Source of the DNA: Naegleria gruberi
Taxonomy: Eukaryota
Assembly (NCBI GenBank): GCA_000004985.1
Contig: GG738925.1
Length of the DNA: 64,000 bases
Direction: 5' to 3' (one strand)
In this document: piece by piece, positions 1-64,000 of the stretch
How positions within the stretch are numbered: position 1 is the first letter of the stretch
Layout: each line of letters opens with the position of its first letter
Made by a program: the position numbers and the translations under genes
The notes under the pieces: model-generated
Seen by the model: only the letters and a program-made list of their open reading frames with translations
What the model was told of the DNA's origin: nothing
Databases searched by the model: none

Positions 1-127
1 TGGAGGAGGTGAATGAATTTTTCAGTTTGAAGTTCTTCCATTTTTTTTTTAAAAATTAATAGAATTCTATTAGAACTTCAAACTGAAAAATTCAGAATTC
101 TATTAGAATTTTTGCAAATTTGGAAAT

Positions 128-478
128 TTTTATTTTTTACCAGAATTGGAAGTTACGATGGATGGAGCCCAAGCATTTCCTTCAATTCCACACTCATTGG
201 TTCCTCTAATAATGTTTCTCCTCATCCTTAATAAAATTCACAAATTTTAAGATAATTTTCAAAGTGTCATCTTTCAAAACATAAATTATTCAACTTACTT
301 TCAGACCATGAGTTTGCAACTGTCCAACAAGGTTTCTTTGTTTGAGAATCATCTCCAAATCCATCATGGAGGTCATCTCTGAGACGTGGTGCGTTGGAAA
401 TCTTGTAACTTGTTGGAATTGATCCATCTTGACATTTGGAATGCATTGTTCAGAAACACCACCTGATTGCATAAAGTA
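128..478 (-). pseudogene. Truncated tandem paralog fragment of the adjacent cathepsin B-like protease (C-terminal third only)
   Basis: Minus-strand exon-like blocks 303..478 and about 128..227 are joined by a gtaagt...ag intron at about 228..302. They translate to YFMQSGGVSEQCIPNVKMDQ...LKQRNLVGQLQTHGLK / GMRRNIIRGTNECGIEGNAWAPSIV. This parallels GSVSEQC...[29 protein letters not shown] of the complete gene at 535..1742. The Cys, His and Asn catalytic regions are absent. There is no room for N-terminal exons: only about 55 bp separate it from the stop of the full gene. Confidence 0.4.
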
Positions 479-534
479 CTGTTAAGAAAAAAGAAAGAAT
501 TAGAGAGCTGTCTCTGACAAGTAGATATGTGGTT

Positions 535-1742
535 TTAATATTTAACAAATTTATCAACATCAGCTCTTGGAGACCATACATTACTCTCAATTCCACACTC
601 ATTAGATCCTCTCAAAATCCAAAAATGTCCTTGATCTCCCCATTCTATTCATAAATAAACAAGAAATCAAATTATTAGAAACTCACAGTCTCCAAAAGAA
701 CAACTTACTTTCTCCCCAAGAATTAGCAATAATCCAATAAGGCTTCTTTGAAAGTGAATCCATTCCAAAACCAATAATGACAATGGCATGGCCACCAATT
801 TCATTTCCAGTAAGATGAGAATAGACACCTGACTGATAGCTCATCAGATCCTTATAAACTGTCAAACTTGCATGAACTGGTCCATAATTTTGAATTTCAT
901 ACATGATACTATCTAATCCTTTTATGGATGCATAGGATTTTGCCTTGTAGAAAGATGGAGCTTTACCATCGACACATTTGGATGGACAGTCATCGTCATC
1001 ATTGTTTTTATAAGGTCTACATTGTTCAGAAACTGATCCAACATTGGTCAAGAACTGCAAGAGTTTCGAATAATCAGTGAGAAATGAAACTTACATTCCA
1101 TGTTTTTGGTAGACTTCCTCCACTACATCCAAGATTATCCATATTACAATCAATTTGATATTGAGGAGACATGATTACATTCACAGAACCATTACTAGCA
1201 ATGCAAAATCTATCTGAAAGCACCTTCGTGGCAGAAACTAAATCATTGAACTCAATCCAAACTTCCATTGCCAAATTGAAATTACTTACAAGCCCAACAA
1301 GATCCACAATCCAATTGATTTCTCACAGTATGCACACATTGAGGCCACTTTTGTCTCGAATCGAAATTAGTTGGTGGTGTGTAAGCAGTTGGTGGTCCAG
1401 TTACGATGCTAAATCTTGATTTTGATGATGGTGTTATAGCTTCTTCATGAATTGCTCCTAAATATTTCTATCCTCCGTATACAATTATAACATCGTGATG
1501 ATAATATAAATTGATGATGAATAGAGAAAACATACTTGCTTAAACTCTCCGACAGTCATATTAGCAAACTTTTCATAGACTTTTGCCTTCCATGATGATT
1601 TCGGATTGTTATTGATGGAGTGAATAACATGATGGTCATGAATTGGTTCATGATGAGATGCCATTTCTCCCATAGCTACTATAGCAGAGAACATTAAGGT
1701 TACTGCTGCTAAAACAACAACCAATAAAGAACCCCTAAACAT
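535..1742 (-). CDS. Cathepsin B-like papain-family cysteine protease (secreted pre-pro-enzyme), 5 exons
   Basis: Exons are 1742..1536, 1470..1291, 1237..1095, 1054..709 and 644..535 (stop codon 535..537). Introns of 40-65 bp all have gtaagt/gtatgt donors and AG acceptors. The N-terminal signal peptide is [23 protein letters not shown]. Family motifs are [20 protein letters not shown] (catalytic Cys), [10 protein letters not shown], an occluding-loop-like Cys-rich segment, [11 protein letters not shown] (catalytic His) and [33 protein letters not shown] (Asn region). The spliced frame is continuous across all junctions. Confidence 0.8.
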
Positions 1743-1795
1743 CCTTAAAATTTTTTATAAAGATTTTCTTATGTACAAGCTCGTATTATTTACAT

Positions 1796-3523
1796 TTATT
1801 TTTTAAGGGCATCAGATGCTTTTTTGATTTTCAAGCCAGATGGTTTGGTGATTGTGGTAGTGGCTGGTTTCTTTTCTTCTTTGACTTCTTGCTTAACTTC
1901 TTGTTTAATTTCTTGCTTTGGTTCTTGTTTGACTTCTTCTTTGACTGGTTTGGATTCAGTCTTCTTGGAGTCATTCTTATTATTCTTCTTGGCCTTGATT
2001 TCCTTTCTCTTTTCATTCTTCTTGTTGTTATTCTTTGGCTTGTCCTTCTTATTGTTAGCCTTCTTTGGCTTGTCAGTCTTTGGTTTAGTTTCAGTTGATC
2101 CTTCTTCTTGAGCCTTCTTTTCCTTCTTGGCTTGTTGACGAGCTTCCTTTTGCTTTCTTCTTTCTTCATTGAAAGGATAGAAGCTTTCCTTTTCCTTTCC
2201 AATAAGATTACCAAAATCACTTCTGTCTCTTTGAGTTTCAAAGAAGGTATGGAAATAGACATTCTTGGCTTGAACAGCAGCAAAGTTAATAGATGGATAA
2301 GTCTTTTGAAGAGATTCAAGTAAGAACTTTTCAGATATACCAACTTTTTGAGCATGTTGATACTTCTTCTTCTTATTTTCTGGTTCAGAAGAGTCAGTGG
2401 TGGAGGATTCAACCTTATCATGCTTACGCTTCTTTTCTTCTTCTGACAATTTCATAACTTCCAAATCGTGTTCTTCATCTTCCAATTTTTCTTCTTCGTC
2501 GAGTTCGAATGGAATTGAAACTTCCTTTCTTGGAGGGGTACCGAGCTTTTCAGTTCTGACTGCAATTGGTTCATCGTGATGATCATCTTCATCATCAGAG
2601 TCAGAATCACTGGAATCTTCAAATGGAACTGATTTTGGAGCACTGATTGGTGTTCTCTTTCCTGAGACAGAGGCTGGAGAAGCCTTCTTTAAAGGTGTGA
2701 GTGGTTTGGTACTTGTGGTTTCAGATGCTTCAGTCATTTTGACATCTTCATCATCTTCGTCAGAATCAGAGTCACTTGAATCAGCATATGGAACCTTTTT
2801 AGGAGTAGAAATTGGAGTACGTTTAACCTTTGCTGGAACATCTTCATCATCGCTACTATCAGCCATATTTGTTGGGAGTGACAAATTGGATGGTTTAGCT
2901 GGAGTGGAAGCTTTCTTTGGAGTGGCAGTATTAGTAGCAACTGGTTCAGCAGCAATATCAACAACAACAGATGAAACAACTTCCTTTCTTGGTGGAGTGC
3001 CGAGTCTTTCAGTTCTGACTGCAATTGGTTCATCATGATGATCATCTTCATCATCAGAATCGGAATCACTAGAATCTGCGAATGGAATAGACTTTGGAGT
3101 ACTAATTGGTGTTCTCTTACCACTAACAGAAGAAGCAGAAGGAGAAGTCTTTTTCTTCAACTTTTCAGCAGTGCTTTCTGTTGTGGCTTTTTCTTCATCA
3201 GAAGAGTCGGATTCAGAATCGCTAGAATCAGCGAATGGAACCTTCTTTGGTGTACTGATAGGTGTTCTGAGTTTAGTGGCAGACTTTGGTGTTGGTTTGG
3301 CTACTGGTGATGATGCAACAACAGCAGATGAAGCCTTGAGTGGAGTCTTCTTTGGTGTGATTGGAACAGAATCTAAAACAACAGAATCTTCATCTTCCAT
3401 TTTGTGTGGTGTCTTCTTTGGTGTTGTTGCTGGAGCTAAAGCTTTTGATGGTGTTTTGGCTGGCGACTTCAAGTCTGCGTCAGTCTTCTTTGGAGTTTGG
3501 ATTTTCTTTGGTGTTGTGCTCAT
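1796..3523 (-). CDS. Acidic Ser-cluster / Lys-rich repeat protein (Nopp140/SRP40-like nucleolar phosphoprotein architecture)
   Basis: Long minus ORF. The likely initiator is MSTTPKKIQTPKK at 3523; the ORF track starts slightly upstream. There are at least 3 internal repeats of KRTPISTPK(K/S)(V/I)PFADSSDSDSDDEDDHHDEPIAVRTE(R/K)LGTPPRKEV. Basic TPKK stretches alternate with acidic SDSESD clusters. The C-terminus is extremely K/E-rich. The function call is by architecture only. Confidence 0.55.
   Translation of the reverse strand: MSTTPKKIQTPKKTDADLKSPAKTPSKALAPATTPKKTPHKMEDEDSVVLDSVPITPKKTPLKASSAVVASSPVAKPTPKSATKLRTPISTPKKVPFADSSDSESDSSDEEKATTESTAEKLKKKTSPSASSVSGKRTPISTPKSIPFADSSDSDSDDEDDHHDEPIAVRTERLGTPPRKEVVSSVVVDIAAEPVATNTATPKKASTPAKPSNLSLPTNMADSSDDEDVPAKVKRTPISTPKKVPYADSSDSDSDEDDEDVKMTEASETTSTKPLTPLKKASPASVSGKRTPISAPKSVPFEDSSDSDSDDEDDHHDEPIAVRTEKLGTPPRKEVSIPFELDEEEKLEDEEHDLEVMKLSEEEKKRKHDKVESSTTDSSEPENKKKKYQHAQKVGISEKFLLESLQKTYPSINFAAVQAKNVYFHTFFETQRDRSDFGNLIGKEKESFYPFNEERRKQKEARQQAKKEKKAQEEGSTETKPKTDKPKKANNKKDKPKNNNKKNEKRKEIKAKKNNKNDSKKTESKPVKEEVKQEPKQEIKQEVKQEVKEEKKPATTTITKPSGLKIKKASDALKK
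2481..3090. repeat. Intragenic tandem-dispersed DNA repeats (~120 bp units) encoding the protein repeat
   Basis: About 2481..2600 and 2961..3090 are near-identical (cttcctttcttgg(a/t)gg(g/a)gt(a/g)ccgag(c/t)ttttcagttctgactgcaattggttcatc(g/a)tgatgatcatcttcatcatcaga(g/a)tc(a/g)gaatcact(g/a)gaatct). A third, shorter copy lies near 3180..3250. Confidence 0.6.
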
Positions 3524-4154
3524 TTTTTTTGAAAATAATTTTGTTCCACAAAAAAATGGCGCGTAGAATTTTATTAAAGGATTACGCTGGGATCTTTTTT
3601 TGTTTAACATCTAAAAATAAAAAATTTCCAGTCACTAGTAGAAAATCACAATTTTCACACATTGTAAGATTGTGAAATAGTTACTGAGTGATTTTTGATG
3701 AAAGTTGTAGGAAATGAAAATCAACATACAAAGTGACGTGAATATAGAGCTATAAATGAACGAAATAAAGTATAACATGTCGATGAGCCATTACAATGTT
3801 GTGAATTTAAAATGCAAGTTGAAAAAGTTCACATAAATTCTTGACTTTTTTTCGAATTGACCTTTTCATAGAATAACAATCAGCTATTGGAAACTTCACA
3901 ATAGAATATCAATCTACATGTGTTATAGTGTATACTGCAAAGTTTTAACATGTTTTGGTTTTGTCCTAGTTCAGCCGTTATTATTTCTATTTTTGTGAGA
4001 CTGTCCATATTAGGTGAAGATTCAAGATAACAGCTCAAATCAAACCTTCAATTGGTACACTTTATCACCAACCCAAAAACAATAATCTTTTCACACCAAA
4101 TCCACTAAAAACTACAAAAAATTACTAAAATTACAATTTTTTTACTCTACAGTT

Positions 4155-5245
4155 TTACTTCTTAATAACATTGGCAGCATCTTGATATCCTTGTTGAATC
4201 ATTTCAGCAGCATCTGTAAAACCTAAAAAGTATCCAGGCAACCATTTCGATGGCTTGAATACTCTAATAGTAGCACGATTACCAAATGCATTCTGAGCAT
4301 TCTCAATATCTTTTGTAAAGATATCATCCACAACTCCAAATAAAGTTCTCAATAAGATGAATGGTGTAGTTTGAACCTTATTGAAGATGTCATGACTTCC
4401 AAATTGTAAATCACCAATGGCCAAGATGACATCAACTTCAACACGAGAGGCATTAGTCTTTCTGAAACATTCGGCAATTGTATCTGAAACTGGTGTCATG
4501 TATTTGGCACCTCCATCCACATAGAGAGATTCCTTGCCATTCTTTGTGAGTGGAACTGCTTCGAATACTCCAGGAACTGCACTTGAAGCTCTAGTTGCCT
4601 CAATCAAATCATCTGTAAATTGATCAAATCTTTCGTATGAATTCGTCACAAGATTCGTAGCTCCCAAAAGTAAACTTCTGCCAGATTGTCTAATTTTTGT
4701 GACATTTACATTGGCAGTAAGGAAATTATGTAAAGGAGAGGTATTAAACAATCCACTCTTAATAAGAAATCCCTCAGCAATACCCAATGGCCAATCTTTG
4801 TAAACTTGAGATTTTTGTAAACTCAACCATTTGTTCAAGATGAATGCAACTGCAGCTTTTTCATCTCCAATCTTGTATTGAGAGAGTGCTACAGAGTTAA
4901 TGGCTCCTGCACTGATTCCTCCAATGACTTGATATTGAACTTGTTCTGGATTTATATTTTCAACTGGTGATATTGATTATTAGATTTCGGATATTGCATT
5001 GGAAACCTACCCAAATACTTTAAAACACCAGCTTCATAAGCTCCACGATCGCCTCCTCCACCAAGAGCCAAAGCTCTACAAACCGATGATCCACCATTAG
5101 ATGATGAAGAAACTCCACGAATAATAGACGAAACTCTTGCACTACAATAACTGTTGATCAACAACAAACAAACTAACAAGACAACAACAGCAACCGACAC
5201 TGCACGTTTCATTCTTGCTACTGGCAAAGATTCGCCTCTTGACAT
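4155..5245 (-). CDS. Secreted patatin-like phospholipase
   Basis: Exon 1 is 5245..5011, with a signal peptide and the GGGGDRGAYEAGVLKYLG oxyanion/Gly-rich motif. There is a 46-bp intron at 5010..4965 (gtaggt...cag). Exon 2 is 4964..4155 and encodes VENINPEQVQYQVIGGISAGAINS (GxSxG serine nucleophile) and YVDGGAKY (DGG catalytic Asp). Confidence 0.8.
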
Positions 5246-5351
5246 GTTGTAGATTCTTTTTTTGTGATGTGAGATAGATATGCATCGGTTAGTTGCACTC
5301 TATTCTTTGATCTTTCAAGGTGTGATGAGGAACTCCTGATTGTAACGAGCA

Positions 5352-6902
5352 TTGGAATGGATTTTACAAAGACGAGTGGCCAAACGGAAAATATGGATCC
5401 TATTGTGTGTTGATGTGTGTTTGGAAGGATTGTTCTTATTAAGATTATTTATTTTACTAAAAAACAATAATTTATTTAATTTTCAATATTTTAGCAAAAT
5501 GGAATTATTATTATTTAAAAAAATGATTAAAAGACTTTGCAAGGGAGGAGCTTTTTCATCATCAGCATGGAAAGTAAGCCAATTCAATCATCAGCACTGC
5601 TCTTCAATAATTACTCCGAATTTATATAAAAATCAAAGCCTTTGCAAAATTCCGACTTTTCATAATTCATATAATAATTTAATAATTAATTCCAGCAATA
5701 ATAATAATATTAAAAGAGAATTTAGAACGAGTCAATGTACTAATTATCGATTATTTATTCAGCAATGGATCGATTTGTTGGAACCTCTCCATGTAAAGAA
5801 TAAAGTAGAAATGTGGAAGGCTGAACAATATTCGGAACAATTGTTGAATTCAATTATTGAAGAGAGAAAGTTGTTGGCCATTACTCATGAATCTATGAAT
5901 GCAAAGGATATGCTTTTTAAGGTTTTAAAGAATCGATTGGGGAATATGGATGATGACAGAGATTTTGATGAAAAGTTTTATCCATGCGATGATGATTTTA
6001 GAGTTTTGGTAAATAAGTATCATTATGTCATGTTGAAGGATGAAAGGTTTTTTGAGATTTTGAGTGAGAATTACAAGTATTTAATTCCTGAAATGTTGTA
6101 CTTGATTGAGTTTGGAGAGAAACATGATATTGATATTCCACTCAAGGTTAGACAGACATTTGGATTGGATTTTTATAGAACACAAATGAAATTGGATCAA
6201 CTGGACCCAGATCACAAATACTTGACAACCCTTCTCGTTGCTTTTTATATTCATTTGGGTAAGTGCAATAATCCAGATGTTTTGAGGGAGGAATTCTATT
6301 GGATGCTTGATTTATTTGAAAGTGACGAAAGCAACTTGCTCTTGGATTCCATTAGAATCTATCCAGGCAACACTCCATTCTTTTTAAGATCCCTTGTCTT
6401 TGAGGATACTTCTAAAATTATTGAACGAGTTTTGGATGGCAATATCAATCCAATGCTCATCATGTGGGGCCTCTTCATGGCAAAATTGGGAGAAGCCAAG
6501 GATATTCTCGATCCTCAAGACTATGATGATTTGAATAGAAAGAGCTCACAAATTCTCAGATTCCAAGATCCATCCACAGGTAACAATATTCTCCACGAAA
6601 TTATTCGATCCAACAATTCAATTGTTAACAAGATTGCTTCCATACTTCTCATAATTGGGCACGAACAAAACTTTCAAGATACTGACGATGTAATTCTCTT
6701 TGAAATGAAGAACAATGATGGGAAATCTGCTTTTCAATTGAGCACTTTGGCATTGCGTGCTACCTTTACATTAGTCGTGAGTGATTATCTTCTCATTGGT
6801 TTGATGATTTTGTGTGCTCCACTCCTTCTCCTTCTCATACCATGCTTGCTATTTGTTAGAGTATTCGCAAGATTGCTCTTCAAGACTGCCACTTTAAGAT
6901 AA
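5352..6902 (+). CDS. Hypothetical protein with C-terminal transmembrane anchor
   Basis: 516-aa ORF. The true start may be the later Met MELLLFKKMIKRL at about 5499. The C-terminus LVVSDYLLIGLMILCAPLLLLLIPCLLFVRVF is a hydrophobic tail. I recognise no family. Confidence 0.45.
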   Translation: MEWILQRRVAKRKIWILLCVDVCLEGLFLLRLFILLKNNNLFNFQYFSKMELLLFKKMIKRLCKGGAFSSSAWKVSQFNHQHCSSIITPNLYKNQSLCKIPTFHNSYNNLIINSSNNNNIKREFRTSQCTNYRLFIQQWIDLLEPLHVKNKVEMWKAEQYSEQLLNSIIEERKLLAITHESMNAKDMLFKVLKNRLGNMDDDRDFDEKFYPCDDDFRVLVNKYHYVMLKDERFFEILSENYKYLIPEMLYLIEFGEKHDIDIPLKVRQTFGLDFYRTQMKLDQLDPDHKYLTTLLVAFYIHLGKCNNPDVLREEFYWMLDLFESDESNLLLDSIRIYPGNTPFFLRSLVFEDTSKIIERVLDGNINPMLIMWGLFMAKLGEAKDILDPQDYDDLNRKSSQILRFQDPSTGNNILHEIIRSNNSIVNKIASILLIIGHEQNFQDTDDVILFEMKNNDGKSAFQLSTLALRATFTLVVSDYLLIGLMILCAPLLLLLIPCLLFVRVFARLLFKTATLR

Positions 6903-7327
6903 ATACTGAACCATTCTCCCACTGCCTAATATTGATCTCTTTCTCAATCTTTAAAATGACGCTAATAACTGTTATTGATTGAGAATACTTGTAGTTTACA
7001 ATACGGACTTTTTACATGAATAGATACCTTAATTCTCATACCATACTCACCTTAGTGTAATCTTTCTTCAAACTCCCATTTTTAGATACCTACAAACCAT
7101 TCTTTCACACTACATAATTCTAATCCATCCTCAAACAATTTTTCACATCATACTTTACGAATGCAACAGTATCTATTTATTCTATTATCCCTTCATCATC
7201 GCGTCTTTTCAACAGGTCCTCCCTTCATATTTACAAATTACTTTCATCTTCTGCCAACAAGAATCCTTTCCATATTGGCAAGATACAAAATTTCACATCG
7301 ACACTCATCAACTACTGATCAAAAAAA

Positions 7328-8272
7328 ATGTGCACACTAACTTGTATTGCCATCTCGCTCATCATTGCTGCTACTATTTACTACTTGAGATTTGTACGTA
7401 CCAAGCCAAAGCTCGATATTCCATCTCGTGATCGTGTGGTGGTTGTGTCAGGAGCTGCCGGAGGTTTTGGAACTGCAATTTGCAGGGATTTGCTCTCTCG
7501 ATTCAATGCACGTGTGATTGGATTGGATATTTCAAAGGAAGTGATGGAAAAGGTTTATAGTGAAGAATTGAAACAATATGGAAGTGAAAGATTGTCATTT
7601 ATCGAATGCAATATTTGCAAATTGGAAGAGTGTGAAAAAGCTAGTGAAAGAATTGCACAAATTTTGAAGGAATGGAAAACTGATAGAGTTTTTGCATTGG
7701 TCAATAATGCAGGTGTTTCAAATTCTCCAAAATGTACTGAAAGAATGGGTATTGTTGAATATCCAGAGGATGAATTGTTGGATGTTTTTGGATCAAATCT
7801 ATTTGGTCACGTGAGAATGACTCGTTTGTTGTATCCACTCATGAAGGACGGTCAAGATGGCCATAATGGTGCCATTATCAACGTTGCTTCAGTTGCTGGT
7901 TTGTTAGCTTTGGGTTTCTTTGGTTTTTACACAAGTTCCAAATTTGCCATGGTTGGCTTTACCGATTCATTGAGAAGAGAAATGAAATCTCTTGGAAAGA
8001 AGGGATTGAGAGTTACTTGTATTGAGCCAGGATTTTCCAAGACTGCCATTTTGAATCTGAAACCTCAAGCAGATACTGAATTTGGAAGAATTGGTGTTAT
8101 TAGGGAAAAGAAATCTGCTGCCATTCTCAGAAATGCTCAACCACCAAAGGTTATTGGCGATGCTATTTGTGAACAAATCTTCTCAAGCAATAATCTTCCA
8201 CATTTAATAATTGATTATTGGTACATGAGATTGGTCTACTTGTTCTTGTATTATACTGGACTTGATTTGTAA
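7328..8272 (+). CDS. Short-chain dehydrogenase/reductase (SDR), membrane-anchored
   Basis: There is an N-terminal TM helix. The Rossmann motif is VVVSGAAGGFGTAICRDL (TGxxxGxG), followed by NNAG and the catalytic YTSSKFAMVGF (YxxxK). Confidence 0.8.
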   Translation: MCTLTCIAISLIIAATIYYLRFVRTKPKLDIPSRDRVVVVSGAAGGFGTAICRDLLSRFNARVIGLDISKEVMEKVYSEELKQYGSERLSFIECNICKLEECEKASERIAQILKEWKTDRVFALVNNAGVSNSPKCTERMGIVEYPEDELLDVFGSNLFGHVRMTRLLYPLMKDGQDGHNGAIINVASVAGLLALGFFGFYTSSKFAMVGFTDSLRREMKSLGKKGLRVTCIEPGFSKTAILNLKPQADTEFGRIGVIREKKSAAILRNAQPPKVIGDAICEQIFSSNNLPHLIIDYWYMRLVYLFLYYTGLDL

Positions 8273-8315
8273 ATTTTAATTTAAAAACTAATTTATTGAA
8301 ACAATTTTATTGGAA

Positions 8316-10617
8316 TTATCTAATGTAACAATATTTGTACCAATATCTTTCGAATATTTCAAATGTTTCTGGAAGAGATTCTTTGAACCATTGATAGAAT
8401 ATAGGATTGTGTCTACTCAATACAACAACCTTTGATTTGATGCGAGGTTCGATATCAGTAGGAATCTTTTCCTTAGATGTCAAATATTCGAAATGAGTGG
8501 CATCTGCTGTATAATCAAACAATATTCTCAAATTGCAAACATCTTGATTTGGATTAGAATTCAGCATTGAGGTCAAGAACTTTCTATCCTCTTCGCATTT
8601 AGGTTGAATTCGTTTCAGGTCTTTAGTCATGAATCCATTCGAAATACTAGTGCTTTGTAAATTCATGAGAAATTGCTCAGGATGAATTGCACTATTAATC
8701 ATCTTGGCTCCACATGTTATTATAAGTGGTTTCTGATCCGATTTAATTGGTTGTCCCAATAATAATCCATCCCACCTCAAATTAATATCCAAACTTGTTC
8801 CATAAAATGAGCTAATATCAATATCTGTAAATTTGTAATCATATTTGTGAGATCCAATTAATACTTTCCAAATATCCTCACTTTGAATAAGCATTAAATT
8901 AGGGTTGAGTGTAAAATTGCAAAGAAATGATTCTTCACTATTTGATGATTTGAAAAGCACATGATCTGTGAGTGGTTTTCCATTCAATTCTCTTGAAATC
9001 TTAGCCATTACCAATCCACAAACTATTTCAATAGCAAATCCTCTTTCATTTGTATCAGATCTTTTCAAGACTTTCTTAAGCCAACTATTGGAAACTCGAA
9101 TGAGATCCTCCAAATTTAGTGCCTTGTTAACTGAGTACATTAGTAGCGGCTCAGGTATCTTGTAATACTGTGAAGAATCTGATAATGAAGGCACTGTAAA
9201 AGCCAGCTCATTATTAGTAATAAAATTGAGAAGAGACAGGTGATTCACTCCTCTTGTTACCAGTCCCAATTGATGATTCAACTCGTCTACGTTGATAAAT
9301 CCCCTTAGTGAAAGATTTTGCATCACATCATTTTTCAAAGATGCCACATCCATATCTTTCGTATTCATATCGTTGAGACATTTCTTATACATTGAATAAT
9401 GTGACTGTATAACATTCTCCAGAGATGATGTAAGCATTCTAGTTGACCACTCTTCAAGTGAAGTTTGTGATGAATCAAATGGAGGACAAGCTATAATACT
9501 TTCCAACCATTCAAATAATATTCCTCTTCTTCCCTTTGCCAAACTGGCTAAAATTTGCACATACGAATCAGGTAAAACCTTTTTCACATTCAACAGCTTA
9601 TCAATAAAATTGTAAACCTCACTGGAACCAACCACTCCATATCCTGAGATAATTTGATAATCTCTCTTCAATTCTCCAGTCAGGTGTCTAATTGAGCTTT
9701 GTGAAATATTACTACCAGATATAATAGCACTATTGTGAGGATAGGAGAGAAGACTATTGAAAACCTTTCCAATCAAAGTGGAAGGATCCAGCTTACTCTT
9801 GGTTTTACCATCATTTAGAGTTCCAATCACTCCCATATCATCAATGCCGAAAATCAAAGGTTTTTGACCAATTTTTTCACGAATAGTCCTTTGTAAATAT
9901 TTGAATAATTTGTAAGATTCAAAATGCACATTGGCTGTCTCGTATTCCAGTAATTGTTTGAAGACACTATTGAAATGTTCTCTTCCAATTGCACTATTTA
10001 CATAAATCCACCAATTAAAAGGAGTAAAATTATTTGGATTGTTTTTCAAAAGGGTTTGCATTAGGATGAGTTGAGAATTATAAATCATGAACAAGAGTTC
10101 AGTTGAATTGTGCCGACTCTGTTTCTTACCATGTGTCGACTCTACCTCTAAGAAACTCGCTAATAAGGTTAGAATGGCATCACTTGCCAGACCCAGCTCA
10201 ATATTCAACAAAAATGCCGTATTAGTACAAGCAATGTGTGAAATGGAGAAGGATTTTCCACTTCCATGGGGCGAATTGAGTATGTACATGGCTCCTTTTC
10301 TATCACTTTCCTTAATCTTGGTTTGTAAATATTGATGAATGTTTAGAATTTCATTCTCAGAGTTTCGTTCCTGAAAAGATTCAATCAATAGTGGATAGAA
10401 CCTCCAATCTAATCCAGAACTCGTGAATGGCCAAGGATTTTTAAACAAACCTCCCAACTGTTGTTTCAATTTCTCGTCTTTCAAAATTTCACACAATCAG
10501 AACTATTTTCAAAACAACTTACTCTCACTCTTAAAAGCCATTTCCTCAATTGATTTCAATTCTGAGAATTTCTTTACAATATCCACACCACTCGTTACTC
10601 TATGTATCACATAATCC
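8316..10617 (-). CDS. Large P-loop-like protein of unknown function (2 exons)
   Basis: The 726-aa ORF 8316..10496 has no ATG at its 5' end (TTG). An upstream exon, MDYVIHRVTSGVDIVKKFSELKSIEEMAFKSE at about 10617..10522, ends at a gtaagt donor. An AG acceptor at about 10476 (intron about 10521..10477) restores the frame into EKLKQQLGG.... A Walker-A-like SPHGSGKSF and a Walker-B-like LIFGIDDMG are present. The exact splice coordinates are approximate. Confidence 0.5.
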
Positions 10618-11085
10618 ATCTTGAATTTCATTAAATATTTCAAAATCCAGCATAATTTTAATACTCACTGATTGTTCCAATTCTTCAAAGTCAACCAGAG
10701 AAATCTCAATAAGAGATTCTTCAGGTTCTCTCAAATATTCCTCAACCCACGTTACAATTTCTCTACAATATTCCTCATCCAGCAAGAATTTCTCATTCCT
10801 TCTCAATCTCTGAGTCAATTCAGAACAAGCAAACTTCATTCCTCCATTCTCAATATTATTCCTTATCCACAGCAAATCATCTCCACAAAATCCTTCATCA
10901 AAGAGTGGTTTCACATGATAGGACCACAATCCAACTCCTCCCTCCTTGAATAATATTAATTCCGATTCATCTTCTTCATCTAGGTTGCAGCTGGTATTCA
11001 ACTGTGTTGTTTCTTCTTCATTGCTTTGATTTGTTTTTATATTGGATTTAATTATTCTTCTTCTAGTGCAGAGAACAGAGGCCAC
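10600..11085 (-). CDS. Hypothetical 161-aa acidic protein (possibly separate gene or alternative 5' exon of the downstream gene)
   Basis: The ORF is in a different frame from the exon-1 candidate of the 8316..10617 gene and overlaps it by a few bases. I recognise no motifs. Confidence 0.3.
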   Translation of the reverse strand: MASVLCTRRRIIKSNIKTNQSNEEETTQLNTSCNLDEEDESELILFKEGGVGLWSYHVKPLFDEGFCGDDLLWIRNNIENGGMKFACSELTQRLRRNEKFLLDEEYCREIVTWVEEYLREPEESLIEISLVDFEELEQSVSIKIMLDFEIFNEIQDGLCDT

Positions 11086-11541
11086 TTGCTGAGCATTCCA
11101 CTGCTCAAATTCTGTGAAGGAGAGAATATCGATTGACTCTTCATCCGAATGTTGTTGCTTTTTACTCTGATGATAATATTGACAACAGCTGGCCTTCTTA
11201 ATATTCTTAAATATTTAAATTGCTCTTGCTGATGAATGATGATAATCTATTTGTATTATAATTATTTATTATTATATTATGAAATATAACAACAGATCGT
11301 GATAAATGATATCGCTGATGATTTTGTAGCACTGCACCAGTACATTGATAATATCCTTTCCAATTCATCATCATTAATTTTTTCTAATAATTCTTCATCA
11401 TCTTGATCACTAATTGAAATTCCGTTAGGCTTTGATGAAGCTGTGGTGGCTAGTTGGATATCAAACTCTTTCTAATTGAATTAGCAAATGATCATTTGTT
11501 CTTTTCTAATCATATGATTGCCAATATCTATTAAAAACAAT

Positions 11542-12348
11542 TTAATCACTTTCATCAGAGCTTGAATCAGAGTCATCGGATGTATCATCTGATGAAGTAT
11601 CACTATCACTCGAATCAGAATCATCACTGGCACTTGAATCATCTAGAGCTGCTTTAGCATCAATCTCTCCTGGTTTTTGTCCTAAACCCATTGGACGCGG
11701 AGGTAAATGTTGTGTTGTGGCCATGGACATCATGGAAATTGGTTGTTGTTGTTGTTGTTGAGACATAACAATTGGAGGAAGAATAGTTTCTTCCTTTCTC
11801 TTCTTTGAAATTGGTCCATCAATATCCAAATTATTAGGAGGTGGTGTAACTTTCTTTGGTGGAGTCGTTTGTTTTGGTTGACCTAACAATTGAACTGACC
11901 GATTCGATGGCACAATAGTTTCTGTAATTCCAGCTGTTTTGAGCTTTCCAGTGGAAGAACTGTGAGCAAGTGAAGGAGGTGGATTACTCGTGTCCACAAG
12001 ATTTGTAAAACCTGTTGTTGCCTTCAACTTTTCCAATCTAAATGTCCCACTATATCTATCATAAATTAATACACATTCATGTACATTGGATTTGTTATTT
12101 GGTACGTAGGATCCCTTGAAAACAAACTTGGAGTTTGCTGTCAGTGTTGCTGGAGAGGCTGATGTGTAACTGTCGACAACACTCGAGTCAATATCAAAGC
12201 TTCCTTCCCAATTGTTTTCCTTTAATGTTTTTGGTTTGAAATTAAAGAAGAGTGAGTGATATTCAGTATTAGAGGATGATGTATTGTTATTGGAAATTGT
12301 TTCTCCAACTTCAATTTTGTATTCAGTGTCCTTTTGTAAATTATCCAT
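11542..12348 (-). CDS. EAF (ELL-associated factor)-like transcription elongation factor
   Basis: The N-terminal domain YHSLFFNFKPKTL...SKFVFKGSY...ECVLIYDRYSGTFRLEKL matches the EAF family pattern (RYDFKP...VFKG...DCVLI.HDTGE..LEKL). The C-terminal Ser/Asp-rich acidic tail is typical of EAF. Confidence 0.65.
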   Translation of the reverse strand: MDNLQKDTEYKIEVGETISNNNTSSSNTEYHSLFFNFKPKTLKENNWEGSFDIDSSVVDSYTSASPATLTANSKFVFKGSYVPNNKSNVHECVLIYDRYSGTFRLEKLKATTGFTNLVDTSNPPPSLAHSSSTGKLKTAGITETIVPSNRSVQLLGQPKQTTPPKKVTPPPNNLDIDGPISKKRKEETILPPIVMSQQQQQQPISMMSMATTQHLPPRPMGLGQKPGEIDAKAALDDSSASDDSDSSDSDTSSDDTSDDSDSSSDESD

Positions 12349-13235
12349 CTAGATGATCGCCAAATTAATTTGCTCTTCTTTTTCAATTTGTATTAAATAT
12401 TACAATAAGTATCTTCTCTTTGTCAATAATTATCAAATTATATCAAATTATAATAAAAAAATGATGATCACGAGATGATCTGTGATGGTTGACGATCTAT
12501 TTTTTTGATTTTGAAAAATTTAAAAATAAGAAAAATATTTGAAAATAGCCAAAGTTTTGAAGGAAAAACAACATGAAAGTAATCAGAGGTTTGACAAATC
12601 GAATGTAAAATGTAATTGCCAATAACAACCAATGACTCTACTTCCTATTGTGATATCTAACCAATAGGTGGATTCTCGAGTCATTAATTTCAGTTATTTT
12701 CCAGTAATTTAACTCAACGACCAAGAAACGAAATTTTCTCAATTCTTCACTTGACGATTCCTGATCGAGAATGCATCAAATAGTTACTGATTTTGCAATT
12801 TGAAAACTTCAAGCTTATTAGACGTCATCCTTCTCTATGTGTGATTGGTATCAAATGATGAGCTGAAAACTATTCGAAAGGTTCTTAATCTCGCAATGTG
12901 GAAAGAAATTATAGAAAATCGGTAGCGAAAGAACAAAAACAGCAACCTCAATACGAATGCCCTATCAAGTTGAAACAGTTGACATTTGTTGACAGTACAC
13001 AAGCGACTTGTTATTGAAAATAAGCTTGTCACAATTAAATTCATCAATTTGACATTTCATAAAAAATTGTGTCAATATTAAAGTGTTTAGACTATTAACT
13101 TTCATCCATTTCAGTATTGCTAATTTTACCACAACACAATTTTCCACTAGGTTTAATTTTACTTTCGTCTATTTTCGAGACGAATCAATCAGCTTCAAAC
13201 TTTAAAAACTAATCCATCATCTCATCGTCATCATC

Positions 13236-16026
13236 ATGACAGAACCAACAGTTTCTAATACACCATTAGATTCGAATAGATTCGGTATGTCATCCACAAC
13301 TACTTCTCAACCTCCACCATTAGCACTTCAATCCAATAACAGCAACATCATGAATAATAGTAATAGCAATAATAATAATAACTATAGTCAACATGTTTCT
13401 AATAATTTCATCCAACTTTCAGAACAACAACAAACAAATTCGGGAAATCAAAATATTGGGATTCTCGATATTCTCAGTGGAGGTGGTGGAAATCAACAGT
13501 TAAAAGGAAGTTCTATTCCATTCTCTTCTTCAAATAATAATAATCAAACAGTACCAATTTCATCATCAAATTCTATTCGAAATTTGTAAGTTTAGTTTCG
13601 GATAACATTTTTCATAGACCAAACAATAATTTAATTATTATTACAATTAACATTTGAATAATAGAAATCCATCTGCTAGAAAATCCCTCCCTTCCACTTC
13701 TACTCTCTCTCCCTATCACATACAATCGTCCAATTTAAACGATTCGTCCTTTTCACCTCGTTTCGCCAGACAATTCTCTCAACCACCACTTTCCTTTGTA
13801 AATGAACAAGATGCCTCCAATATGATGATGGGAAATAACGAAGAATTATCAGGTGGAGAAGAGGAATTAGAAATGACACCTCAACAAGCTAAAACTAACG
13901 ACCAACAAAATGGTCAACCAACTTCTTCTAATGGTAGTGGAAATAGTAGAAGAATGAATTATGCATGTACAGAATGTAGAAAAGCACACAAAGCTTGTAC
14001 TGGAGAAAGGTTTGTTATTTGCTAATTGATATCAATTTTGTTTACATGTGATTCGTCAACTTTCATTTTATTGTTGCGACCATGTGCGCTCGTCATCCTT
14101 TTATATTTATGTATTGTGGTAATATGGAATGACAATGTGTGAATTTAAATGTACCATCTTTGGACAACTGCTTTCATTGCTAATATTTTACAATTTTTCT
14201 GAATTTTTCACAAATTCACTTTTCAATGAATCTTCAAATTCCCTTAATTATTAATAATAATAATAATATTGAAATAATTTAATAGACCTTGTGATAGATG
14301 TAAAAAATTGGGAATGGAAGACAAGTGCAAGAGTACCATTCGTAAAAAACGTATTCTCACCAAGAGATATTGGGTTCATTTCATGTCCAACGATGGCAGT
14401 AATAATACCAACTCAATGATGGATGATAGTAGTGCTGGGGATCAATCACCAGCAAGTATTCATCAGCAAGCTTTCTTTCCTAATGTAGGTGCTGGTGGAC
14501 CACAAATGGGAAATGCTAGAAATGCCTCAATGAATTTCAAGAGACACTCTAGTGCTAATTTACCATCCTTCTCATCTATTAAGAGATTGAATCAAGGATT
14601 GAGCGGAGGCAGTTCAAATAGTATGAGCTCATTCCAAGGTAGTGAAATAATGTCAACAAGTGACGCTTCAATGCTCAATCCAAATGAATATAATAACATG
14701 TACAGTGGTGATCGTTCTCCAAGACAAGTTCCTCACTCTTACAATTATCATCCCTATAAGAGTCCACGTGGTCAGCATCCAGAGCAAGTAATGGATCAAT
14801 CCTCTCCAAATCAAACTCTTCAAAACAACAATGGTATGAATCCAAATAGTGGCTTTAGTCCTAGAAATAGTTTTAATAGAGCTGCCTCATCATCTCAAAT
14901 TCCAACTCCATTGCAACAACAGCAACAAAATGGGAGTTATGGCTTCTCTGGAAATGTTGCATCATTGGATGCCTATCGATTGGATGGAAAGATACCAACT
15001 GGTAATTCAAATACCAATTCTGTGGAATCCTCTCCAAGAGAGAGTGGAGTTTTGAATCATTTGAATATGAGTACATTTAACAATTCTATTGGATCTCAAT
15101 TGGATCCACAAACTGTAAATAGACATTACAATAGAGGAAGTATGAGAATTCAACCACTTTTCAATCAGCATACCAAATCCTTGTCAGATACCAACTTGTT
15201 ACCATCACCTTCCATGTTATTGGATCATCAACGACAACAATCCATGTTTAATTTCCCATCTCATCAACAAACCAATAATACTAATGGTAATATTAATAAT
15301 AACAGCATGGCAATGGATGAATTTTCAAATGGTAATAATCAGAATAGTCATCAACATCATAATTTACACATTCCTCCAATCATGCTTGAAAAGAATCCAA
15401 ATATTCCACAATTTACCATTCAACCATCTCCAAATCACTCAAACAATTCCAATTCCAATACACCAAGAAGTGGCATATTCTTTGAAAACTCTCCTCGAAG
15501 TGGCAATAATATGGGAAGTGGTGAATACTATTACTCTCCTCGAAGTGAAGTGGACTACTCTTCCGACATGTCCTCTCTCACTAACAGTCCACGTTTTGGA
15601 ACTGGTGGAGGAGCTGATTCCAACTCCAGCACTCCACGTAGTTTGATAGGAAGTATGAATACCATGTCCATCAATGATTCCTCACCTCTCGCTCAACAAT
15701 TATCTGCTCAGCAGCAATATCCACCTGGATATAGAGGAAGCTTACATTATGACTCTCCCTCATTGATGGTTCCTGGTAATAGAAAGTCAGTGGCTGGATA
15801 CTTGAATCAGGCAGGTAATAGATTTAGTTTGGGGTCGGCTTACCATGGATCTGCCTATGTACAACAGCAGCAGCAACAGCAATCGAATGGTCTCTCACTT
15901 CCAAATTCTACTTCTCCCTCCACATCCACAACAACATACACCAATCATCCAGGAAATAGGTATAGTTTAGGACCTAATCAGGATTTATATCAATACTCTA
16001 CGAGGTCTAACAATTTTAGAAAATAA
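13236..16026 (+). CDS. Zn(II)2Cys6 (GAL4-type) zinc-cluster transcription factor with long N/Q/S-rich low-complexity regions, 3 exons
   Basis: Exons are 13236..13585, 13665..14009 and 14286..16026. Introns are 13586..13664 (gtaagt..aatag) and 14010..14285 (gtttgt..aatag). The spliced protein contains ACTECRKAHKACTGERPCDRCKKLGMEDKC, the six-Cys binuclear cluster, which is split by intron 2. Confidence 0.75.
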
Positions 16027-16704
16027 TATTGACTATAGGATTGATATTGAATCATCAGCATTTTCATTATATTGTAAATATATTTTCAATTTGAATCAAA
16101 TTTTCATCATTTATTTTTTTATTGAAAATTAATTATTTAATAATTGAAGGATATTATTAATATTATTTAATTAGTAATAATTGATTATTCATCATTCTCA
16201 ATTGACCGAATGTATAAACATCATTAAGCAATACTAAGCAATCAGGGAACATGATAATTGGAACAGTGAAATATCGGATGGAAGCATTGTTGTACATGCA
16301 GTGCATTCCTAAATCAATTCGTAAATTCGATTTAATTGGCAAGTCTATTTGCTGTTTCAACCATTCCATCTCTTTCACTTACTATCTATCAACAAGCAAC
16401 TGCTTTTCAATTTTCATTATCAGACATCTCTAAAAGTTATCAGTCCATTCATTACCTGAAATCTCCTTCAATGCACATTTGAACGTGTCTGGAAATGGCG
16501 CCAAAACATCTTCATACAAGCAGTTACAGCAGTTGCAGTTCAAATTTGGTGAAACGATAACCCGCCAAAATTTATTGTAGTTTTTCCGCCAAAAATGTTT
16601 TGTTTACAAATCGTACTCAAAAATACAAACAAGCAATAATCCTTAAAGCCTGGCATGATCTGGCTTTTGCCTCAAAACAAAAAAAAATATAACAAAACCC
16701 CTAA

Positions 16705-18069
<1,365 letters not shown>

Positions 18070-18270
18070 ATTCAATAAAATCTAGGTCCTGTACATAAAT
18101 TAAAAGAAACTTTGAAATTTGTTTTGTAAACACTCACACATCTCGCTTATTCTTATTCTTATTTTCTAAGGTTTTTAGGGATTAGGAAGGGGATCAAATC
18201 GGTTAATATTTCCAAGGGTGAATGTCAAGGTATCTCAATGATTGATATTTCTCAACTTTAGATGATATAT

Positions 18271-18389
18271 GGCTACGGCCATATCACGATTCATGCACCT
18301 CATCCCGTCCGATTTGAGAAGTTAAGCATCGTCGAGCCACATCAGTACTGAGGTTGGAGACAACTTGGGAACCTGTGGTGCTGTAGTCT
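18271..18389 (+). rRNA. 5S ribosomal RNA gene (copy 1)
   Basis: 119 nt: ggctacggccatatcacgattcatgcacctcatcccgtccgatttgagaagttaagc...gtactgaggttggagacaacttgggaacctgtggtgctgtagtct. Helix I pairs 5' ggctacggc with 3' gctgtagtc. The conserved CCGTCCGAT, GTTAAGC, AGTACT, GGAGAC and GGGAA blocks are present. A T5 Pol III terminator follows immediately. Confidence 0.85.
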
Positions 18390-18393
18390 TTTT
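18389..18393 (+). terminator. Pol III oligo-T terminator of 5S copy 1
   Basis: A run of 5 T directly follows the 5S 3' end. Confidence 0.6.
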
Positions 18394-18476
18394 AATTTCA
18401 TTTTAATTTCAACAATTTGTTAGGTTTTATTTACAATGATTTGCCTAGGTTTACAAAATTTTGAGTTATATGGAGA

Positions 18477-18725
18477 TTACCACTTTTTGAATTGTTTGTT
18501 TCTCATTTCTAAAGTATTATGTGATTGAGATTTGGAAGTTTTACTTGTTTCACTTCCAATAGAATTCAATGTTTTGTAATCAATTAAATTTCTTTTTCTT
18601 GTTCCTCCAACAATATTATCCATAGAAATTTCGGAATTAAATTGTGAGGAGGAATTATACATATTTCTTCTTGTTGAGACCATTTTCTTATTGTTGTTTG
18701 TTTTCTTTTGTTTGTTGATTTTCAT
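18477..18725 (-). CDS. Small basic protein (82 aa), paralog A
   Basis: MKINKQKKTNNNKK...IVGGTRKRNLIDYKTLNSIG.... It shares a GTR(K/H)RN(L/N)IDY(K/H)..LN motif and overall layout with the divergently transcribed ORF at 18911..19207. Confidence 0.45.
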   Translation of the reverse strand: MKINKQKKTNNNKKMVSTRRNMYNSSSQFNSEISMDNIVGGTRKRNLIDYKTLNSIGSETSKTSKSQSHNTLEMRNKQFKKW

Positions 18726-18910
18726 TAAATTTCCTTCATCAAAATATTAATAGAAAAATTCAAACTTCTTGTGATGAGTGGAAAATCCACTAAAAATCGG
18801 AATCACAAAATTAGTGGAAATCATCACGGAAATAAATAGATAATTGTTCTAAAGGATGATGAAATTTCCAAAACAAAACAAAACAACCTAATAACAAACC
18901 TAAGAGCAAA

Positions 18911-19207
18911 ATGCCAGCAAGAAATACTTCATCAAATTCTTCTTCATCTTCCAAAGATAGAATTCCAACAAAAACAGTCTGGTCAAGATCTAAACCAATT
19001 GATTTATCTAAAAGATTACCATTATTTGATATTGATACATCTAATATTATAAGTGGAACTAGACATCGTAATAATATTGATTATCATTATGCAAATTTAA
19101 ATGGTAAACAAATTTCAGTGAAAAGATCATCGAAAAATTCAATTGAAAAGAGAGCTAAACAATCAACCACCACATCTAAGAAGATTACGAAATCGAAAAA
19201 GATGTAA
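18911..19207 (+). CDS. Small basic protein (98 aa), paralog B
   Basis: ...IISGTRHRNNIDYHYANLNGKQ...KRAKQSTTTSKKITKSKKM. It is a paralog of 18477..18725 with the same conserved core and a K/S-rich tail. Confidence 0.45.
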   Translation: MPARNTSSNSSSSSKDRIPTKTVWSRSKPIDLSKRLPLFDIDTSNIISGTRHRNNIDYHYANLNGKQISVKRSSKNSIEKRAKQSTTTSKKITKSKKM

Positions 19208-19590
19208 ATTACAACTTGTAAATAATTCAGTAAATTGTAAATAAAATAATTTTGAAATAGATGAAGTTTCAATTTAGAATTGATCAGAATATGAGAAACC
19301 AAAATTTGGATCAAGCAATTCACATGGCAAAAGTTCAATAAATAGAAGGGTGATCAACCTTTTCAATTTACTCAACAACCTGTTATTTGAACACAACAAG
19401 ATTCGTCCAGAACTCTTGCCTTCACTGTTCATACAGTCAAAGACTGTAGCGGGATTGTCGCCATATTCCTGGCATGCTTCCCGTCTACAATTACAAAATG
19501 AATTAACAATGGAAAGACAAACAACAAATCTTATTTACTTGAAACTTATTCATTTTTTCAATTTATTATTCATTGTATTAAGGCAATAAA

Positions 19591-19618
19591 TGGCTACGGT
19601 ATATCGTTTCATAGAGTT
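19591..19618 (+). pseudogene. Degenerate 5S rRNA 5'-fragment
   Basis: atggctacggtatatcgtttcatagag aligns to the first ~30 nt of the 5S genes (atggctacggccatatcacgattcatgcac), with indels and no 3' part. Confidence 0.25.
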
Positions 19619-19935
19619 AAACATTGATTTTGAGTAATGAATAGCTGTACCCAAACCATTTTACAAGTATTAAATTTTTCCAATAATCACCTTTTAATTC
19701 AAAACCATTAAGAGTCAAATTGCATTCAATTCACGAACAACAAGTTAAAATTCAGTATTGCATGTACTTACTAAACATGAACCAATTTTGTGTCCAGAAA
19801 CAAAAATCGGTTCATCGAAAGAATTTCTTTGCAGAAGAACTACTTTCTAAAAATATATAACTCTCAAACAGTTTAAAGCAAGGAACTGTTTTGAATTCAA
19901 GAAAAACCATTAAGAAAAACAGGACAACAAACATA

Positions 19936-20394
19936 ATGCAATTATTTGTCAAGACACTCACTGGAAGAACTATCACTTTGGAGGTTGAATCTAATGATTC
20001 AATTGAAAATGTGAAAAGAAAAGTGCAAGATAAGGAAGGAATTTCACCAGATCAACAAAGACTCATCTTTGCTGGAAAACAATTGGAAGATGGCAGAACT
20101 ATTAATGATTACAACATTCAAAAAGATTCAACTCTTCATTTGGTGTTGAGATTAAGAGGAGGAATGCAACTTTTTGTAAAAACTTTAACTGGAAAGACAA
20201 TCACTATTGAAATGGAATCGAATGATACTGTTGAGAATATGAAACAAAAGATATTTGATAAGGAAGGTATTCCTTCAGATCAACAACGATTGATTTATGC
20301 CGGTAAGCAATTGGAAGATGGAAGAACTATTGGTGATTACAATCTTCAAAAGGATTCAACTGTGCATTTAGTATTGAGATTGAGAGGTGGTTAA
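19936..20394 (+). CDS. Two-unit polyubiquitin-like gene with divergent repeats
   Basis: Two 76-aa units each end in LRLRGG, and the stop follows the last GG directly. Unit 1 is [76 protein letters not shown]. Unit 2 is [76 protein letters not shown]. The ORF extends 15 codons upstream in frame ([15 protein letters not shown]), so start-site choice is uncertain. Confidence 0.85.
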
Positions 20395-20661
20395 GTTAGC
20401 AAAATATTATAGATTCTCTCAATTGTCAATAAATTATTTATTGAATAGTGAACATGAGTAAAATTTATTCAATATAATAATCAACATCCAAAAACAAGTC
20501 ATTTGTAACTTTTAAACCTTCCTTAAGTACTTTAAAACAAACGAAACATATTGATAGTACAAATTCAGTGGCTGAACAATTGGTTTTGAATAAAGGATTA
20601 TCAGCAATTGCTTAATGAGTGTTATGAGATTGTTTTTATACTAAGAATTAAGATAAATGAT

Positions 20662-20780
20662 GGCTACGGCCATATCACGATTCGTGCACCTCATCCCGTC
20701 CGATTTGAGAAGTTAAGCATCGTCGAGCCACATCAGTACTGAGGTTGGAGACAACTTGGGAACCTGTGGTGCTGTAGTCT
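20662..20780 (+). rRNA. 5S ribosomal RNA gene (copy 2)
   Basis: 119 nt, identical to copy 1 except for one substitution (gattcGtgcacc). A T6 terminator follows. Confidence 0.85.
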
Positions 20781-20785
20781 TTTTT
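20780..20785 (+). terminator. Pol III oligo-T terminator of 5S copy 2
   Basis: A run of 6 T at the 5S 3' end. Confidence 0.6.
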
Positions 20786-20848
20786 CTAAAGAGGTTTAAA
20801 GTTTCCTAACATCTATTTATTTATACAGTATTGTGTTGTACAATTCTT

Positions 20849-21298
20849 TCATTTCATAAAAGTTAAACATTTTTCAATCATTGACTTTTCATCAATTTCA
20901 CTCTTGGTTGAACAGTGAATTGTTGCACTCAAACCATTTAATTTTTGTTTAACTGTTTTTACAGTGGCAGCAACTTGAAACTTTTCCTTAACATTGGTGT
21001 CGTTTGGACACCATGTGATAAACATCATTTTCGTTCTGATTCCTTCCCTGAGTGAAGTTTCGTTTTGGGATGGCATTTCGAAACTTAAATGATAGCAAAT
21101 GAAACGGGAATTCTTTGGTGGAAGATTAGCAGTCAATTCATCCAATGAAGAGAGTTGAGTCAATTCTTGATCTATTTGAAGGGAACTTTCTTGCATTTTT
21201 AATACCAGGAACTTTTTATCCTTATTCGAACCCTTTCCCATTCTCATTTCTTCATAGGTTTTGATAATTTCATCACTGAATTGACAATTAAGCATCAT
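20849..21298 (-). CDS. Glia maturation factor (GMF)-like ADF-H domain protein
   Basis: 149 aa. LVLKMQESSLQIDQELTQLSSLDELTANLPPKNSRFICYHLSFE and MMFITWCPNDTNVKEKFQVAATVKTVKQKL align to GMF ([33 protein letters not shown] ... [25 protein letters not shown]). Confidence 0.65.
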   Translation of the reverse strand: MMLNCQFSDEIIKTYEEMRMGKGSNKDKKFLVLKMQESSLQIDQELTQLSSLDELTANLPPKNSRFICYHLSFEMPSQNETSLREGIRTKMMFITWCPNDTNVKEKFQVAATVKTVKQKLNGLSATIHCSTKSEIDEKSMIEKCLTFMK

Positions 21299-21570
21299 TT
21301 TGATTAGTTTGAGTTGTTTAGTTGTTTAGATATTTGTTTTGTTGTTGTTTTTCAAAAGTTTCGAACACAATGCAAGTATTTATATTTATTTTGAAGTGGA
21401 CTAGTTGCAATTTGGGAGTAGAGAGGAGACAATTTTGAAAGATTGGTTGTGCATTAACCAATAGAATTGTTTCAAGTTTGATTGATAAGCGGAAATAATT
21501 TGAAAGATAGGCAAGGAACTTGGAACTTTTTTAAAAGGAATTTTTTTTTGAAAAATGAGAGTGTCAAATC

Positions 21571-21815
21571 TTTGATTATTTTCTCGATGGTTTTAAGAGA
21601 TGAAACTTTGAAAATTGATATTTAGCTAGATTGCATTTCATTCCTCCTATGATTAAAAAAGTAAAACTCAAACATTGGGATAAGGCACGAATCTTTATTT
21701 ATTTTCTCAGTGGTTTTAAGAGATAAAACTTTGAACATTGAAAAATAGGTAGATTACATACTATTACCTCTATTATGAAAAAAGCAAAACTCAAATATTC
21801 CAGAAAGAGTCAAAA
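21571..21815. repeat. Two tandem ~123-bp repeat units immediately 3' of tRNA-Asp
   Basis: Unit 1 is about 21571..21693 and unit 2 about 21694..21815, roughly 80% identical. Both have the shape tt(t)attttctc(g/a)(a/g)tggttttaagagat(g/a)aaactttgaa(a/c)attga...agatt(g/a)cat...aaaaaag(t/c)aaaactcaaa(c/t)att. Confidence 0.5.
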
Positions 21816-21822
21816 ATTATGA

Positions 21823-21893
21823 CTCGATTGCCGGGAATTGAACCCGGGTCGCCAGAGTGACAGTCTGGAATGCTACCACTATACCACACCCGA
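21823..21893 (-). tRNA. tRNA-Asp (anticodon GUC)
   Basis: The reverse complement is tcgggtg tg gtat agtggta gcat t ccaga ctGTCac tctgg cgac ccggg ttcaatt cccgg caatcga g. The D arm is AGTGGTA and the T arm GGGTTCAATTCCC. The 5-bp anticodon stem has a 7-nt loop with GTC at positions 34-36. The acceptor stem has one G-A mismatch (5:68). No CCA is encoded. Confidence 0.7.
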
Positions 21894-22252
21894 TTTCACA
21901 TGAATTATTACAACAGACTTTGACATTATATTTGGAGAAAATTTATTGAAACTTCCATTTCAAAGTTGCAATCAGTTTAAAAAAACAAATCATCACATAC
22001 CATAATGAAGAGAACATTTGGAACACGCTGAGAAGGCAATAGGTTTGGTTTCACTATTATATTTGAGGCATGTAGTGTAATTCTAACATCACGATCAGCT
22101 CATTTCTCTGAAGTGTTGGTGGCGTAACTCCACCCATGCCTTTTTACACACCAATTTTTGGATTATTATTTCTTGTAACATGCAATTTCTTGATTATTAT
22201 TTGTTGTAAAATGCTGAATTTCCAGCTTTCTGGAGAAAAACAGTGAAAAAAA

Positions 22253-25200
22253 ATGTCTGCATCATCGACTACTGCTGCTGATCACTCAGTAAAGAAGAGA
22301 AAAACGTCATCAAATTTTGATGGATCATTGGAAGTGTTTGAAAATGATCAGAATGAAAAGTTGATCGATGAAATTTCCGATGCATTGCATAGATTGTCCC
22401 TCCAGAAGCAAACTGAGGAAATGATCAAGAAATTGGTAGAGCAAAAGGATCAAAGTGTTCTTATTGTTGCTGGTAGTGGTGATGAGACCAGTGATAAATT
22501 GGAAACACTCCAGAAAATGCAACAGGAAGAGATGGTTGTGCTGAAAGTTGGTGGTATGTTATTGTTGTTTGATGATGATGATTTGAATAATTTCATGATT
22601 TTAATTTGATATGATGACAGGTAAATTCTTTTATACAACAATGAAAACCTTGATGGGTGAAAGAGGTAATACTCAAGTTCAAACAAAGAAAATTATTATT
22701 GCTGATAAAGTTGGTAAAGCAACTGGTGCTGGAAAGAAGGGAGGAGAAGATGAAGAAGAAATGGAAGAAGGAGGTGGTGATGAAATGGAAGATGAAGGAC
22801 CAAAAGAAGACGGTATCTCATCACTTGAATATGTTTGTGCTCAAGATAACTTGTTTAAAGTCATGTTTGATTCTGGTTTTGGTATTGAAAGAGATGAAGC
22901 AAACAAGTCTGCAATTTCATTCCCTGACAGAAATCCAGATTATTTCGAATATATTTTAGAACATTTGAGACAAGGTGGTAAAGTTAAATCTTTGGGTATT
23001 GAAAAGTTGAATGCTGACGAATTGGAAAATATTTTAGAAGAATCAAGATATTTTGCAACTGAAAAGTTATCAGAATATATATTATTCTTACTTGACAAGT
23101 ATCACAAATATGATTCAAATTTATCTAATTATGCTGAAATTGAAGAAATTTTGAATGATTCTGTACAAAATTTGAAAAAGGTTGAAATTCCACTCGAACA
23201 AATTCAACAAAGACTCAGATCATTTGAAGATTCAATCAACGAATCCAAGAAGAATGTTAGTGAATATTCCCGCAAATTGGTTGAACAATATCAAAACTTT
23301 ATTTTAGGTACTGATTCAGAAAGTGATTTATCTGTCAAGATTGATATTTCAGGTCAAATTTTCACAATTCCATTCACAAGTTTGAGAAAGTATGAGAATT
23401 TCCTCCTCTCAAAGTACATCTTATCACCAAGCTTTTGTTTAAATGAAAATGGTTGTGTATTTATTGATAGAAATCCAAAGTTATTTGCCCTTATTCATGG
23501 TTACATTATCAGTGGTGGTAAATTTAATCATTTCCCAAAGAATCTTTCACAAGAAAAGAAACTTCAATTGAAACAAGAAGCTGAATTCTATGGTTTGACA
23601 ACACTTGTTCAAGAATATCTTGATCCACTTCGTTATCCAGTTGAAAAGATTGGTAAAGATAACATTGAATTGAAAGAAACTGAAGATAAATTGAGAGAAA
23701 TCTTTGCAAAGGAAAGAGAATCACCATTGTTGAATGACCCATACCTTTTATTATCACCTCTCTTCCAAAATTTAGAAGAAATTAAGAATCAAGAAAAGTA
23801 TAGAATTGATATTGGTCACTGTCCAAAATTATTAGATTTAACAGATAAGACTAGATATTCTAGACAAGTTTCTAAACCAAGACTTGTTAATAATTTGAAT
23901 GGTTTCAAATTGAATTGGCATAGATTCACTCAAGGTGCTTTGGATGGTCTTGATTGGAATAATGTTTTTGCTGCTGGTGGTGGTATTCTTGGTTGTTGTT
24001 TGAAAGATGATAATTTTGATAATAATACTGCAGTATCAACAATTTATCCAACTTCTGTTAATGAAAGAACTGAAACAAATACTTCAAGAGCAGTATCAGT
24101 CATTGATGATGAAAATGATGAAAATGAAGCTGCTGATTTTGGTTTTTGGAGAAGATTCTCAAAAAAGGCAACAACTAAATCTACAGGTGAAGAAGGAGAG
24201 GAAGAAGAACCAAAACAAAAGCAAGAAGATGTTATTAAGTATCCAATTGGTAGATTCCACAATTTGGATTCCATGGGCAATTCATCACTGTATAGTCAGT
24301 ATAGATCTGTTTCTTATGCTTCTCGAGATCAAAGAAGAGCTCGTATCTCTGAAAAAGCAAACTCATTCTTTAACACAGAGGCAAACAAGGAAAATATTCG
24401 TTTTATACCAGATCCTAACATTCCTGCCCCATTTAAGAAATCAGATATCGATCTATTTCTGTATGCTTTGAGCGAAGAAGAAGCTGAAGAAAAGATTAAG
24501 CATATTTATCAAACTATCAAGAAGAATATGGGCAGAAGATTATTAATGAATTATGCTGGAGATAGCTTGAGCTCTAAAAGTAGATATTTTGGCAGACGTA
24601 ACAATAATAATAAGGAAGAGAAAAATACTCTCTTTGAAGATGGTATTATTAGAACTGAACAATCTACAGGTGTAAATGATGATGTTCTGGTTGTTAGAAC
24701 TAAATTTGCTGTCACATTCTATTGTTACAAACTCAGACCAATTCAAGTTGTTTTGAGAATTTACAAATCACCTGCAGAAGTTTTGTTAGGTTTTGATATT
24801 GATTGTGCAACTATGGGTTTTGATGGAAATCAAGTTTGGTCAAGTGCAAGAGCAAGAAGAGCTTTAATGTATCATACTAATCTTGTTGATGTTGATAGAC
24901 AATCTACAACTTATGAATATAGATTATACAAGTACAGTAAGAGAGGTTTCTCTGTTTCAATTCCAGGTTATGATACTGCTAAAGTTCAGAATCAATTGTT
25001 ACAATATCCACGTAGATTTCAATTCATTTCAACTGAATATTTATTGCACGGTTTAGCAAGACTTATTGGCTTTGATAATTCTTGTCGTGCCAAGGATCCA
25101 AAACATATTTTAGGTATTTATGATCGTGATTTGGATGTAGCTCAATTAAAAGAGGAAAACAAGGCCCTCATCCTTTCTGGTGAATTGAATGTCAAGTCAG

Positions 25201-26177
25201 ATTATCTTGATTTGAATGTTATCAAATCATACAAGTATCCTCCAAGCTTTATCTTTGAAACTTTGGAAAAGACACGCAATATTGTATCTATTATTAATTT
25301 AAAGACAGAAGAACCTTCAAAGCCACTGACAGCAATGACTTGGAGACAAAAACATGAGCAAAGAAGAAAGGCAAGAAAAGAATTCAGAAGAAACGAAAGT
25401 GTTAAATTTGATAGTAGATTGAAAAATAATAGTACAGATATCAAAATGGAAAGAGATCCAGATTGGAAACCTCACTTTATTTATTCTTTGAATGATATTG
25501 ATACTATTCTCAATAGTGAAAAGTTTGATTCCAGACTCTCCAAGAAACTTCAATTCCTTACAGTTGATCCAGGAACTCAGAAAATTGGTTCCTTCCATCC
25601 TAAGGATATTAACTTTTATAGAGATGCCTATCAACCAATTCCATTCACAAAATTGCCAGTTTTAAAGGAAATTAAGGCAAGAAGTATTTGGTTCAAGGCA
25701 ATGACTGAACAACCTCCACAACAAGTTCTTGACGAAAGAGAAAAACAAAAAAAGGAAAATCCAAACAAATACGGTTATTATGGCCACCATAAGGATTACA
25801 CTAAGGATCCATTCGAAGAAAGATATCAACAATTCTCAATGTCTAGACCAAATCCAAGTCCAACAACCAGATATGACAAGTGGATTCAAGAAGAAATTTG
25901 GTTTGAAACATTCACACCAGAAGAAAGCAACAAGATTGAACAAGAGTTTAGAAAGTTTATTGTTTATGGAAATCCTGAAAGTTTTGCAATTTCACCTTCT
26001 GAAATTATTGATTTCTCATATTGGAAACTATTCCACGATAGTAATCATCCAACCAATCCAAATAGTGTTATTACCTTGCATAGAAAGAGCTTTTACGAAT
26101 ATCGTGACTATCGTAATGATGACAGAGAAGAGGAAGTTGTTGGCATTGCAACACTTTCCTACAGGTCTTTCTATTAA
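22253..26177 (+). CDS. Large protein with two T1-type (KCTD/K-channel tetramerisation-like) BTB domains and an ~800-aa C-terminal region of unknown function; 2 exons
   Basis: Exon 1 is 22253..22547 and ends ...VLKVGG at a gtatgt donor. The intron is about 22548..22619 (acag acceptor). Exon 2 is 22620..26177, with the frame restored (G|GKFFYTTMK). BTB/T1 motifs are FPDRNPDYFEYILEHLRQGGKV and FIDRNPKLFALIHGYIISGGKF. The C-terminal region contains KSPAEVLLGFDIDCATMGFDGNQVW. Confidence 0.65.
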
Positions 26178-26247
26178 AATTCCCAAATTAAAGAATTTAA
26201 TCTAATATGGTTAAATAGAGATATTAAATTATCAAAACGGAACTAAT

Positions 26248-27660
26248 TTATTCGAAAACGCTTACTCTATTCAACCTCTTAAGATAAGGAAAGGCCTTTC
26301 TGCACACGCTTTTATCTAAATAAATTGAATTTGTGAAATCAATCTCACAAAGTCTTTTCATATTTCCACTTTTCATGAATTCTCTAAAACTAGACTCGGT
26401 AATGTTCGTTCTGCAGAGTTTCAAAACTTTTAAGTTTACAAGGGAGCTTTGACTCAAGTATAAAAGACCTTTGGCATAGATTTGATTTCCAGAAAAGTTA
26501 ATTTGTGTTAAATTTTCTAAATATGGAGAATTGGAAATGAATTTCATACTCAAATCAGTTATTACAAATATATTATTAGTAGAAACATAAGTAATAGATC
26601 TCAAACTGGAAGCATATGGAGAGGTCGATATTGTCGATATCCCGTCATCTGTCACCTCATTTTCTGAAACATCGAGTATGGCAAGTTTTGGAGCTATTCC
26701 ACTAAATAATTGAATAATTTCCGTATCATCAATTCCACAACAAGTCAGATTCAAGTTTGTTAAATTTGGAGCATTGTTTTGGAACCAGGATATTGAAAGA
26801 TTATTATGTGAAGCATCCAAACTTGTTAAATTAGGAAATAAATTTAAAGATATTAATTCCCAGCTCATTTTGTCGCTAATTCCACAATTGGACATGTTAA
26901 GAGTTCTCAATGAGGTCAATTTACAGACATCTCCTAATGATTTTGAGAATGGTCGATTTTCAAGGTTTAAATAAGTGAGAGATGGCATATTCCACTTGTC
27001 TATTGATTCTAATGTACTCAAATTCGTATACCCTTCCAAATTCAACGATTCAAGTGTTGACAATGTTCCGATCAGATTCAATTGAGCTGCTTCAATATTA
27101 CAACATGATAAATTCAATGATTTCAATCCAGTTGGACCAAATTTAACAAAATTATAATACCAATTATTAGAAATATGAAGACCACTCAAATTCAACCTTG
27201 TCAAATGTTTCAATTCGGCAATATTCGTATAAATATCATTCGTTATTTGACTATTATTTCTCAAACTCAAACTAGTCAATTGCTTCAACGAACAAACTTC
27301 CTCCAAATCTTTCAACCCCAACCTTCCAATAACTATATGCAAACTAGTAAGTTTCGTCCAATTATTTTCCACAAACAATCCCTTCACTCCATCATTTACA
27401 TTTTTCAAAGTCAAACTCTGAATATTACGAAACGATCCACCACTCGCACACTCATAGATTGCCTTCTTTTGATTGATCGATGGGATTAGTTTAAAATCCA
27501 ACACGAGAGAGCGAACATTCTCGCTCACCCATTCGTAAAAGTTTCGGCAGAGGAGTGAGATGGATTTTTTCAAGGTTTTTGTATCGAGAAATAAAAAGAT
27601 GTGATGATGGAATAGTTCGGGTGGGAGTAGCAGGTGATTTGCTGGTTCGTGTGTTGTCAT
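26248..27660 (-). CDS. F-box / leucine-rich-repeat protein
   Basis: The N-terminal F-box is LLPPELFHHHIFLFLDTKTLKKSISLLCRNF. It is followed by about 14 LRRs (LxxLxLxxCxxITD-like: LTSLDASHNNLS, LTNLNLTCCGIDDTE, etc.). Confidence 0.75.
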   Translation of the reverse strand: MTTHEPANHLLLPPELFHHHIFLFLDTKTLKKSISLLCRNFYEWVSENVRSLVLDFKLIPSINQKKAIYECASGGSFRNIQSLTLKNVNDGVKGLFVENNWTKLTSLHIVIGRLGLKDLEEVCSLKQLTSLSLRNNSQITNDIYTNIAELKHLTRLNLSGLHISNNWYYNFVKFGPTGLKSLNLSCCNIEAAQLNLIGTLSTLESLNLEGYTNLSTLESIDKWNMPSLTYLNLENRPFSKSLGDVCKLTSLRTLNMSNCGISDKMSWELISLNLFPNLTSLDASHNNLSISWFQNNAPNLTNLNLTCCGIDDTEIIQLFSGIAPKLAILDVSENEVTDDGISTISTSPYASSLRSITYVSTNNIFVITDLSMKFISNSPYLENLTQINFSGNQIYAKGLLYLSQSSLVNLKVLKLCRTNITESSFREFMKSGNMKRLCEIDFTNSIYLDKSVCRKAFPYLKRLNRVSVFE

Positions 27661-27802
27661 TTTTTTTTGTAAAGTTTTTGTGAGGTGTTTAGTCTTGTTT
27701 CGTCCAAGATCAAAATTGAAAAAAACACAATTTCCAATGTAATCAAATGAAATTGTTTATTTGATTTTCATATTGTCATGTAATATCACCCTTTCGAATA
27801 AT

Positions 27803-28084
27803 TTACAACATATCATTCATCTTCTTTCCAGGACTAATCTCATTAACAGTCAATCCACCTTGAGGATTTTCAATAACCTTCAAATGAATGTACTCCTCAT
27901 CGCCTACCTTAATTTTCATCTTGTGCAAAATTCCATTTACAACCTGAGTAGTATGTTCAATGAGTTCAAAGTTCTTGTAGGTCATGCTAGTTTGCTTCTC
28001 GACCATTGGTTTGACAATGAAGGCCATTTGAGAGGCTTCCATGGTTGGGGTGTGATGCTTGTTGTGTTGTCCTACTTCGATCAT
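27803..28084 (-). CDS. Stefin (cystatin family 1) cysteine-protease inhibitor
   Basis: ...IVKPMVEKQTSMTYKNFELIEHTTQVVNGILHKMKIKVGDEEYIHLKVIENPQGG... aligns with stefin A/B ([54 protein letters not shown]). The QVVxG inhibitory loop is present as QVVNG. Confidence 0.7.
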   Translation of the reverse strand: MIEVGQHNKHHTPTMEASQMAFIVKPMVEKQTSMTYKNFELIEHTTQVVNGILHKMKIKVGDEEYIHLKVIENPQGGLTVNEISPGKKMNDML

Positions 28085-28438
28085 TTTCAGAATCTGTTGT
28101 TGTGTTTCTTGTATATATGTATTCGAAACTTGTGTTTTTTTTTTGATTGTGGAAAGGGATGAATGAGTGCAGGTTATTTATTGTAGATTTTGGTATATTC
28201 CTGATTGGGTCTACCTTTTTAACTCTCAAATCGTTCCAGAATTGTTCTTTGTAAAGTCACAAGATCAGTTTACAATAACAATAATATCTGAAAAGATTTT
28301 TTATAATATAGAATACAAACTCATCACCATTATCCTTTTTTCAAAAACATTTCAATTAATTGTTAAGGTATATTAAGATAAATAAGAAAACAAAATAATA
28401 CTTGAATAAATAATTTATTGTGCGCGCAGTGAGGGATT

Positions 28439-29914
28439 TTAATGGAAAGAAGCAAAGACGGTGGTATTGGTGGAGAAACCATTAGAAACGAGGAGATTTT
28501 CAATGGAGGAATCAAACCATTCTCTACCATATTGGAGATCTGGGCAACCAGACAAGAACATGAAAATCAAAGGAATGATAGACAATGTTAAAGTAGCATT
28601 CAATACAAACTTTAACACTGGATACTTCTTTCTGATACTTCTATCAGTGAGGAAGAAGAATGAAATAAACCATGGAACGAAGAAGAAGAAGAAAAGAAGC
28701 CAATTGACCCAAATGTGAGGTGGGAATGGAATCAAATAGTAACCTTCACTGAATTTGAAGTAAACTAAAATTTCAGTAAAGATGATACCAATAGCAATCC
28801 ATGTGTTGGCACCAATTCTCTTAGTGTTTGGATCACTGATAAATTGGTAATATTCCCTAATGGCAGGCATACCAAGACAGAACCAAATCAAGAGACGGTA
28901 AATGTTAAGCTTGTTTGGTGGTGGAACCCAGAGGACATACTTGAGGAAGAAGGCATTAAGGTCAACAATGTTCATGGCCAAAATAATCAGACAAAAGTAT
29001 AAAAAGTGTTTAGCATCATCAAAGATATGCCAGTTATAGGATGTCCAGTTGAATGGGGTGAATTGTTGAACAATTCTCTTGATTTTTCCAGATGTAGTAT
29101 CAATCTTGGTGACACCAATCCACAATGGATATTTTCTCATCTTTAAATAATCACAAATCCACAATCCGATAATAATACCAAGATTATTACAAATCAAAAC
29201 ATCGAGGACAATGTGATCCCACCAACATTCTTTAAAGTTTGGCAACCAGTGTTGGAAGGTAATTTCCATAATTTCAAAGAACAAGGAAAGACACCAACAA
29301 AGCTTCAAATCACGGAAAAGCAAAGCCTTAGCAATATATCCTAGAATGTGAGCTAAAATGAATTCATCATAAACAGTATCATAAACATTCTTGAAATAAG
29401 ATATTGGATCATCAGGAGTGTAAATGGCACAACTATTTGCATAGTCTCTTTCTGGAAGTGGTTGACCCAATGATGGATCCAAATATTTCATGAATTGTCT
29501 GGCATCATCTTTAGTTTGGAACATTAAGAACACTAAAAAGAGAAGATAAACAATTCCGATACCAGTGATAAGCCTCCAAAAAGCTGGATGAGGTCTCATA
29601 AGTATACTATCACGTAATTGAACAACACAATAAACCAAGAATAATCCAACCATTCCCATTATTCCTCTCTTTACATTTTGTTCCGTACTTATAGCATCAT
29701 GACGAATGAAAGAGTAATAAAACATTACAGCAAATGAAGCCACAAGAATAGTAATAGTGTGTGGTTTGTAAAAGGCATCAATAAATTCTTCCTTTGGTGT
29801 TTTTTCTCCACTAGGCAAATTATCTGCACTCACACTTGTAGTCAAAGTTGATGAAGGACTACTCGTATCAAGGTCGGGAATGTTCTTCCTCTTTCGAAGT
29901 TCCTGTGTAGTCAT
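28439..29914 (-). CDS. Phosphatidylserine synthase, base-exchange type (PTDSS1/2 family), multi-pass membrane protein
   Basis: 491 aa with about 8-10 TM segments. PTDSS-family blocks are HPAFWRLITGIGIVYL, FQHWLPNFKECWWDHIVLDVLICNNLGIIIGL and YNWHIFDDAKHF. Confidence 0.7.
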   Translation of the reverse strand: MTTQELRKRKNIPDLDTSSPSSTLTTSVSADNLPSGEKTPKEEFIDAFYKPHTITILVASFAVMFYYSFIRHDAISTEQNVKRGIMGMVGLFLVYCVVQLRDSILMRPHPAFWRLITGIGIVYLLFLVFLMFQTKDDARQFMKYLDPSLGQPLPERDYANSCAIYTPDDPISYFKNVYDTVYDEFILAHILGYIAKALLFRDLKLCWCLSLFFEIMEITFQHWLPNFKECWWDHIVLDVLICNNLGIIIGLWICDYLKMRKYPLWIGVTKIDTTSGKIKRIVQQFTPFNWTSYNWHIFDDAKHFLYFCLIILAMNIVDLNAFFLKYVLWVPPPNKLNIYRLLIWFCLGMPAIREYYQFISDPNTKRIGANTWIAIGIIFTEILVYFKFSEGYYLIPFPPHIWVNWLLFFFFFVPWFISFFFLTDRSIRKKYPVLKFVLNATLTLSIIPLIFMFLSGCPDLQYGREWFDSSIENLLVSNGFSTNTTVFASFH

Positions 29915-30743
29915 ATTTTCTCAGGGAACAAATTAATCTTCTATACAAATTTAAAATCCTAGGATGATTCTTGTTATCTAGTACTGCTTTGTTTGCCAAG
30001 ATATATTCTTCTTTGTTATGATATTATTATTAAAATCTCGTTTCCGCCAACACAAAACTTGGTACTGTGATGAATGTTAAAATCCTCTGCTTCTACGAAC
30101 GGACACAATTTTTTTCTGTTGTTCTCAAAAGCAAATTCGTTGTGGAGCAAAAATTCCCTCCAAAAAATTATAGTTCTTTCCCGCCTCTCAAAAAGTTAAT
30201 GAGGATAACAGAAGCAAGATTTTGAAGAGGAAATAAGAAAATTAAGAACACAACTTCGGAATGAATTGAAGTTATTTTCTTTGAGATAATATTAATATAA
30301 TAAATCTGATATCAGAGGTTTAAATGATGGCCATCATAAAGGCATCAAAAAAAGTGGTCCAATTAGAAGTCATTAAGAGAGGTGAACAAATGAACATGAA
30401 CGAAATTTACGTAAATTTCCTATCTATTATTAAAAATTATTTTGAAGTTGTTGTAATATGATAATACTCCAATACAAATAATTCGAATTAACGTTGAAGA
30501 TAAATATTGATGGTTCAAAGCTACGGAATTTTAGACCAGAAAAGAGAATCTTCCATTTTCAATGGAAAAGTAGTCGTTGAAGTGTTTTTGATAATACGAG
30601 GGCATTGAAGAATTACAAAATTTGCATTGAAAAGGAATTTAATATTTTGTAAACTACATTGAATTGATATTCAACAATAGCAATTAAGGAATTATTCCAA
30701 ATATTGTAAAATATTTGAATTAAAAATTAGAAATTAAAAAAAA

Positions 30744-31274
30744 ATGCAAAAATCATCAGTTGCCAAATTTTGTGTTGGCATGGTCACTTCTCCAGTACAA
30801 AAAGCCGAATTTATTGCTCAAGCCTTGCTGAAGGATAAGCTCGTAGCCTGTGTAAATATTGTTCCACAGGTGAAGAGTATGTATTGGTGGGAAGATAAAA
30901 TTTGTACCGATGAAGAGGCATTGTTAATTTTGAAAACTCAGGTTGATCTGAAATCACAAGTTGTGGATTGTGTAAAAAAGAATCATGAATATAAAGTGCC
31001 AGAGGTGATTTTTATGGATATTATGGATGGGAATGAAGATTATTTGGATTGGATTAGAAAATCAACAATTATCGGAAAGAAGTTGGAAATACAAAATTCA
31101 TCTACAAATGAAAATACTATAATTGATAAACCTGCTGCTGTATCTTCCACGTTTAAATGTACTAAATGCCAGAGCACTCAGTGTACTTATTACCAATTGC
31201 AAACTAGATCATCTGATGAACCTATGACAACTTTTATTACTTGCCTAAATTGTGGAAATAGATGGAAACAATAA
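30744..31274 (+). CDS. CutA1 divalent-cation-tolerance domain fused in frame to a C-terminal TFIIS-type zinc ribbon
   Basis: Residues 1-110 are CutA ([40 protein letters not shown]...[24 protein letters not shown]). Residues about 137-176 are [40 protein letters not shown]. This matches the TFIIS domain III ribbon ([35 protein letters not shown]) nearly residue-for-residue. There is no stop or convincing intron signal between the two parts. Confidence 0.7.
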
Positions 31275-31338
31275 TTTTATTATAATTAAATAATATTGGA
31301 AAACAACAATTTAACAGGATGTAACAAAATTGGCTAGG

Positions 31339-32403
31339 TTAAATTTCTTTGAAATCTTGCCAATCTTGATCTTCACTTTCAGTAACGAATTGATAAAAGA
31401 TTCTTTTGCCAATATTAATTATTAAAAGTCTTTTCGGATCTGGATTATTTTCGAGTTCATAATTGAGGATTTGGTACTGAGCTTCTTGGAATATCATGGA
31501 TATAGGTTCGAAATAGTAAGTCTGTGGAGTATACCCTCTCACATACTCAACAGGGAATGGAAGTTTTTGGTTCTTGTAAACACTGGCCAATCTAGCAACT
31601 GACCATTTTTGCAAAATATCAGAGAGGGAAGTATTATCCACAACTTTTAACATCTGATCAAGTGGACTCTTATTTTCTCTCCTCTGGAATAGTATTCTCT
31701 CACCAAGAGTTTCACTCTCAATGCCACTAAATCTCTCTTTGGAGAATGAAACATATCCAATGTGAATATGCTTAAATTCAACAATGGTATTCAAACATTC
31801 GATAAATAAATCAACATAGCCATTTCTATTTGTTTCAATATTGAGAGCTAATTTTTCTGTAGAGGATGGTGAGCTTCTTAATTGTTTATCCATAAAGGTT
31901 GGATGATTTTTCAAAATTCTATTCAATTCATAATTGAGCATGAATTTCAAAGATGATTCTCTAAATTCTGCAAAATCTCTCGTATGGAGAGTGTCTATTC
32001 CATTCAATTTAATAATTTGTAAAGCTTGTCGTATAACTAACTCTGTTTCGTCCAATTCAATTCGTTCATTTAAATAAATATTCACACGATCCACAGTGAT
32101 TATTCTATTATTCGATTCATTTCCCTCATCACATGGCGTATCTAAAATTTCAATTTTTAAATAATTTTTAATTTCCTTCTGATTAATATTATTCATTTTC
32201 CTATTCAAATATTCGACAATATCCGCTCCTCTTGTTTCCATCATGAAATTCAAATAATCATCATCCGATTTGATCAGAGCACAATATTGATTAGATATTA
32301 TTTGCAAGATAACCTTCTCATTAAATAAATTACACAATAGCATTTTGCACTCCGAACCATTTCTTTGAATCGCAAAATCCTGCCCCTCATCATTCGAAAG
32401 CAT
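31339..32403 (-). CDS. Hypothetical 354-aa protein; its start codon abuts the retrotransposon insertion site
   Basis: Uninterrupted minus ORF; I recognise no family. The ATG (plus-strand cat 32401..32403) overlaps the 5' target-site duplication of the LINE. Confidence 0.5.
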   Translation of the reverse strand: MLSNDEGQDFAIQRNGSECKMLLCNLFNEKVILQIISNQYCALIKSDDDYLNFMMETRGADIVEYLNRKMNNINQKEIKNYLKIEILDTPCDEGNESNNRIITVDRVNIYLNERIELDETELVIRQALQIIKLNGIDTLHTRDFAEFRESSLKFMLNYELNRILKNHPTFMDKQLRSSPSSTEKLALNIETNRNGYVDLFIECLNTIVEFKHIHIGYVSFSKERFSGIESETLGERILFQRRENKSPLDQMLKVVDNTSLSDILQKWSVARLASVYKNQKLPFPVEYVRGYTPQTYYFEPISMIFQEAQYQILNYELENNPDPKRLLIINIGKRIFYQFVTESEDQDWQDFKEI

Positions 32404-32417
32404 TTTTTTCTGATTTC
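32402..32417. repeat. Target-site duplication (5' copy) of the LINE insertion
   Basis: atttttttctgatttc is identical to 37829..37844. Confidence 0.8.
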
Positions 32418-32834
32418 GACTTTTAAAAAAATGCCTTTACATGACCGCCCTCCTGATCCAATAAATTGTCTGCAGCTGACTAACAGGATTCTTGTGTTAG
32501 AACAAGCAGTCGATTCATATCGGATTGAAAATATTCGTCTTCAAAAATACATGGAAACTATGCAAAAGATTTACGACAAAATAATGTTTAATCCGAGTTT
32601 GTACAAGACAAAGATGTAAAGGTTAAAGTTGATAATATTAATCAAGAAGATACTTCTACCACTAACATTTCTACTGATTCATTTAAAAAACCTACTTCAG
32701 AAATCCAAAATATTAAGTCAACTCCCCAAAATAGAAATCAACAAATTCATTCCATTACTAGTAATATTAAACCAAAATATGAATGTAGTAAGAACCCTAT
32801 TGAGCAAAATACCAAACTACAACTTACTCCATAT

Positions 32835-34070
32835 TTGGATATGGTGAAGTATCACCCTATAAAAGCTCAACCAAGTATCAAACAAACTATAGCAAAACAA
32901 ATCAAAATGAAACGCTCAATTTCATTCTATGGTAAAAAACCAGTCAAGCAAAATAAGAAATTCGATTTGACACATTCACTTAATATTATCTGCTATGAAA
33001 GAATTAATAACAAATTCATGGAACAAATAATGGACATCTTTGGGGAATTTGCCACCATTAAAATAAGACCCCAAACTAGTAATGTCATTAATCTTCATTG
33101 CAATAGTAATGACAATTATATTCTTTGCAAAGATATGCTTGATAGTGTACACAATGATTTAATATTGAAATTCTTCCCATCACCTGCTGTATTCGAGCAT
33201 AGCTTGTACGCTCTAACTCACTCTACACACATATATTCACAACACATTGATATGATTAAATCACTAATCAAACACTCAGTTAATAACGATAATACTATAC
33301 TTATCTCCCAAATGTATACAAACCAATCACATGGTAAATATATAATTAGAGTTTCATACGAAAACGAAGATGTGTGCGAAGTTATTAGAAAGAAGCTTAA
33401 TTTAACTAATTACAAATCTGTTGAACAATTGCGTAATGAAACTCCTACTAATGTTTCAGAATGTTTATTTCCACCTACCTTTACAAACAAGGAAATCATC
33501 GATGGTGTTACTCGTGCATACGAACGCATTAAAAAAGATTTCAATACTAACCAATGCATGATAACTGAATCCAAAAACAAATCCAATACCACTACCTTTA
33601 AATTATGTAAAGTCGTCCATTCAAATATTGACGAAATGAATCTATTTATTGACAAGAAAATTGTTCTCAATACCAAACAAAACATTACTGATGGAACCAG
33701 TTACTGTTTCGTACCATCTATTAAACAATTAGATGAAATAATTGAAAGAAAACAAAAACAATATCCATTTCTAACTAACTCTAAATTACCGGAAGTAACT
33801 AATCCTATGATCAATCCTATACAATCTAACGATAATACCAGTTCAACCACTAATTCTGTAGTTACTCCTACTATTAATACAACAACCAATCTATTTGAAA
33901 CTAGACTATCTAATATTGAAACTGAACTGCGTGATTTTAAGAAAGCATTAGCTGATACAATGGAACTTATTGACAAAATCTCCCATTATATAAATAATAG
34001 TACTAATAATTCTATTATGCAAGATGATGAAGAATCAAAAAGCTCATCATCTTGTACTCTTTCTAAATGA
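32835..34070 (+). CDS. LINE ORF1 protein (Gag-like, coiled-coil near C-terminus)
   Basis: 411-aa ORF. Its open frame extends upstream without an ATG to about 32594 and overlaps the short upstream ORF in another frame. The C-terminal region has heptad-like LFETRLSNIETELRDFKKALADTMELIDKI. Confidence 0.6.
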   Translation: MDMVKYHPIKAQPSIKQTIAKQIKMKRSISFYGKKPVKQNKKFDLTHSLNIICYERINNKFMEQIMDIFGEFATIKIRPQTSNVINLHCNSNDNYILCKDMLDSVHNDLILKFFPSPAVFEHSLYALTHSTHIYSQHIDMIKSLIKHSVNNDNTILISQMYTNQSHGKYIIRVSYENEDVCEVIRKKLNLTNYKSVEQLRNETPTNVSECLFPPTFTNKEIIDGVTRAYERIKKDFNTNQCMITESKNKSNTTTFKLCKVVHSNIDEMNLFIDKKIVLNTKQNITDGTSYCFVPSIKQLDEIIERKQKQYPFLTNSKLPEVTNPMINPIQSNDNTSSTTNSVVTPTINTTTNLFETRLSNIETELRDFKKALADTMELIDKISHYINNSTNNSIMQDDEESKSSSSCTLSK

Positions 34071-37000
34071 GTAATTATAGTAATTTACGACTAGCGTGTT
34101 ACAATGTAAACGGCCTGTATAAACATGCTAGTAAGAAATCGGTTACACCAGAAGTGAAATCAATGTGTCTTCATCATAAAATACACATGATTTCGTTAAC
34201 CGAAACTCATTTAAATACTCCTGATCTAGAATATAAAGTTAAAAATTCAGGAACAGGCTATATATTATTTAACTCCTTAATGAATACAACGAAAGGAAAA
34301 AAAGGGACGGCTGTTATGCACTTCCTTAACAACCCTCACAAGAGAAATATTACTAATATCAATCTAATTCCAGGTGTTCTTCAATGGACACGATTCGAAA
34401 GCAAAGGTATACCAATTAATATTTTCACTCCATATCTTAGTGGAAGAGTTGATGATAAAGAAAATGATGTTGAAGCCATGAACAGTATAACAAATGCAGT
34501 ACTGACATGTAGAGATGAACATGTCATAATTAATGGAGATCTTAATATCAATACCATTAATCCTTCAAACGGTAGAGATAAAGAATGGTGCTGGCTATTT
34601 AATCTACTCCAACTAACAGAATATAAGACTAATAATAAGACTTACATTAGAAGACAACAGAATAGAATCACCACTTCAAGATTAGACCACATTTTCGTGT
34701 CTAAAGATATTAAGGTTATCAAAGAAGAACTCCTTCCACCGCTCACAAGTAATGATCACATCCCTTTTTACATTGATATTGAATTCAAATCACATTTAAA
34801 TTGGAGATCATATATTGGTAAGAAGAAAAGAGAAGAAATGATCAAAGAGATAAATACGTCAAATGCCAATACATTTCAAGAATTAAATGCAGAAATACAA
34901 AACAACATTGCAAAATATGGAACCAAAGTTGACAGACTTGGTGGTAGCATTATTTCCTCCATATTTAAAGGTAAAATTCGTAAATTAGAAAATAAGATTA
35001 TGGGTAAATTAGAAGACCCAAATGTTGGACTTAATGAAATATCAGAACTACAAACAATTCTTAAAGAGACTCACATCCAATCATGTAAAGAAATCAAAGA
35101 ACAATTAACTGACAAATATAACAATAGTCACGCCTCCCACATGTATCAATTTGATAGAAAACTGCATTCTAAAGAAATTATCTGGAAAGAATTGCCATTT
35201 GGAGAACAAGAAATTTTAGATTATTTTTCCAAAAAGTTTACAACCTCCAATCAAACACCAACCTTTATGCCAAGTCCATCCACTATCACTTCAGGTCCTA
35301 GAGATATAGGTCGGATTTCATATAGAGATGTAAAAGAAACCATTAAAAGAATGAAATCGAATACACCAGGACAAGACGAAATTTCATTAGATATCATCAA
35401 GGGCTTAAAATTAGAGAAATTAGCTTTAATAGTTGAAGAGTTTAACAAATGTTTAACACAAGGAGATATCCCCCAAGAATGGAAACACGGTTGGGTTAAA
35501 CTGATTCCAAAGCGAGAAGTTAAAACATTAGGAGATATTAGACCCATCACAATACTACCAATATTTTATAGAATCCTTTTCAATTTAATCGCCCACAAAT
35601 TATGTGAATGGGCTAGCTCTCAGATTAATATGAGACAACAGGCCTTCATAAATAATAGAAATACAATGAACCATGGAATAGTACTTTCCTCCCTGGCCTT
35701 GAAAACTAGACGAAGAACATTTATATTAGTCAACCTTGACATTGAAGGTGCCTACGACGCAGTGGAGATGCCGGTTATTAGGATGGCCCTTAATCATTGT
35801 AAATTCCCAACACCACTAACTGATTTTATAATTAATGCATACAGCAATCACAGTTTACAATTAGAAATTGACAAACATCTATCAAATAACTTCACAAAAA
35901 CACGAGGAATTCCTCAAGGTTGCCCATTAGCACCTCTTATTTACGATTGTATTACACAACTCATAATAGACAAAGCAATAGACCAATGGCAACTACCAAT
36001 AGAACCATCTGAATTGAATGCAAACGAAATTGGTCTTTGTTGTTTCGCTGACGATATGAATATAGTATGCGACAGATTCACAAATTATAATGGAAGACTA
36101 GATAACATCGACGACTGGTTATCTCAATTGCTTTTCAAATTAAATGCAAAAAAGTCAATTGCCACTCTCCTTCCCACAAAAAGCAAAATCATACCAAAAA
36201 TCAAACAAGTGCCAATTCCCATTCAGAAAAATCTTAGAGTTCTCGGACACTACCCTTGGGAAGATAAATTGGTCAAAGAAGATATTGAAAGCAAGATAGC
36301 TAAATTCAATGAATCACTGAAATATTTCCCAATACTCAAACTTCAACCCCATAATTTAAGACAAGTCCTTCATGCTAAAGTGATTAGTTTATTTACACAT
36401 CTATCCAAACTTAATGTCATTCCTCCATCACTGGTATCAAGAATAGATATTTGCATTAGAAATGTACTCAGAACAAAGTTAAAACTAGACAGAACCACCA
36501 AAACAGCTTTTTTCCACCTACCATTAGAAGAAGGTGGACTCGGTGTTCCCTCAATTGAAGAATTTACAGACAGACTTAATTTAAGAACTCTCTCCTTAAT
36601 AGCAAATTCCAATAACAAGTTAGTTCAGAAAGCTTTTAAATTTGGAATTAGTCATACCAATGATAATAGTAATAACATTTTCATTCAATGGATGTCAATA
36701 CTTCAGAAATATAATTTAGATTTCAAAAAGAATCATACCAAATTCAGATTAAAGAAAGTGAATGAAACCAATAGATGCTTTATTATCCATACAGACGGAT
36801 CCAAGCTTGCAGGTAAAACAGGTATGGGTATTAATATATATGAATCCGGTGGAAGGTTATCACCTTGTAAAAGCCTTTCACTCCGTATCAATAATGAATA
36901 CTCTAATAATGTTGCAGAAATAGGAGCAATTATCACTGCAATGAAACTACTTCCAAATGGAACAACCGCTAGAATACACACAGATAGCAAAGTTGCAATA

Positions 37001-37795
37001 GATGTCCTATCCAGAAAATACAAAGGAAACTTTCTCCCTTTCAAAACTGAATTTTTCAATATCCAAAAAGAAAAGAATATTTCAGTTTATATAATCAAAG
37101 TTAAAGGACATGAAGATAAGGAAAATATAATAGTAGATCGCCTTGCGAAAGATGGAACTGAAAGAGATAAGATCTTTGATATCAAATCCTTACTAACCAA
37201 CCAATATTTACTTATGAAAAACGATATTGTGATCTTTGATTGCAAAAGAATGACTGTAAATCGCCAACTTAAGGAGATGCACGAAGCAATTGATAGTAAT
37301 CCCAACTTTATTCCAAACCAAAGCTGGTCATCAATTAATGTAGCCTACCTCAAGTCACGACTGTCACCTAAAACCAAATATCAAATTTGGCGAAACGCTT
37401 CAAATTCTCATATCAAATATACACAGAAGAAAGATGAATTGAATCCAACCTGCTCAGATTGTAATTGTCCCTCAAATTTAGAACATTACATACATGAATG
37501 CCCCAGACTAGACAATCAAAGAAGATATTGTCAAAATAGATTAACAGAAATACTTGATAGACCTGAGTGTTCACTCTCCCCTATCCAAGAAATTCCTTTC
37601 CAATACTCATATGTGCTATATTTCCATCACTCAGGCATAACCTTTTTTGAGAATGAATATATAGATAAGATCCCCAACCATAACGTCTTAAAGAAATGGC
37701 CAGAGATCCAAGCTGCTATTTCCAAATTTATTGGAAGAGCCTTCCTTATTTATCAAATTGATTCAAAACCTATTTACAAACGAAGTGAGAAATAG
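34067..37795 (+). CDS. LINE ORF2 polyprotein: AP-endonuclease, reverse transcriptase, RNase H, C-terminal Cys motif
   Basis: 1242 aa. The N-terminus has APE/EEP-like LRLACYNVNGLYKH...ISLTETHLN...INGDLNIN...SRLDHIFVS. The RT region has the FADDMNIVCD (Y/FxDD) motif. The RNase H region is CFIIHTDGSKLAGKTGMGI...AEIGAIITAMKLL...IHTDSKVAIDVL...VKGHEDKENIIVDRLAKDG. The C-terminal motif is CSDCNCPSNLEHYIHECPRLDNQRRYC. Confidence 0.85.
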   Translation: MSNYSNLRLACYNVNGLYKHASKKSVTPEVKSMCLHHKIHMISLTETHLNTPDLEYKVKNSGTGYILFNSLMNTTKGKKGTAVMHFLNNPHKRNITNINLIPGVLQWTRFESKGIPINIFTPYLSGRVDDKENDVEAMNSITNAVLTCRDEHVIINGDLNINTINPSNGRDKEWCWLFNLLQLTEYKTNNKTYIRRQQNRITTSRLDHIFVSKDIKVIKEELLPPLTSNDHIPFYIDIEFKSHLNWRSYIGKKKREEMIKEINTSNANTFQELNAEIQNNIAKYGTKVDRLGGSIISSIFKGKIRKLENKIMGKLEDPNVGLNEISELQTILKETHIQSCKEIKEQLTDKYNNSHASHMYQFDRKLHSKEIIWKELPFGEQEILDYFSKKFTTSNQTPTFMPSPSTITSGPRDIGRISYRDVKETIKRMKSNTPGQDEISLDIIKGLKLEKLALIVEEFNKCLTQGDIPQEWKHGWVKLIPKREVKTLGDIRPITILPIFYRILFNLIAHKLCEWASSQINMRQQAFINNRNTMNHGIVLSSLALKTRRRTFILVNLDIEGAYDAVEMPVIRMALNHCKFPTPLTDFIINAYSNHSLQLEIDKHLSNNFTKTRGIPQGCPLAPLIYDCITQLIIDKAIDQWQLPIEPSELNANEIGLCCFADDMNIVCDRFTNYNGRLDNIDDWLSQLLFKLNAKKSIATLLPTKSKIIPKIKQVPIPIQKNLRVLGHYPWEDKLVKEDIESKIAKFNESLKYFPILKLQPHNLRQVLHAKVISLFTHLSKLNVIPPSLVSRIDICIRNVLRTKLKLDRTTKTAFFHLPLEEGGLGVPSIEEFTDRLNLRTLSLIANSNNKLVQKAFKFGISHTNDNSNNIFIQWMSILQKYNLDFKKNHTKFRLKKVNETNRCFIIHTDGSKLAGKTGMGINIYESGGRLSPCKSLSLRINNEYSNNVAEIGAIITAMKLLPNGTTARIHTDSKVAIDVLSRKYKGNFLPFKTEFFNIQKEKNISVYIIKVKGHEDKENIIVDRLAKDGTERDKIFDIKSLLTNQYLLMKNDIVIFDCKRMTVNRQLKEMHEAIDSNPNFIPNQSWSSINVAYLKSRLSPKTKYQIWRNASNSHIKYTQKKDELNPTCSDCNCPSNLEHYIHECPRLDNQRRYCQNRLTEILDRPECSLSPIQEIPFQYSYVLYFHHSGITFFENEYIDKIPNHNVLKKWPEIQAAISKFIGRAFLIYQIDSKPIYKRSEK

Positions 37796-37828
37796 AATCT
37801 GAATAGATTCGCCAAAATGCATTAAAAG

Positions 37829-37844
37829 ATTTTTTTCTGATTTC
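37829..37844. repeat. Target-site duplication (3' copy) of the LINE insertion
   Basis: atttttttctgatttc is identical to 32402..32417. Confidence 0.8.
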
Positions 37845-38281
37845 TTTTTTTCACTGGAAAGTGGTGTTGATTGTTTCTTGTTAGAACTAATAAGAGATTG
37901 CATACTGATGAAGTGAACATTCAAAACTCTTCAAAAAATAACATAAGAGTTCTTAATATATCAAGCGTATTGATATGATTCTTAGAGCAATAATACACAA
38001 TGATAATACTAATTCCACCATTTTAATAAGTGAAAGTTGGGCATGATTTATTTCAATCAATTCATTTTCCTTAATCTAACAACTTTCCAATTTTCTTTTT
38101 TGAAAATTGAATTAGAAACAATATTTTGCATTCCAACGTACAACCTCCATGTACGAATGCTCAAAATGCGCTCAACATTCACTTGAAGGTTTAAGCGTAC
38201 ATCATCTCCCTCAGAGTGTAGGAGAAGGGAAGAAGAAGGAAAACAGGTGTCGCACTCCTAAATTTTCATCCTTAAAAAAAA

Positions 38282-41200
38282 ATGATCAAGAAGAAGACAA
38301 GTGCTAGCAGTAAAAATCTGAGCGAGATGGCTACTGCTGCTGTTCAGAGTAATCAGTCTTCTTCATCGTCATCTTCATCATCAAATGCAGCAAATTTAGT
38401 ACCACCAAGTAGTAGTAGTGGTTTGAAGCACAAGTATCATTTTAAATTTGTGGTTAGTGCTTTGGAAATCTTACCCGAAAAACCAACAACATCAAATATT
38501 AATAACAATCACATTTCATCAAAGGAAGTCAAAAAAACAACATCTATTGGTACCTTCTTTAAACAATTCACTGAATCACCAAAGATTCCTAGAACAGCAT
38601 TATTGGAATGGAAACGAAATTCAAGAAAGAGAGGAAAACTTCCTGTTTGTAGATTTCAAAAATCCATTGATCAAAACAAACCAGACCACTTCATCTTTTA
38701 TACAAGGGATGAAAAGGCTTTCGAATTCAATACAAGATTGACAACAACCAGTAAGTAGTAGTAATTTTAAATGGTTACAGCAACAACCATCATCCTCTTC
38801 ATCATCTTCTAAAATAGCTTCTACTTCCTACGGTTACAAGGATAAATTTTTGAGAATGTCTCTTGAGCAATTGCAGGATGAAGCATTTACTGCTTCCCCA
38901 GCTTCTAAACTGCTCACATCAAAGAAGAGAATTTGTGAGGAGGAAATTAATTTGGCAGAAGCTGTATCAATGAATGCAATGGAAAGAAGTCTTGTTTTAA
39001 TGGAAATTACACAAAATGGCCTTTCTCAAATCGAGTCAACAATTGCTGCTAAAAAGCTAAAAAAGAAAACAGGAATCTTTCCGATTAAGTTAGGAGGAGA
39101 TGACCAAGACCAGGAAATTGTGGCCTATCTCGTTTTGAGATATACTATCAGTTGTTCAACAAACGACACCCAACCTAACCTATCAACAAGTATGGTATCT
39201 AATGACATCACTGATGATACTGAAGTGAGTATGACAGAACCAGAAGTTTCCGATGATGAAGAGGATGAAGAACCATTCAAAAGTCCTAGAATTCTAGGAA
39301 CAACTCCTCGTTCAGAGTACAAGGATAATGTAAATACACCTTTCGGATCACCAAGCCAACAAGAAATTTTCCAAAAGCCAGTGGTGAATGAAGTTGAAAA
39401 CAATTCACTTCAAAAAACACAAAATCAATCAAGTAACAATTTGGAATCAATTACTCAAACAAATGGTAGCACTGAAAAGAAAATTGAAACGGAACAACCA
39501 AGTATCATTGTAGAATCAAACACGAATAATACTATTGTGGAAAATGTCCAAGAATCAACAGTTAGTTCCGAAAAGATTGAAAACCCACTTGCAAAGACTG
39601 AAGATGAGGGATCTAACTTTTTCCTTCTCGATGAAGAGGAAGAGCAGGAGGAACCAAAGCAACTGGAACAATCTCCAGTTATGATAATGGAAATGCCAAC
39701 AATGACAACAACAGAGGAACAAAAAATCGACCCTTCTCAACCACCATCACAAGAGCCTCAACAAGAACCAGAAGAAATTGAGGTTGTAGAACAAGTACCT
39801 GAATCAACTAGTCTTCCTATTGAAGAGAATGTCACAGAGACTGTCACACCTCAACAAGAAGAACCAGAAAAACCACAAATCACCCCTTCCCAAGTTGAAG
39901 TTGAGTCACCAAAGAAAGATAGTATGATTGTAGTGCAGAAGGAACCTGAAGAATCTCAATCATTCTTAGATTTGAGTGATGAAGAAGAAGAAGAAGAAAC
40001 CAAACCTGAACAAATTAACGAGCCAATTAGTGTAAATACAACTCAATCAATCAGTTCAACAGTAGAGGAAGAGCCTTTGAAGGAAGAACCAGGACTTGAT
40101 GAAAAACCTCTCACTATTGAGACATCAGAAAAGCAAAGTGAAGAAGAGTCTGATTTTGATATCATTCTTTCTCCATACGAAGAGTCAAATTCTACTAACG
40201 ATGCTAACCTGGCCACTAATGTAGTACATAAACCAGAAGAGCAAAAACCAGTCGAAGAAACTCAACCTATTGCAGATATCAAAACTTCTGATATTGTCAA
40301 TAAGGACTCGACAGAAAAGTTGCTCACCCCTGAAGATCATCATGATCATTCCTATTCTAGCGATGAAGATATGTTTACTCCTGTATATAGTTCCAACAAT
40401 ATTTACGAATCAAAAATTCCAGATGTTGAAGAGCCAACAATCCCAAAACCTAACAATCTTCACACCAAGATAATTGAAAGTGTTCTAAATGAAAACAAGG
40501 CAAACGAAGAGACTGAATCACTTACATCTTCAGAATACAATGAGATACAAAGAGACTATAGCGAAGCACTTATAGTACTTGATTTACAAAAGCAAAAAAT
40601 TATTGAGCTGGAAAACTATTCAAATTCATTCCATCCATTGGTTGTTTCATTGATTTGGGGTTTAATTTGCTCCTTGTTGTACTCTGTTTCACAAGTAGAG
40701 GTTTCAGCCATTAGACCAATTTTGGTTGCTACATTCTACACTATAGTAGTATACTTTGGTGTACAATTAACTCGTGCCATGAAGTTCTATAGCTATGGAA
40801 CTCATTTGACTAATTACCTTAAGGAAATAAGATTTTTGAAAAAATTAGAATCCATGCCAAAGAAGGATATTGGAACACTTGGCAACTATCTCAAGAAATA
40901 CATTACTAGCGAAGACTTTAGATTTTTGGATGATATTTTCAGATCAGCATCTTGGGGAGCCCTCTTTGCTCTAGTAGCTCTCATCTTGAAAGCTCTATTC
41001 AGTTCGGGTGACGAACAACCAAATCTTGGAGATGATAATGCTATTTACAGATTTTTCGTTAGTGGAATTCTTTACAAGTGTTTGTACAGATCTGTAACAG
41101 AGGAATTATTTGAAAGGTTATTCTGTTTGCTGCTTTCTGTTTTTATCTTTAATGAATTCAATTTGACCATCAAGATCAAGTACATTATTGACAAGTATAC

Positions 41201-41513
41201 AAATCCAAAGCATTCAGATCAGTTCAGAAACTTGGCCGATTTTGAAAAACAACAACCAAAGCCAATCAAATCTGGTAAGGCTGTCCTATCCCTACCTCAT
41301 TATTCAAGTGTTATTCTTGCCACCATTATTTCTACAATATTTTCTATTGGACAACCGGCACGTCACACATACACAACAGATAGCTTTATTTTTGACAAGT
41401 TATTAGGATCTTTTGTTTATTCTTACATGTTTGTTGTACAAGAGAAGGTTGAATTGTGTATGGTTGCCCACTTTACCAAGAATTTGATTGATGTAATTTT
41501 CAGTTATTATTAA
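38282..41513 (+). CDS. Large acidic E/Q/P-rich protein with C-terminal multi-pass transmembrane domain (unknown function), 2 exons
   Basis: Exon 1 is 38282..38748 (...NTRLTTT) and ends at a gtaagt donor. A 67-bp intron runs to the aaaatag acceptor at about 38815. Exon 2, in the frame of the 887-aa ORF (...STSYGYKDKFLRMSLEQLQ...), runs to 41513. The C-terminal 250 aa contain about 5 hydrophobic helices. Confidence 0.5.
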
Positions 41514-42260
41514 ATATCTTTTTAATTGAAACTTTAATTTGAAACATCATAACGCACCAATGTGAAATCCCTAAACTCCGTATTTGCACTTACTTGAAGT
41601 TTACTATCATTTGGTTCCTCTGCTTTTGTGCTTATTTCCAAACTTTCACTAACAGTATACTTTCCAAACTGAGATTCGTCCTTAATCAATTGCAACAATT
41701 GTAAATCTCATCCTTGATCTTTACATTCCCCAAAAAAAGCCCTCACTCTCTCCTTATTGCACTTGTAAACAGTTCATTAACTTATTTTTCAACCCTCAAC
41801 AAGCACTTTAAGAACAAAGCCAAACATACGATATTGAGTCCTCCCGTTCATTTACAACATCATACAGAAACATGAATGAACTCCACAACAACTCAAAAAT
41901 ATTGTGCGTTTAGATTGTTGGGCCCTGCAACCTAAATCAACAAAATCCAACTGCGCAGGAATCCGGCTTGCCAAACAGTTTAAGCAAAACACAAGAAAAA
42001 AAGCTTCATCTCTTGAATCTGCTGTTTTATCACCTTTTTCTAAATTGAAAAAAATTACGGTCACTCCCCGGAGAAGAGACTTGTGAAGAGTTTCCATCAA
42101 GTTATTGTTGTTATTGCTATCATTCAAGGCATCACTTTGTCCAGTATTATATTATTTATAAGAAGTTTTCATTTTCGAAAAATCTCTTTTGATAATCATT
42201 TTGTTATCTTCATCATCCTTAATTTATCAACTATCTAGTATTGTTATTATCTGTTCCGAT

Positions 42261-44043
42261 ATGTCTACTGGTCATAGTCCAACGAATTCATCAGAGATTG
42301 ATTTGGCTGAGGCTGATCTCCATCCGATTGCATGTTTTGCTTGTAGAAAGGGACACAGGTAGGTTAACTTTACACAATAATTGATTTATTATATTCATTC
42401 TCATCATCATCTTCATTATCATCACAAATAATAGAAAATGTGATCGTCACCTTCCAGGATGCAATGAATGTAAATTGAAAGGAAAAGAATGTAAATATCC
42501 AGAACCTATGAAGAGAGGTCCTCCTAAAAACATGCAAGTCTCGTATAATAATCAACAACCAATTAATCAACAAGTACAAGGATCATCACCATCATTGTCA
42601 CCAAAGAATAGACACAGTCCGTATGGTAGTACCTCGCTCAGTCCAGAAAATGTACCAAACCAACAACCAATTAATCATCAAATTGTTGATTTGTACTTTG
42701 ATATTGTTAGTATTGGTTGTCCAGTTCTTCAAAGAACAACAATGTTGGGTATTTGCTCAAAGCAACCACAGGAAAATTCACAAGCAGAGGAAGTGGCAAT
42801 GCTCTATGCAATTCAAGCTAACTGTTATCAAAGACTAGGTAGAAAAGAAGAAGGAAAGGAAGCATTTAGAATGTCCAGAAAGTATCTTTCCGACGTGTTT
42901 GATTTGTTGGATAATTTTCATATTGCTGCTGCATTCCTGCATCTCTCACTTTACTGTTTGGGAGAAGGTGAACACAATCAATCTAAATATTATTTGAATA
43001 GTGTTCAATTTTTCATTAATCAAAATAAGGAACGTTTGAGAGATAATGATTCATTTGTGAATTTGTCTAAGCTTGTACTATATGTTCAATTGTTACTTGA
43101 GGAAGAAGAAGCATTAACAGCCTTGGATATAGAAATTCAAAAGGAATCTCAAGGTCTCCAACAAAATCTAGTAATTACTGAGAGATATACATTGCAAGTG
43201 TATCACTTTAAGAAAATGATTGATCTATTCCTATTTGTAACACAGAATGTATCTGATGGTTTGTGTGGAAAATCGATACCACAAGCTCCACCTGTATCAC
43301 CAAACGATATTGTAAAAACACACTTGGTCATGGCAAACACTCAGGCAATGCAATTCAATAGATATCACCTCGAAAATTCACCTGCAGCTAAGAGCATTAC
43401 CAAGTTGATGCATCTTTTGATTATTGATGGATTAAGATTGGGAATTTTGTCAAGATCTCCAGCTCAATCAGATGAGGCAATCATAGAAACAGCTAACAGA
43501 ATCACAGGATATACCACATTATCATACTTTCCTTATCTCCCTTCACATATTTATAACGTAATTAACAACGCAGCAAGAATACATCTTGCCCTCTACAAAC
43601 AAATTCAAAGAGGAGAAAGACCAGATAATGGTATTGACTATTACGACATTTTAAAGAAGGATCAGAGAGCATTGCTTCTCCTTTCAGAAAGATATTCAAT
43701 GGTAGAAAAGAGAGCTAAACCAATTTTGCAACAATTGAGCGAGGAAATTCTCAAGAGAGAACGACAAGTTGTACACATGCAACACATGTTTTCTGGCAAC
43801 ACAGGGCACGTATCAGCTGCTAATTTGCCAGCATATTTCCCTGAGGATAGAGAAGCTCTTCAAAGAATTGAACAAATTACTTCTCAAAATCCATCACTAA
43901 CACAACTTCCACCATTCCCTGAAACAATGCAAAAAGATGATCCATTCGCTGCTGTAATAGAAGACGGATTTGATTTTGATATTTTCTCTAATGTTCCACA
44001 AACTGAAAACTTTTATACTGACCCTCAGTTGCAACTGTTGTAA
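42261..44043 (+). CDS. Zn(II)2Cys6 zinc-cluster transcription factor (second copy in window), 2 exons
   Basis: Exon 1 is 42261..42358 (MSTGHSPTNSSEIDLAEADLHPIACFACRKGH) and ends at a gtaggt donor. The intron is 42359..42434 (aatag acceptor). Exon 2 is 42435..44043 and continues RKCDRHLPGCNECKLKGKECKYPEP, giving the full CX2CX6CX6CX2CX6C cluster. Confidence 0.75.
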
Positions 44044-44135
44044 ATAAATTCGAATAAATTTTAAGACATTAACTTTCAATTCACACCTTACAATGGAAAT
44101 TGTAAACAAAACTGTTATTTAGGAGTTGAACATCT

Positions 44136-44618
44136 ATGGAGTTAAAATTAGATTTGATTTTCAAGATTAAAAAAATGATTACAGGCACCATATTGGCAAG
44201 AAGTGGAAAAACAAGACTCTATTACACACCAAAAACACAATCTCCAAAGAGAGATCTCAACACTTTCACACCTTACAATGGAGGTTGTTCAAAACATAGA
44301 AAGAAATCTTCAACCAATCAAGAATATTCTTCGGGAGGAGAACGGTTCGATTCTAATTTTTCTGAATTGAATGAAAATTCAAAATGTAAAAATCATGATA
44401 TGTGTGCAGAGCCAGTATTGATAAATTCGAGCTCAAAATTTAATACAGTTAAGGGTTTGAATAAATTGGAATGGTGCAGAGCAAAGCATGAGGAGAATTA
44501 TAAGATTCGGGTGGATAAGCGAAATACAAGAAATCATAAAAAGTGGTATCGAAATCATCCAGAAGGAGGTTTTTGTCAGAAGAGAATGATTATGGATCTC
44601 CATAATACAGTGGAATAG
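44136..44618 (+). CDS. Hypothetical 160-aa basic protein
   Basis: The ORF has no recognisable motifs and may be spurious. Confidence 0.2.
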   Translation: MELKLDLIFKIKKMITGTILARSGKTRLYYTPKTQSPKRDLNTFTPYNGGCSKHRKKSSTNQEYSSGGERFDSNFSELNENSKCKNHDMCAEPVLINSSSKFNTVKGLNKLEWCRAKHEENYKIRVDKRNTRNHKKWYRNHPEGGFCQKRMIMDLHNTVE

Positions 44619-44815
44619 GAAGTTCTTCAATTCATCAAAACCCATAGTTGCACAATTCAGATCAACATAGAACTCTTGACAAAAATACCAATCTTAGTAA
44701 CTTTCTGAATACACAAAAGTGAAACGAAGATAACATGTTTAATAATATTTAAAGATTGAAAGAGATCTTGAAAGGCACCACACAACAATTAAAAATAAAT
44801 TAAAAGTTTATGGGT

Positions 44816-47800
44816 TTAAATAGTTGGCAACTTGGTGTTAACACATTGTTGGTACAATTGCTTGGAGTAAGCAATTGGCAAAGTGTAAGTGTAGAGAGTC
44901 CATGACTTTTCCCAAACAGCAACCTTACCCTTCAAAGTAGCTTCAAAGTTGGCACTTTCCAATTTGTAAGACAAAGTGGCACACAAGTTACAAGAAGAGA
45001 AGGAGAGTTCTGGAATACCACGAGTAGTAGCAGAAGCAGAGATGGCAACAGTAGCCTTAGCCAATGGAATACCAACATCAGCAGAACCAGTAATATCAGC
45101 AACCAAAGTTGGTTCGAGAGACAATGAAGCACTGAAAGAATTCAAACAATAAGCATACTTCAAATCCTAAAATAATTAAATTATACATAAATAGTAATCA
45201 CAAAAAGATTAGATAATAAAATCAATTAAAAAACATACCACTCCATAGGAAATTCCGACTCCGAAAGAGAAGGTGATAGGGACTGGACCAACTGTAATTG
45301 TGTAAGATGTCTTGATAAGATTTGGAATGGCCTTAGTCAAAATATTCTTGGTTTCACTGGTACAAGTGGTGACTGATGGCAAGAATTGCTTATCAACAAA
45401 AGTAGTAGTGAACAACTTGACAAAGACTCTATTGTTGATAGAGCTGGCATCTCTATTATTCAATTCGGCATAGGCAGAAGCAACTGGGTAAGTGTTATCG
45501 AAGAGGTTAGCTTCAGCAGCAGCACGACCAAAGAAGACAGCATCAAAAGCAGATGATTTAGAACAATCAAAGCTAGCACCACCATATACAACAAATCCAG
45601 TGTAGATATTGATACCATTAGTACCGAACTTATTTTCATAAGAGTAGAACTTGGACTTGGAGATGGTTGACAAGTCACCTTGCTTTCTGACAAAGTTGAG
45701 CATTTCGTTATTGTAAATACACATCTTTTCAGTCTTTGAGGCGGCAAGACAAGTGCTCTTAGCACCGTTCCAGTTAGCACTTTCAAAGTATGACTTGATC
45801 TTTTCAGCAACTTGTTCAACCTTGCTCTTAGCATTGGATTCTTCTTCGTTCAATTCCAAAGTAACACCTTCATCTTCAATGTCACTTTGAGTGATCATTT
45901 CAGTGGTTTGCTCGTATGATTGTTCCAATTCCTTAGCAGATTCTTCAGTACCAACAGTGTACAAGTATTGCTTGATAGCATTCTTGATCAAGTCACTTGG
46001 ATTCTTCTTCAAGAGGGAGGCGAATTGTTGAACACTAGTACCATTCTTGAGCAAACCTTCTCTGTCAGTTTGAGCAGAGATGAGGGAAGCAATAACTGAT
46101 TCAGAGAGCCTCTTACTCTTGATGAGTGAGTGAATCAATTCATCAACCTTGATGTCACCAACTCTCTTCTTAAGATTTTCAGTGATCATGTTCTTGATAG
46201 ATTCTGGCATCTTTTCAGACAAGAGAACGCTCTTAATGATTGACAATGGAACACCCTTACCAGCATTGTTCAAAGCATGGATAGCAGTGAGGAATGATTC
46301 TTGAGAGGTAGCACCCATCAAAGCACTAATAATTTCACCAACAATTTCCTTAGTGATAGTAGCATCAGTTGATCTATCAGCAAGGTCAGCATAGGCGAGG
46401 AAAGCATTAGTCTTGGAGATGGAATGTTTGGTGGAGTTAGAGTGATGAGTCTTGAGTTGCTTGAGGAAAGTAACAACTTCCTTAGTTGGCTTCTTGATCA
46501 AAATTGAAGCATATGGATAGTTATTAGCAAGAACTGGGTGAATCTTGGAAATCTTGGCAAGCTTGTCTTGAACCTTGGTGTTATTAACAGAGGCAACCAA
46601 ACTTTGAACGCTTTCAATGTATGGAATAATCTTCTTGGTGACTGGTTCAGTTGGAGAAATCTTCTTCAAAGCCAAAACACCCTTCATCAATTCAGTCATC
46701 AAAACCTTTGAGGCCTTGACTGGACTCTTTGAAACATATTGAGCAACCTTGGACAATTTCTTGTTAGTGACTGGTGAGACATCCTTAAAGTCCTTCTTAA
46801 CAGATGATAAGAGCTTCTTAAGATTCTTTGGCTTGAAGGTCTTGCTAATCATCTTCTTGGCATCCTTTCTATCTTGCTTGGTCATACCGAAAGTCTTGAT
46901 AATAATGAATTGTGGCTTAACAGCAACAGATCCCTTAGCAACATTGAAGAATTTGGAGATAATCTTTGGAAGATCGGCCTTCTTCTTCTTAATAACCTTA
47001 TTCAACTTGAGAGAGCTGATGTGGAGAGTTTGAACTTGATCCTTATTCTTGGTAACAAACTTCTTCTTCTTTCCAGTTTCCTTTTCGAATTTCTTGAAAG
47101 ATGGAAGAGCTGGTCTCTTACCCATAGTGATTCTAGTACCCATCAAGGCTCTAGTGATCAAACCCTTCTTGTTAATCTTGACAAGGTGGCTTCCTTCATA
47201 ACCAATAGTTCTCTTCTTTGGAGAAATCTTCTTAAAGTCCTTTTCAGAGAATTTTTGAATAACTTGAGTAACCTTCTTCTTTGGTGATTTAGTCTTATTG
47301 AACTTTTGAGTGTAGGCAGAACCGAAACCATCAGTTTGCTTTCTTTGAACTCTCTTAGTTTCAGTAGTCAAAACTCTAACTAAACCCTTCTTAATACTCT
47401 TCAACCAGAATGGTTCTCTCTTGTGGAAAATCATCTTGGAAACTTGACCAGTCTTGCTACGAACAATAGCCAATGGATACTTATTCATGGCCTTGGTCAA
47501 ATTTCTTCTCTTTTGAAGAGTTCTATATTTCTTATTGAACCAAAAGTTGACATCCTTCTTACCCAAATTACCATACTTCTTCATTCCTTGGAATTGGAGG
47601 TATTGAACAGATGGGAAAGAAACAGCAATAAGATTCTTCTTGGTTGTTGATCCAGCACATGTCAAAGTCATCTTACCCATCAAGGTATTTTCTTGTGAAG
47701 AACCATTCTTGATAGCAGAAACAGATTGAAGATGTGGTTTAGTTCCCAAAAGAGTAGAGGCTTTAAAATTATAAACCATTTCATGATCAGTTGGACACAA

Positions 47801-48053
47801 AACTGACACAATCTTTGACTTGGTCTTGGCATCGGTGGTAATCTTGACTGGATTATGTTTTTGTTGTTGTTGTAGTATCCTCAACAATGGTATTATTATT
47901 ATTATTGGAAGCAATAGATGTAATAGCAGCAACTTCTTCATCGGTTGGAGTTGGGCTAGAATGAACAATTGCGATGGAAAGGGACAAGGCAAGAAGAGCC
48001 ATCATCATCATGACGATGATTCCCTTCTTTTCGAAACTCTTAGAACGCAGCAT
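44816..48053 (-). CDS. Large secreted Lys-rich protein (~1050 aa) with helical K-rich body and beta-rich Cys-containing C-terminal domain; unknown family; 3 or more exons
   Basis: The signal peptide MLRSKSFEKKGIIVMMMMALLALSLSIAIVHS lies in ORF 47853..48083. It is joined by a short intron near 47850..47900 to the 927-aa ORF 45209..47992. The C-terminal exon 44816..45163 follows a short intron at about 45164..45208. Intron coordinates are not resolved exactly. Confidence 0.5.
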
Positions 48054-49316
48054 CTTTGTGATGTAATGAGTGTACTCAACCAAAGAGAGAGGGAATTTTT
48101 TTCAAAGATACTTTTTTTAATGAGCGCTGGGTGTTCTGCTTGGCTTGACGGAAGTTCTAGGCAAAAGAAGCAACGATTGGGAAGTAATCAGAGCTAAAAT
48201 AATCGTGACTTTTCATTATTGTAATCAGGTGGAAAAACGAAGTGGCAACCTGGAGTTTGATATTTGTGTTGATATTTTTGAGATTATTAGAAGGGATGTT
48301 GTGGTTGGAGTTGGTTGGGAAAATGAGTAGTGTAACCTTGTAATGATTTTTTGAATTTTGATTTAAGGAATGAATTTGGTTGAGTTTGACATTTGGCAGA
48401 TGTTTGTCATATTGTAATCCTATGACTAAATATTAATATTTTCATTATCAATACTTCATTACCCTCAAAAAAGTCAACACATCATCACCTCTAAACTTTT
48501 TTTCACAATGGCAGCTGCCAAATGCCTCAATCTGCCAATTATTTTTACCAAATTGCCCACGCTCATCTCATAATGGCATTTGGGCGACTCAAAAAACCGC
48601 TCATTAGCAGCAACGTGTCATCAACTCGGACTTGCAGAGAGGACTTGAGATGAAATTGTCTTGTTTCACCTCATAACTCGAACGAACAATTTTTCAAAAA
48701 AAAACAAGTCAAAGTACTCAAAGTTCTTTTCACTTGCCAGGAGAAAAAAAGCAAAACAAACAACACAATACCTTTGTAGATTGCCTCTTTCTCACCAAGT
48801 CTAACGTTACTGTAACCTACAATACCCACAGTGATTCTCTTGTTGAACACAAATTGTAACCAAAACACTAAAAAGAGCACACAACAACAACTTCATCCGA
48901 AGAGAGTAACATACATTGACACCTCATCATTATCGATTGCCACATCAAGCTTTTTTAAACAGCACAGAGCAAACAACGATTCTTTCTTTTTAGCGCGCTT
49001 TTCAATTACAGTTTTATTTTTAAAATCTCTCAAAAGGCAATTCAGGTCTGCTACACACAAATTCCGAGCAACAACAAACGAAGGCTTTGAGAAAAAAAGA
49101 ACCTCCACATCACCACCATCATCACACTGTACTTTTATTATTATTATTTTTAATAATTTATAGAAGCAAAATCAACATAGATAACCAATAGTAGTAGAAG
49201 CACTAGCCTCAGTTGTATTTTGTCAAATAATTATCATCATATAGACGATTGTTATATAATTTAAAAGTCCTAATCGAGTGTAGTTTAATTATTTATTTGA
49301 TCATTACCATTATTTA

Positions 49317-50299
49317 GTGAGTATTGTAAAGCCAATGAGTCAATCATCATCATCATCAGCCCCTATTGAAGAAATGAATCCAGATTGGAAGAATCATCAA
49401 GTATTTGGAGAATATAATCCAAATTTTCAAGCACCAACAGTTGAAGAGTTGTGTCACGCTCATCCAGAACGTTTACAAAACATTAATGAATTGAAAAAGA
49501 GATGTGAAGTTTGGATTCCATCTCTTGGATTGGAAGAACAAAAATTCATGACAGAAGAGGGATTACTCCTCTACTATAGATATCTTTCAGGTTACGGTTG
49601 GGATAAATTAAAGGTATGTAAAGAGATGTCACATTTTCATTAATCAATTCATAGGAAGCTGAAGAGGGTATTAAAAAGACCTGCGAGTGGCGTGCTAGAG
49701 TTAAACCACAAAACTTGACAATAGATGACCTTGGGGAAGTTGGAAAATCAGGATTTTTATTCCACTATGGGTATGACAAATGGAATAGACCTATTGTTTA
49801 TATTGATATGAAAAAGGATTCTACTCCAATGACCAAGGAAAATCTCGAGTTGAAATATTTGACATTTGTCTACTATACAGAAAATTTGATCAAGAGAATG
49901 CCAAAGAATGTTTATCAAATTAGTTGGATTTTGGATGTTACAGGTGCCAACGTTTCAATCAGTCTCGTGAAGCAAATGAAGGATACATTCTTGGATCTTG
50001 GTATTTATTATTGCGAAAGATTAGCATTGGCATTTGTAGTCAATGTCACAATGTCAATTAATTTGATCTGGAAGTTTGTTTCATCATTTTTGGCCAAGCA
50101 AACTGTAGAAAGATATCACGTTTTCACAAAGGATTGTAAGAAATTACGAGATGCCCTGCATCACTTTTTTGATGAGGGATCTCTATTGAAAGATTTCCAT
50201 GGTACAGCAAATTTTACATATAGCACAGATGTCATGAAATCATTCCATACACTGGTACCAATCCAGCAAGTAGATGTTGTTCGTGACAGTTCAAACTGA
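49317..50299 (+). CDS. Sec14-like CRAL-TRIO lipid-binding protein, 2 exons
   Basis: Exon 1 is 49317..49611 (...YRYLSGYGWDKLK) and ends at a gtatgt donor. The intron is 49612..49653 (cag/tag acceptor). Exon 2 is 49654..50299 (EAEEGIKKTCEWRARVKPQNLTIDDLGEVGKSGFLFHYGYDKWNRPIVYIDMKK...), the CRAL-TRIO fold. Confidence 0.7.
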
Positions 50300-50558
50300 A
50301 ATAGTTTGCAATCTAATAGCATTTAACTTGTAAATAAACCCAATTTTCTACAATTTCAATTCAACGTTGATATTTACTCTCCAACCTTATTTAAAATTTA
50401 AGGAATCCACTCGGAGTTTATAACATGAAATAATGGCTAGGAATAGGAGTGGAGATGACTTGTATTGGTGCGCATGAAAACAGTAACCCTCTAATTTCCA
50501 GTATCTTTTGATCGACAATTGCTTATTATTCCTTAATCATCAAAAAAACAAAGGAAAG

Positions 50559-51703
50559 ATGCAAACATTCCAGCCAACATCTGTAATCTTATTACATTAT
50601 TTATTTACGTTCTGTATTATTGCACTACTTGTCTCGTCATGTGCTGAGGCCTCAGTCAAGATACTCGCCACCACCACAAGAATTAAGCCGGACACAATCC
50701 TGGAGATGGACCTTCCTAATCTTGGCTACGTCGATCGAGTAATTCCAATCAGCATGAAACAAGATGGTTTCTTTATTATTGCAAGTGGACCTACTCAAAT
50801 TCACAGAGTGGATTCATCGTATCATGTTAATTCCTTCAAGTTGGACATTCCAATGAAATGGTTAAGTATGGGCTCTGTTGAGAGATGTGTTGGTGGTTTG
50901 TTAACAGCACAATACAATTTGATGAATCTTGTTTATTCTGGTGGAGAATTGGGCAAGGCCTATATTGTTCAAGTCAACTTGAAGAATTTAACACAAATTG
51001 CTGAGGTTATTTCTCTTGGTGCCAATAGTCATGTGATTGATGTACATGAAGATAGTGAATTGGGCTTGTTGCACATTCTTGTAAAGAGAGCTCAAGCTCT
51101 TGTTCTTTTCATTTTCGATCCAAAGGATAATTACATGAGAGAGCAAGGTTATCCATTGATGACCACAGGAAAATTGGCAGTCATGAAAGATGCAGGTCTT
51201 TTTGTTGGTATTGGAAACTCACCTATTCCCAATTATTACTCCTTGAACCACATTCATTGAAAATCATTGACGGTCAGGAATTGGATTCTCTTGGAATTTT
51301 CAAATTCCAATCCTTGACCATCTCTGGTTCAATGTTGAGTCTTGTCTACTCCAAGTATGCAACACGTAATGTACTGTATCATTATGAAGCCTCCTCAAAA
51401 TCTCTTTATTCCCTTGGTGGATTATTCTATCCAACAATTAAGAGATTTTACGAGTGTGAAATTGTTAACAATCAACAACCAAAGGTGATTTGTATTAATG
51501 ATAATAGGGAATTGGTTAGAGTTCCAATATTTAAAGAAGATATGACTGTTTATTATCCATTCGAATCTGCTGAGAATGATTTGGCTAATGCTTTCATGCA
51601 GGCCGATGATGAAGGTCAAATGTTGCTTTATGTTCCACAAACTTATACAACTGATGACGATTCTTTTAGAATTGGTGTTTATAACTATGCAAAATTTGAA
51701 TAA
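50559..51703 (+). CDS. Secreted hypothetical protein, interrupted by a frameshift or unresolved intron near 51255
   Basis: The signal peptide is MQTFQPTSVILLHYLFTFCIIALLVSSCAEA. ORF 50508..51260 and ORF 51257..51703 overlap by 4 nt in different frames. No canonical GT...AG pair restores the frame. Confidence 0.4.
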
Positions 51704-51854
51704 ACAATCAATTACATTAATGCCAACAAATTGTAATACTCGTGTTGTGTATGTCTACTTACTCGGTTCCAACTCACAGTAACGCTCGAAACACAAAATT
51801 ACGAAAAAATAAATGAAAAAAAATGCCATGATGTGATGGCTAGCAAAATCTAGT

Positions 51855-54800
51855 TTACTTTGTTAGGCTTCCACTAGTGAAGGAAACTGTTTGCTGTTGA
51901 ATAATAACTTGTTCGGAAACGGATTTTCTTCTTTGGTTGGTTATTTTGTGTTGTTTGCATAATTTCTCACCCACATTCTTACAACATTTGGAACACATCT
52001 TGTTGGAACAATTAATAGAAACTTTGATCAAAGTGCAGCCATCATTTACGCACTGTACTTTCTTCTCGGAATTAACAATGGAATTAACAGTGGTGGGATT
52101 GAACTCTGTGTTGTTGCTAAGCTGCATAGTATTTCCAGAATCTTGACTAGCATTTGCTTGTGAATTATTAATTATTGGTACATTACTTTTGTTCTTCTTC
52201 TTATTCTTTTCTAACTTCTCGGCTATTTTAGTATGAAACACACAACCAGAATCCTCACAACAAGCAAAACAAGAACCTGATAAACAATCAATTGAAATAA
52301 CCTCAGTCTTTTTGCAAAAAGGACATTTGCTTTTTCCTCGCAATGCAGTAACAGTAATAACACATTTCTCCAATAGTCTTTCAAATTCCACTGATAATTC
52401 AGAATTATCTCCATGCATTATATGACCTTTACAATCATATTTCAAAAAATTTGGATAATTAGGAGCCAATATTTTGGATTCAAATAAGGATAACCATTTG
52501 GAATATTTTGGATGCTCCATAATTGCCTTTGGAATTACACTTGGAACAATTGGAATATCTTTCAATGCTTTTTCTACATTGGATTTTACACAAGATCTGT
52601 TGCTATAATTTTGTTTAACTACTTCACTCAAAACAGATCTCCGAATGATTTCAACTATTGCTGATTCAGTTTTGTGATTAGTATTATTTTTAGCAATTCT
52701 TTTTTCCTTTGAGAATGCTTGTTCACTCTTTTCTGCAGAAAGGTGATACACATTAACCTTCCAAACCAATAATGAAATATGGACCCACAAATCATGAAAA
52801 TGCAGCCCAACAACATTATTTCCCCATCTCATTACTGCCAATGTACCAAACACGAATACTTTAACACAGAATTGCTGATTTTCAATATTGGAATGTTCAT
52901 TTTTGGAATATAGGAATCTTAATATATCTCGCCAATATAACATGAGTAGTTCGGCGTTTTCTCTCTCTTGATTAACGAATGGAAGAACACATACATCATA
53001 TTTGCAAAATACTAATCTCCAATCTCCATTTGACATGGTGCTAGATTTTGCATTCAATCTGATATTTTCATCAAGAGCAGCATAACATTTCTCCTCTTGA
53101 AAGTCTTTCTCTTTTTGGAATAGACTAAACATTCCTGCTCCTATTCCTTTAGTTACATGCAGTATTTCAGAGCCATTTTCGTATTCATCAAGCCCTCTTT
53201 CTTTTAATGATGTGGATTTACCATCATTCACTAAATGAGGAAGACCTACTTGACCATCTGGGAATTTTTTGGTAGCATAGAGATTTTGTAATGATTTCCC
53301 ATTGTTTAAACAAGAAAGGCATTGCTCATAATCCCATTGATTTCCTGTAAATGGTAATGGGCATTTTGAACAACGATAATCACCTCCAACCTTATGATTC
53401 CATCTTTTAGAAGCATTACTATAATCAGCGCTCATGAATTTCAATTTAAAGGTTGCTGTCTTCTCATGTAAAGGCATTTTAAAATCCACTAATTGAGTGT
53501 ATTGATCCCTTAATAACTGTGAGATTGTTTTGACATTATATTTTGTTTCAGAGCACCATACATAGGTAAGTGGTAGTGGTTTAGTAACATAATCATATCC
53601 CTCTTTGTTAAATAGTTTTTCATCCCATAATAATTGAATGCTAACTTTTGTTAAGGATTGATTTAGCATAGCAGTACCATCCATCCAATCTATCAACTTG
53701 TATCCAATAACCAAATCTGCCACTTGTTTGATGAACCCATTTTGATCACATTTTAACAAATGGTGGATAAGTACTGGAATAATATTTCGCATTACTCCAT
53801 TTACCATTATTTCTTTTCCATTTAGATTAATTGGAACTTTAATTGGATTACCAATATATACTGCAAGTGGATTCTTCTTAAAAGCCTCACACCATTCATC
53901 AACAGAATACAAAACGGATTCATCAATATCTGTTTCAATTTCTTGTCCAATGCACCAAGCTTGCAAATCTTCCTTCATCTCCTTTTCATCAAAGAAAGGC
54001 ATATATATGTCATCATCAAGTTTAACATTTCTTCTTTGAAAACATCTAATCGGTGGTTTTTCACCAATTTGAAGGAAATAACCAAATCTACATATTTCAT
54101 CTCCGAATTTTTGAGTTATTTTCAAAGTCCGAGCAACCTCTTGCCATTTTCCTTCTTTTTCAACAAGTAATGAGCCACCAACTTTATCTACCATATCACA
54201 TATTTGTTGTAAATCCATCTCATTATTTAAATAATGATCAATATACAAATATTTCAAAATTGTAGGTATATCTGTATTGAGTGAGTGTTTTTGCTGATTC
54301 TCAAATGATTTTAAAATTTTGTCATACATTTCTGGATTGATCTTATTAAGAATATCATTGCTTTTTGCTTTAAGTTCAGCTAGAATATTTGTTGCAAGTA
54401 TTTTCATAGATACAGAGCTATTATTAATCATATCACATACATACTTCTCAAATATTGGATCGTGGAAACAAGCTCTAATTCGAGATAATGGATTTTTGAG
54501 ATATGTATTGGAAATTCTCTCCTTATTAGTTTGTTTGGAATTAATTATATTCATTAATTTAGCTGTAGACAGAGGAGTGTTTGTTCCGAAAGTTTGAAGA
54601 GGAGCCATTAATTGTTTCCTCTTTCTAATAGTTGCATTTACCTGCTTAATAATCCTTTTCTTTTGAATTTTTGAATTAGATTTGAACCATTTTGCATCCT
54701 TTACAGTGTCTTGCAGATCTTTCTTTTTAGCCATTAATTCCATAGTATCACTAGGAGAAGCATTTACTATTAATGAATTTAATGGAATACATTTTGCTCC

Positions 54801-55355
54801 CAAAATTTTCAATTGATTCTTTTTGGAAGTAACCTTGTCAGCTTTACGTTTTAGAACTAGAACACTTCTTTGATTATCATCATGAGCAATAATGGAATAG
54901 GTTTGATTTTTTCTACTTGCAATCAGTGTTTCGAATGGAACAGTTTCAATATGTTGTAATTCTTCCTTTCTGATTTTATAATTTTTAACCTTTTTAATTT
55001 TGTCAATGCATAGGGCAACATATTTTCTCTTCAACCATTGAAATACTCTATTACAACAAAATCCTTGATGAATGTGTTTCTTTAATTCTTTGGATGCAAG
55101 ATTTCTTCCTGTTTTATTCAATAAAAAAGCTCTGTACCAACGTTTCTTGTTGTGAGTTGTTTGACAGCAAACACAAACAGTTCCTTTATCAATTAGTTGT
55201 GTTGATCGTGATGACAACTTACACATTTTTTTCCCAAGTTTCTTTCTGACAGTTCTAGAGAAAATTAGAATAATTTGTGCAAATTTTATTTTTAGCAACC
55301 AGCTAAAAAAACTGAGCTGAAAATTCCTCATTGCTTTCTTTACCTTTTTTCTCAA
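51855..55355 (-). CDS. Large (1166 aa) Cys-cluster protein of unknown function (possibly transposase-derived)
   Basis: Uninterrupted ORF. N-terminal Cys cluster VCVCCQTTH...GFCCNRVF. Two C-terminal Cys-rich blocks: CPFCKKTEVISIDCLSGSCFACCEDSGCVFH and CVNDGCTLIKVSINCSNKMCSKCCKNVGEKLCKQH. I recognise no catalytic motif. Confidence 0.5.
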   Translation of the reverse strand: MRKKVKKAMRNFQLSFFSWLLKIKFAQIILIFSRTVRKKLGKKMCKLSSRSTQLIDKGTVCVCCQTTHNKKRWYRAFLLNKTGRNLASKELKKHIHQGFCCNRVFQWLKRKYVALCIDKIKKVKNYKIRKEELQHIETVPFETLIASRKNQTYSIIAHDDNQRSVLVLKRKADKVTSKKNQLKILGAKCIPLNSLIVNASPSDTMELMAKKKDLQDTVKDAKWFKSNSKIQKKRIIKQVNATIRKRKQLMAPLQTFGTNTPLSTAKLMNIINSKQTNKERISNTYLKNPLSRIRACFHDPIFEKYVCDMINNSSVSMKILATNILAELKAKSNDILNKINPEMYDKILKSFENQQKHSLNTDIPTILKYLYIDHYLNNEMDLQQICDMVDKVGGSLLVEKEGKWQEVARTLKITQKFGDEICRFGYFLQIGEKPPIRCFQRRNVKLDDDIYMPFFDEKEMKEDLQAWCIGQEIETDIDESVLYSVDEWCEAFKKNPLAVYIGNPIKVPINLNGKEIMVNGVMRNIIPVLIHHLLKCDQNGFIKQVADLVIGYKLIDWMDGTAMLNQSLTKVSIQLLWDEKLFNKEGYDYVTKPLPLTYVWCSETKYNVKTISQLLRDQYTQLVDFKMPLHEKTATFKLKFMSADYSNASKRWNHKVGGDYRCSKCPLPFTGNQWDYEQCLSCLNNGKSLQNLYATKKFPDGQVGLPHLVNDGKSTSLKERGLDEYENGSEILHVTKGIGAGMFSLFQKEKDFQEEKCYAALDENIRLNAKSSTMSNGDWRLVFCKYDVCVLPFVNQERENAELLMLYWRDILRFLYSKNEHSNIENQQFCVKVFVFGTLAVMRWGNNVVGLHFHDLWVHISLLVWKVNVYHLSAEKSEQAFSKEKRIAKNNTNHKTESAIVEIIRRSVLSEVVKQNYSNRSCVKSNVEKALKDIPIVPSVIPKAIMEHPKYSKWLSLFESKILAPNYPNFLKYDCKGHIMHGDNSELSVEFERLLEKCVITVTALRGKSKCPFCKKTEVISIDCLSGSCFACCEDSGCVFHTKIAEKLEKNKKKNKSNVPIINNSQANASQDSGNTMQLSNNTEFNPTTVNSIVNSEKKVQCVNDGCTLIKVSINCSNKMCSKCCKNVGEKLCKQHKITNQRRKSVSEQVIIQQQTVSFTSGSLTK

Positions 55356-55608
55356 TAACCAGAGAGAGAACTGCGGAGAACTGCAAGATTTGGATTGTTT
55401 ACATCAAATAATAGTGATAATGGTAAGATCAGTTTCTAACTCGTGTTTCTGTACGTTTCCAACAGAGTTAAAGTTAAGGTAAATTACGCTCAGAAACAGC
55501 TGGTAAATTTCCACTTTTTTCCATTATTTTTTAAAAAAAACACAAGTTTATGCTGTAGCAAAGGACATCCGATACACGAGTAGTTATTCGAAACTGTTAA
55601 AAAAAAAT

Positions 55609-55926
55609 ATGAAACCACGCTACGGACCCAACCATCTTTTATCTGGTGCAACAAGGAAGGAAACAACTGCAAAAACCACTGCACCAACTAACTCTGAAGC
55701 TTTAATCATGGAAAGGAAGTTATTCATGATTGAATGCAGAATTGAAATTTTGAATTGTCAATCAATGGACGAAAGCAAGAAGGAAACTTTAGAATATTAC
55801 GAGAATAAATTGGAGGAAGTTAGGAAATTTCTAATAGAAACTGATGAAGAATTTACTCAACAAGTTATTGAAGAAAATTCCCTTCCCAATTTGGAATTAT
55901 TGAAAATTAAATTACTTGATTATTAA
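55609..55926 (+). CDS. Hypothetical 105-aa coiled-coil-like protein
   Basis: The ORF lies in the intergenic space between two minus-strand genes. It is weakly supported. Confidence 0.25.
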   Translation: MKPRYGPNHLLSGATRKETTAKTTAPTNSEALIMERKLFMIECRIEILNCQSMDESKKETLEYYENKLEEVRKFLIETDEEFTQQVIEENSLPNLELLKIKLLDY

Positions 55927-55958
55927 GTTTACAATTTTACAAATTTGTTGGAATTCCT

Positions 55959-56918
55959 TTATTTCAATGAACGACCAGCCATTATAGATGAAAATATATC
56001 AAAGGATGAAGGAGGTGGAGGTGGAGGTGGTCCAGTACCGAAAGTTGAAGGTGGAGGTGGAGGTGGCATGCTACTTGGTGGTCTGAAGGGAGTATGTCCA
56101 TAACGATGAGTTTGAGTTGACAAGTTGACTGGAAGTGGAGGAGGAGGCACATTGGCACGAGTGAGCGTTGGAATAGGAGGTGGAGGAGGGATGTATGATC
56201 TGGGAGCTAGGGATTGCAATTTCAACAATATTGGACCTGCTTGTTGAGTTCTCTCAGTTGGATTTTCTTTAATCCACTCAATCATGATTTTAGAGAGAGT
56301 TCCCATGTAGAGATCATTGGTAAAGCAAGTGAAAAAGTCGAAAAACTCATCAGCACTAAATTGTAACACAGCTGTTTTCAATTGTTGATAGGCAATAGAT
56401 GATTCTTTCATTTGAATATTAATTGAGTAAATTGCACGAATCTTTTCCACCACCAATTTCATCACATCTTGAACAGAATGATTCTGAGCTAATTCACACG
56501 ATGCTTTAAGCTTTTTCAACACTTTCCATACGAGAATAATCTCATTATTATTACATTCAGAACGATCCACTTTCAATTCTCCACTCATAGCCTCAACACA
56601 ATCACTAATCACTCCAAAGAATTCAAATTCAATAAGGAAGGGAAGTACTCTATGAAATTCCATCACCCGAGGTGATGCACCATAAATACATTCCAAGGCT
56701 CCCCTCACCAAACACTCATCATATTTACTTTCATCTGAATTAATTATCAAACAATTTGATTGCAATCGTTGAAAATATTCCGATTGCTTTAGAATAATCG
56801 AGTGTGCTGAAATTTTAATTTGTTGTGGATGAAGAGAATTTTGCAAGATAAAATCAAAATCGCAAAATAATTCCTTCTCCTTCAGGTGTTGCAAGTGGCG
56901 GATCAGATGTGAAGACAT
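55959..56918 (-). CDS. BTB/POZ domain protein with proline-rich C-terminus
   Basis: The N-terminal BTB is LFCDFDFILQN...ISAHSIILKQSEYFQRL. The C-terminus has runs of PPPPP (IPPPPPIPTL, PPPPPPPS). Confidence 0.65.
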   Translation of the reverse strand: MSSHLIRHLQHLKEKELFCDFDFILQNSLHPQQIKISAHSIILKQSEYFQRLQSNCLIINSDESKYDECLVRGALECIYGASPRVMEFHRVLPFLIEFEFFGVISDCVEAMSGELKVDRSECNNNEIILVWKVLKKLKASCELAQNHSVQDVMKLVVEKIRAIYSINIQMKESSIAYQQLKTAVLQFSADEFFDFFTCFTNDLYMGTLSKIMIEWIKENPTERTQQAGPILLKLQSLAPRSYIPPPPPIPTLTRANVPPPPLPVNLSTQTHRYGHTPFRPPSSMPPPPPPSTFGTGPPPPPPPSSFDIFSSIMAGRSLK

Positions 56919-57018
56919 TTTTTTTGAGTTCTGTGATGATCTAAGAGTTCCTTGTTCCTAAAAAATTGTAACAGTTCAATATTCAATACTTTACAATATA
57001 TTGCAACATCGGAATGAT

Positions 57019-58503
57019 TTATTGAACGTATGGACAATTGCAACTAATGTTCTTTCCACTTACAACTGGCATGCAACCTGAACAAACATACATTGCAGAA
57101 GCTGAATATCTAGTTCTTACACTATTTTGGAAAATCACTTGAATGCATTGATTTTTACCAGTAGTTGACAAGGCAGATATTTCACTCAATGGCCAAGTGA
57201 CAGCTCCAGGAGTAATCTTACATGTATTACTGACCTCATTATCACAAAATCCACGATTGAAATCAAAAAAAAAAGTTCCATCCATATTTCTGTGAATGAC
57301 AGGTTGCATTCCAACAACAAAATCAGCAACCAACAAGGTACGTCCAAAGACAGCTACTACAATTTGATCATCAGTGATTGTTCCTGATTGACCTTTTGAG
57401 AGACTGATTGAAGAACCAAATTTTTGTAATTGATTGGTACGAATATCCATTTTGTAAGCTGTGAAAGTTTGAGGATTATTTGCTTCGGCTTCTCTCTTGG
57501 CATTGAAAGCATTGATTAAATTTTGAACATTTCTTGATCTAGTTTGCAAGTAACTTTCGTATACTTTTTTCATATTTGCTTGTTTAGGTCCATCTGGGAA
57601 AGCTCTCCAAATTGGAATGGTTTCCAATCGAACAGGGACTGGATTCATTGCAAAAGTTGCAGTTCTTTGGTGAATATTGGAAATTTGAGGATTTCCACCC
57701 ACAATGTCCAATTGTGAAACTTTGTGATATCTAACGTAACCATTTGGAAGTTTGGACACATCTGAGGATCCATCAATTGAATACTGTAATTCTTGAGAAA
57801 TGTATTGCATCATTTGTGGATCATTGAAACAAGATCTAATGGAAACAGTCATGTCAACAATTCCTCCATACTTGATACTGGTGGCAATAGAATCACCAAA
57901 TGAGGTTAAAACAAGATTGTACATATCCCAATCCATTTGTTCTGGCAAAATGTCAATAATTTGTTGGAATTCGTCTGTCACTCTAATATCAGGTGCATTA
58001 ACTGAATGAGTGAAAAATTGCTTTTGAGAATCTACAATATACAATTCTCCTTCAAAATATTTGGAAAATATCAAATCAATTCCAGCATTTGAATGACTAT
58101 ACAATCCATTAAATACTGATTGACCATCACTTGGATTGACCATTGAGAAGTATTCACTTGCTGTTGTCATTGTCTTTGTAAAACTCAGGTCAGAAACCCA
58201 AGAACTAGCAGGACCTGACTTGAGAACTTGTGGTTTAATTGAGAAATCTTCTCTACTGTAACCAACGCCAGCAATAATCAAATTATCCATCAATGCTCTG
58301 CTGGTCATATTTCTTGAACCACCAGCTGCATTGAGTGATCTCGCATTGGATCGACATTCAAATCCTCGCATATTAATAAAACATCTATTCTCCATCTTTC
58401 CTATTTGTTGAGACAATTTTGCATTAAAATTTGGAAAGGCCCTTAATTTATCGACACTGTGTGCCTTAACAAATAGAAATATATCTATGATGATGATGAT
58501 CAA
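57019..58503 (-). CDS. Hypothetical protein, possibly MACPF-like pore-forming domain
   Basis: 494-aa ORF. The segment LVLTSFGDSIATSIKYGGIVDM resembles the MACPF signature (Y/F-G-T/S-H-F-x6-G-G), and there are C-terminal Cys pairs. The assignment is weak. Confidence 0.4.
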   Translation of the reverse strand: MIIIIIDIFLFVKAHSVDKLRAFPNFNAKLSQQIGKMENRCFINMRGFECRSNARSLNAAGGSRNMTSRALMDNLIIAGVGYSREDFSIKPQVLKSGPASSWVSDLSFTKTMTTASEYFSMVNPSDGQSVFNGLYSHSNAGIDLIFSKYFEGELYIVDSQKQFFTHSVNAPDIRVTDEFQQIIDILPEQMDWDMYNLVLTSFGDSIATSIKYGGIVDMTVSIRSCFNDPQMMQYISQELQYSIDGSSDVSKLPNGYVRYHKVSQLDIVGGNPQISNIHQRTATFAMNPVPVRLETIPIWRAFPDGPKQANMKKVYESYLQTRSRNVQNLINAFNAKREAEANNPQTFTAYKMDIRTNQLQKFGSSISLSKGQSGTITDDQIVVAVFGRTLLVADFVVGMQPVIHRNMDGTFFFDFNRGFCDNEVSNTCKITPGAVTWPLSEISALSTTGKNQCIQVIFQNSVRTRYSASAMYVCSGCMPVVSGKNISCNCPYVQ

Positions 58504-58770
58504 TTACATGACTATGGAATAGAGAAAGGTTGAAAATTCCAGCAAATATCACCAATAAAATCAACCGCCTTACTATTTGATACATTTTTTTAAGGTGTGA
58601 GATAATGCTCCGCTCCTGAAAATAATTCACTGTAATTGAGTTGTACTATTGGATGAATGTTGGTTACATTCCAAAGAGTAAGATAATGTGTTCGATTACA
58701 GATTGTATGAGATAATGAGGTACTGAACTAGTAATTTAATATTATCTACAATTAATATGGATGAAAATAT

Positions 58771-59997
58771 TTACATGTTGATGACAATTTTACCAACTGT
58801 TCTTTGAGATGCCATCAAATCGTCTGCTTTCTGTTTTTGAAAATTGAATAAATATTTAAATTAAATAATTAACAAACTTACCTGATAATCTTCCAAAGAA
58901 AAGCTAGTGATAGGAATCTTTTCAAATATTGGACTGAATTGTTCACTTGCTAGGAATTTCATAATTCTTGGATTATCTGGACTTGTGGAGAAGAAGAAAT
59001 AATATGGATTCTGAGCTGACCACCAACTCTTGAACTTATTCTTGAGAATATACCACACAATGGCAGGAACAGTTGAATAGGACAACTCGAGTGGTCCTGG
59101 TGGAGCAATAGCTACATGATAGGTTCTTCTTCCATCATCTGTACAACATTTCAAGTGTCTTGTCAAATCATCGTAATAATAATATCCTCCAACACAATCC
59201 ATAACCATATCCACAAAATCAATCTTGAAATCCTTTTTAAGAGTTTGGAAAATACTCAATTTTTCATCACCTGAATGAAAGGTATTGTTTCCAAATGCTG
59301 CACTTGTCTTAGTATAGTCAATTACTCCATCAGCACCGAGTTGCTCTCTGGCAAATGTGGAATTCCTTTCAGAGCAAACAGCAATTACCTTGGTATTGAA
59401 ATATCTCGATAAAAAGTTCTTGGCAAACAGCACAGCCATACATCCTGTTCCTGAACTTGCTCCAATCACAACAATGGTCAATGATTTCTTTTCTGATTCC
59501 TCATATTCTGGTGTTAATTCTTGACCAAGTGAAACTCTATCTGCCTCTCTTTCAATAATTGGCAAAATCCAATCATGTGATCTACACATCTCCACAATCG
59601 TCATTCCAATGCCTGGTATTATCGAAGCATGATCAAAATCCAAAGATTTAGGTTTTAACACCACTTCCTTTTCCTTAAAAACTGCAAACTCAGCATAGGC
59701 TCCAGTTTTAATCAAATCTCCAAATACTCCAACCACTTCATCTCCAACCTGAATTGAATTTACCTTCTCTCCAACTCTCTCCACCACACCACTTCCTTCC
59801 TTTCCCAAAATACATGGAAATTGCATGGAAATGAAACTCTTAGCTGCTCCACTTCTCATTGTATAATCACCACGATTCATTGAGGCTGATTTTAATCGAA
59901 CCATTACTTGATCACTCTTCGGATCAAAGGCTGGCAAATCCCAGTCCAATTTTAATTCGGAAGGTTTGGCATAGTCTGTGATGATTTGTGCTTTCAT
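58771..59997 (-). CDS. Medium-chain dehydrogenase/reductase (zinc-ADH / quinone oxidoreductase-like), 2 exons
   Basis: Exon 1 is 59997..58892 (MKAQIITDYAKPSELK...GDEVVGV...IGASSGTGCMAV...). A gtaagt donor follows. The intron is about 58891..58832. Exon 2 encodes KADDLMASQRTVGKIVINM, with the stop at 58771..58773. Confidence 0.75.
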
Positions 59998-60245
59998 TTT
60001 TTTTATTTGGAGGAAACTGAAAATTTGGAAAATGTTTGAATTTAAAGTGAGATGCGTACGTATTAAATTTTGATTGTAATTTGGCAATGAATTAGTACGT
60101 ACGTAGACATGTGTTTTTCTTTTAATCATATCTTGCACGAGGAATGGATTGCACCAAGAACACATCCAACAACATACTGTATGGCTGGGTCAATCCAATC
60201 ACTCTTAGCAATGGAGAATACAATCTTAATATTACAATAGTGTCT

Positions 60246-62918
60246 TTATTGAAGAGTGGAGAGACGATCCAAAATTTCATCAAGTGTGATTCTGTCAGCA
60301 GTGTTTAATCTGAGCATTGAAATTACCAATTCAACGAGTCCTGTAGAGTATGGATAGTGTTGATTCTTGATAATGCTTGATCTGAGATGATTCATTACCT
60401 TTTCTTCATTACCATACTTCATAATGAGACCATTAATCATGGTGACAGTATCAAAAGTAAGGAGTTGGTAACACGTTACACCCAAAGCAAAAATGTCAGC
60501 AGAAGCAAACATGGCAGTATTTTCTTCCAATTCTTCAGAAATGTCCAAAAGTTCTGGTGGAATGAATTGAAGAGAACCAGCTTGTTGAATATCACTTGCA
60601 GAATCACTGACTGATTTGGATAAACGGAATCCAATTAAAACAGTGTCAATATTTTCAGAAGGATCCCATTCTCTCAGTAAAATATTATGTGGTTTGATGT
60701 TTCTGTGAACAATCTTGTGTTTGTTCATGTATTGGAGGGTACCAATGATTTGAGAAATAAACTTCTTAATGACTGCTTCTTTCAAAACAACTTTTTGTTT
60801 GATAAGGCTCTCAAGACTTCCCTTGTCGTAGTAATCCATTTCCACACAGAGCGTACTCTTGTTTGTAAGATCGTTTGAGTTTTGGTTATTCTCTGGAATT
60901 TTGCATTTCAAAACAGCAACATCTCTAACACCAATAATATGGTCTTGTCTTAATTTGATTAAATTCATGGCAGATTTGAGAGACTTGTTGAGAGCTTCGG
61001 TACTAAAGAAATCTACCAATTTTACAGCAATTACTGGAGGATCATCTTTTCCTCTATTAAATTTCTTTGCCTTGTATACATATCCGTTAGTTCCCTTGCC
61101 TAAAAGTTGCATCTTTCTATATCTTTCCTTCAAAATCATTTCCAAAGATTTTGGTTCTTCTGGATCAAAGTCATGTTCTCTATTCTCATCACCAACATAA
61201 TGAACCGCCATAGAATCAGAAGATGTAATTGGTGGTGAGCCTGCATCAAAGTTAGGAACTGGAATTGGAGAGTCTTCAGGAGGAGATGTTTCAGAAGAAA
61301 CTGGTGAAACTTGGGAAGGTTGTGGAATGCAATCTAGAACATCAACTGGAGTAGAAATCACAGTTGGAGAAGGAGTAAAGGTTGATTCAGTTACTCTAGG
61401 AACTGATGGAGAATGCGGTCTATTATTGATTGATGGAGGATATTGAGGAGGTAAAGTACTAGACACGCTATTATAGAGTGGTGGAGCAGTTGATTGCCCA
61501 AATGGTTGTGTTTGAAGGAAATAGTTTGGTGGTGGTGGTTGAATAGGTTGATAGGTTTGAGGTTGCGCATTTGAGAGTATTGGTTGATAGATAGATTGAG
61601 CTTGTTGGAATGTGTAAGAAGGAGGAGGTTGATTAAGAGTTGGTTGGTTAATAATCAAATTGCCTTGGTATGAAGGAGGTGAAACAATTTGAGGTTGAGG
61701 CACATTCCCATATACAAGTGCATTCAAATCAATTCCGTTATGTTTGACTCTTTCTTCGCAGGTCAATCCAAATTCATCTCTTATATACATATTTGCTCCA
61801 TTTTTGATTAATGTCTTGACAACATTCCAGTGTTTGCATTGAATAGCAACTTGAAGAGAATTCATGTTGCGATCCATAACTTTCAAATCAACTTGAGCTC
61901 CATGTTTTATCAACCATTCAACTGCCTCTGGATTGTTATGTTTAGATAATACATAGAGTGGTGTTTCACGTTCTTGATTCAAACAATCCACAATGAGAAT
62001 GTTATGTTTAAGATTCTTAGTAATAAGATAATTAGCTCTTTCAAAATTCCTTATACGGAGAGCATTAATAAATTTTTCAACTTGAGTAGCAATTACTTGA
62101 TTAACAATAATGTCCATGCTTGGATTTGTTGGAATGGTAACTGTTTTTGGCTTGGCACCCATTCTAATGAGATAGGAAGCAAATGGAATAAGATTTCTTT
62201 CCATACAATATTGTAAAATACTTCTTCCATAAATTATTCCATTAGTATTGCCTCCTCTTCTAATGAGGAATTTCAACATTTTCATATTTACAGAATCTAC
62301 AGCTACACCAAGAGCAGTCTAATTTCCGTTTTATCCATTATTGTAAATTAAAATTCATTTCAATCACCATTAAAATCTTCATATTAGAATTTTAAATACT
62401 TACGCACTAATCATCAATTAATTTATCAGTTAAATTATAAAGAAATATGAAAATTTACTTACTCCACTAGTATCACAATCATTTATTCCGGCTTCTCTGT
62501 TATTGATCATGGCTTCAACCATTTCATAATTTCCCTCCCGAACCATCTTTAAAAGCAAGCTAATCTTTCCATTGTTACCTTGTTGATAATTATTGTTAGC
62601 ACAATTACTAGTATTACTACTCGTATTCATACCACTCGAATTATTATTAATATTATTAATATTATTATTATAATTATTATTGCTACCCGGAAGAGAAGCT
62701 TGTCCAGATCCACCCGATCCCATCGCCATGCCCATCGAAGCAACCATAAAGGACGAAGATGACAATGGACTCGTTGTCGTAGTGGTTGTTGTTGTTAGTA
62801 GTGGTGAGGAGGGTTTTTCATCAGCACCTCCTCCTGCTAAATCATCTTGTTGTTTTCCACCATCATCATTGCTCGAACTGGAGAGTTTCATTTTTTGTCG
62901 TAGTGTTTGAAAGACCAT
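60246..62918 (-). CDS. Ankyrin-repeat protein kinase-like protein with degenerate catalytic motifs (predicted pseudokinase), 2 exons
   Basis: Exon 1 is 62918..62463 (low-complexity N-terminus, first ANK). A gtaagt donor follows. The intron is 62462..62319. Exon 2 is 62318..60246. It has about 5 ankyrin repeats (GxTALhxAV..G), a P/Q-rich linker and a kinase fold. The Gly loop LGKGTNGYVY and AVK lysine are present. The catalytic loop HRD is replaced by VHRNIKPHNILL. DFG is replaced by LIGFRLSK. APE is replaced by PPELLD. Confidence 0.75.
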
Positions 62919-63557
62919 CGTGATGCAAAGTTCATGTGTTGTTGTAGTTGATTGTCTATTGTTGTTGTTGGTGATGAAAGTTGTTTGGTTAAAGAAAGTT
63001 TGGAGGGGTTGGTGTTGATCTTCCGAAAGAAGCTGAAAACGAAAGACTATTTTTTTTGTTTTTTGGCCAAGTCACTTGCCAAATAGAAGGCACATGTGAA
63101 AGGTGAATTAATTTTGGTATTTGTTGTGAATATGGGAGTGGATTTGATTGGTTGGACAGAAAGTTTGTGAATATCTATGAACAACAAGTTCATTTATTAC
63201 AATAAAAACTTGATCAAGCAACAGACTTGGTTGTATCCTATTGTGTGATTTTCTCAGAAATTACGAACGCGCAAAGAAATCTCAATCCAACTTAATGACA
63301 TAATTCAAATAGAACCAATAATGTTACCTATTCTCAACTTGCATCGTTTTCCAATTATCAATCCTATTCTGAAATATTAGAAAAGCTCCCAATTACCGTT
63401 GATAATTACAGAGAAGTATTACTTCATAGTAGTTGTCCTGGAATCCCAAAATTAAAAAAGATTGTAAACAGTCTTTTTAGATAAATTCCATTATTGTAAC
63501 TCAATCAATTTGTAATAGCACAACATCTATCCAATGATAATCCGAATTGTACTAACT

Positions 63558-64000
63558 GATCAAAAAAATGTCTCTTGAAAATCAAATAATACTTGTAGCA
63601 GGAGGTGCAGGGGTTGTGGGAAGTGGTATAGTAAAAAAGTGTCTTCAAGCAGGTGCAAGAGTTATTGTTCCTTCCCGTAGTGAAGCTCGTCTCTCTCAAT
63701 TGGAGAAAGAAATTGAAAAAGTGAATAATGGTTGGACAGAAAGGTTGGTGCCAATGTTCCAAGACAATTATGAATTGGATTGTGAAAAGGCAGTGGAGGA
63801 TACTAGGAATGAGATATTGAAAAAGTATGGCAGAATTGATCATGTGATTTCCTCGTTGGGTTGTTGGTGGGAGAAGAGCTATCCAACAGATACATCCATT
63901 TCCGATTTCAGACAAGTATTGGACAGCTTTCTTACCAGTAATTTGATATATGCTAAATACTTTCTGGGTTGTGTTAAAAGCTATACGATTATTACTGATA
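63558..64000 (+). CDS. NAD(P)-binding Rossmann-fold dehydrogenase (SDR/NmrA-like), 5' partial (runs off window)
   Basis: The ATG is at 63558. MSLENQIILVAGGAGVVGSGIVKKCLQAGARVIVPSRSEARLSQLEKE...GRIDHVISSLG has the TGxxGxxG Rossmann motif. It is open to the end of the window. Confidence 0.5.

Follow-up and report, generated by a model that had tools for sequence, protein, structure and literature searches.

What do two short open reading frames, which start head-to-head in the space between two 5S rRNA genes of Naegleria gruberi, encode, and are they genes at all? The window considered here is a stretch of 64,000 nucleotides from contig GG738925.1 (assembly GCA_000004985.1), with a GC content of ~33% and standard stop codons. 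A sequence-only reading had singled out this pair as divergently transcribed paralogues for small basic proteins, had judged that these look nucleic-acid-binding and had stated that it could not assign a family. As argued below from their conserved motifs, the two products probably belong to chromatin, as miniature proteins of an uncommon type.

A conserved divergent gene pair

The arrangement itself had been reported correctly: the coordinates and strands of the two open reading frames, the gap of 185 nt between their starts (18726..18910) and both quoted peptides were all recovered from the window. The features of the two genes, denoted A and B, are as follows.

18477..18725, minus strand: longest open reading frame of A, 82 aa
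18477..18683, minus strand: coding sequence of gene A from the conserved Met, 68 aa (MVSTR/MVCTR start kept in all species; dN/dS)
18684..18910, no strand: shared intergenic region, putative bidirectional promoter (conserved blocks, e.g. AATCACAAAATTAGTGGAAATCATCA)
18911..19207, plus strand: coding sequence of gene B, 98 aa (homologues with 59–93% identity in N. gruberi, N. lovaniensis and N. fowleri as well as in metagenomes; dN/dS 0.11–0.29)
18425..18437, minus strand: 13-mer ATTGTAAATAAAA with poly(A) signal, 40 nt past the A stop
19234..19246, plus strand: 13-mer ATTGTAAATAAAA with poly(A) signal, 27 nt past the B stop

The second ATG of the longer frame (M15, window position 18683) is probably the true start of A, which would then be a protein of 68 aa, because the MVSTR/MVCTR start is conserved across the A family in all species; with this start, the Met-to-Met spacer between A and B in the window is 227 nt. 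The same head-to-head orientation is found at all eight full loci (the window; L001, L007 and L008 of N. lovaniensis; L002, L003, L005 and L006 of N. fowleri), and the distance from the conserved Met of A to the Met of B is 227–260 nt at all of them.

That A and B are paralogous, as had been proposed, is borne out by a BLASTP alignment with 21 of 47 residues identical (E 3e-8) and by an hhalign comparison of the A-family and B-family profiles (probability 95%, E 3.3e-8, 44 columns). The core that they share is confined to these two frames, as judged from a regular-expression scan of all six frames of the 64-kb window. Both products are, indeed, basic (pI 10.3–10.9; K+R 12–22 versus D+E 5–6), with Ser, Thr and Asn accounting for ~37% of each.

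Selection on the encoded proteins is evident from the ratios of nonsynonymous to synonymous change (Nei-Gojobori method). For A, dN/dS is 0.08–0.43 overall and 0.08–0.17 among the N. lovaniensis and N. fowleri copies; the respective values for B are 0.11–0.29 and 0.11–0.21. At moderate divergence both genes fall within 0.08–0.29, and comparisons against the window copies, where dS is saturated, give about 0.2–0.4. The reading frames are preserved across three species at about 8 loci. Taken with the paralogy statistics and the cross-species conservation, these values well below 1 sustain the earlier judgment that a motif shared by two such short frames is not a product of chance; the pair is also conserved in related genomes, being kept under the same constraint in N. 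lovaniensis, N. fowleri and metagenomic relatives.

The 13-mer ATTGTAAATAAAA, which contains AATAAA, occurs exactly twice in the 64 kb, once per gene, with 0.03 copies expected. Within the A–B intergenic region, TATA-like tracts face each gene, and conserved blocks are visible in the cross-species alignment A3 despite the saturated dS. Thus, since the pair is conserved, dN/dS is low, the start of A is conserved and an identical 13-mer follows both stops, we conclude from the sequence comparisons that A and B are real protein-coding genes under purifying selection.

Assignment of the shared core to the CHZ family

The sole conserved features of the products are the CHZ motif, the S-x-N-T-L-E-x-R motif and, in B, the N-terminal W-x-R-S-x-P-I-D-x-x-K-R motif, which are located as follows.

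18576..18632, minus strand: CHZ motif of A, EISMDNIVGGTRKRNLIDY (Pfam PF09649)
19028..19084, plus strand: CHZ motif of B, DIDTSNIISGTRHRNNIDY (Pfam PF09649; alignment with yeast Chz1 EIDTSNIITSGRRTRGKVIDY and rice OsChz1)
18495..18524, minus strand: second shared motif of A, SHNTLEMRNK (consensus S-x-N-T/S-L/I-E-x-R)
19121..19153, plus strand: second shared motif of B, KRSSKNSIEKR (same consensus, S-x-N-T/S-L/I-E-x-R)
18980..19021, plus strand: N-terminal motif of B, WSRSKPIDLSKRLP (consensus W-x-R-S-x-P-I/V-D-x-x-K-R)

The first motif shared by A and B reads N-I-[IV]-x-G-T-R-x-R-x-x-[IFV]-[DN]-Y; the second, S-x-N-[TS]-[LI]-E-x-R, sits about 15–25 residues after it, and its S, N, E and R are invariant across the A and B families. 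The W-x-R-S-x-P-I/V-D-x-x-K-R motif is kept in the B family and in the wider family of small proteins described below, and is absent from A.

A family could, after all, be assigned. B matches the Pfam family PF09649 (Histone chaperone domain CHZ) with 25.0 bits (gathering score 23.3, E 1.3e-5). The score of A, 17.1 bits (E 0.0037), lies under the same gathering score of 23.3, and A is counted as a CHZ protein because it is paralogous to B. PF09649 is the top family (at E<=1) for every A and B sequence from Naegleria (15 of 15, the lowest E being 1.1e-6) and for 17 of the 23 members of the wider family; a scan of window A and B at E<=10 returned no Pfam family other than CHZ.

Searches of all PDB sequences point in the same direction. 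With the profile of the A/B family, yeast Chz1 (2JSS_B, 6AE8_C, 8QZ0_K) is among the top matches; with the wide-family profile, rice OsChz1 (6M2M_M) ranks first, its alignment running into the basic stretch upstream of the motif, and yeast Chz1 (2JSS, 6AE8) is again among the top matches. These PDB matches are individually marginal (E 0.09–0.46), and the motif spans only ~20 residues; the alignment falls exactly on the CHZ motif. A single-sequence phmmer search of the PDB with B gave no match, Chz1 and OsChz1 being reached by profiles only. A 53BP1 UDR peptide (5KGF_L, E 0.37), also returned by the PDB profile search, is a weak match that we take as noise.

At the residue level, the profile alignment pairs Chz1 LAEIDTSNIITSGRRTRGKVIDYKK with B LFDIDTSNIISGTRHRNNIDYHY, and B LFDIDTSNIISGTRHRNNIDY is aligned to yeast Chz1 92-LAEIDTSNIITSGRRTRGKVIDY. 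A hand count on the profile alignment of B DIDTSNIISGTRHRNNIDY with Chz1 94-115 EIDTSNIITSGRRTRGKVIDYK gives ~14 identities in 20 positions; the residues common to B and yeast Chz1 include seven consecutive ones, IDTSNII, plus SG, R-x-R and IDY. In the CHZ motif of A and B, the acidic half is down to two acidic residues and the G-T-R-x-R...Y half is invariant.

Judged by these Pfam and PDB profile searches, the shared core of A and B is a CHZ motif, that is, an element that binds H2A(.Z)-H2B dimers, so that the label "nucleic-acid-binding" is not supported in the form in which it was given. Histones are, therefore, the primary predicted ligand of A and B; the basic tails could also touch DNA. 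The CHZ motif has been described as a common device of eukaryotes for the interaction with H2A/H2A.Z-H2B (PMC6544321). In HIRIP3, this motif is indispensable for the binding of H2A-H2B, lying on H2B alphaC and reaching H2A alpha2 (PMC10854748), and OsChz1 has been modelled on the nucleosome's disk face, toward the acidic pocket (PMC7658359).

Predicted function of A and B

AF2 modelling with the family alignment (mean pLDDT 59.7, pTM 0.16, no residue at >=90) indicates that a globular fold is lacking, as would fit a disordered chain that bears short linear motifs; the prediction thus matches the intrinsic disorder of the free protein that is a feature of the Chz1 type. In the mechanism envisaged here, the Arg-rich half of the CHZ motif (GTRxR...Y) would dock on the acidic H2A alpha2/H2B alphaC surface of H2A-H2B or H2A.Z-H2B, as in Chz1, HIRIP3 and OsChz1. 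The shared intergenic region would function as a bidirectional promoter for balanced expression of A and B and, in combination with the multiple gene copies, would provide for high and balanced output, as in divergent histone gene pairs. The resulting abundant proteins would act on or beside DNA-bound histones, either as binders of the nucleosome face or as dimer escorts, in an HMGN-like manner.

We consider it rather probable that A and B are a co-regulated divergent pair of paralogues for CHZ-bearing accessory proteins, chromatin-bound or escorting histone dimers, rather than for classical acidic chaperones. The accessory role is preferred to that of an acidic chaperone because the acidic, DNA-mimicking tracts and the DEF/Y cap are missing and the net charge is positive. 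As far as the motifs can tell, the most likely ligand of A and B is H2A(.Z)-H2B, which they may contact on the face of the nucleosome, and not nucleic acid as such. Within this chain of reasoning, the steps that establish real genes and the CHZ motif are much more secure than the distinction between a chromatin-bound protein and a chaperone.

Histone binding is not free of difficulties. A strongly basic partner for the basic histones would be atypical, and the acidic regions that supply much of the affinity of Chz1 (PMC3395605, PMC6544321) are missing in A and B. The consistent linkage to 5S genes could hint at a role related to RNA or the ribosome. Furthermore, A taken alone is under the Pfam gathering score, the PDB matches are marginal and the motif comprises ~20 residues.

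Should the kinship with Chz1 be closer than we suppose, A and B would be the Naegleria orthologues of this soluble H2A.Z-H2B chaperone, shielding free dimers from DNA and handing them to SWR1. The CHZ motif is held in common, and A and B are disordered like Chz1 (PMC3395605), but they are without the acidic N-helix, the acidic tract, the DEF/Y motif and anything like the H2A.Z-specificity element, and their pI is 10.3–10.9; it is these flanking elements that give Chz1 its preference for H2A.Z and that dissolve histone-DNA aggregates in assays (PMC6544321). In particular, inspection of A and B for a Chz1-type acidic tract or DEF/Y found no D/E run followed by F/Y (D+E 5–6 versus K+R 12–22). The multi-copy, paired genes are also unlike the single-copy CHZ1, and orthology with Chz1 appears unlikely, although it retains some weight.

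Linkage to 5S rRNA genes and two conserved elements

The surroundings of the A–B pair in the window include the following features.

16714..18069: beta-tubulin gene, intronless
18271..18389, plus strand: 5S rRNA gene, 88 nt past the A stop and convergent with A (Rfam RF00001, 100.3 bits)
19393..19490, listed on the plus strand, strand uncertain: element X, ~95 nt, small-RNA-like (conservation and hairpins)
19586..19610, plus strand: truncated remnant of a 5S 5' end (ATAAATGGCTACGGTATATCG...; forms direct repeat D6 together with the beginning of the intact 5S)
19891..20394, plus strand: di-ubiquitin-like gene
20662..20780: second 5S rRNA gene (Rfam)
20849..21298: cofilin gene
21823..21893: tRNA-Asp
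22062..22145, minus strand: element Y, conserved block of ~85–150 nt

The position of the pair between two 5S genes, which had been noted before, is confirmed by the genes at 18271..18389 and 20662..20780, and it recurs in part elsewhere: a 5S gene lies within about 90–700 bp of the pair at seven of the eight loci, on either side and on either strand, and L008 has no 5S within 6 kb. The remnant at 19586..19610, located downstream of B and of element X, includes the upstream ATA[A/T]ATGG context, which suggests a decayed third copy of 5S. The linkage of the A–B pair to 5S was not found addressed in the titles and abstracts of the literature on Naegleria 5S rRNA, among the matches listed.

Element X of the window is 94% identical to its N. 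fowleri counterpart over 64 nt, being conserved better than the coding genes, and contains three hairpins with compensatory changes in each. Further copies are found at L005 (9152..9225), L006 (9044..9153), L001 (13228..13350 and 14473..14570), L007 (8307..8390) and L008 (5229..5292). X probably represents a small RNA gene specific to the lineage, occurring in clusters with 5S genes and the A–B pair. Element Y, with copies at L005 (8906..9059) and L006 (10726..10882 and 8718..8874), is located in N. fowleri ~70 nt upstream of 5S genes, and in the window ~170 nt upstream of tRNA-Asp; its sequence can form a GGTGG...CCACC hairpin as well as a closing stem, GGCAAG/CTTGCC, and Y may represent either an upstream element for Pol III or a gene for a small RNA. 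Neither X nor Y has a match in Rfam, permissive thresholds included.

Two further observations concern the neighbors. The gene at 19891..20394 (plus strand) encodes two ubiquitin-fold repeats in tandem, both clearly distinct from canonical ubiquitin; their DNA sequences share only 77% identity. A gene of the ubiquitin family likewise adjoins the pair at L007 of N. lovaniensis, which may mark L007 as the locus orthologous to the window. Directly beside tRNA-Asp there is a 110-nt tandem direct repeat (21567..21676 and 21690..21799) with 81% identity between its units.

Could A and B be small basic proteins that bind RNA or reside in the nucleolus, with a functional tie to 5S rRNA or to the biogenesis of ribosomes, their likeness to CHZ proteins being coincidental? 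The 5S genes within 90–700 bp at seven of eight loci, the presence of X and Y and the basic, S/K-rich composition would fit such a role. However, the conserved positions are exactly those of the CHZ consensus (IDTSNII, SG, R-x-R and IDY with yeast Chz1) rather than those of a generic basic tract, and the Pfam searches of A and B found no RNA-binding domain; besides, adjacency to Pol III genes is not functional evidence, and L008 is without a 5S gene within 6 kb. We hold this reading to be improbable and continue to prefer that of A and B as CHZ-bearing accessory proteins; what it explains least is why the genes are coupled to 5S and to two structured elements.

Copies, relatives and origin of the pair

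Other genomic copies exist, at least 6–7 B genes per genome in N. lovaniensis and N. fowleri; specifically, B is present at no fewer than six distinct loci (at least 6) in the former, under at least 7 locus tags in the latter and in at least 2 copies in N. gruberi. The homologues comprise the two annotated N. gruberi copies (~90% identity), those of N. lovaniensis (66%) and N. fowleri (59–64%) and several metagenomic sequences. Gene A lacks an annotation at all seven loci examined in N. lovaniensis and N. fowleri, and only two database proteins match it, both without names (one from an ENA metagenome assembly, the other from an SRA-run assembly). A literature search on the locus tags of the genes found no paper.

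The N. gruberi model NAEGRDRAFT_69990 (P0004, XP_002674900.1), 116 aa long, departs from the other B proteins after ...SIEKRTK and continues with an unrelated hydrophobic tail, which probably reflects a falsely predicted intron or a mis-modelled 3' end. Some A copies are decaying. At L002 of N. fowleri, A contains an in-frame TAA (9612..9614) where the otherwise identical segmental duplicate L003 has CAA (Gln), so that the stop reflects a nonsense mutation of very recent date or else a mistake in the assembly; in the metagenomic contig L004, most of A is deleted between short TTCA repeats.

A profile search of 1.84 billion representatives retrieved 31 proteins at E<=1e-3, most of them basic and 70–150 aa in length. 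The motifs of this wider family follow the order W-x-R-S-x-P-[IV]-D-x-x-K-R, CHZ, K-R-x-S-x-N-T-x-E-x-R. Its named members are all heterolobosean (Willaertia magna, Acrasis kona and a third Naegleria subfamily), the rest being metagenomic. Some members are longer (287–488 aa), with acidic regions and an extra uncharacterised C-terminal domain. The third Naegleria subfamily (P0038; FDP41_004574 of N. fowleri and C9374_008568 of N. lovaniensis), encoded outside the window, is a lysine-rich protein of 117 aa with a three-motif module of the CHZ type; a similar, longer protein is found in Willaertia (P0026). P0030 is the antisense translation of a B gene fused to an A gene, and the head-to-head pair is therefore present in a further, more divergent relative. 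P0016, returned by the search of representatives, is a false positive with bacterial Ig repeats. A word-indexed search for longer Naegleria CHZ proteins with Willaertia P0027 returned only the query, and a scan of metagenome contigs with the B-family alignment gave 156 pattern matches, none of which was confirmed.

The genes next to the pair vary: tubulin in the window, actin-ARPC4-Sec8 at the orthologous loci L001 and L002, actin at L003 and others at L005–8. Such dispersed copies with differing flanking genes might suggest that the cassette itself is a mobile element, or was once carried by one, and that A and B are encoded by this element. Yet the paralogous loci share no homology past the two stop codons, the cassette is bordered by no terminal repeats, whether inverted or direct, A and B contain no transposase or RT domain, and the paralogues are old (dS 0.15–0.43) yet constrained (dN/dS 0.09–0.21); the synteny of actin, ARPC4 and Sec8 between orthologous loci of N. 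lovaniensis and N. fowleri likewise indicates stable loci. Because of the limits of homology, the lack of terminal repeats and the age and constraint of the paralogues, we reject a mobile origin as very improbable. The reading of A and B as chance open reading frames with an accidental motif, to which the frequency of short frames in AT-rich intergenic DNA of 30% GC and the missing annotation of A in every genome examined might lend color, is refuted by the paralogy (E 3e-8), the homologues, conserved pairs and conserved frames in other species, dN/dS well below 1 and the Pfam match, and hardly any credence is left for it.

Implications

So far, work on CHZ proteins has dealt only with histone chaperones that are large or acidic (Chz1, HIRIP3, plant Chz1). 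By their sequences, A and B are a conserved multi-copy family that carries the CHZ motif in tiny basic proteins. Separation of the histone-docking element from the acidic shield predicts a different action, namely, binding on or together with DNA-associated histones. If this prediction is true, Naegleria would offer a minimal natural peptide system for studies of H2A-H2B recognition. On the genomic side, annotators have overlooked gene A at every Naegleria locus examined, those of the 'brain-eating amoeba' N. fowleri among them; one N. gruberi gene model is flagged as faulty; and a recurring genomic module joins A and B to 5S and to two conserved RNA-like elements.

A bolder picture can be drawn, which we offer as quite unlikely to hold in full. 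Here, A and B would be the protist counterpart of the HMGN-type binders of the nucleosome face, built independently from a CHZ motif stripped of its acidic chaperone parts and made in stoichiometric amounts, as a pair, from a bidirectional cassette like that of histones, which was co-amplified with Pol III/small-RNA genes (5S, X and Y). The pair may specifically organise the chromatin of those clusters, and the small basic three-motif form seen in Heterolobosea and metagenomes might be the ancestral state of the CHZ module.

Comparison with known systems

Yeast Chz1 is a protein of 153 aa encoded by a single-copy gene. This H2A.Z-H2B chaperone (PDB 2JSS, 6AE8, 8QZ0) has the CHZ motif and intrinsic disorder in common with A and B. 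In Chz1, acidic regions flank the motif, and there are a C-terminal DEF/Y motif and H2A.Z-specificity elements (PMC6544321), none of which occurs in A or B; A and B are, in contrast, basic, paired and multi-copy.

The CHZ proteins HIRIP3 of mammals and OsChz1/AtChz1 of plants bind both H2A-H2B and H2A.Z-H2B and are without the specificity elements of the yeast type (PMC10854748, PMC7658359, PMC6544321). HIRIP3 (556 aa) and OsChz1 (extending beyond residue 446) both have Glu-rich or acidic regions, and OsChz1 binds via an acidic surface, whereas A and B, of 68 and 98 aa, are net positive.

The vertebrate HMGN proteins are small, basic and disordered; a short Arg-containing motif docks on the acidic surface of nucleosomal H2A-H2B, and the basic tails lie near DNA. 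The comparison with A and B is one of working principle only, with no sequence relationship, and nucleosome binding by A and B is hypothetical; the HMGN core RRSARLSA is absent from the A and B sequences, for which Pfam (E<=10) gives CHZ only.

Divergent histone gene pairs (H2A-H2B, H3-H4) and 5S-linked repeats combine head-to-head orientation, a short shared promoter, dispersed copies and linkage to 5S. The likeness to A and B is one of arrangement only: A and B are not histones, and, instead of pairing members of different families, the two genes are paralogous to one another.

The small basic proteins of Willaertia magna and Acrasis kona, Naegleria FDP41_004574 and the metagenomic proteins have the same tripartite module (W.RS.P.D..KR, CHZ, KR.S.NT.E.R); among the genomes inspected, the paired arrangement is seen only for A and B of the Naegleria type.

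Follow-up and report, generated by a model that had tools for sequence, protein, structure and literature searches.

A full-length LINE copy in Naegleria gruberi and its relatives appear to target the A-rich start codons of protein-coding genes

Organization of the locus

The window analysed here is a 64,000-nucleotide stretch of the Naegleria gruberi genome (contig GG738925.1). It contains a 354-aa ORF on the minus strand and, head-to-head with its start codon, an element with two ORFs (Table 1). The 16-mer ATTTTTTTCTGATTTC brackets the ORF block as originally predicted, with only two exact occurrences within the window and 5,411 bp between them, and the pair is among a handful of exact direct repeats of at least 16 nt with a spacing of more than 30 bp in the 64 kb. 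Since the bases adjoining the two copies mismatch at both sides (C versus G on the left, G versus T on the right), the length of the repeat is exactly 16 bp. Terminal repeats (LTRs, TIRs) were searched for within the element and none were found, and neither a poly(A) tail nor a simple repeat is present at its 3' end. The 3' ends of relatives (...CTAATTAG, ...ATTAATAA, and ...ATTTTTTCA) likewise carry no poly(A) or simple repeat. As some known LINE clades also lack tails, this absence is compatible with a LINE.

The host ORF has homologues in N. fowleri and N. lovaniensis (39-42% identity), and the C-terminal two thirds of the protein are well conserved among them. On its other side, the element is followed by a plus-strand ORF starting at 38282 in an A9TG context, so that about 450 bp of divergent intergenic DNA would have separated the host gene and this ORF before the insertion. 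The claim that the insertion moved the upstream region of the host gene by 5.4 kb was supported.

Table 1. Features of the N. gruberi locus and 5' junctions of related copies (slashes mark the boundaries of the duplication).
Feature	Position	Strand	Remarks
Host gene, 354-aa ORF	31339-32403	-	no Pfam family; ATG = CAT 32401-32403, A7TG context
5' target-site duplication	32402-32417		ATTTTTTTCTGATTTC; covers A and T of host ATG
LINE body, 5,411 bp	32418-37828	+	starts GACTTTTAAAAAAATG, ends GCATTAAAAG; no poly(A) tail
5' UTR, 13 nt	32418-32430	+	A-run at its end, directly before ORF1 ATG
ORF1 N-terminal segment, 62 codons, helix-rich	32431-32619	+	ATG 32431 to TAA 32619; out of frame with remainder
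ORF1 main segment	32594-34070	+	open from about 32594; TGA stop 34068-34070
ORF2, 1,242 aa, uninterrupted	34067-37795	+	
APE of ORF2	34100-34759	+	roughly aa 12-231
RT of ORF2	35504-36250	+	aa 480-728; RVT_1, 92.9 bits (Pfam)
FADD motif of RT	36044-36055	+	aa 660-663
RNase H of ORF2	36779-37159	+	aa 905-1031; RNase_H PF00075, 52.8 bits (Pfam)
CCHC motif of ORF2, CX2CX7HX4C	37451-37501	+	aa 1129-1145
3' UTR hairpin, GAATCT-GAAT-AGATTC	37795-37810	+	18 nt before element 3' end
3' target-site duplication	37829-37844		ATTTTTTTCTGATTTC
Displaced former upstream region of host gene	37845-38281		
Window junction			C/ATTTTTTTCTGATTTC/GAC...
L002 junction			C/ATTTTTTTTTGATATTA/TGAC...; N. fowleri, host TELO2-like
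L021 junction			C/ATTTTTTAGGAGGATG/AGCCC...; N. fowleri, host Img2
L022 junction			C/ATTTTTTTTGTTGTTC/GAAGCCC...; N. fowleri
L023 junction			C/ATTTTTTCGTCTTGTT/GAGCCC...; N. fowleri, host Trm112p

Proteins and ends of the element

The Pfam, profile, and motif searches agreed with the predicted APE-RT-RNase H-Cys architecture of ORF2 and with its ATGA overlap with ORF1 (34067-34070). RVT_1 and RNase_H matched ORF2 directly, and the APE was recognized with a family profile. With the single ORF2 sequence, two APE Pfam families scored just under the cut-off (24.3 and 20.8 bits), while the family profile of the N-terminus matched the L1 endonuclease variant 2v0r (E=2.5e-8) and also members of the exonuclease III family, and the endonuclease of the family is nearest to L1-EN among solved structures. 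The catalytic residues E46, D158/N160, D207, and H231 are invariant across the family, and in the window copy D230 stands beside H231 in an SNDH motif. For the RT, the matches in solved structures were the R2 and L1 ORF2p RTs (E=1e-16 to 1e-20), and the match to L1, at only E=1e-16, was no better than that to R2. The nearest non-heterolobosean matches (23-30% identity, RT region only) are a mix of R2-like and APE- and RNase H-bearing proteins. A predicted protein of N. gruberi matches ORF2 at 100% identity. In the annotation of this species ORF2 appears as an 813-aa 'predicted protein' without the stretch bearing the RT domain, so that the analysis also flags gene-model errors. All close relatives of ORF2 with known species are from Naegleria, and distant relatives occur in Willaertia, which suggests a LINE family of heterolobosean amoebae.

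The original prediction described a recent, possibly active element with intact ORFs; the recent insertion and the intact ORF2 stood, while ORF1 is split between two frames. The N-terminal segment aligns to the N-terminus of the continuous ORF1 in the relative L001, and similarity to that ORF1 spans the frame break. In addition, the first in-frame ATG of the main segment is at 32841, and homology to the ORF1 of L001 and L002 reaches upstream of it. Based on these alignments, we suggest that ORF1 of the window copy is probably frameshifted rather than intact. The frameshift would lie within the overlap of both frames (32594-32619), most simply at about 32605-32612 at ACAAAG. Because of this frameshift the window copy is probably not autonomous, despite its intact ORF2. 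The ORF1 sequences of the window copy and L001 contained neither a Pfam family nor gag-like CCHC knuckles.

The element starts with GAC, as does the N. fowleri copy L002. The A-run and ORF1 ATG at its 5' end form the same A(n)TG context as the insertion target. Near the 3' end, the identical 18-mer of the window hairpin is present in L001, though its ORF2 is only 52% identical, and L002 has a different 6-bp hairpin 17 nt from its 3' end. No 3' hairpin was found in the young N. fowleri subfamily, and the evidence for the hairpin as a conserved feature of the element is weak.

Related copies are inserted in the same register

We assembled a set of five 5' junctions and six 3' junctions from loci reached via annotated proteins, including those of N. 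gruberi and N. fowleri. Besides the window copy, it includes four related N. fowleri copies, each positioned head-to-head on an annotated host start codon. C-A-T is present at all five 5' junctions and is the host ATG on the opposite strand (annotated at the N. fowleri loci). The junctions fall on C/AT(6-9) of that ATG (5/5), with the same target, orientation, and register. At the other end, A+T(6-9) directly follows the element at 6/6 available 3' junctions, including those of L001 and L003, where A+T7-8 adjoins the element. Perfect duplications flank the full-length unit in the four complete copies (16 bp in the window copy, 16-17 bp in the three from N. fowleri), and in each of these four cases the far-side neighbour is divergently transcribed, which places each complete insertion within a bidirectional promoter region. 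When the empty sites of the complete N. fowleri insertions (three loci) were reconstructed, an in-frame stop preceded the host ATG by 1-4 codons, with no other ATG in between. Identity among the N. fowleri copies, which lie at different genomic sites, is 97.6-99.5%, so that this subfamily has been recently active. Assembly errors, as opposed to real mutations, could in principle account for the apparent frameshifts in these copies.

These data support the element as a full-length, recently inserted APE-type LINE copy with genuine 16-bp duplications. The ATG position, which might have been taken as a one-off accident, recurs in the same register on the host ATGs of the four N. fowleri copies, and from these junctions the family appears to home to an A-rich start-codon motif of protein-coding genes. 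We found no published description of a start-codon-targeting LINE family in Naegleria in the literature.

Target motif and proposed insertion mechanism

Because the duplication always starts at the A of CAT, the first nick can be placed on the host sense strand at A(6-9)T^G, where it separates T from G. The corresponding word ATTTTTTT is rare in the window (2.3e-4 of strand positions), and C precedes 19 of its 30 occurrences. With C before 63% of sites, 5/5 would occur by chance with a probability of about 0.1, and recognition of A(n)T^G is thus not separated from recognition of A(n)T^N. A6+TG sites in the window open ORFs longer than 100 aa in 14 of 21 cases, so that nicking at the motif strikes start codons.

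Given what was observed directly (how the element is built, the register of its junctions at five loci, and where the motif occurs in the genome), we consider it likely that the window holds a full-length recent copy of a LINE family that inserts by target-primed reverse transcription at A(6-9)T^G and hence at start codons. The sequence specificity of the endonuclease would be the cause, and the order of nicks and the effect on the host gene are inferred as follows. The APE endonuclease would nick the host sense strand reading 5'-A(6-9)T^G-3' between T and G of the ATG, and the released T-3'OH would prime cDNA synthesis on the non-polyadenylated 3' end of the element RNA. No consistent homology between element RNA 3' ends and the primer was found among the available copies. 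The second strand would be nicked 16-17 nt away, and fill-in would generate the 16-17-bp duplication. The host ORF would thereby keep its ATG and 14-15 nt of native leader, while the remaining upstream region would be shifted by 5.4 kb. With this sequence preference the element would come to lie head-to-head on start codons, because an A-run directly before the ATG is a common Naegleria start context.

Alternative explanations

The overlap of the 5' duplication with the ATG of the 354-aa ORF, as claimed originally, was confirmed, but the true start of the host gene is uncertain and this ATG may be an internal Met. The LINE would then have entered the coding sequence 30 codons from its start, at a Lys-Lys-Met (AAAAAAATG) within the protein, and the split host gene would be a null allele or one truncated at the N-terminus. 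Reconstruction of the empty site indeed gave no stop for 30 codons upstream, up to another in-frame ATG, and no N. gruberi gene model was returned for the host ORF. Moreover, the extension MFTSSVCNLLLVLTRNNQHH would bring the length nearer to the 422-437 aa of the orthologues and loosely resembles their N-termini (a hydrophobic stretch, then QHH/HHH). However, this resemblance is weak, because N-termini are poorly conserved in the host family; the upstream ATG has no A-run, while 32403 has an A7TG context like many gene starts in the window, and the struck ATG is unambiguously the start in the three testable N. fowleri loci. We therefore regard an internal insertion as doubtful, although it deserves serious weight. 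A different possibility is that the state of the gene 5' end (open chromatin, initiation machinery, or a tethering factor) directs targeting and that the A-run reflects only a local cleavage preference. The five hosts are real genes struck at their start, as annotated at the N. fowleri loci, their far-side neighbours are divergent in every complete case, and the 5' UTR is just 12-13 nt, such that transcription of the element may depend on where it lands. On the contrary, the nucleotide-exact register at every locus points to sequence readout, a Pfam search of ORF1 and ORF2 revealed no tethering domain, and A6+TG sites coincide with gene starts in about two thirds of cases, which gives 5/5 a probability of about 0.13 by sequence alone. 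Targeting by gene 5' ends is thus rather improbable.

Less room is left for coincidence. An ordinary, fully intact, autonomous LINE without site preference could have landed by chance beside a start codon, and the perfect duplications and the open 1,242-aa ORF2 with all catalytic motifs would fit it. Nevertheless, ORF1 is split in two frames against the continuous ORF1 of L001, and the same ATG register was found at four independent N. fowleri loci for a motif at about 2e-4 of positions. The A+T-run recurs at two further 3' junctions, and the different flanking genes exclude segmental duplicates of a single insertion, making a chance landing very improbable. It is scarcely credible that the 16-bp repeat arose as a chance match of low-complexity sequence and that the ORFs stem not from a mobile element but from an RT gene that is degenerate or was acquired horizontally. 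Although the 16-mer is T-rich and such words are common in a 33% G+C genome, its two exact copies in 64 kb lie precisely at the ends of the ORF block, the same arrangement is found with other 16-17-mers at three further loci, and the N. fowleri copies are highly identical at different genomic sites.

Comparison with known LINEs

Sequence-specific APE-type LINEs include R1 in 28S rDNA and TRAS/SART in telomeric repeats, as well as the Tx1-clade elements Keno or Mutsu in small RNA genes and Waldo/Mino/Kibi in microsatellites. As in these LINEs, where the APE nick fixes a strand-specific register, the Naegleria junctions recur reproducibly, with duplications of fixed length. While theirs are multicopy 'safe-haven' targets, the short motif of the Naegleria LINE lies at start codons of protein-coding, single-copy genes. 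Human L1 shares target-primed reverse transcription, an APE nick at the boundary of a homopolymer run (TTTT/AA), and duplications of about 7-20 bp, and L1-EN is the best solved-structure match of the Naegleria LINE endonuclease. In L1, however, the T-run primes on a poly(A) tail, whereas the Naegleria primer would end in A(n)T-3' and its RNA would be without poly(A); L1 also lacks RNase H and has an L1-type ORF1, and the RT similarity is limited to the value given above. Dictyostelium TRE5/TRE3 are likewise LINEs of a protist with a compact genome and integrate position-specifically near genes, but at a fixed distance from tRNA genes, while the landmark of the Naegleria LINE is the ATG. TRE-like tRNA targeting, raised as a candidate in the original prediction, was excluded, as the only tRNA in the window (21823-21893) is 10.5 kb away.

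The ORF2 of the I factor has the order APE, RT, RNase H, and C-terminal Cys-His (PMC2881922). The architecture of the window LINE resembles that of the Drosophila I factor and RNase H-bearing LINE clades, with two ORFs and an ORF2 carrying APE, RT, RNase H of the canonical PF00075 type, and Cys-His, and with the I factor it further shares duplications longer than 10 bp and the lack of a true poly(A) tail. The window element differs in that its ORF1 has no gag-like CCHC knuckles or Pfam family, it has no 3' TAA repeats, its RT shows no greater similarity to any named group than to R2 or L1, and its insertions are specific for A(n)TG. Zorro3 of Candida albicans, a member of the L1 clade, uses as its target short A-tracts that are over-represented near genes, and its 5' end has a very short 5' UTR and an A-run that stops a few bases short of the ORF1 ATG (PMC1965478). 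These features, together with an APE/L1-type endonuclease, are shared with the Naegleria LINE. In contrast, Zorro3 has poly(A) at both ends and between the ORFs, a zinc-knuckle ORF1, neither target-site duplications nor RNase H, and no fixed ATG register, and its A-tract is on the element sense strand rather than antisense. With canonical RNase H present and neither poly(A) nor an L1-type or zinc-knuckle ORF1, the window LINE does not match the L1 clade, including Zorro, and only its endonuclease is nearest to L1-EN.

Implications for Naegleria

The fate of the host genes may take either of two courses. Insertions might harm the host strongly and persist only briefly, and this would account both for the low number of copies and for the fact that every duplication is perfect; alternatively, the element might make up for the displaced promoter. 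An extension of the second course is a dedicated start-codon homing LINE that inserts at T^G of A-run ATGs in single-copy genes and survives through the rebuilt ATG and leader together with a compact bidirectional promoter in its 5' end. We put this forward tentatively and think it unlikely. If it were true, that promoter would drive both the element, with its 12-13-nt 5' UTR, and the displaced host gene, and expression of host genes, among them the TELO2-like gene, Trm112, and Img2, would persist.

To our knowledge, the targets of every site-specific LINE described so far are either multicopy or dispensable (rDNA, telomeres, spliced-leader or small-RNA genes, microsatellites, and tRNA flanks), and start-codon homing would be the reverse of the 'safe haven' strategy of all others. 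A LINE family that nicks ordinary genes right at their translation start would add a new type of target. The APE endonuclease, with its putative and unusual A(n)T^G specificity, may offer material for structure-function work, and the family would be a natural source of start-site insertion alleles for Naegleria genetics.

Structure of the LINE and its target-site duplication

An exact search of the 64-kb window found the 16-mer ATTTTTTTCTGATTTC exactly twice, at 32402-32417 and 37829-37844, and the two copies enclose 5,411 bp with ORF1 and ORF2, as the original prediction had claimed from the sequence alone. Since the outer and inner neighbouring bases of the two copies differ, this target-site duplication (TSD) is exactly 16 bp long, and it is among the very few exact direct repeats of at least 16 nt in the 64 kb. 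The reconstructed empty site, that is, the locus without the LINE and one TSD copy, would read ...GAAAGC-ATTTTTTTCTGATTTC-TTTTTTTCAC..., and the LINE ends in ...GCATTAAAAG without poly(A). The predicted overlap of the 5' TSD with the ATG of a 354-aa minus-strand gene (31339-32403) was also found. No other copies or fragments of the LINE occur elsewhere in the 64-kb window.

Features of the window LINE and 5' junctions of the N. fowleri copies
Feature	Position	Strand	Description
LINE body	32418-37828	+	5,411 bp between TSD copies
Leader of LINE		+	13 nt, GACTTTTAAAAAA, then ATG at 32431
ORF1 region	32431 to 34068-34070	+	from ATG to TGA
ORF2	34067-37795	+	1,242 codons; overlaps ORF1 by ATGA
Host ATG	32401-32403	-	CAT; start of 354-aa ORF
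L002 junction			host TELO2-like; C / ATTTTTTTTTGATATTA / TGACGCAAAAAAAATG
L021 junction			host Img2; C / ATTTTTTAGGAGGATG / AGCCCTTAAAAAATG
L022 junction			host 205-aa gene; C / ATTTTTTTTGTTGTTC / GAAGCCC...
L023 junction			host Trm112p; C / ATTTTTTCGTCTTGTT / GAGCCC...

The APE-RT-RNase H-Cys organization proposed for the 1,242-aa ORF2, with its ATGA overlap, was confirmed. Pfam detected RVT_1 (92.9 bits) and RNase_H (52.8 bits), with two APE families scoring just below the cut-off, and a profile of the family's ORF2 N-termini matched the L1 endonuclease variant 2v0r (E=2.5e-8). The APE catalytic residues are conserved in the family, and a CX2CX7HX4C motif lies downstream of the RNase H domain. 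Parts of an N. gruberi 'predicted protein' of 813 aa match ORF2 with 100% identity; this public model of ORF2 (34067-37795) omits the stretch carrying the RT domain. Evidently, the LINE was left unmasked ahead of N. gruberi gene calling.

The ORFs had been described as intact, which holds for the uninterrupted ORF2, but ORF1 is split across two frames when compared with that of L001, a relative from a Logan assembly whose ORF1 is one continuous frame of at least 517 aa. The window ORF1 N-terminus (MPLHDRPPD..., 32431-32619) is homologous to L001 and lies in another frame than the remainder, which is open from about 32594. The first ATG of this remainder comes only at 32841, and its homology to L001 reaches upstream of that ATG. 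The simplest reading is that one nucleotide was lost close to ACAAAG (about 32605-32612). Programmed frameshifting was rejected, as no slippery heptamer occurs at 32594-32619 and the N. fowleri ORF1 breaks lie elsewhere, so that mutation is the simpler reading. Among the N. fowleri copies, the young L022 and L023 contain an in-frame TGA at 2844-2846, which is missing in L021 via a 3-nt deletion. It splits the L023 ORF1 into 152 and 347 codons, and the second segment of L022 is interrupted again. The common TGA reflects either descent from a defective master or ORF1 expression via stop-codon read-through. ORF1 contains neither zinc knuckles nor a Pfam family, and its AlphaFold2 model from a single sequence (pLDDT 39.5) was too poor for fold comparison. 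Taken together, the ORF2 of the window copy looks functional, and the autonomy of this copy is doubtful.

Relatives of the LINE

Relatives with 40-60% identity were found at no fewer than two other N. gruberi loci, in N. fowleri and in further assemblies, and those of Willaertia magna show 26-27% identity. More distant matches cover the RT region only (23-30% identity) and mix R2-like proteins, which carry a zinc-finger N-terminus, with APE and RNase H proteins; clade assignment via nearest neighbours was therefore rejected. When the RT was compared with solved structures, R2 and human L1 were about equally distant. A scan of JGI metagenomes using the RT alignment gave no relatives. The copies L003 and L004 are either interrupted or truncated by their contig. 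In the metagenomic L004 (2820-4113), the LINE ends past the RNase H domain and adjoins a piggyBac-like transposase gene on the opposite strand (DDE_Tnp_1_7, E=8.6e-14).

Insertion register on start codons

We compared five 5' junctions, from the window and from four N. fowleri copies fetched with flanks, with extra 3' junctions from L001 and L003. The nearness to the ATG described in the original prediction is not a one-off: all four N. fowleri copies stand head-to-head with an annotated gene, and the first base of the TSD is the A in the CAT of that gene. The TSDs are perfect and 16 or 17 bp long in all three complete N. fowleri copies (L023 lacks its last ~49 nt and 3' flank), and at the L001 and L003 3' junctions A+T7-8 comes next. 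Because ATTTTTTT occupies only 2.3e-4 of strand positions in the window while the junctions recur on it, repeated coincidence is excluded. Based on these junction sequences, we suggest that the ATG position is a rule for this LINE family rather than chance.

In the empty sites reconstructed at the three complete N. fowleri loci, an in-frame stop lies 1-4 codons above the ATG, indicating that the ATGs hit there are true start codons. The window insertion may instead lie inside the host coding sequence; its empty site is open 30 codons upstream to another ATG, and this extension faintly resembles orthologue N-termini. No N. gruberi gene model for the ORF 31339-32403 appeared among the homology results.

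A6+TG sites number 21 in the window, and 14 of them begin ORFs longer than 100 aa; C precedes 19 of the 30 ATTTTTTT sites. An endonuclease nicking 5'-A(6-9)T^G-3' would therefore hit mostly start codons, always in antisense orientation. The A-run ATG context is also present at some non-target N. fowleri genes. Targeting could also be steered to gene starts rather than by sequence alone; under pure sequence choice the chance probabilities are about 0.1, and the five loci cannot separate the two.

Every copy carries at its own 5' end a 12-13-nt leader followed by the same A-run-ATG context. The copies differ by 0-2 extra 5' G/A residues, which is typical for 5' junctions of full-length LINEs. 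At the four complete insertions, a gene on the element's strand lies past the 3' TSD (window 38282; L002 10013; L021 8996; L022 8099), and thus a divergent pair that once shared 0.36-1.0 kb of intergenic DNA was split.

Proposed insertion mechanism and 3' end

The junctions suggest the following model. The first nick would fall between T and G on the host sense strand, and the T-3'OH would then prime cDNA synthesis on the 3' end of the element. A second nick on the other strand, 16-17 nt away, followed by fill-in, would duplicate AT and 14-15 nt of the leader. The host ORF would thereby retain its ATG together with a short stretch of native leader, and the orphaned promoter-side copy would read ATC.

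A hairpin with a 6-bp stem is located 17-18 nt upstream of the 3' end of the LINE (window 37795-37810, L001 5237-5252, L002 ~8948-8962). The hairpin 18-mer is identical between the window and L001, though their ORF2s share only 52% identity; that of L002 has the same position and a different sequence, and the young N. fowleri subfamily of near-identical copies has no hairpin. A scan with the 18-nt motif gave 16 chance matches, none with ORF2 homology. The reading of a conserved hairpin as the RT recognition signal was set aside as weakly supported. In the young subfamily, the 3' UTR is only 11 nt, ending A(A/T)ATTTTTTCA (L021 8611-8621, L022 7541-7551). The AUUUUUU in it is exactly complementary to AAAAAAT-3', the end of the nicked target, and could either help to align the RNA with the target or be left over from the flank of a master copy.

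Other features of the window

Two 5S rRNA genes (Rfam 100 and 98 bits) lie 2.4 kb apart at 18271-18389 and 20662-20780 (+). Together with a tRNA-Asp(GTC) at 21823-21893 (-), they adjoin a 228-nt tandem duplication (19935-20390). The TRE-like tRNA targeting raised in the original prediction is excluded by this tRNA position. A 176-aa ORF at 30744-31274 (+), with an A9TG start context, contains a CutA1 domain (aa 13-106) and, at its C-terminus, a zinc ribbon of the TFIIS type (aa 137-175), being either an unusual fusion or a read-through of two genes or exons.

Comparison with known elements

The ORF2 layout of APE, RT, RNase H and Cys-His is shared with the Drosophila I factor (PMC2881922), from which the Naegleria LINE differs in the ORF1 properties described here. 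Candida albicans Zorro, guessed from the 33% G+C and the yeast-like look, was rejected when the homology search gave Naegleria; Zorro3, with its poly(A) ends, missing duplications and zinc-knuckle ORF1, is also a misfit (PMC1965478, PMC3956500). It is nevertheless the nearest analogue in behaviour, in that its target is an A-tract and its own 5' end carries an A-run, while differing also in strand and domain content.

Identity among the N. fowleri copies is 97.6-99.5% and every TSD seen is perfect, which fits equally well with young, quickly purged insertions and with tolerated ones. In the searchable literature, neither LINEs of Naegleria or Heterolobosea nor LINEs specific for start codons were found to be described. 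To our knowledge, other site-specific LINEs have multicopy targets. The insertion is real and, as a transposon insertion, ordinary; it probably also reveals a target specificity that is new among the site-specific LINEs, themselves a known class.

Follow-up and report, generated by a model that had tools for sequence, protein, structure and literature searches.

A conserved ankyrin-repeat protein of Naegleria with HRN and GFR in a predicted pseudokinase domain

The window analyzed here, a 64,000-nucleotide stretch of contig GG738925.1 (assembly GCA_000004985.1), is Naegleria gruberi nuclear DNA. On its minus strand, running from an ATG at 62918 to a TAA at 60248..60246, lies a two-exon gene for a protein of 842 amino acids, which corresponds to XP_002669571.1 (NAEGRDRAFT_75509) and carries only the annotation "predicted protein". 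An initial annotation had given the gene the same position; the intron was absent from it. The features are listed below, with PKA equivalents mapped by an alignment of PKA and 12 family members.

60246..62918, minus strand: whole gene, 842 amino acids, two exons
62918..62463, minus strand: exon 1, with the ATG at 62918
62462..62319, minus strand: intron, GTAAGT donor and TAG acceptor, phase 0, within the first ankyrin repeat
62318..60246, minus strand: exon 2, with the TAA at 60248..60246
62577..62918, minus strand: N-terminus, residues 1-114, low-complexity (poly-Thr, Asn-rich), predicted disordered
61710..62576 (intron included), minus strand: ankyrin-repeat domain, residues 115-355, about four repeats plus caps
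61149..61709, minus strand: linker, residues 356-542 (187 aa), rich in Pro, Gln, Ser and Tyr, predicted disordered, with five PPxY motifs
61668-61679, 61614-61625, 61521-61532, 61473-61484 and 61440-61451, minus strand: the five PPxY motifs in the linker
60249..61148, minus strand: predicted pseudokinase domain, residues 543-842, complete bilobal kinase fold
61083..61100, minus strand: Gly-rich loop GKGTNG, residues 559-564, intact
61020..61031, minus strand: IAVK, residues 582-585, with the beta3 Lys K585 (PKA K72) retained
60972..60974, minus strand: S601 at the position of the alphaC Glu (PKA E91)
60684..60707, minus strand: catalytic loop HRNIKPHN, residues 690-697, with N692 for D166, and K694 (K168) and N697 (N171) retained
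60624..60632, minus strand: GFR for DFG, residues 715-717, with G715 for the Mg-binding D184 and R717 for G186
60552..60560, minus strand: PPE for APE, residues 739-741, with Glu E741 (PKA E208) retained

Exon 2 by itself forms an unbroken 679-codon open reading frame. The N. gruberi protein shares its MVF start with its N. fowleri orthologue and with a metagenomic one. The single phase-0 intron, which follows Gly152, keeps its position and phase in N. fowleri (L001 3325..3592) and in the metagenomic sequence (L002). The orthologues give no support to a 3-nt micro-exon in the JGI model, which adds one Cys. Conserved synteny was considered and rejected, the genes flanking the N. fowleri orthologue (THF dehydrogenase, F-box/LRR, phosphatidylserine synthase) having no counterpart beside the N. 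gruberi gene. A literature search found the locus tags unmentioned, and nothing specific on the Naegleria kinome or pseudokinase surveys.

The N-terminus has a pLDDT of ~25 in the full-length AF2 model and is 31% identical to that of N. fowleri, with large gaps. The ankyrin-repeat domain is modeled as helix pairs with a pLDDT of 80-90, and a long helical hairpin (residues 218-256) divides its repeats. It matched Pfam Ank_2, Ank_3, Ank, Ank_5 and Ank_4, every one above its cutoff, and is 27% identical (E 2e-19) to the ankyrin modules of an active paralogue (P0160). The linker that follows has a pLDDT of 25-30, and the pTM of the full-length model is 0.36, so that contacts between the ankyrin and kinase domains are not readable from it. 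Five PPxY motifs were observed in the linker, compared with a mean of 0.42 after shuffling and with no shuffle out of 20000 that reached five (binomial P ~1e-4 for Tyr after PPx). The N. fowleri linker also has five, despite the two linkers being only 31% identical, while among the 160 retrieved no other protein has more than one, and the active ankyrin-kinase paralogues have none. The linker has the features of a class I WW ligand, namely PPxY motifs in a disordered segment that are conserved beyond composition.

The initial annotation had described an ankyrin-repeat kinase with a preserved fold, Gly-rich loop and beta3 lysine, and with all three catalytic signatures altered (HRD to HRN, DFG to GFR, APE to PPE). 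The fold is confirmed by a match to Pfam Pkinase PF00069 over residues 552-836 (E 1.9e-31; score 109.9 bits, cutoff 31.7; 1-259 of the 263 profile positions), and by a confident bilobal AF2 model of the kinase domain (pLDDT 83.4, pTM 0.83), which Foldseek matched with a probability of 1.00 to many solved kinases, including ULK1, PhK, CaMKII and CDK12; in this model the activation segment, including the residues directly after GFR, has low confidence. The Gly-rich loop and the beta3 Lys are indeed preserved, with GxGxxG in all three orthologues and an invariant alignment column at K585. Alignment to PKA agrees that the catalytic base Asp and the Mg-binding Asp are replaced, and phmmer alignments to solved CDPK and TNIK place HRN on HRD, IGF on the IDF or VDF of DFG, and PPE on APE. 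A six-frame scan of 59000-64000 revealed no HRDxxxxN, and the sole DFG belongs to an antisense open reading frame, so a canonical HRD or DFG does not occur elsewhere in that interval.

Of the altered signatures, HRN and GFR are real losses, but the change from APE to PPE is without catalytic or functional significance because its Glu is kept; this column reads PPE, PPE and PSE in the orthologues, and SPE or APE in active paralogues. On the other hand, two losses had been missed: the alphaC Glu, which is Ser in N. gruberi, either Thr or Ala in its orthologues, and still Glu in all aligned paralogues, and the phospho-acceptor Ser/Thr of the activation loop, which is replaced by Q730 (PKA T197Q). 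D760 (PKA D220) and R828 (PKA R280) are kept along with the APE Glu, as are the regulatory-spine residues H690 of HRN, F716 of GFR, L605 and V616, and both hydrophobic spines are retained. Pseudokinases, which fall into four functional classes, are recognized by sequence when at least one of K72, D166 and D184 is absent (PMC13519141). Here D166 and D184 are both absent and K72 is retained as K585, and we infer that the kinase domain is catalytically inactive.

Orthologues were found by an exhaustive HMMER search. A word-indexed search with the full-length protein returned only N. gruberi entries and three weak unrelated matches, probably because of low-complexity words; the kinase domain as query gave no match at all, itself included, and a word-indexed profile search returned only distant generic kinases. 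The kinase domain of the N. fowleri orthologue (XP_044565120.1) is 62% identical, and that of the metagenomic orthologue 59% identical, to the N. gruberi domain. Both have HRN and GFR, and the losses of E91, D166, D184, G186 and T197 are common to all three, lending support to the earlier suggestion of a pseudokinase, or a non-canonical kinase, on an ankyrin scaffold. Across the three orthologues the codons are GGA/GGT/GGC for Gly715 and CGT/CGT/AGA for Arg717, indicating that these residues have been maintained through synonymous change; the N692 codon is AAC in all three. No region of the protein is under stronger constraint than the kinase domain, whose dN/dS is ~0.16-0.17; the values are 0.25-0.33 for the ankyrin domain and 0.62-0.73 for the linker. 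Taken together, the shared HRN and GFR, the synonymous codon turnover and the lowest dN/dS demonstrate a conserved loss, and not a pseudogene or sequencing error. The gene is real and selectively maintained.

In a bootstrapped custom neighbor-joining tree based on Kimura distances, the three HRN/GFR sequences form one clade (bootstrap 90), whose sister is an ankyrin-kinase with canonical HRD and DFG (bootstrap 74) that is collinear from the ankyrin region through the linker into the kinase domain (tblastn E 2e-68). Canonical kinases of Naegleria and Willaertia are the closest relatives. Paralogues such as N. lovaniensis XP_044547653.1 (P0160) and W. magna KAL9646409.1 (P0012) have the same ankyrin-linker-kinase layout, with homologous ankyrin modules that include the long inter-repeat helix, kinase domains that are 32-39% identical, and a similar activation segment (SKSVSDSAS versus AKSVGDSAS). 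They differ in keeping the alphaC Glu, HRD, DFG and the activation-loop Ser/Thr, and in lacking PPxY. All of these ankyrin-kinase paralogues are uncharacterized "hypothetical proteins". Compared with solved kinases, the family profile showed no group preference, with ties over CDPK, ULK, NEK, SLK and PKR (E 1e-38 to 1e-43 for CDPK, ULK and SLK, and 1e-36 to 1e-40 for NEK1, NEK2 and NEK7). NEK kinases with ankyrin repeats are a Giardia-type expansion.

Among known pseudokinases, the STE20-related adaptor STRADalpha, an LKB1 activator, resembles the Naegleria protein in lacking both the HRD Asp and the DFG Asp, in keeping the catalytic-loop Lys, and in having Arg at the DFG-Gly position (GLR, residues 213-215, versus GFR, residues 715-717). 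This residue, Arg215 in STRADalpha, tethers ATP by its beta-phosphate in the absence of Mg (PMC2686265). However, STRADalpha replaces the beta3 Lys (K72R), the catalytic-loop Asn (N171H) and the glycines of the Gly-rich loop, all of which the Naegleria protein keeps; the latter has no C-terminal WEF motif, and has an added ankyrin domain and PPxY linker. Membership in the STRAD/STE20 group was rejected, given canonical Naegleria and Willaertia kinases as nearest relatives, no STE20 preference, and the retention of K585 and N697. The likeness of GFR to the STRADalpha motif is convergent, not orthologous.

In ILK and RNase L, as in the Naegleria protein, ankyrin repeats at the N-terminus precede a pseudokinase domain. 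This domain works through binding in both ILK and RNase L, and the latter senses a ligand between the ankyrin and pseudokinase parts (PMC13519141). The catalytic Asp is missing from ILK, whose Lys341, of DVK, is a basic residue at the position of STRADalpha Arg215 and contacts the ATP gamma-phosphate (PMC4718504). ILK differs in having kept the DFG Asp, in its degraded Gly-rich loop and in the absence of N171, and a 187-aa disordered linker between the ankyrin and kinase domains sets the Naegleria protein apart from both ILK and RNase L. Neither was among the best 60 solved chains in the family-profile search. We rejected ILK/TKL membership, as ILK lay outside the best 60 solved-structure matches with either the protein or the profile, and the Naegleria protein has lost the DFG Asp and kept an intact Gly-rich loop.

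The substitution of HRN for HRD also occurs in HER3, JAK2 JH2 and primate PSKH2 (PMC7586955, PMC4718504), and HER3 in addition lacks the alphaC Glu (PMC4718504). Like the Naegleria protein, HER3, PSKH2 and the JH2 domains each have a close active paralogue; unlike it, they keep the DFG Asp. EphA10, with HRG and GFG, likewise has no HRD Asp and carries Gly where the DFG Asp would be (PMC7586955). These are all animal proteins, HER3, JAK2 JH2 and EphA10 of the tyrosine-kinase group and PSKH2 of the CAMK group, whereas the Naegleria protein comes from an expanded group of Ser/Thr kinases in Heterolobosea.

In our judgment this is quite probably an ankyrin pseudokinase with a PPxY linker, confined to Naegleria and close relatives, that arose from a duplicated active ankyrin-kinase and binds partners without phosphorylating them. 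Its origin would be a duplication within the family that expanded in Naegleria and Willaertia, after which the alphaC Glu, the catalytic Asp, the Mg-binding Asp and the activation-loop phospho-acceptor would have been lost before the split of N. gruberi and N. fowleri, with the fold, both hydrophobic spines and the nucleotide-pocket residues retained. The protein is not expected to phosphorylate substrates, and its kinase domain may instead act as a protein-interaction or conformational-switch module. By analogy with STRADalpha, the domain probably retains metal-free ATP binding, in which Arg717, K585, K694 and N697 would jointly anchor the phosphates, Arg717 acting in the manner of Arg215 of GLR. 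This analogy rests on one residue, because the beta3 Lys and catalytic-loop Asn are kept here, unlike in STRADalpha. Recruiting partners could fall to the ankyrin domain and the five PPxY motifs, which would make the protein a scaffold or allosteric regulator, and by analogy the regulated target may plausibly be the active ankyrin-kinase sister paralogue. The conserved Gly-rich loop, K585, K694 and N697 would fit residual catalysis equally as well as nucleotide sensing.

A different possibility is a pure scaffold without nucleotide binding, in which the kinase domain serves as a rigid interaction surface, as in TRIB, NRBP1 and VRK3. The losses of the alphaC Glu and the DFG Asp remove two standard anchors for nucleotide and cation, and the variation among Ser, Thr and Ala at the alphaC position in the orthologues points to relaxed constraint there. 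However, such pseudokinases usually degrade the Gly-rich loop and often lose the beta3 Lys (PMC7586955, Table 1), whereas GxGxxG, K585, K694 and N697 are invariant over ~40% sequence divergence, and a basic residue was gained and kept at the DFG-Gly position; we consider this account unlikely. We give similarly little credence to an atypical active kinase, with residual activity like that of HER3 (HRN) and cation-independent catalysis like that of CASK (a GFG-type DFG). It would be consistent with the strict conservation in three orthologues of the Gly-rich loop, beta3 Lys, catalytic-loop Lys and Asn, APE Glu and both spines, and some predicted pseudokinases, including CASK (without D184), HER3 (without E91 and D166) and JAK2 JH2, keep weak or atypical activity (PMC4718504). 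Here, however, E91, D166 and D184 are all absent at once, the activation-loop phospho-acceptor is lost too, and of the precedents named in the cited papers, those without D166 and D184 alike are either inactive (STRADalpha) or predicted to be so (EphA10). A decaying pseudogene, annotation artefact or sequencing error is effectively refuted: although each substitution needs only one to two nucleotide changes, and a further copy (P0002), 99% identical and with a shorter gene model, exists in N. gruberi, exon 2 is intact, the start, intron position and architecture are conserved in three lineages, and independently sequenced genomes carry the same substitutions in a kinase domain with low dN/dS. 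The second copy may be an allele or a recent duplicate.

Returning to the partner-binding pseudokinase, a further example from a protist is unsurprising, because pseudokinases account for ~10% or more of kinomes and how they act is well documented (PMC13519141), and a Naegleria ankyrin pseudokinase addresses none of the long-standing open questions. What it offers is a clean, dated case of the transition from kinase to pseudokinase, with the active sister paralogue still present and the dead state fixed throughout Naegleria, the pathogen N. fowleri among them. The conserved GFR, convergent with the basic residue of STRADalpha and ILK at the DFG-Gly position, makes metal-free ATP binding directly testable. 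A bolder proposal, which we regard as doubtful, is that Heterolobosea independently evolved a STRADalpha-like, metal-independent ATP-sensing pseudokinase that is fused to ankyrin repeats and a multi-PPxY linker, uses the Arg of GFR in place of Mg, controls the sister ankyrin-kinase allosterically, and recruits a non-Nedd4 WW partner. If true, placing a basic residue at the DFG-Gly position would be a solution reached convergently far outside animals. Nedd4-type C2-WW-HECT ligases are the classic readers of PPxY. Their reported distribution is limited to Holozoa, Fungi and Apusozoa, and Excavata have been described as HECT-poor (PMC3673628); the conservation of five PPxY motifs points to a WW-type partner in a lineage that reportedly lacks such ligases.

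By sequence definition, the product of the minus-strand gene at 60246-62918 is a pseudokinase. Its Pkinase domain is complete (Pfam, residues 552-836, E 1.9e-31), and alignment of this domain with PKA and 12 family members placed the key residues as listed below, the PKA numbering having been checked in the same alignment step.

Kinase-domain residues and their PKA equivalents, from the alignment with PKA
Gly-rich loop: PKA G50/G52/G55, here G559/G561/G564
beta3 Lys: PKA K72, here K585
alphaC Glu: PKA E91, here S601
catalytic Asp: PKA D166, here N692
catalytic-loop Lys: PKA K168, here K694
catalytic-loop Asn: PKA N171, here N697
DFG: PKA D184-F185-G186, here G715-F716-R717
activation-loop phospho-acceptor: PKA T197, here Q730 (60585-60587)
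APE Glu: PKA E208, here E741
alphaF Asp: PKA D220, here D760
alphaH-I Arg: PKA R280, here R828

The regulatory-spine residues were also kept in this alignment. The initial annotation had described three altered signatures (HRD to HRN, DFG to GFR, APE to PPE) in a domain that preserves the Gly-rich loop and beta3 Lys. Our mapping upheld the loop, the Lys and the positions of HRN and GFR, and phmmer alignments to solved kinases likewise set HRN on HRD, IGF on I/V-DF and PPE on APE. As a loss, the APE change did not stand; it is irrelevant because the Glu is kept and active relatives have SPE or APE. Two further losses had gone unlisted, the alphaC Glu and the activation-loop phospho-acceptor. 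Nor did a canonical HRD/DFG appear elsewhere: a six-frame scan of 59000-64000 held no alternative HRDxxxxN, and its sole "DFG" lay in an antisense ORF. The Q730 column contains Ser/Thr in 9 of 10 aligned paralogue domains; of the three pseudokinase orthologues, two have Gln there and one has Glu. The Arg of HRN is kept.

When 1.8 billion representative proteins were searched exhaustively with HMMER, two matches reached orthologue level. One is N. fowleri XP_044565120.1 (844 aa; kinase domain 62% identical to that of N. gruberi). The other is a metagenomic protein, called at 590 aa and 59% identical; its contig includes the conserved intron and, upstream, an MVF exon. The two share the ankyrin-linker-kinase layout as well as HRN and GFR, and neither has Glu at the alphaC position, indicating conserved loss. 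The other named strong matches that we looked up (E < ~1e-22) are all uncharacterised Naegleria or Willaertia proteins with canonical alphaC Glu, HRD and DFG, and the family profile showed no preference among known kinase groups (CDPK, ULK, NEK, SLK and PKR all ~1e-35 to 1e-43); judged from these sequences, the family looks like an expansion specific to Naegleria/Willaertia amoebae. A neighbor-joining tree built from 39 domains grouped the three HRN/GFR sequences in one clade (bootstrap 90), with the cluster containing the canonical ankyrin-kinase XP_044547653.1 of N. lovaniensis as its sister (bootstrap 74). This paralogue is collinear with the whole of exon 2 (tblastn E 2e-68). Its ankyrin modules and those of the pseudokinase are homologous (27% identity, E 2e-19). 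The pseudokinase thus arose from an active ankyrin-kinase by duplication. Degenerate kinase domains recurred among the matches, for example in N. lovaniensis XP_044546712.1, where the third of three tandem domains has HRS and GGFG, and in a weaker cyanobacterial match, Calothrix sp. 336/3 WP_052754507.1, where tandem domains have HRN or HHQ with GFG, GFS or GFV.

The nucleotide-pocket residues are invariant across the orthologues, and an Arg has been gained and retained at the DFG-Gly position. The equivalent Arg in the GLR of STRADalpha takes over from Mg in tethering the beta-phosphate of ATP (PMC2686265), and a Lys at this position in ILK contacts the gamma-phosphate (PMC4718504). From the pocket, the Arg and these precedents we infer a nucleotide-binding pseudokinase, in which binding is probably cation-independent by analogy. 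A scaffold that binds no nucleotide fits the invariant pocket and the kept Arg less well, and we consider it improbable. Phosphotransfer would be very unlikely given the joint loss of general base, Mg ligand and Lys-Glu salt bridge, along with that of the RD-kinase phospho-switch residue. Among the precedents named in the cited literature, those lacking both D166 and D184 are STRADalpha, which is inactive, and EphA10, which is predicted to be so. A kinase that is atypical yet active, with features of both HER3 and CASK, is thus quite improbable; of the two readings in the initial annotation, a pseudokinase or a non-canonical kinase on an ankyrin scaffold, the shared losses favor the first. Such a nucleotide-binding pseudokinase could serve as a scaffold or a conformational switch, for which the ankyrin repeats and linker PPxY motifs would offer additional docking sites; the active sister kinase would be a plausible target, by analogy with HER3-EGFR and JH2-JH1 (PMC13519141).

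N. gruberi and N. fowleri are 61.5% identical over the kinase domain and 54.7% over the ankyrin domain; for the linker and N-terminus the figure is ~31%. Nei-Gojobori dN/dS values, which are rough since dS is near saturation, rose from 0.16-0.17 in the kinase domain through 0.25-0.33 in the ankyrin domain to 0.62-0.73 in the linker. Codons in the three orthologues are GGA/GGT/GGC at Gly715 and CGT/CGT/AGA at Arg717, synonymous changes indicating that the new residues have been preserved; the alphaC position is variable (Ser, Thr, Ala), and constraint is therefore relaxed there. The shared substitutions, low kinase dN/dS and synonymous turnover at Gly715 and Arg717 led us to reject a pseudogene, artefact or sequencing error as hardly credible.

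The kinase domain modeled alone (pLDDT 83.4, pTM 0.83) was uncertain only in the beta4-beta5 insert and activation loop, and the solved folds nearest to it belong to ordinary active kinases, among them ULK1, PhK and CaMKII. The full-length model (pTM 0.36), in which interdomain contacts are not reliable, was divided as follows.

Regions of the full-length model
Residues 1-114: disordered
Residues 115-355: ankyrin domain, ordered; four of its helix pairs resemble repeats, accompanied by caps and a long helical hairpin
Residues 356-542: disordered linker
Residues 543-842: kinase domain

Pfam also found the ankyrin repeats, with the best stretch inside residues 247-333. At the N-terminus (62577-62918), a poly-Thr run and a low-complexity tract rich in Asn are largely specific to N. 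gruberi; N. fowleri has a shorter N-terminus. A first word-indexed homology search was probably dominated by words from this tract.

PPxY is a class I WW-domain ligand. Five such motifs occur in the linker of N. gruberi (61440-61679, residues 366-445) and five in that of N. fowleri, the two linkers being ~31% identical. Shuffled linker compositions gave means of 0.42 and 0.29 motifs, with 0 of 20000 reaching five, and the binomial P for Tyr after PPx was ~1e-4. Among 160 proteins retrieved, only these orthologues had more than one PPxY, and the active paralogues had none. In a HECT survey, Nedd4-like ligases of the C2-WW-HECT type were confined to Holozoa, Fungi and Apusozoa, and Excavata were described as HECT-poor (PMC3673628). 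The linker motifs may possibly serve as WW-domain ligands, in a lineage reported without Nedd4-type ligases.

In architecture the protein resembles ILK and RNase L, in its DFG replacement STRADalpha (GLR), and in HRN it resembles HER3, JH2 and PSKH2; it belongs to none of these families, because its affinity and active-site details differ from theirs. Within the literature library searched there was no mention of the protein, and no survey of Naegleria pseudokinases came up. Pseudokinases as a kind are well known and this one is uncharacterised; the only features that might attract specialists are its GFR, convergent with the GLR device, and its linker, with multiple PPxY motifs that are conserved.

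The product matches "predicted protein [Naegleria gruberi]" at 100% identity (XP_002669571.1 / NAEGRDRAFT_75509 / UniProt D2W297). The window is AT-rich (GC ~34%), with short GTAAGT...TAG introns.

Gene model of this analysis (842 aa total)
62918..62463, minus strand, exon 1
62462..62319, minus strand, intron
62318..60246, minus strand, exon 2

The database model starts at the second Met (62891), nine codons downstream of the MVF start at 62918, and gains a Cys from a 3-nt micro-exon (TGC, ~62404-62406) between two GTAAGT introns. We preferred the MVF start and single intron because the orthologues have both: MVF begins all three proteins, and one phase-0 intron follows the same Gly (SG|TALG in N. 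gruberi and N. fowleri, NG|NALG on the metagenomic contig). This intron, in the first ankyrin repeat, shares position and phase in N. gruberi (62319-62462), N. fowleri (3325-3592 of L001, its locus on VFQX01000019.1) and the metagenomic orthologue. A further intron in N. fowleri (L001 5451-5624), directly after the GFRLSKST segment, is absent from N. gruberi. Another N. gruberi entry, XP_002668518.1 / NAEGRDRAFT_76568, is 99% identical, lies on a 36.9-kb contig outside the window, and is probably the other haplotype, a very recent copy or an assembly duplicate; it differs at two residues (V to A, G to A), and its gene model skips the Gly-rich-loop region. No synteny with the N. fowleri locus was found on either flank. 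The neighbours in N. fowleri are a THF dehydrogenase/cyclohydrolase, an F-box/LRR protein and phosphatidylserine synthase; downstream in the window lie, on the minus strand, a medium-chain dehydrogenase/reductase-like ORF (58861-60165; ADH_N, E 1.4e-14) and an ORF with a MACPF/perforin domain (57019-58503; E 2.8e-07).
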